19,332 nucleotides of DNA, taken from NCBI GenBank assembly GCA_040235515.1, contig JBECKX010000128.1:1-19332 (forward strand), given 5' to 3'. Position 1 is the first letter of the stretch, and each line of letters begins with the position of its first letter. This document shows, piece by piece, positions 1 to 19,332 of the stretch. The position numbers and the translations under genes were made by a program. The notes under the pieces are model-generated. The model saw nothing but the letters and a program-made list of their open reading frames with translations, searched no databases and was not told the DNA's origin. This DNA comes from Candidatus Zixiibacteriota bacterium. Lineage in GTDB: Bacteria; Zixibacteria; MSB-5A5; CAIYYT01.

Positions 1-210
1 ATAGCGGAACTCAAGGAGGGGAGACCTTATCAAGACTTCAAGGGAAAGCGCATGATAACTATGGGCCAGCGCGAAATTATTTCCATCCCTGTCGGCCGTC
101 GATACCGATTGATTTGCTGTGACAAGAAGAGTTCGCTGGAATGCATTGAAGTGATATCGCACGAGGATTACAATAGCCGCTTGTCCTCAGGAGGGTGGTC
201 AGTTGACTAG
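1..210 (+). CDS. 3' end of a protein with a RelE/ParE-like toxin-type C-terminal domain (5' truncated by window edge)
   Basis: Frame 1 is open from base 1 to TAG 208-210: IAELKEGRPYQDFKGKRMITMGQREIISIPVGRRYRLICCDKKSSLECIEVISHEDYNSRLSSGGWSVD. The SIPVGRRYRL and SHEDYN motifs resemble RelE/ParE-fold proteins. Not in the ORF track. Confidence 0.55.
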   Translation: MAELKEGRPYQDFKGKRMITMGQREIISIPVGRRYRLICCDKKSSLECIEVISHEDYNSRLSSGGWSVD

Positions 211-509
211 CTTGTCAGACGAGCCATACAAAGGGCGAACTTCGGTAAGACTCTGAACGTCATGTCTAAGCTAACCTAACACAATATTGGAACCTTTCGC
301 GACAGAGAGTCATCAGTGCTTTTTTGCCAGACTTAATACTCTCTTTCCCCTATATCAACCCTGATGTAGGATCAATCATCCAAGAGTTGATCTGTCGTTC
401 AATGGCTGCCTTTTCCTCGCCAATACGTATGCGTGACAGCTGGACTATGGCTTCTCGGTGATTCTCCCCTATGACTGGTTCTGGCAATGTCCGGGCGTAA
501 GCTTCCCTG

Positions 510-1366
510 TCAAGTAGACAATTCAAAAGTAGAGGTTTCGGCGGTTAAGCGTTCTCGGAAGATAGTCGGTGGAAGATCGTCGAGGGCCTCGTGAGGTCGT
601 CCTTCGTTGTAGTTGATCATCCATTCCGCAGTGATCTCCCGTACCTGATCCAAGTTCTCAAACAAATAGCAGTTTAGCACCTCATCTCTGTATGTCCGGT
701 TAAAGCGTTCAATGAAGGCATTCTGATTCGGCTTGCCCGGCTGGATGTATCTGATCGCAATGCCTTTGTCCTGACAGAAGTCAACCAGCGCCTGTGAGGT
801 CAACTCGGGCCCGTTGTCGCAAATGGCCAGCGGCGTTCCTCGCCAGGTACAGAGTTGCGCCAGCACCCTTACGACTCGCTCACCTGGCAGCGAAGTGTCA
901 ATCTCGATAGCTAACGCCTCCCGCACTCCCTCGTCAATCACATTGAGGGTCCGGAAGCGACGTCCCACAGAGAGGGCGTCACTCATGAAGTCTAATGCCC
1001 AGACCGCATTGGGCTGAGACGGCGTATCAAGCGGCTGTCGATCACGACTCGGAATGCGTTTCTTGGTTCGTCGACGATGTTGCAAACCCAGTTCTGTGTA
1101 CACTCGATATACCTTCTTGTGATTCCAACGGTATCCGTTGTAGCGAAGCTGCTTGTAACTCAACCAGAAGCCCCAGCGTCGATTAGCCTCAGTTACCTTG
1201 GTCAATCTATCACTTCGCGATCTCTCTCCAATCGGTCTGCAGGCGGTTTATACCAGGAAGCTCGCGACATCCCCACCGCAGCGCACGAACGTCCAATTGA
1301 CAACTTATGCTCGGCCACCAGATACGACGCCGCGTCGCGACGCTCGGGCGGCCTCAGAGCTTTTTT
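510..1366 (-). pseudogene. IS3 transposase OrfB (rve/DDE), frameshifted near 1203
   Basis: WALDFM, DNGPE, PGKPNQNAFIERFN and YNEGRPH motifs. The -1 frame from the slip site reads KALRPPERRDAASYLVAEH...EVID then TGA, and continues in another frame as LTKVTE. AICDNG also lacks the usual residue of AIRCDNG. Confidence 0.85.
1330..1366 (-). other. -1 programmed ribosomal frameshift signal (A AAA AAG plus downstream GC-rich sequence)
   Basis: Minus strand AAAAAAG at 1366-1360 at the end of orfA, followed by GC-rich GCCGCCCGAGCGTCGCGACGCGGC. This is the canonical IS3 arrangement. Confidence 0.8.
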
Positions 1367-1620
1367 GAGATTAGGTCCTTAAGGGCATCATTCTCAAGGC
1401 TCAAGTCTGCATATATCCGCTTCAGCTTGGCATTCTCTGCCTCAAGCTCCCGCAGACGACGAACATCCGAGACCTCCAAACCACCATACTTCGACTTCCA
1501 CTGATAGTAGGTCCCGCTGCTGATGCCGTACTTGCGACAGATCTCCGTCACCTTCATCCCGGCATCGGCTTCCTTCAAGATCCCCACTATCTGGGTCTCG
1601 CTGTACTTCGACCGCTTCAT
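1354..1620 (-). CDS. IS3 transposase OrfA (HTH)
   Basis: MKRSKYSETQIVGILKEADAG...TYYQWKSKYGG...RLRELEAENAKLKR. RBS AGGAGG precedes ATG 1620. Confidence 0.92.
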   Translation of the reverse strand: MKRSKYSETQIVGILKEADAGMKVTEICRKYGISSGTYYQWKSKYGGLEVSDVRRLRELEAENAKLKRIYADLSLENDALKDLISKKL

Positions 1621-1975
1621 AGATACCTCCTGACAGCAATATGCCAAAAAACTCTACTTCAGTACAGTCTACTCAGTGGGGAATAATACCGCCGATCCAC
1701 AATTGCGCAAAGAAACTCAATGGTTCGCAGCTGGCTTTCCCCCAACTCTTCCAGCCCACCGAAAACTTCAGTCGGTATCGACGTGATACCCGCTTCTGCC
1801 AGTATTGGTGACACGGGTATTCCGAGTTCCACCAGACCCTTTGCAATGCCGTCAACGTCCGAAATGTCAATGCGGTCACTCAATTGTGCTACCTCCATTA
1901 GAATCTGTTTTAGAGGTGAGGAAATGTGCATTCTCAACTCTCATCAGATTTCAACGGCATGCCGCCCAAGAGCTC

Positions 1976-2004
1976 AGCATAACAGGCGCGTAAGCCCCTG
2001 TCAA
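1976..2004 (-). promoter_or_regulatory. sigma70-type promoter for the IS-interrupted gene
   Basis: Minus strand TTGACA (2004-1999), 17-bp spacer, TATGCT (1981-1976) with a TGn extension. Confidence 0.6.
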
Positions 2005-2034
2005 GCAGCGCCTTAGAGGGTTTCCAGATTCGAC

Positions 2035-2067
2035 TTGATTTACCGTAGCTAGTGTAATATAATTACA
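2035..2067 (+). promoter_or_regulatory. sigma70-type promoter of the GTPase operon with overlapping palindrome
   Basis: TTGATT (2035-2040), 17-bp spacer, TATAAT (2058-2063). Palindrome TGTAAT-ATA-ATTACA at 2053-2067. Confidence 0.65.
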
Positions 2068-2125
2068 TACTTGGAAAAGTGGAGTCTTCGCAGAAATTTT
2101 TCAATTGAGGTGGGCGATTAATTCA

Positions 2126-2941
2126 ATGGACCGTTTTTCTCAGATTCTCATTAAGCACAAAAGGCAGTTTGAGCAGAAACTACGTCAGTTGCTTCCTGAT
2201 TCTACGTCTGAACAGAGGCAGCTTATCATCAAGAGGCTCAGCGAGAGGAAACGCGCGGAAGAGGAAAAACCACCCAAGATAGCCATCATTGGTCAGGCTG
2301 GCGCTGGCAAATCCAGTACTATAAATGCACTATTTGGAACGAGTCTCCCGGTTGGTCATGTTGGAGCATGCACAACCGAAGAAGCCGAACTGAGAGTGGA
2401 AGCTCAAACCGTGGATGGTGCTAACGGAGTGATTACAGTGTTTGACATGCCTGGCCTTGGAGATGATCCCGACCTCGACTGCGCAGAATACAAACAACTT
2501 TATAATCAAGTGCTGAGCGAATGTGACGTAGCCGTGTGGGTGATTAACGCTGCGTCTCGTGCAATGGGATACGATAAGCAGATGATAAGGGACGTCGTCG
2601 CACCATCCCAAGATCAGCTTACTAGTCGTTTGGTGATCGGGCTGAATCAAGTTGATCTTATGCAGCCTGGGAGCTGGTTTCATCGCGCGAATCTGCCTTC
2701 CAAGAGTCAGAAGGAGACAATTGCAAAACGGTTAGAGTACATTATCGAGTTATTCAGGGACATCGTTCCTGGGATAGATGTCTCTCGGATCATCCCGTAT
2801 TCCGCCATGAGGGGTTATCATCTTGAGCAGCTTTTTGAAGCTATGCTAAATGCCTGTGACTCTGACAGGGCGTGGGTATTATATGGTCGAAAGTCAATAG
2901 AAGATTTCGCAGCGACAATAGATCCCGATCTGCTGCGCTAA
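2126..2941 (+). CDS. TRAFAC P-loop GTPase (Era/YeeP/YkfA-like, MMR_HSR1-type) with short N-terminal helical extension
   Basis: G1 GQAGAGKSS, G2 ACTT, G3 DMPG, G4 NQVD, G5 YSA. Start uncertain (TTG 2105 or ATG 2126). Confidence 0.88.
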   Translation: MDRFSQILIKHKRQFEQKLRQLLPDSTSEQRQLIIKRLSERKRAEEEKPPKIAIIGQAGAGKSSTINALFGTSLPVGHVGACTTEEAELRVEAQTVDGANGVITVFDMPGLGDDPDLDCAEYKQLYNQVLSECDVAVWVINAASRAMGYDKQMIRDVVAPSQDQLTSRLVIGLNQVDLMQPGSWFHRANLPSKSQKETIAKRLEYIIELFRDIVPGIDVSRIIPYSAMRGYHLEQLFEAMLNACDSDRAWVLYGRKSIEDFAATIDPDLLR

Positions 2942-2962
2942 GTACAATGAAAGGAGCTATAG

Positions 2963-3196
2963 ATGGGTAGAATCTCAGACGACGACATCAACTACATTGT
3001 CGATGAAGTGAGAGATGAGCTTGGTCAGCTGAGTTCCTCCAGATACCGACAGGTAACGAGAAGCGAGGATTCCTTCATAGGGTGGATCAGAAACCAAGTA
3101 TATGACATTGCCCGCAGCATTGGGCTTATTATATCAGCGCCATTTCGGGCAATATGGGATGCGATTCGCGGTTTCTTTGACGGACTTTTCCGTTAG
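2963..3196 (+). CDS. 77-aa hypothetical protein with amphipathic C-terminus, co-transcribed with the GTPase
   Basis: RBS AAGGAG just upstream; starts 21 bp after the GTPase stop. C-terminus GLIISAPFRAIWDAIRGFFDGLFR. Confidence 0.8.
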   Translation: MGRISDDDINYIVDEVRDELGQLSSSRYRQVTRSEDSFIGWIRNQVYDIARSIGLIISAPFRAIWDAIRGFFDGLFR

Positions 3197-3270
3197 AATT
3201 ACATTTCAACTCGCACTTTGCTGCAAACTGATTTCTGAAACAATCGCCCGCCACTAGTTCTTCATCAAGT

Positions 3271-3427
3271 CTCAGTTGACAATTGCCTGAGTTGGACAGG
3301 ATCAACTCAGTTAACGGAGTATTACTTCAAGATAGCAGGGTTATCCACACTAATTACCGTTTCCGGTAATTGAACCGGTTCCCTTTCTCCTCCTACACTA
3401 AGAGTAGACAAGCTCCAAGAAGCTTGT
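3271..3427. repeat. cluster of inverted repeats plus one DnaA-box match
   Basis: CTGAGTTG-N8-CAACTCAG (3287-3310), AATTACCG-N4-CGGTAATT (3352-3371), ACAAGCT-N6-AGCTTGT (3408-3427), direct repeat CTCAGTTRAC (3271, 3306), TTATCCACA (3341-3349). Confidence 0.7.
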
Positions 3428-3481
3428 TACCTGATTGTTCATTCAACAACGAAATCACCCACAGATCAAGGAGGAGACAGC

Positions 3482-4564
3482 ATGTCTCAGAATCTCTACG
3501 AAGCCCACCGCCAGTGGTCAAAGCGCCCTAAGGACGAACGTTTCCCTAATCTTGGTGCATTACGCAAGTATGTGGAGAGCAGAAAACTCGCCTCTGCGGA
3601 GTTGGAGACCAAATTACAGCAGTTTCACATCACTTCCGATGAGAAAGGTGCCATAGTCCTCAACGGCAGTTCAGCACCCTCTCGCCTTACCCATTGGTCA
3701 TTTGGGCAACTATGTACCAATTGGCTTAGAGCACCGGCCTCTTATCTCAGGTCATTGCCCGCAGAACTGACTGTGCAATGTCTACGGGAATCACAAAGGC
3801 GCTATAGTGCCTCTTGTCAGTTACTAAAGAGAGAAATCGAAGGAGACTTCCAGACTCCTGCCAGAACCGACATTGCGGCGCTCACCGGCCCCAGATACAG
3901 CCGTATTTGGGATATTGATGTCGTCAGCACTATAGTCGAGGCGACTCATGATTCCCCGTGGAAGACACCGCCCGCTCATCCCAACAATCAATCAGAGTGC
4001 TCTGGACTCTATGCCTCCGACCGCGACATGTTCGTCTTCATGGTCAATGATGAGCAGTCCTTGGAGATCGACGGCGTCAAACTCGGCAGAGGTTTCTTCT
4101 GCTGGAACTCCGAAACCGGAGCGGCGTCTTTCGGCCTGACCACATTCCTCTACAACTACATTTGCGGCAATCACATCGTATGGGGAGCCGAGGACGTCAA
4201 TGAAATCCGGATCGTACACCGCGACAATGCGGTAAAGCGATTTCATGAAGACGCCCTGCCCGCATTGCAAGCATTCCTTGGCTCATCGCAGCGCAACGCA
4301 GCCATCATGGACGCAGTCAATCGCGCCATGAGGTATCCCGTCGGCACCGATCTTGAGCAAATGCTCAAGTGGGCTGATGACAAACCCTTTTCCAAGCGAG
4401 AGCTAACCAGTGCCTGGGAAATTGGCCAAGCGGAAGGAGAAAATATCAGCACGCTCTGGGGATTGGTTCAAGGACTTACGGCAACTGCGAGGAAGATTCC
4501 GTTCACCAATATCAGGGTGAATCTAGAAAGGAGAGCTGGACAATTGCTCAAAGCGGCAGCCTGA
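3482..4564 (+). CDS. DUF932-domain protein (plasmid/phage/ICE-associated)
   Basis: QWSKRPKDERF, THWSFGQLC, PASYL, LYASDRDMFVFM, RGFFCWNSETG and YICGNHIVWG motifs are characteristic of DUF932 proteins. RBS AAGGAGGAG. Confidence 0.8.
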   Translation: MSQNLYEAHRQWSKRPKDERFPNLGALRKYVESRKLASAELETKLQQFHITSDEKGAIVLNGSSAPSRLTHWSFGQLCTNWLRAPASYLRSLPAELTVQCLRESQRRYSASCQLLKREIEGDFQTPARTDIAALTGPRYSRIWDIDVVSTIVEATHDSPWKTPPAHPNNQSECSGLYASDRDMFVFMVNDEQSLEIDGVKLGRGFFCWNSETGAASFGLTTFLYNYICGNHIVWGAEDVNEIRIVHRDNAVKRFHEDALPALQAFLGSSQRNAAIMDAVNRAMRYPVGTDLEQMLKWADDKPFSKRELTSAWEIGQAEGENISTLWGLVQGLTATARKIPFTNIRVNLERRAGQLLKAAA

Positions 4565-4580
4565 ATCAAGTGAACACCTG

Positions 4581-4610
4581 GAGACTCGGGGGAAACTTCG
4601 AGTCTCATTT
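4581..4610 (+). terminator. probable intrinsic terminator hairpin after the DUF932 gene
   Basis: GAGACTCGGGG-GAAA-CTTCGAGTCTC (11-bp stem with GU pairs, GNRA loop) followed by ATTT. Confidence 0.65.
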
Positions 4611-4691
4611 ATCTCCGCCACGGACAGTTCGCCTACTAAAGTGGTCTCCCGACGATCGATGAAAGGCGCTCACGCAGCGGGCGGTAGTGCA

Positions 4692-5360
4692 CTACCTTCC
4701 CTTTGGCCGCTCGTAAAGTGACTTGATCCAGATTCGAACTCTCTGAACTAGTAGCGGCAGTTGGAGTCTCATAAGTTGAACCTTCAACTTGATTCTGGAT
4801 ACCCAATTGGCTATTTCTATTTGTGCAATCAGGTATTCCATTTCTTGACTCAGCTCACCTATGCCATCAGCTAGCCTCATTATTGGGAATGTTGCAACAA
4901 TGATTCTTGCTTCATCCTCAGTGAGACGCAGTTGGCTCTTTAACAATGAAATCGCCCAACCAGAGTACCAGTGGAACGCATACGACATCGCTGGAATGAC
5001 AAATAGCAGTCCTATTGAAAGCCAGCGAAACACTCTGTCCGACATGAGCGCATCAGATGCAGTGACGCCGTGTATTAGCAGATACCCCGAGATGGCGACT
5101 GCAAGCATTGAAGCCAGCATTGTAAGCCTGTACCACCAGTTTAGAAGACGATATCCAAGAAGTGCCCTTGTTAAGTACTTGTGAATCGTATCCTGATCAA
5201 CTGTAACGTCCAAGTCGCAAGCAGCTCGCTTCAGTTCACTTTGAAATACTCGAACAAACTCATGTTTGCCCCGGACATATCGCTCGTTCAGAATCACGAA
5301 GACAGAGTTCAATGCAAACGCTAACTGAAAAACGGAATCTGCTGAAGAGAGCTCAATCAT
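4692..5360 (-). CDS. hypothetical membrane protein (about 2-3 TM segments)
   Basis: Long ORF; likely start MIELSSADS with AGGGGTG upstream. Hydrophobic runs LTMLASMLAVAISGYLLI and WLSIGLLFVIPAMSYAF. Confidence 0.65.
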   Translation of the reverse strand: MIELSSADSVFQLAFALNSVFVILNERYVRGKHEFVRVFQSELKRAACDLDVTVDQDTIHKYLTRALLGYRLLNWWYRLTMLASMLAVAISGYLLIHGVTASDALMSDRVFRWLSIGLLFVIPAMSYAFHWYSGWAISLLKSQLRLTEDEARIIVATFPIMRLADGIGELSQEMEYLIAQIEIANWVSRIKLKVQLMRLQLPLLVQRVRIWIKSLYERPKGR

Positions 5361-5596
5361 CGTTACACCCCTGAGTTTGAACAAGTGCGCAGCAGCGCTG
5401 TCGAGAGAGGGGGATGGAAACTCTCGATTCACCTACGCAGGCCGCGCTCAGTCTGCAATGTATGGGTGCAAAGCTCAGTAGTCAATAGAAACTGATGTAC
5501 TTCTGACGCTGAAACTGATAGGATAATTCTGATATTACTACGTCAGTTCTATCCTTACACTAGAGACTTCACATTCTTGAGTTGGAGGTGATGAAT

Positions 5597-6088
5597 ATGG
5601 AAGAGGCGATTGCTGGAGCGACACTGGCATTAGCATCGGCGATAATCGGCGGCATAGTAGTCCTACTTGTACAGGCGTGGATGAAAGGCCATTCGAACCT
5701 CACTCGGTTGCGTTTTGAAATATACATGAAGCTTCTCATGGTAAGGGAGCTACAATTTTGGTCGGTTACTTGGGAGGTAAATGACGACGATGTAGATTCA
5801 AGGATACTTCAGCGCAAGCACGACTACACCTTCCAAATTGCGGATTTGCTAAGACGCGCCGACAGGCTCTCTGAAATGGAAGAGATCATAAGAACGCTAT
5901 TTTCGGTCACATATGGCTCAGAAAAAGAACGACAGTCGCGACTCGACGAACTAATTCGCCAATTAGGGGAAAAGGTCAACCCGAGATACAATAGGTCGAT
6001 GAATAGAGTCATGGCAGAGAATCAAGAGATCGCCAAATTGGATTCCAGAGAGTACATGAGAAGACTCTTCAAGCTGCGAGGATTCTGA
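5597..6088 (+). CDS. hypothetical protein with N-terminal TM helix and helical soluble domain
   Basis: RBS GGAGGTG 5584-5590. TM segment IAGATLALASAIIGGIVVLLV. Confidence 0.72.
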   Translation: MEEAIAGATLALASAIIGGIVVLLVQAWMKGHSNLTRLRFEIYMKLLMVRELQFWSVTWEVNDDDVDSRILQRKHDYTFQIADLLRRADRLSEMEEIIRTLFSVTYGSEKERQSRLDELIRQLGEKVNPRYNRSMNRVMAENQEIAKLDSREYMRRLFKLRGF

Positions 6089-6389
6089 CAATCCATAACG
6101 CTTTATCTGGCACACCGGATTGAGCTCGCGTCTGACTCCTCACTCAGCGCACTCACATGAGTTACTTTTCGAGACAATTCCCTGCCGCTTGAATTAGAGT
6201 TGAGACTGTTAGTTGACTAACAGCGCATGAGGCTCTCTATTCTAGAATGGCATTCTACTTAGAGTACCCTGTTTGGGCCTATAATTCGAAGACTCATGGA
6301 GTACGTTCACACTCGCTCGATGCGAGGTTAGACCAACCGGGTACCGCATGAACTAAATGCGAACATCATTCACTTAGACTCAGGATGGT

Positions 6390-6572
6390 CTAGGTCAGAA
6401 CAATCACAAGTAGCAGAATCCCAAAATAAGTAAGCAGAAACCCCGTCAAAGCCATCCAATGCGGTATTCTGTTTGATTTGATGAAGCATGCATATGTAAA
6501 CATTAGGCCAACTACCCCCAACATAGGGGGAGAAGCATCTGCTAGCATGCGTAGCAGCTCCTCAACACTCAT
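6390..6572 (-). CDS. small 2-TM membrane protein (60 aa)
   Basis: RBS GGAGG before ATG 6572. Two hydrophobic helices, MLGVVGLMFTYACFI and WMALTGFLLTYFGILLLVIVL. Confidence 0.6.
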   Translation of the reverse strand: MSVEELLRMLADASPPMLGVVGLMFTYACFIKSNRIPHWMALTGFLLTYFGILLLVIVLT

Positions 6573-7146
6573 TCTTAGCCTCCATGGCAAATAGCGACTG
6601 TACTGTTATTATCGGCTATATTACTGATTGGATTGAATGGCAGCAGACGTCTTATCGGCAACTACCGTGGATACTTTAGCCAGCTAGTTGAAAGCCGTGA
6701 GCATTTTTGATCGCGAGCTTCGCATAAGCTGCTATTGGAGCGCCAGTTAGCATACTTTTCAGACTTTGCCAAGTTGATGTAGAGATTCGCCAAAGATCAT
6801 AGCAGATGAGTACAGTGCATAAGCTTGCCGGCCCATTAGACTTTTGTGAAGTAGAGTTTTCCGGCATATTGATGTCGGAAGGACGCTGAAGCCATTTGAC
6901 GTACCGAAATCCGATCGATCCCTTATTTGACCAACGTGACGAGTTTGGAGACAAGTTTGAGTATTTATGTTAACAAGATTGAAGAACTCGTCGATTCATA
7001 GCGGCATTGCGTGAAGAACAAGTTAATTTCCGGTCACAGTTCGAACATCTTCTTCTACTCCGGTATTAGTTGCCGGAAGAGGGTATTTCTGCGGATAAAC
7101 TGAAGTGTCCTATCCTGCGAGCGTCCAGTTCGAAACTCATCTAATC

Positions 7147-7175
7147 TTGACAAATGCTGCATTGCAGCATAGAGT
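7147..7175 (+). promoter_or_regulatory. promoter with a perfect palindrome in the spacer
   Basis: TTGACA 7147-7152, 17-bp spacer, TAGAGT 7170-7175. ATGCTGCA-T-TGCAGCAT at 7154-7170. Confidence 0.6.
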
Positions 7176-7706
7176 ATGAGCATGAAGTCGTCTCGTACAA
7201 AGTACACTCGAAGAGAGGACAGATCTTACCAAATCGAAGTCCATGCGGCGGGCTTTTGTTTTAGAACGGTTGACCAGAAGGCTGAAATCCTCGTTGCCAA
7301 GAGATCTCCTGATCGCGAGTTGTTTCCGGGTAAATGGGAGTGTGGAGGCGGCCAGGTTCATCCGGGAGAGAACTTTGAGGAGGCGCTCAAGCGGCAGTAT
7401 TTCGAGGAATTCGGTATTCGTATCCGCGTGTTTATGCCACTCATCGCGTACGAAATTATGCGTGCCAAAGGCCCGAAAATCCCAGGCATAGCCTTCCTTT
7501 GTGGCCCGTTAGACGAGGGAGTTGAGGAGATCACGCTCAACAATCGTGAATTCTCCGAGTACCTCTGGGCTACTGAAACCAATTGTCAGAAGCTAAAGAT
7601 GATTAGTGGCGTACAGGGTCAAGTCAAGAGTGCGTTTGTCTGGTATAGGCGAATAGCCTCATTGTACGTCTTCAAACAAAGTGGACAGTTCTGCTATGAA
7701 AGTTAA
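7176..7706 (+). CDS. Nudix-family hydrolase (variant box, RQ instead of RE); C-terminal ~14 codons derived from an IS end
   Basis: ILVAKRS...PGKWECGGGQVHPGENFEEALKRQYFEEFGI. Start may be ATG 7182. Confidence 0.85.
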   Translation: MSMKSSRTKYTRREDRSYQIEVHAAGFCFRTVDQKAEILVAKRSPDRELFPGKWECGGGQVHPGENFEEALKRQYFEEFGIRIRVFMPLIAYEIMRAKGPKIPGIAFLCGPLDEGVEEITLNNREFSEYLWATETNCQKLKMISGVQGQVKSAFVWYRRIASLYVFKQSGQFCYES

Positions 7707-7864
7707 GCCACAGTTTGGCGCTTGGCAATCGTTTTTCGGTATTCGCGTTTCCTCTGCTTCATCGTTCGTTCTTCGATTCGTTCCCTCTCCTCAAGTATCC
7801 CACATGTCTGCCGGTGTAAACATCTGCCGGCGTTACGTTGTTAAGCGATTCATGATAGCGCCGG
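7663..7864 (-). mobile_element. remnant 3' end of an IS3/IS481-type element (transposase C-terminus plus terminal repeat)
   Basis: Minus strand encodes RRYHESLNNVTPADVYTGRH, then after a frameshift near 7800 ILEERERIEERTMKQRKREYRK...*. The end sequence is TGTACGTCTTCAAACAAAGTGGACAGTT from 7663. Confidence 0.78.
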
Positions 7865-7938
7865 TGACCTGCCCCAACAAATCTCGGTCCAGTTTGAAAG
7901 TAAGTATATTGGGGTGGATCGAAGAAGGAGGCAGAGAT
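7865..7938 (+). mobile_element. isolated left end of a second IS3-family (IS407-like) element
   Basis: TGACCTGCCCC...GGTCCAGTTTGAAAGT resembles IS407-group termini. It is followed by RBS AAGGAGG (7925-7931) and AT, but no transposase ORF. Confidence 0.6.
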
Positions 7939-7968
7939 ACTTCTTACACCTCATTGCTCCCTCCTCAA

Positions 7969-8313
7969 TCATTTTTTCAGGACAATACTTAGGTCTATCT
8001 CGCTTTGCTTTACTACAAGCGTGTCGTCGAAAGGCATATATCCATCGGCAAGAACCGAGAGCCCGACTATCAAGCTGTCACCCCCGAGAAAACTCGTGTC
8101 AAAGCTTCCTGCCTCACCGGTAGTTAGATCCCAGGCGCGGGTGTTTACCTTCAAGCTGACTGTGGCCATTGCTATTGGATTATGGCCTTCATCGATGACT
8201 ACACCCCGAACATGGAACGTATTGTCCGATGAAAAAGGCTTTGTTTTAGAGCACGACTCTACCAAGAACAGAGATAATATGGACGCAGCCAGCAAAATCA
8301 GAGTTGATTTCAT
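7969..8313 (-). CDS. putative lipoprotein with carboxypeptidase-regulatory-like beta-sandwich domain
   Basis: Signal MKSTLILLAASILSLFLVES-C. VRGVVID...PIAMATV...TTGEAGSF...ADGY pattern. RBS AAGGAGG. Confidence 0.75.
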   Translation of the reverse strand: MKSTLILLAASILSLFLVESCSKTKPFSSDNTFHVRGVVIDEGHNPIAMATVSLKVNTRAWDLTTGEAGSFDTSFLGGDSLIVGLSVLADGYMPFDDTLVVKQSEIDLSIVLKK

Positions 8314-8672
8314 CCTATCCTCCTTGGTAGACCTAGACTACATAACCGAGCCAACACACTAGATGCATCCTAAGCGCGGTGTGCCCAAAATCACCTTAAT
8401 TTCATATCCTCCCCTACCAGTAAGTAGACGAAGCTAACTACTTAATATCAAGCTGAATCGCATCACAAGTTTGTGAGTGTCGATGCTCTGCGATTGGTCA
8501 TGAGGTAGTAGTCGGTAAGATTCTCTCAGAGAATTTGTGCCAACTTGAATGAAAAACACGCTGATTTTCCAGAGACAAACAAAACCAAATAAAAGCTGAA
8601 ATTCACTGTGGTCCAGCGAGTTGTCTCGTAAGTGGGCGATTGCCAAAAGGTTACCAAGACACCCACTTTCTA

Positions 8673-8689
8673 CCCCCCCACCTCCACCA
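8673..8689 (+). other. displaced tmRNA/tRNA-Ala-type 3' end; candidate att site of an integrated island
   Basis: CCCCCCCACCTCCACCA matches T-stem 3' strand + acceptor 3' strand (U70-C71-C72-A73-CCA), with no 5' half upstream. It lies at the compositional boundary. Confidence 0.62.
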
Positions 8690-8830
8690 TTTTTAAATTG
8701 TATGTTTTTCCAATCAGGGAGTACTGCGATGGATTCAATTCCGGAGGGTCGGTCCGGACTGCAGAATAGCGGGGAGGACAATTCCACAGCAGATTCATGG
8801 TGGCGGGTAGACTCACAGCTACAACGCCTC

Positions 8831-9667
8831 TCAAGTATTCGCACGCCTGCCTTTCACCGCCCAGGCGCGAGCCTCAAGCCTAATCGAGCCATCATCCCGG
8901 ATCGGCAGGCTCTTGAACAGAGCCTCGCGCAGCTTGCGTCTCTCTGACTCGTCCTTTGACATAAGATAGGTTGGTGCCGGACCCTGGCCGCCGAGAAACG
9001 GTTTCCAATAATCATCGAAGCTGCGAAAGTGTGTAACAACATCCAAAGGCGCGGACTCAATCCTCTCCAATCCGGCATCCTCGAACAGTGCAGTCAAGCC
9101 CTTCTCGGTGGACGCTGGAAAACGAGATCGTTCATGCAAACTCGATGCAGCAGGGTCAAGCTTAACGACGGTGTCCCAGAACTTGCTGAGGAACTCCATC
9201 TTTCCAGTGTAATCCCAGACATAAACGGCAACTGTCCCATCCGGTCCGGTGACACGTCGCATCTCGGTCAGGGCCGTGACAGGTTCGGCAATGAAATTGA
9301 GCACAAGTCCGGAGACACAGTAATCAACCGACTCATCCTCCAGCGGCAACGCGATTGCATCTCCCACTCTGAGCTGCGCCAGATTTCCCAACCTGGTCCG
9401 GAGCCCCAGCAAGAACTCCTCCGACTGATCTATGGCCGTGAGTTCCGTCGGGGAACCACCTTCGATAATGGCATCGCTCAAAGCGCCAGAGCCGCAGCCC
9501 ACATCCAGCCACTTCAGGCGGGGAGGAGGAGAGAGCCATTGGATGAATTCTTGTGCTACCAGACGGCTTCAGCGACCCATGAAGTACTCGTAGGGATCAA
9601 CCGATTTCCAGGAATCTTCCATCGTGGTCTCGCGCCTGTGATCAGGCATATCGTTGACACTGGACAT
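8831..9667 (-). pseudogene. class I SAM-dependent methyltransferase with in-frame TGA at 9569-9571
   Basis: Continuous frame ...YEYFMGR*SRLVAQEFIQWL...WLDVGCGSG joins ORFs 9569..9841 and 8831..9502. The family motif is MGRWSR. Start ATG 9667 (RBS AAGGA) or 9622. Confidence 0.82.
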
Positions 9668-9804
9668 GATTGTTTCCTTATCAGAATGTTGCCGATTCTG
9701 ATTCAAGCTAAGAGAGATCTCGATAAGAGACAACACGCATCTATAAAATTGATTTTCAACCGCTTCAAAGCGGAAAGAGCTAGACAATTGAGATTCAGAA
9801 CGAA

Positions 9805-11577
9805 CTAGGTGGTAGGAAGGTCCTGATACCGGGATGCGCACGCATTCGCCCGCGAGACAGAGCCTGCCTCGCGCCAGAGGTTTTCTGCCGCTTTGAGTTC
9901 CATCACGGCGCCGCTGGAGTCGCCGGCAGAGAGGAGGAGTTCGGCCAGCCTTTCGTGAATTGGGGCGACTTCAAGGATGGCGTCGATCTCTCGCCAGATT
10001 CGCAGCGCAGATCGCAACAACTGGACTGCGTCTTCGACGCGTCCCTCTGAGGCGGCGATCTCTGCGCGTGCTCGCTCAAGAGCACCCTGTTGTGCCGGTG
10101 TGACATCACCATTCTCAATCGACATAGCTATGTCGAGTGCCTGTTGAGCACGAGTTGTATCGCCGGAGAGCGCAGCAGCGCGAGTCAGGGCTGCGGCCAG
10201 CAGTCGGCGTCTCTGGCGACAAGGCCAGGATGGGTTTTCGAGTGCTCTTTCCAGTGCACGAATTGCGGCAGTCGTATCTTTGCGCTCGATCAGGAGTTCT
10301 GCCCACCCGGGGCAGGAATCCCATCCGACCACCTGTGCACGACGATAGGCTTCTTCAGCGCCTGTCAAGTCTCCGCGGGCGCGCAGAACTTCACCGTGAA
10401 GCCGTTCCGCGTCGCCGACAGCCCAGGGGGCGCTCACCTCGAGCTCTGAGCGCACTTCGGTAATTTCGCGTTCGGCTGTCTCGAGTTCTCCTTTTAGGGC
10501 AAGGACTTCAGCGCGATGCATCCGGCAAACCGCAGGATAGGTCGCGGTGGTTGCGCGTTGCGACCACCTACCGAAAGCCTCCGTCCAGTGTGCCGCCCGC
10601 GACCAATCGCCCCGGTTCTGGCAGATGTAAACAAGGCCGCAGTAGACTAATCCTGCAAACCAGGGCGCCACCGGCCCTCCCAGGACTGCAGCTCCGGCCT
10701 CTTCATGCAGCGCAAGTCCTCTGCGCACGTCACCTCGCACTATGCAAACATGCCCAAGGTAAATGAGTGACACCGCTTCCAGGTCGAAATCCTCGATTGC
10801 TCGTGCGAGTTCCAGTGCGCGTTCGGCATGTCGCAAAGCAGTCTCGATATCTCCTCCCGCCAGCGCAAGGCGTCCCGTGATCCACTCAAATTGTGCAACC
10901 TCCCTGCAGGGAGAGTGATTGGCAAGAAGCTTTTCCGCGCGTTGCTGCCACCCACTTGCAATCGTCAGCTGCCGCGCCTCCAAATGTACCTGACACAACA
11001 AAACGGCGGCCCTTGCCACGCCTGTCGAATCCGCGGCAATCGAATGAGCCGTGGCGGCCCGCTCAAGCCACGAAATCGAGTCTCCGGGACGGCCGAGATT
11101 GAGATGGCACCACGCCGTTCGTTCGAGATCGGGACCAGTCAGCCCCTCCGATTCATCGGCAGCAACGAATGCATTAAGTGCGCCTCTCCAGTTGTTTCGC
11201 TCGAATTCCTTGCGCGCGGCCAGCAATGGGGTAGCGCTGACGTCGGCTTGCGCACCGACCGGGGTGGTGTCTGTCTCTGTCACGCCGGCGGTGAATCGGT
11301 AGCCGCGTCGTGAAAACGTCTTGATCGCGTCCGCGAGTTCTCCGGAGCGAAGCGCAGAGCGGGCAAGGCTTACGGCTCGTTGGAGAGAGCCCTCGGTTAC
11401 GATTGCACCCGCCCAGACTCGATCAAACAATTCATCTTTAGAGACCACGCGATCACGATGTCGGATCAAGTCGGCCAGGAGGTCAAAAACCAGTGGCTCA
11501 ACCATGACCTCACGACCGCCGAGCCGCAGTTCGCGCCGATCTTCGTCAAGTTCAAAGGGCCCAAATCGCCAGATCAT
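9805..11577 (-). CDS. transcriptional regulator, N-terminal OmpR/CadC-type winged helix plus TPR-like sensor domain
   Basis: FGPFELD...VVSKDELFDRVW...LARSAL...IKTFSRRGYRF followed by Ala/Leu-rich helical repeats. Confidence 0.88.
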   Translation of the reverse strand: MIWRFGPFELDEDRRELRLGGREVMVEPLVFDLLADLIRHRDRVVSKDELFDRVWAGAIVTEGSLQRAVSLARSALRSGELADAIKTFSRRGYRFTAGVTETDTTPVGAQADVSATPLLAARKEFERNNWRGALNAFVAADESEGLTGPDLERTAWCHLNLGRPGDSISWLERAATAHSIAADSTGVARAAVLLCQVHLEARQLTIASGWQQRAEKLLANHSPCREVAQFEWITGRLALAGGDIETALRHAERALELARAIEDFDLEAVSLIYLGHVCIVRGDVRRGLALHEEAGAAVLGGPVAPWFAGLVYCGLVYICQNRGDWSRAAHWTEAFGRWSQRATTATYPAVCRMHRAEVLALKGELETAEREITEVRSELEVSAPWAVGDAERLHGEVLRARGDLTGAEEAYRRAQVVGWDSCPGWAELLIERKDTTAAIRALERALENPSWPCRQRRRLLAAALTRAAALSGDTTRAQQALDIAMSIENGDVTPAQQGALERARAEIAASEGRVEDAVQLLRSALRIWREIDAILEVAPIHERLAELLLSAGDSSGAVMELKAAENLWREAGSVSRANACASRYQDLPTT

Positions 11578-11863
11578 CAGACAAACCTAAGGGAATGATA
11601 AGGGCGCCACAAGGACATTGTGGGCAATCATTCGTATTATAGGCCCAGTTAGACCAGGCTCGGTTACTGAACCGGGGTTGGAAGAGGAAAACTGAAACAG
11701 TCGCCGTGATGGGATGGAGGACAGTTTGCGAACGCGGGCAAGTGGCAATGTTTAGATCCGGGTATCATCCCGAGCGGCAACATAGATAACGAGAACCGTA
11801 GACTGATTCTCTCTGTGAGAGAATCGATTCATTTACAACCAACAATTCAGGAGAAGCCAACAT

Positions 11864-12409
11864 ATGGCAAGTCCCAACACAGTTACAAACAGGCGGGCTA
11901 ACTTTCTGGCCGACAGGCTGATACAGGGAGCCGACCAGCTGGCAGCTTTCGCCGCAGAATTGACGGACTATGAGTGGAAGCAGAGCGTGGCCGGGGATGG
12001 ACGGTCGATCGGTGTAGTAGTCCACCACGTCGCCAATGTCTACCCGCTGGAGATTCAGCTGGTGCAAACACTTGCAGCCGGCAAGAGGATCGAAGGGGTC
12101 ACCAAGGCCGGTATCGATCAGATGAACGCAGAACACGCCCGTGAGTTTGCGTCGATCAGCAAAGAGGCAGCACTTGAACACTTGAGGACCAATGCCGAAG
12201 CGGCGGCTGAGGCCGTAAGAAAGTTGACGGATGCGGAGCTTGACAGCGCCGCAATGGTGTCGCTGTACGCTGACGCGCCGCTCACGGCGCAGTTTATGCT
12301 CGAGGATCACGCGCTGCGGCACAGTTACCACCATCTGGCACGAATCCGCGCGACGCTCGGGAGGCAAACCCGGGTCGGCGATAAGTCGAGGCTGGCGGGC
12401 TCCTACTAA
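11864..12409 (+). CDS. DinB/YfiT-superfamily protein
   Basis: RSIGVVVHHVA and HALRHSYHHLARI metal-binding His pattern. RBS AGGAG. Confidence 0.8.
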   Translation: MASPNTVTNRRANFLADRLIQGADQLAAFAAELTDYEWKQSVAGDGRSIGVVVHHVANVYPLEIQLVQTLAAGKRIEGVTKAGIDQMNAEHAREFASISKEAALEHLRTNAEAAAEAVRKLTDAELDSAAMVSLYADAPLTAQFMLEDHALRHSYHHLARIRATLGRQTRVGDKSRLAGSY

Positions 12410-12432
12410 GGCAAGGCCGGCGTCAACAAATT

Positions 12433-12460
12433 GGCGAGAGCAGGTTAATCTGCTCTCGTC
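12433..12460 (+). terminator. stem-loop downstream of the DinB gene (no clear U-tract)
   Basis: GGCGAGAGCAG-GTTAAT-CTGCTCTCGTC. Confidence 0.45.
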
Positions 12461-12576
12461 ACTCACTTCGGGTGCTTCTCCATCACATGCACAAACGCAA
12501 GCTCCTGGAAATCGCCACGATGAGGCCGCGTAGCATTCGAGTCGAACAGCCGGCGCTCAGCCCGCCGAGCGAGCAA

Positions 12577-12604
12577 GAACGCTGAACGCTGAATGCTGAA
12601 TGCC
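12577..12604. repeat. 4x heptamer tandem repeat GAAYGCY
   Basis: GAACGCT GAACGCT GAATGCT GAATGCC. Confidence 0.75.
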
Positions 12605-12845
12605 TCCCTGAGCCGGAGGTGGTCTTTTTGCTGCTTTTGTCTTCCCCGACGAGTGCCTTCACCCGGGTCGAGTCACCTGACGTGGGTATGTCATCGACAT
12701 GATTCAGACACCGGCAGCTATGAAGCAAGATTTTATCGCTTGCGCGGGTTGAATGCACTAACTATCAATCTGGCAACAAGGCGGCAACCCGCTTCACAAT
12801 CGTTACAGAAGAAAAACTGATCATCGACTAATGGAGGTATCGGCC

Positions 12846-13409
12846 ATGGAATTCCTCACGACTTTGTGGGCGCCAATCCTGCTCTCGGCAGTGTTCGTCT
12901 TCGTAGTAAGCTCGATAATTCACATGTTGCTCGGGTATCATGCGAACGATTACAAGATGCTGGCTGATCAGGATGCCATTCAGACCGCGCTACGGCCATT
13001 CAAAATACAGCCGGGCGACTATATGCTGCCGCGGGCCGGCACGATGAAAGATATGAAAACGCCTGAGTTCATGGAGAAGCTCAATAACGGCCCTGTCATC
13101 GTTATGACGGTAATCAAGAACGGCCCCTTCAATATGGGGAAAAATCTGGTGCTGTGGTTTCTGTACAGTGTCGTGGTGAGTATCTGCGCGGGTTATGTTG
13201 CCTGGCATGCAGTAACGCCGGGCAGTTCCTATCTCGCGGTGTTTCGTTTTGCCGGGTGTGCAGCTTTCCTCGGGTATGCTCTTGCGCTGGCGCAGAGTTC
13301 GATCTGGTACGCCCGCAGTTGGAGCACGACGATCAAGTCAATGTTCGATGGCCTGATTTATGCGCTGGTAACCGCCGGTACTTTCGGCTGGTTGTGGCCA
13401 CACATGTAG
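12846..13409 (+). CDS. hypothetical integral membrane protein (about 4 TM)
   Basis: RBS GGAGG 12833-12837 before ATG 12846. Four hydrophobic segments; ends FGWLWP. Confidence 0.82.
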   Translation: MEFLTTLWAPILLSAVFVFVVSSIIHMLLGYHANDYKMLADQDAIQTALRPFKIQPGDYMLPRAGTMKDMKTPEFMEKLNNGPVIVMTVIKNGPFNMGKNLVLWFLYSVVVSICAGYVAWHAVTPGSSYLAVFRFAGCAAFLGYALALAQSSIWYARSWSTTIKSMFDGLIYALVTAGTFGWLWPHM

Positions 13410-13476
13410 GGTTTGCTCATCCCCCAATCGATGGGGCGATTGCACTCGAGTGTAACTGCAGCTACAGCAATTTTCT

Positions 13477-14427
13477 TTAGAACAGCGGTTTGAAATCCTC
13501 GGTTGCCTGGACCAATTCACTGGTCATTCCGGGATCGAACGGTGAATGCCCCCCGTCGGCGACTATTCGCAGCTCCGAGTCAGGCAGCGACTTGTGCAAG
13601 TCCCACGCTGAACGGGTCGGACAGATAACATCATAGCGTCCTTGCACAATGCGGCAGGGGAGATGACTAATCTTGTTGATGTTGTCGAGCAGGTGATTAT
13701 CTGTGGGCATAAAACAACGGTGCAACATGAAGTGGCACTCCGTTCTGGCGATCGAGAGCGCTGAGTGTATCTCAGTCATATCGCTGATAGCCTGCGGATC
13801 CGGCACCAGACACATCGTAGAGGCCTCCCAGTTGCTGAATCGTCGTGCCGCCTCAATCCGGATCTTCTCATCTTCCGAAGTCAGCCTGCGATAGTAGGCA
13901 GCGACGATATCACCTCGCTCTTCATGCGGAATCATCGCGACGAATTGATCCCACTGGTCGGGGTAGATTTCTGAAGCACCCTGCTTGAAGAGCCAATCGG
14001 TTTCCCACTGACGCGCAAGAAAAATGCCCCTGATAACAATCGCGACGATGGCATCGGGGTAAGTTATTGCATAGCTAAGAGCGAGCGTGCTTCCCCAGCT
14101 GCCACCAAGAATGAGCCACTTATCAATCCCCAGATGCCGTCTCAACTTCTCCAGGTCTTCGACCAGCGCCCAGGTATTATTCTCCTTCAATTCTGCGTGC
14201 GGTGTACTCCTGCCTGCGCCCCGCTGATCAGGCAGGATTACTCTGTAGAAGTCAGGATCGAAGAACTGCCGATAGCCAGGCTTAATCCCGACTCCCGGTC
14301 CGCCATGAAGGAAGAGCGCCGGCTTGCCCTGTGGATTACCGACCTCTTCATAAAACAGCGTATGGAGGTCGGAAACCTGAAGTGTACCGGTGCGGTATGG
14401 TTCGACGGGTGGAAACAGAGCGTTCAT
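13477..14427 (-). CDS. pip: prolyl aminopeptidase (proline iminopeptidase, S33)
   Basis: HGGPG, DQRGAGRSTPHA, GGSWG nucleophile, GRYD and GH catalytic residues. Confidence 0.95.
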   Translation of the reverse strand: MNALFPPVEPYRTGTLQVSDLHTLFYEEVGNPQGKPALFLHGGPGVGIKPGYRQFFDPDFYRVILPDQRGAGRSTPHAELKENNTWALVEDLEKLRRHLGIDKWLILGGSWGSTLALSYAITYPDAIVAIVIRGIFLARQWETDWLFKQGASEIYPDQWDQFVAMIPHEERGDIVAAYYRRLTSEDEKIRIEAARRFSNWEASTMCLVPDPQAISDMTEIHSALSIARTECHFMLHRCFMPTDNHLLDNINKISHLPCRIVQGRYDVICPTRSAWDLHKSLPDSELRIVADGGHSPFDPGMTSELVQATEDFKPLF

Positions 14428-14669
14428 AGTAACTCCAGTCTTGTAAAGCGCTTCGCGGGAAGTGAGCCATTGGTCCGCTCAGCCACTTGCCTCGCACTCG
14501 ATGCACAACGATGGTGCAATGGTCGAGTCCTGGCCGCCAATGTTATCTCGCTCCACATCCTGCTTCTGAGACGCATCGATGAGTCGTTGATTATGCCAGC
14601 TAACTCGCAGTATTCGCACAAGTAAATTCGAAATCTTTCAGAGTGCAATTCCTCCGGCTATGCTGCTAA

Positions 14670-15163
14670 ATGAACTTAATGAACTTCAATAAAGACCAGC
14701 TTCTAAATTCTTATCGTTTCAATCTCAGGTATGCCCACGATCTCGTGTCTGATCTGGAGGAGGAGCAACTGTATCAGACGCCGCGACCCGGCCTGGAGAA
14801 GATAGGGGCGAGGGGAATGGGTGAGGTTTACTTTGCAGAGGACACACAGTTGGAGCGTCGCATTGCGTTGAAGTTCTTACCCACGAATCTCGGTGTCAAT
14901 CCGGAGATGCGGAAACGGTTTGTGAGGGGGGCTCATGCCGCAGGCTGCTTGATCACCCAGACATCGCCCCGATCTACGAAGTGAGGGAACATGAGGGTGC
15001 CCCGTTCTTCTCGATGGCGCATGTCGAAGGTAAACCACTGGGCGACCTGATTCGCGGCAGTCAAGTCGCGGTTAATCGAATCTGCGAAATCGGAATCCAG
15101 CTTTGTGACGGCTATCAGGCGGCGCTGAAGCCCACGGGGCTACTCGATGTAAAGATAGACTAG
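14670..15163 (+). pseudogene. chimeric remnant: DinB-like N-terminus fused to a truncated, frameshifted Hanks-type Ser/Thr kinase
   Basis: LLNSYRFNLRYAHDLVSDL...PGLE then KIGARGMGEVYFAEDTQLERRIALKFL. Frameshift near 14945 into LDHPDIAPIYEV...FFSMAHVEG. Ends before any HRD/DFG motif. Confidence 0.78.
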
Positions 15164-15172
15164 CGCGGTACG

Positions 15173-15201
15173 AAAAGGAGGCCGCACTAGGTGCGACCTC
15201 C
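15173..15201 (-). terminator. intrinsic terminator of katG
   Basis: Minus strand GGAGGTCGCAC-CTA-GTGCGGCCTCC-TTTT. Confidence 0.8.
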
Positions 15202-15238
15202 CGGTAATCAAGCTAGAGGTAGTCGGACCAGATCGAGA

Positions 15239-17452
<2,214 letters not shown>

Positions 17453-17491
17453 TTAGAATTTTGATGCACATAAAGCGTGCGGTTATTAGAT

Positions 17492-17510
17492 GGTAATTAT
17501 TCTTATTTAG
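17492..17510 (-). promoter_or_regulatory. putative PerR/Fur-type operator upstream of katG
   Basis: CTAAATAAGAATAATTACC, AT-rich, 15/19 identical to the motif upstream of the regulator gene. Confidence 0.65.
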
Positions 17511-17553
17511 ATGCGTACCTGTCCGTATCATAGAGCTAATAAGTCTATTATCA

Positions 17554-17997
17554 CTACTTCCTGCAATTGGAACAAATGCCCTTGATCACGACATGCTTCA
17601 CTTCAACATCACTCCAGTGGTCGATCGAGCTCGGCGGCTTCATCCGGTCAAAGTCAGGCCAGTAGAAGTCCTCGATCTTGTTACAGTTTGAGCACACCAG
17701 GTGGTGGTGATTGGAGACATTCATGTCGAAGCGCGTCGCGTTGTCGATGTGATGCACTCTCTTGATCAAGCCATATTCTTCGAATGTCGCAATGGTTCGA
17801 TAGACCGTATCGAGAGAAATCGATTTCAGGTGCTTTCTTACCTGATTAAATACGTTCTCGGTCGTGGGATGATCGGTATGTTTTATCAAAGCTTTGAAAA
17901 TCTCAGTCCTCTGATGGGTGATTCGCAGCCCCTTCGATTTGAGAGTCTTCTCGAAGGCTTCCATCATCTGAGTCATGTTGATTTTGCTGTTATCCAT
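17554..17997 (-). CDS. perR: Fur-family regulator, PerR-like peroxide sensor
   Basis: HPT, SLDTVYR, RFD, HHHLVCSNC, IEDF (Asp as in PerR rather than the Glu of Fur), C-terminal CSNC. Directly upstream of katG. Confidence 0.85.
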   Translation of the reverse strand: MDNSKINMTQMMEAFEKTLKSKGLRITHQRTEIFKALIKHTDHPTTENVFNQVRKHLKSISLDTVYRTIATFEEYGLIKRVHHIDNATRFDMNVSNHHHLVCSNCNKIEDFYWPDFDRMKPPSSIDHWSDVEVKHVVIKGICSNCRK

Positions 17998-18020
17998 ACC
18001 GATTATACAACCTGCTTACG

Positions 18021-18069
18021 GGTAAAAGTTCCTATTTAGGAATATAGGCGAATTAAGCTTTGGAGTCAA
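18021..18069 (-). promoter_or_regulatory. perR promoter with adjacent putative autoregulatory operator
   Basis: TTGACT (18069-18064), 17-bp spacer, TATATT (18046-18041), then CTAAATAGGAACTTTTACC (18039-18021). Confidence 0.68.
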
Positions 18070-18153
18070 CCCCAAGGGAGTGAGTTCTTTGTAAATGCCA
18101 ACGATTCCCGTTAGGGGAGATGCTAAAATCGGCAGCATCGCTCTGAGTGGCCG

Positions 18154-18192
18154 AAAAAAGCAAGGGCCCCTCCCGCCGGAAGGGCCCTTGCT
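18154..18192 (-). terminator. intrinsic terminator of the beta-barrel gene
   Basis: Minus strand GCAAGGGCCC...GGGCCCTTGC followed by TTTTTT. Confidence 0.85.
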
Positions 18193-18276
18193 GGCGGTTC
18201 CTGGCCGGCGGCGAGTCGGCTATGGCCGCAAGATCCCGCAGTCAGGAACAGATTCCTTGAGGTCGCGATTAACGGC

Positions 18277-19332
18277 TCAAAATTCGATCCTCACTCCGCC
18301 TCGCACTATAAGCAGTGACCCGGTTTCATCCCCATAAACCCAGCCGCCCGAATCATCCGTAAGATCGCTGTATTCAGCATCAGCCGTCAGAGTTACCCGG
18401 GGGGATAAGAGATATTCGATCCCGAGATTGAGTCGCAGCCACTTGTAGTCGAGATCGGAGTAGGTGTGCATCTCGAGGAAGGTGAAATCCTGGTGACTCA
18501 GGTGACCATCCAGCCTTTCTTCAACTGATGGCATCTCGACCTGCTCCAACTCACCTTTCGACAAATTGTAGTTGGCAAAAGCGGTGAGGATAACCCGAGA
18601 GGATGGAATGAAGCTGACGTTGAGATTGAAATTGTGAATGTTGGCGGTATAATCGCTCATCGTGTACATCGAGCCAAAGTGTTGGCTCAGGGTGACTTCT
18701 TCTCCGTCGACGCTCACGGCGTCGTTAAATATATGGCCCGCTCAGCCATCGAAGAGGGCAACAGCCACCGGCCCCCGCGATTTGTAGTAGTTAAGCGTGT
18801 ATCCTCCACTCAGGGACCACCTCGGCTCCGGCGTGAAAGTCAACTGCAGATTCGGTTGCAGTGAAGTGTGTTTCACATCGAGCGAATCGAGCTTGCTGTT
18901 CTTGTCGAACTTGCCCTTCAATCCGACAAAGATTGAGGTCCGATTTCCGGTGGTGATGGTAGAATTCCACTCGACTTGATGTTCAATGGTCGGCTCGGTT
19001 GTGATATCCTGATAGCGGAGATCCTCCCGTTGATAGTAGAACGCAAACCCGGGCGGGGTAATGATTTCCAGTTCTTCGCGACCGACTCGTTCGAATAACC
19101 CGCGTCCCGAAGTGAAGGGATCAGAAGTGCTGACTATTCGATACTTCAAGTTGGTGGAATACTTCAATCCCTTCCGATAACGCGCTTTCGCTTGCCCGAT
19201 CAGCCGGGTTGTCGTCAATCCATCACCCGGTGTGATGTAGTCCTCGCGGCTGATGTTCTCGACTCCACCCAGGAATGAGAGGGTGAGTCGCGGGTTGACG
19301 CGTGTGGTTACTTCAGCGGACCCCTTCAACTC
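18277..19332 (-). CDS. outer-membrane beta-barrel protein, probable selenoprotein (Sec at TGA 18742-18744); 5' truncated
   Basis: ORFs 18742..19329 and 18277..18717 are in the same frame with one TGA between them: ...VALFDG-U-AGHIFNDAVSVDGEE. Alternating beta-strand pattern on both sides; C-terminal beta-signal GGVRIEF. Confidence 0.82.
18708..18724 (-). other. bacterial SECIS-like hairpin
   Basis: mRNA CGACGC-CGUGA-GCGUCG. The loop starts 23 nt after UGA, with GU at loop positions 2-3. Confidence 0.72.

Follow-up and report, generated by a model that had tools for sequence, protein, structure and literature searches.

A GSU2204 (OmcL)-family outer-membrane barrel gene with a predicted selenocysteine, split over two contigs of a Candidatus Zixiibacteriota genome

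The locus

The window analysed in this work is a stretch of 19,332 nt that makes up the whole of one contig (JBECKX010000128.1, here C5) of the 218-contig assembly GCA_040235515.1 of a Candidatus Zixiibacteriota bacterium. The gene of interest lies on its minus strand at the far end of the contig, which cuts it, and the rest of the gene was located on a second contig, C94. The features of the gene and of its immediate surroundings are as follows.

18277..19332, minus strand: 3' part of the barrel gene, 1,056 nt (351 codons and a stop), cut by the contig end; from translation and from a match of residues 2–196 to NF041027
18742..18744, minus strand: in-frame UGA, predicted to be read as selenocysteine (Sec, U); residue 197 of the fragment and about residue 575 of the full protein, in a conserved column
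18277..18279, minus strand: true stop of the gene, also TGA, after the C-terminal ...VRIEF; from translation, TGA being an ordinary stop in other window genes
18708..18724, minus strand: candidate SECIS hairpin CGACGC-CGUGA-GCGUCG, with a 6-bp stem (18719–18724 with 18708–18713) and the loop CGUGA at 18714–18718
18153..18192, minus strand: hairpin resembling an intrinsic terminator, with a 15-bp stem containing 10 G-C pairs, followed by a T run; 85 nt past the barrel stop
G000:C94, about 20801–21932, plus strand, off the window: 5' part of the barrel gene, matching NF041027 model positions 3–379

Translation of 19332–18280 gave 351 residues in a single frame, the sole internal TGA of which is that at 18742–18744. 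The UGA stands in the context ...VAVALFDG-U-AGHIFND..., and its longer flanks in the window fragment read ...YKSRGPVAVALFDG-U-AGHIFNDAVSVDGEE...; the frame ends in ...GGVRIEF, directly before the TGA stop at 18277–18279. A mechanical ORF list breaks the gene into 18742..19332 (open at its 5' end, 196 aa) and 18277..18717 (146 aa, with a GTG start), which is the split that a first-pass annotation of this DNA had expected of standard pipelines.

That annotation had also held that the two ORFs are one frame interrupted by a single TGA, that the downstream part carries the terminal ..VRIEF which the upstream part lacks, and that the downstream ORF has no convincing ribosome-binding site. All three points were borne out. 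The first agrees with the translation and with the position of the TGA in a conserved column of the homologues; the second agrees with the translation and with the modelled fold, in which the barrel-closing C-terminal strands and the terminal aromatic residue occur only after the TGA; and as regards the third, no Shine–Dalgarno-like run was present within 30 nt before the GTG of the 146-aa ORF.

TGA was the stop codon of four of the 10 window genes checked (the barrel gene and three other confident genes), so that a global reassignment of TGA can be discounted. The TGA at 18742–18744 was also compared with public reads, in which a sense codon would have told against selenocysteine. One Logan contig of a public run spans 18659–18826 with zero differences and retains the TGA; this run may be the source sample and the contig is thus not an independent observation. 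Two public DNA records match the stretch, both of them Logan contigs of a single study, with a low depth of about 4; they cover it in part and do not bridge the contig end, and no RNA run containing the stretch was found.

Assignment to the GSU2204 (OmcL) family

The window fragment matched NF041027, ‘GSU2204 family CXXCH-containing (seleno)protein’ (part 1), over its residues 2–196 (model positions 381–580 of 580, 181.2 bits), and the match stopped at the residue before the UGA. The half on C94 matched model positions 3–379 with 343.8 bits. Each half alone is under the NF041027 cut-off of 350 bits; together they span the model from end to end without overlap and their scores add up to about 525 bits. 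G005, the closest relative with a full-length gene (identity 64 % with the window part and 75 % with the C94 part), scored 545.8 bits against the same cut-off, its match again ending just before U. Further features of the family were also found here, namely a single CXXCH, a UGA right after the part 1 model, a frame that runs on to the barrel C-terminus and a decahaem neighbour. With Pfam, barrel matches to the window fragment were sub-threshold only (PF11854, MtrB_PioB, 13.3 bits, E 0.031, under the gathering threshold of 23), and the C94 half had no match at E ≤ 1e-5.

The barrel gene is an ordinary representative of the GSU2204/OmcL family, which is already known as a selenoprotein family. 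The first-pass annotation had suggested a resemblance to GSU2204-type (seleno)proteins of porin–cytochrome loci, and this is exactly the call made by NCBIfam. With GSU2204 (OmcL) and GSU2203 (OmcK) the present genes share an HMM match that extends from the N-terminus up to the last residue in front of the UGA, the single CXXCH, the UGA after ...DG and the decahaem gene upstream. They differ from GSU2204 in that the relatives named here are, by record title, Zixibacteria, Ignavibacteria, Calditrichota and Krumholzibacteria rather than Geobacter, and in that the present copy is divided between two contigs.

A review from 2026 includes the GSU2204 family in its table of selenoproteins, with one Sec (PMC13188914). 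The OmcK/OmcL genes of Geobacter were up-regulated on haematite and magnetite (PMC4070692), and OmcK/OmcL have been described as a porin–cytochrome conduit in the partner bacteria of ANME by Murali et al. (2023), who noted an unusual gene complement for OmcKL (PMC10553843). MtrAB-like genes of Zixibacteria were noted in 2013 (PMC3903129). The word ‘selenocysteine’ is absent from the passages concerned in the Zixibacteria paper (PMC3903129) and in the OmcKL paper (PMC10553843).

The 5' half of the gene and its neighbourhood

The contig ends (window 19329–19332 and G000:C94:21929–21932) share only the four nucleotides GAGT. Because of this overlap, the agreement of the frames and the HMM positions, which run on without a gap, contigs C5 and C94 are judged from their sequences to abut, with nothing missing between them; both pieces read the same Glu in one column of the protein alignment.

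The C94 half starts with a signal-peptide-like N-terminus and contains one CXXCH motif (CFSCH). Directly upstream of it on C94, and on the same strand, is the gene for a 315-aa protein with 10 CXXCH motifs, which passes the DmsE/MtrA-type decahaem model TIGR03508 (224.1 bits, cut-off 192.2) and falls 5 bits below the cut-off of NF041028, the GSU2203 (OmcK) family (320.2 bits, cut-off 325). A signal peptide, a CXXCH motif and a multihaem cytochrome, the three things that the first-pass annotation had thought worth seeking upstream, were thus all located on C94. In the loci of the full-length relatives, the end of a multihaem gene was found directly upstream of the barrel gene in 34 out of 34 cases. 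The genes upstream of the cytochrome–barrel unit are on the other strand and the terminator-like hairpin follows the barrel stop, which indicates a unit of two genes, the cytochrome and the barrel. Unlike in MtrCAB, no MtrC-like gene is adjacent to this unit.

Directly past the barrel terminator, 15239–17997 (minus strand) encodes a Fur/PerR-family regulator (17554–17997) and a catalase-peroxidase KatG (15239–17443, 1339 bits), with a sigma-70-like promoter match at 18069–18041; the two genes look like a separate oxidative-stress unit. Elsewhere in the window, 510–1205 (minus strand) encodes a 231-aa fragment of an IS3-family transposase, which covers positions 142–368 of a 369-position model and has its N-terminal part missing from the frame, and the DUF932 protein at 3482–4564 may also be derived from a mobile element.

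Conservation of the in-frame UGA

A homologue was identified in 10 of 40 related genomes, at 33–64 % identity, and all 10 possess exactly one TGA. When aligned together with the window sequence, all 11 sequences have this TGA in the same column, after D-G. Among 285 genomes of the phylum, 113 (counting the window's own) had a match, giving 116 match rows, of which 107 contained exactly one TGA; two broken rows had a TGA and a TAG, and six short rows did not reach the site. Query position 197 is covered by 110 rows, 109 of which have a TGA there, the exception being the row of G057 described below. The alternatives posed in the first-pass annotation for the position after FDG were Cys and TGA, and in these rows it is the latter that was found.

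In each of the 38 loci that were fetched, the TGA is inside the motif [LMIVF][LMFIV]-D-G-TGA-[AG]-[AG]. Neither end is cut in 34 of these loci, whose proteins are 718–759 residues long and all have a signal peptide and one CXXCH; the C-terminal residue is aromatic or Leu in all except two (32 of 34). Exactly one CXXCH was present in 36 of the 38 loci, the remaining two being cut at the 5' end.

When 185,579 species genomes were scanned for the motif with TGA, 93 stretches were returned. Eighty of these were fetched and all 80 proved to be relatives (blastp E ≤ 5e-26), with a frame open for about 140–165 codons past the TGA, or for a shorter distance in four, three of which are cut by the end of the fetched stretch. 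In the close homologues the frame stays open past the TGA at 26–64 % identity. According to their record titles, which are quoted as deposited and are in some cases at odds with the genome taxonomy of the search, the 80 stretches come from Zixibacteria (35), Ignavibacteria (14), Calditrichota (6), Krumholzibacteria (5) and other members of the FCB group (9), whilst 11 titles give no lineage. The same scan of 185,579 genomes for the motif with a Cys codon returned 61 pattern matches, none of which was a relative.

H-C-x-x-C-H is nearly invariant within the alignment, in which it and D-G-U number among the best-conserved columns. The UxxH motif, which the first-pass annotation had put forward as a possible redox or metal-binding site, stood up in part: its histidine is frequent, being present in 32 of the 35 alignment rows that cover the position, and is not invariant. 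Four other histidines (H177, H193, H251 and H596 in G005 numbering) are nearly invariant and at least as conserved as that of UxxH. The occurrence of the gene itself is patchy. In the window's family it was found in only one of 20 other genomes, and the window query gave no match in the single genome of the same genus (99 % complete); in other families of the class the gene is common.

G057 is the sole phylum row reaching the site without a TGA, and it encodes a Sec-less relative of the module.

L144 (G057:C59) 53–3130: decahaem cytochrome gene and a 720-aa barrel with the haem motif CQTCH

This relative is distant (21 % identity, or 25 % in the phylum search; NF041027, 326.7 bits). Where the others have Sec it aligns a Gly, and the loop that follows is 16 residues shorter, the missing residues being those encoded by the SECIS in the Sec forms. 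The first-pass annotation had taken Trp, Arg or Gly at this position in homologues as evidence against its reading; Gly occurs in G057 only, and TGA in the other 109 rows. G057 thus indicates that a barrel of this kind does not depend on Sec for its fold.

The SECIS hairpin

The hairpin at 18724–18708 has the 6-bp stem and CGUGA loop of the first-pass annotation and starts, as stated there, 17 nt after the UGA. With the U of this codon as nt 1, it comprises nt 21–37. The bSECIS model specifies a loop of 3–9 nt, a stem of 4–16 bp, a G in the first two loop positions, 16–37 nt between UGA and loop and an energy of ≤ −7.5 kcal/mol (PMC13188914). The window hairpin, with a loop of 5 nt, a stem of 6 bp, a G at loop position 2 followed by U, 23 nt from UGA to loop and −9.2 kcal/mol, agrees with each of these constraints, and no material difference from the bSECIS consensus was seen; the lower stem is not conserved.

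Folding energy alone would not single out this hairpin. Taken by itself it had a z-score of −2.47, with three of 200 shuffles as stable, and the whole 63-nt stretch was ordinary in stability (z −0.02, 96 of 200 shuffles). The case against a chance hairpin rests instead on conservation and covariation. RNAalifold recovered the same helix from the 11 aligned sequences, in which 98.5 % of cells were paired, compared with 76 % in shuffles and 25–64 % in slid controls, and three of the six pairs were compensatory. A covariance model built from these 11 sequences recovered the element in 89 of 100 sources. The hairpin was missed in the other 11 at E ≤ 0.01, and eight of these, when folded, gave hairpins at other spacings. 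Across 67 distinct sequences, whose alignment was fitted to the covariance model and hence leans toward the structure, 94.8 % of cells were paired (75.8 % in shuffles, with none of 500 as high) and five of the six pairs were compensatory; slid controls in the covariation tests had only 17–59 % of cells paired. The peptide encoded by the hairpin varies by clade (NDAVSVD vs NATGGGV), with the helix kept. Agreement with the published constraints and covariation in the homologues both speak for the identification of the hairpin as a SECIS, which had been made at first from the window sequence.

Selenocysteine machinery

Matches over the respective cut-offs were found in the genome for selB (307 bits), selA (459 bits), selD (400 bits) and a tRNA-Sec with the anticodon TCA (66 bits), so that all of the genes by which the first-pass annotation had proposed to check its reading (selA, selB, selC and selD) are accounted for. 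The tRNA-Sec adjoins selA. The latter is split by a contig end (G000:C64:16–1125 and C173:12–218) and its last 70 codons are on C173 directly before selB, the layout therefore being that of a tRNA-Sec–selA–selB cluster. The selD match (309 model positions, G000:C60:27063–27986, L007) is located in an open frame of 759 aa, which may mean that SelD is part of a fusion with another domain. The tRNA-Sec model also matched at G000:C103:1598–1685 (L010), where the score of 49.4 is just over the gathering score of 47; this may be either a second tRNA-Sec or a tRNA with a long arm.

Fold and topology

The fold was modelled on the intact homologue G005 (AlphaFold2, with a 36-row alignment), the window protein being split over two contigs. 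The model (pLDDT 84, pTM 0.76) consists almost entirely of beta strands that form a large barrel; local confidence was pLDDT 57–65 around U and 66 around the CXXCH. A Foldseek search of the PDB with this model gave as its best match MtrB of the Shewanella MtrCAB complex (6r2q_B, E 8.7e-21, TM 0.66/0.73), by far ahead of the next matches, which were TonB-dependent receptors with TM ≤ 0.41. A profile search of the PDB by sequence matched no chain. The porin-like barrel of the first-pass annotation is thus recovered in the model of the homologue as one closed barrel that is closest to MtrB.

The likeness to MtrB (PDB 6R2Q, chain B) extends to gene order, in which a decahaem cytochrome is followed by a barrel. 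In contrast, identity in the structural alignment is 9 % and, as stated above, the Pfam MtrB_PioB score is 13.3 vs 23. The barrel is MtrB-like in its predicted structure and is not a sequence member of PF11854. MtrB is not known to have a covalent haem motif or a Sec.

In outer-membrane proteins, the usual rule is that periplasmic turns are short and outer loops long. In the G005 strand list, followed backward from the periplasmic C-terminus, every second connection has 2–4 residues and the others are long. By this rule, HCFSCH (193–198) and D-G-U (573–575, in a loop of 28 residues) would both be in loops on the cell-surface side of the G005 model. In this barrel, which has about 28 strands, about 14 strands separate the two loops.

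Interpretation and alternatives

Taken together, the window at 18277–19332 is very probably the 3' half of one GSU2204 (OmcL) gene of about 730 codons, the product of which would be an exported, MtrB-like outer-membrane barrel with one c-type haem motif (CFSCH) and one selenocysteine. That a single gene is read through the UGA as selenocysteine is supported by the comparison of homologous sequences. On this comparative evidence, SelB and Sec-tRNA(Sec), recruited by the hairpin 17 nt downstream, would recode the UGA at 18742–18744, and the ribosome would go on for 154 codons past it to the C-terminal ...VRIEF of the barrel. The exported protein would gain one haem and would insert in the outer membrane around the decahaem cytochrome. 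The fold, the gene order and the literature on OmcK/OmcL suggest that the barrel probably sheathes the GSU2203/OmcK-type decahaem cytochrome as MtrB sheathes MtrA, the two genes forming an electron conduit across the outer membrane.

The alternative that survives best accepts the insertion of Sec and differs in the role of Sec only. The barrel would then be no passive sheath; its own haem and Sec would make up a site on the cell surface for catalysis or for the exit of electrons, for example to minerals, metalloids or partner cells. We regard this as possible and rather doubtful. It is favoured by the two-gene nature of the unit, with no MtrC-like surface cytochrome gene between the opposite-strand genes upstream and the terminator, and by the unusual OmcKL gene complement reported by Murali et al. 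(PMC10553843); the conservation of HCxxCH and D-G-U, the location of both motifs on the long-loop side of the G005 model and the failure to find a Cys variant point the same way. However, with some 14 strands between the loops a contact of haem and Sec is not obvious, and the nearly invariant histidines H177, H193, H251 and H596 could serve as haem ligands in its place.

A more specific and still less probable form of this idea would make Sec and the covalent haem of the barrel a surface-exposed redox site at the outer mouth, and the OmcKL-type module a complete conduit without an MtrC-like cytochrome. Selenium would be indispensable to such a site, since no Cys form of the motif was found among relatives in the 185,579 species genomes. 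Nearly all selenoproteins have Cys homologues, and a missing Cys form is unusual.

The remaining alternatives concern the UGA itself. The TGA might be a real stop, in which case the locus would contain either a shortened barrel gene with a small independent gene behind it or a pseudogene in decay. TGA is, after all, an ordinary stop in this genome and a GTG-initiated ORF of 146 aa lies downstream. Against this, every close homologue examined has a TGA in the same column and a frame that stays open and conserved for about 140–165 codons beyond it; the strands that close the barrel, together with its terminal aromatic residue, are encoded only past the TGA; the GTG has no Shine–Dalgarno run; and the hairpin covaries. 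A real stop is accordingly very improbable. We consider it equally improbable that the UGA is read as a residue other than Sec (Trp, Cys or Gly), whether by near-cognate decoding or through a variant code. The Gly aligned by the Sec-less G057 would fit such a reading, but the genome has the full Sec machinery, the hairpin is of the SECIS type with its loop G at the canonical distance and covaries, TGA ends other genes, and no homologue with a Cys codon at the motif was found in the 185,579 genomes. Least probable of all is that a sense codon was turned into TGA by an error in sequencing or assembly; the assembly is fragmented, a contig end falls within the gene and the depth in public contigs is low, but TGA is at the same place in more than 100 independent assemblies and the Logan contig over 18659–18826, perhaps of the same sample, shows no difference. 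A variant genetic code, a pseudogene and a sequencing error were rejected on the grounds of the conserved TGA, the covarying hairpin and the TGA stops elsewhere.

Significance

The finding of a selenocysteine gene at this locus is correct and already known for the family, and what it provides for this genome is an annotation fix, not a discovery. The two window fragments and the piece on the other contig are to be merged as one Sec gene; without this, the outer-membrane electron conduit of the organism looks broken. The observations added in this work are that no Cys form of the motif was found among relatives in 185,579 species genomes, that one Sec-less relative has the loop deleted, and that occurrence of the gene in the window's family is patchy. 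An outer-membrane selenoprotein that has its own haem, and apparently no Cys counterparts, poses a question for extracellular electron transfer that concerns the family as a whole rather than this window, and OmcL of Geobacter is a tractable member of that family.
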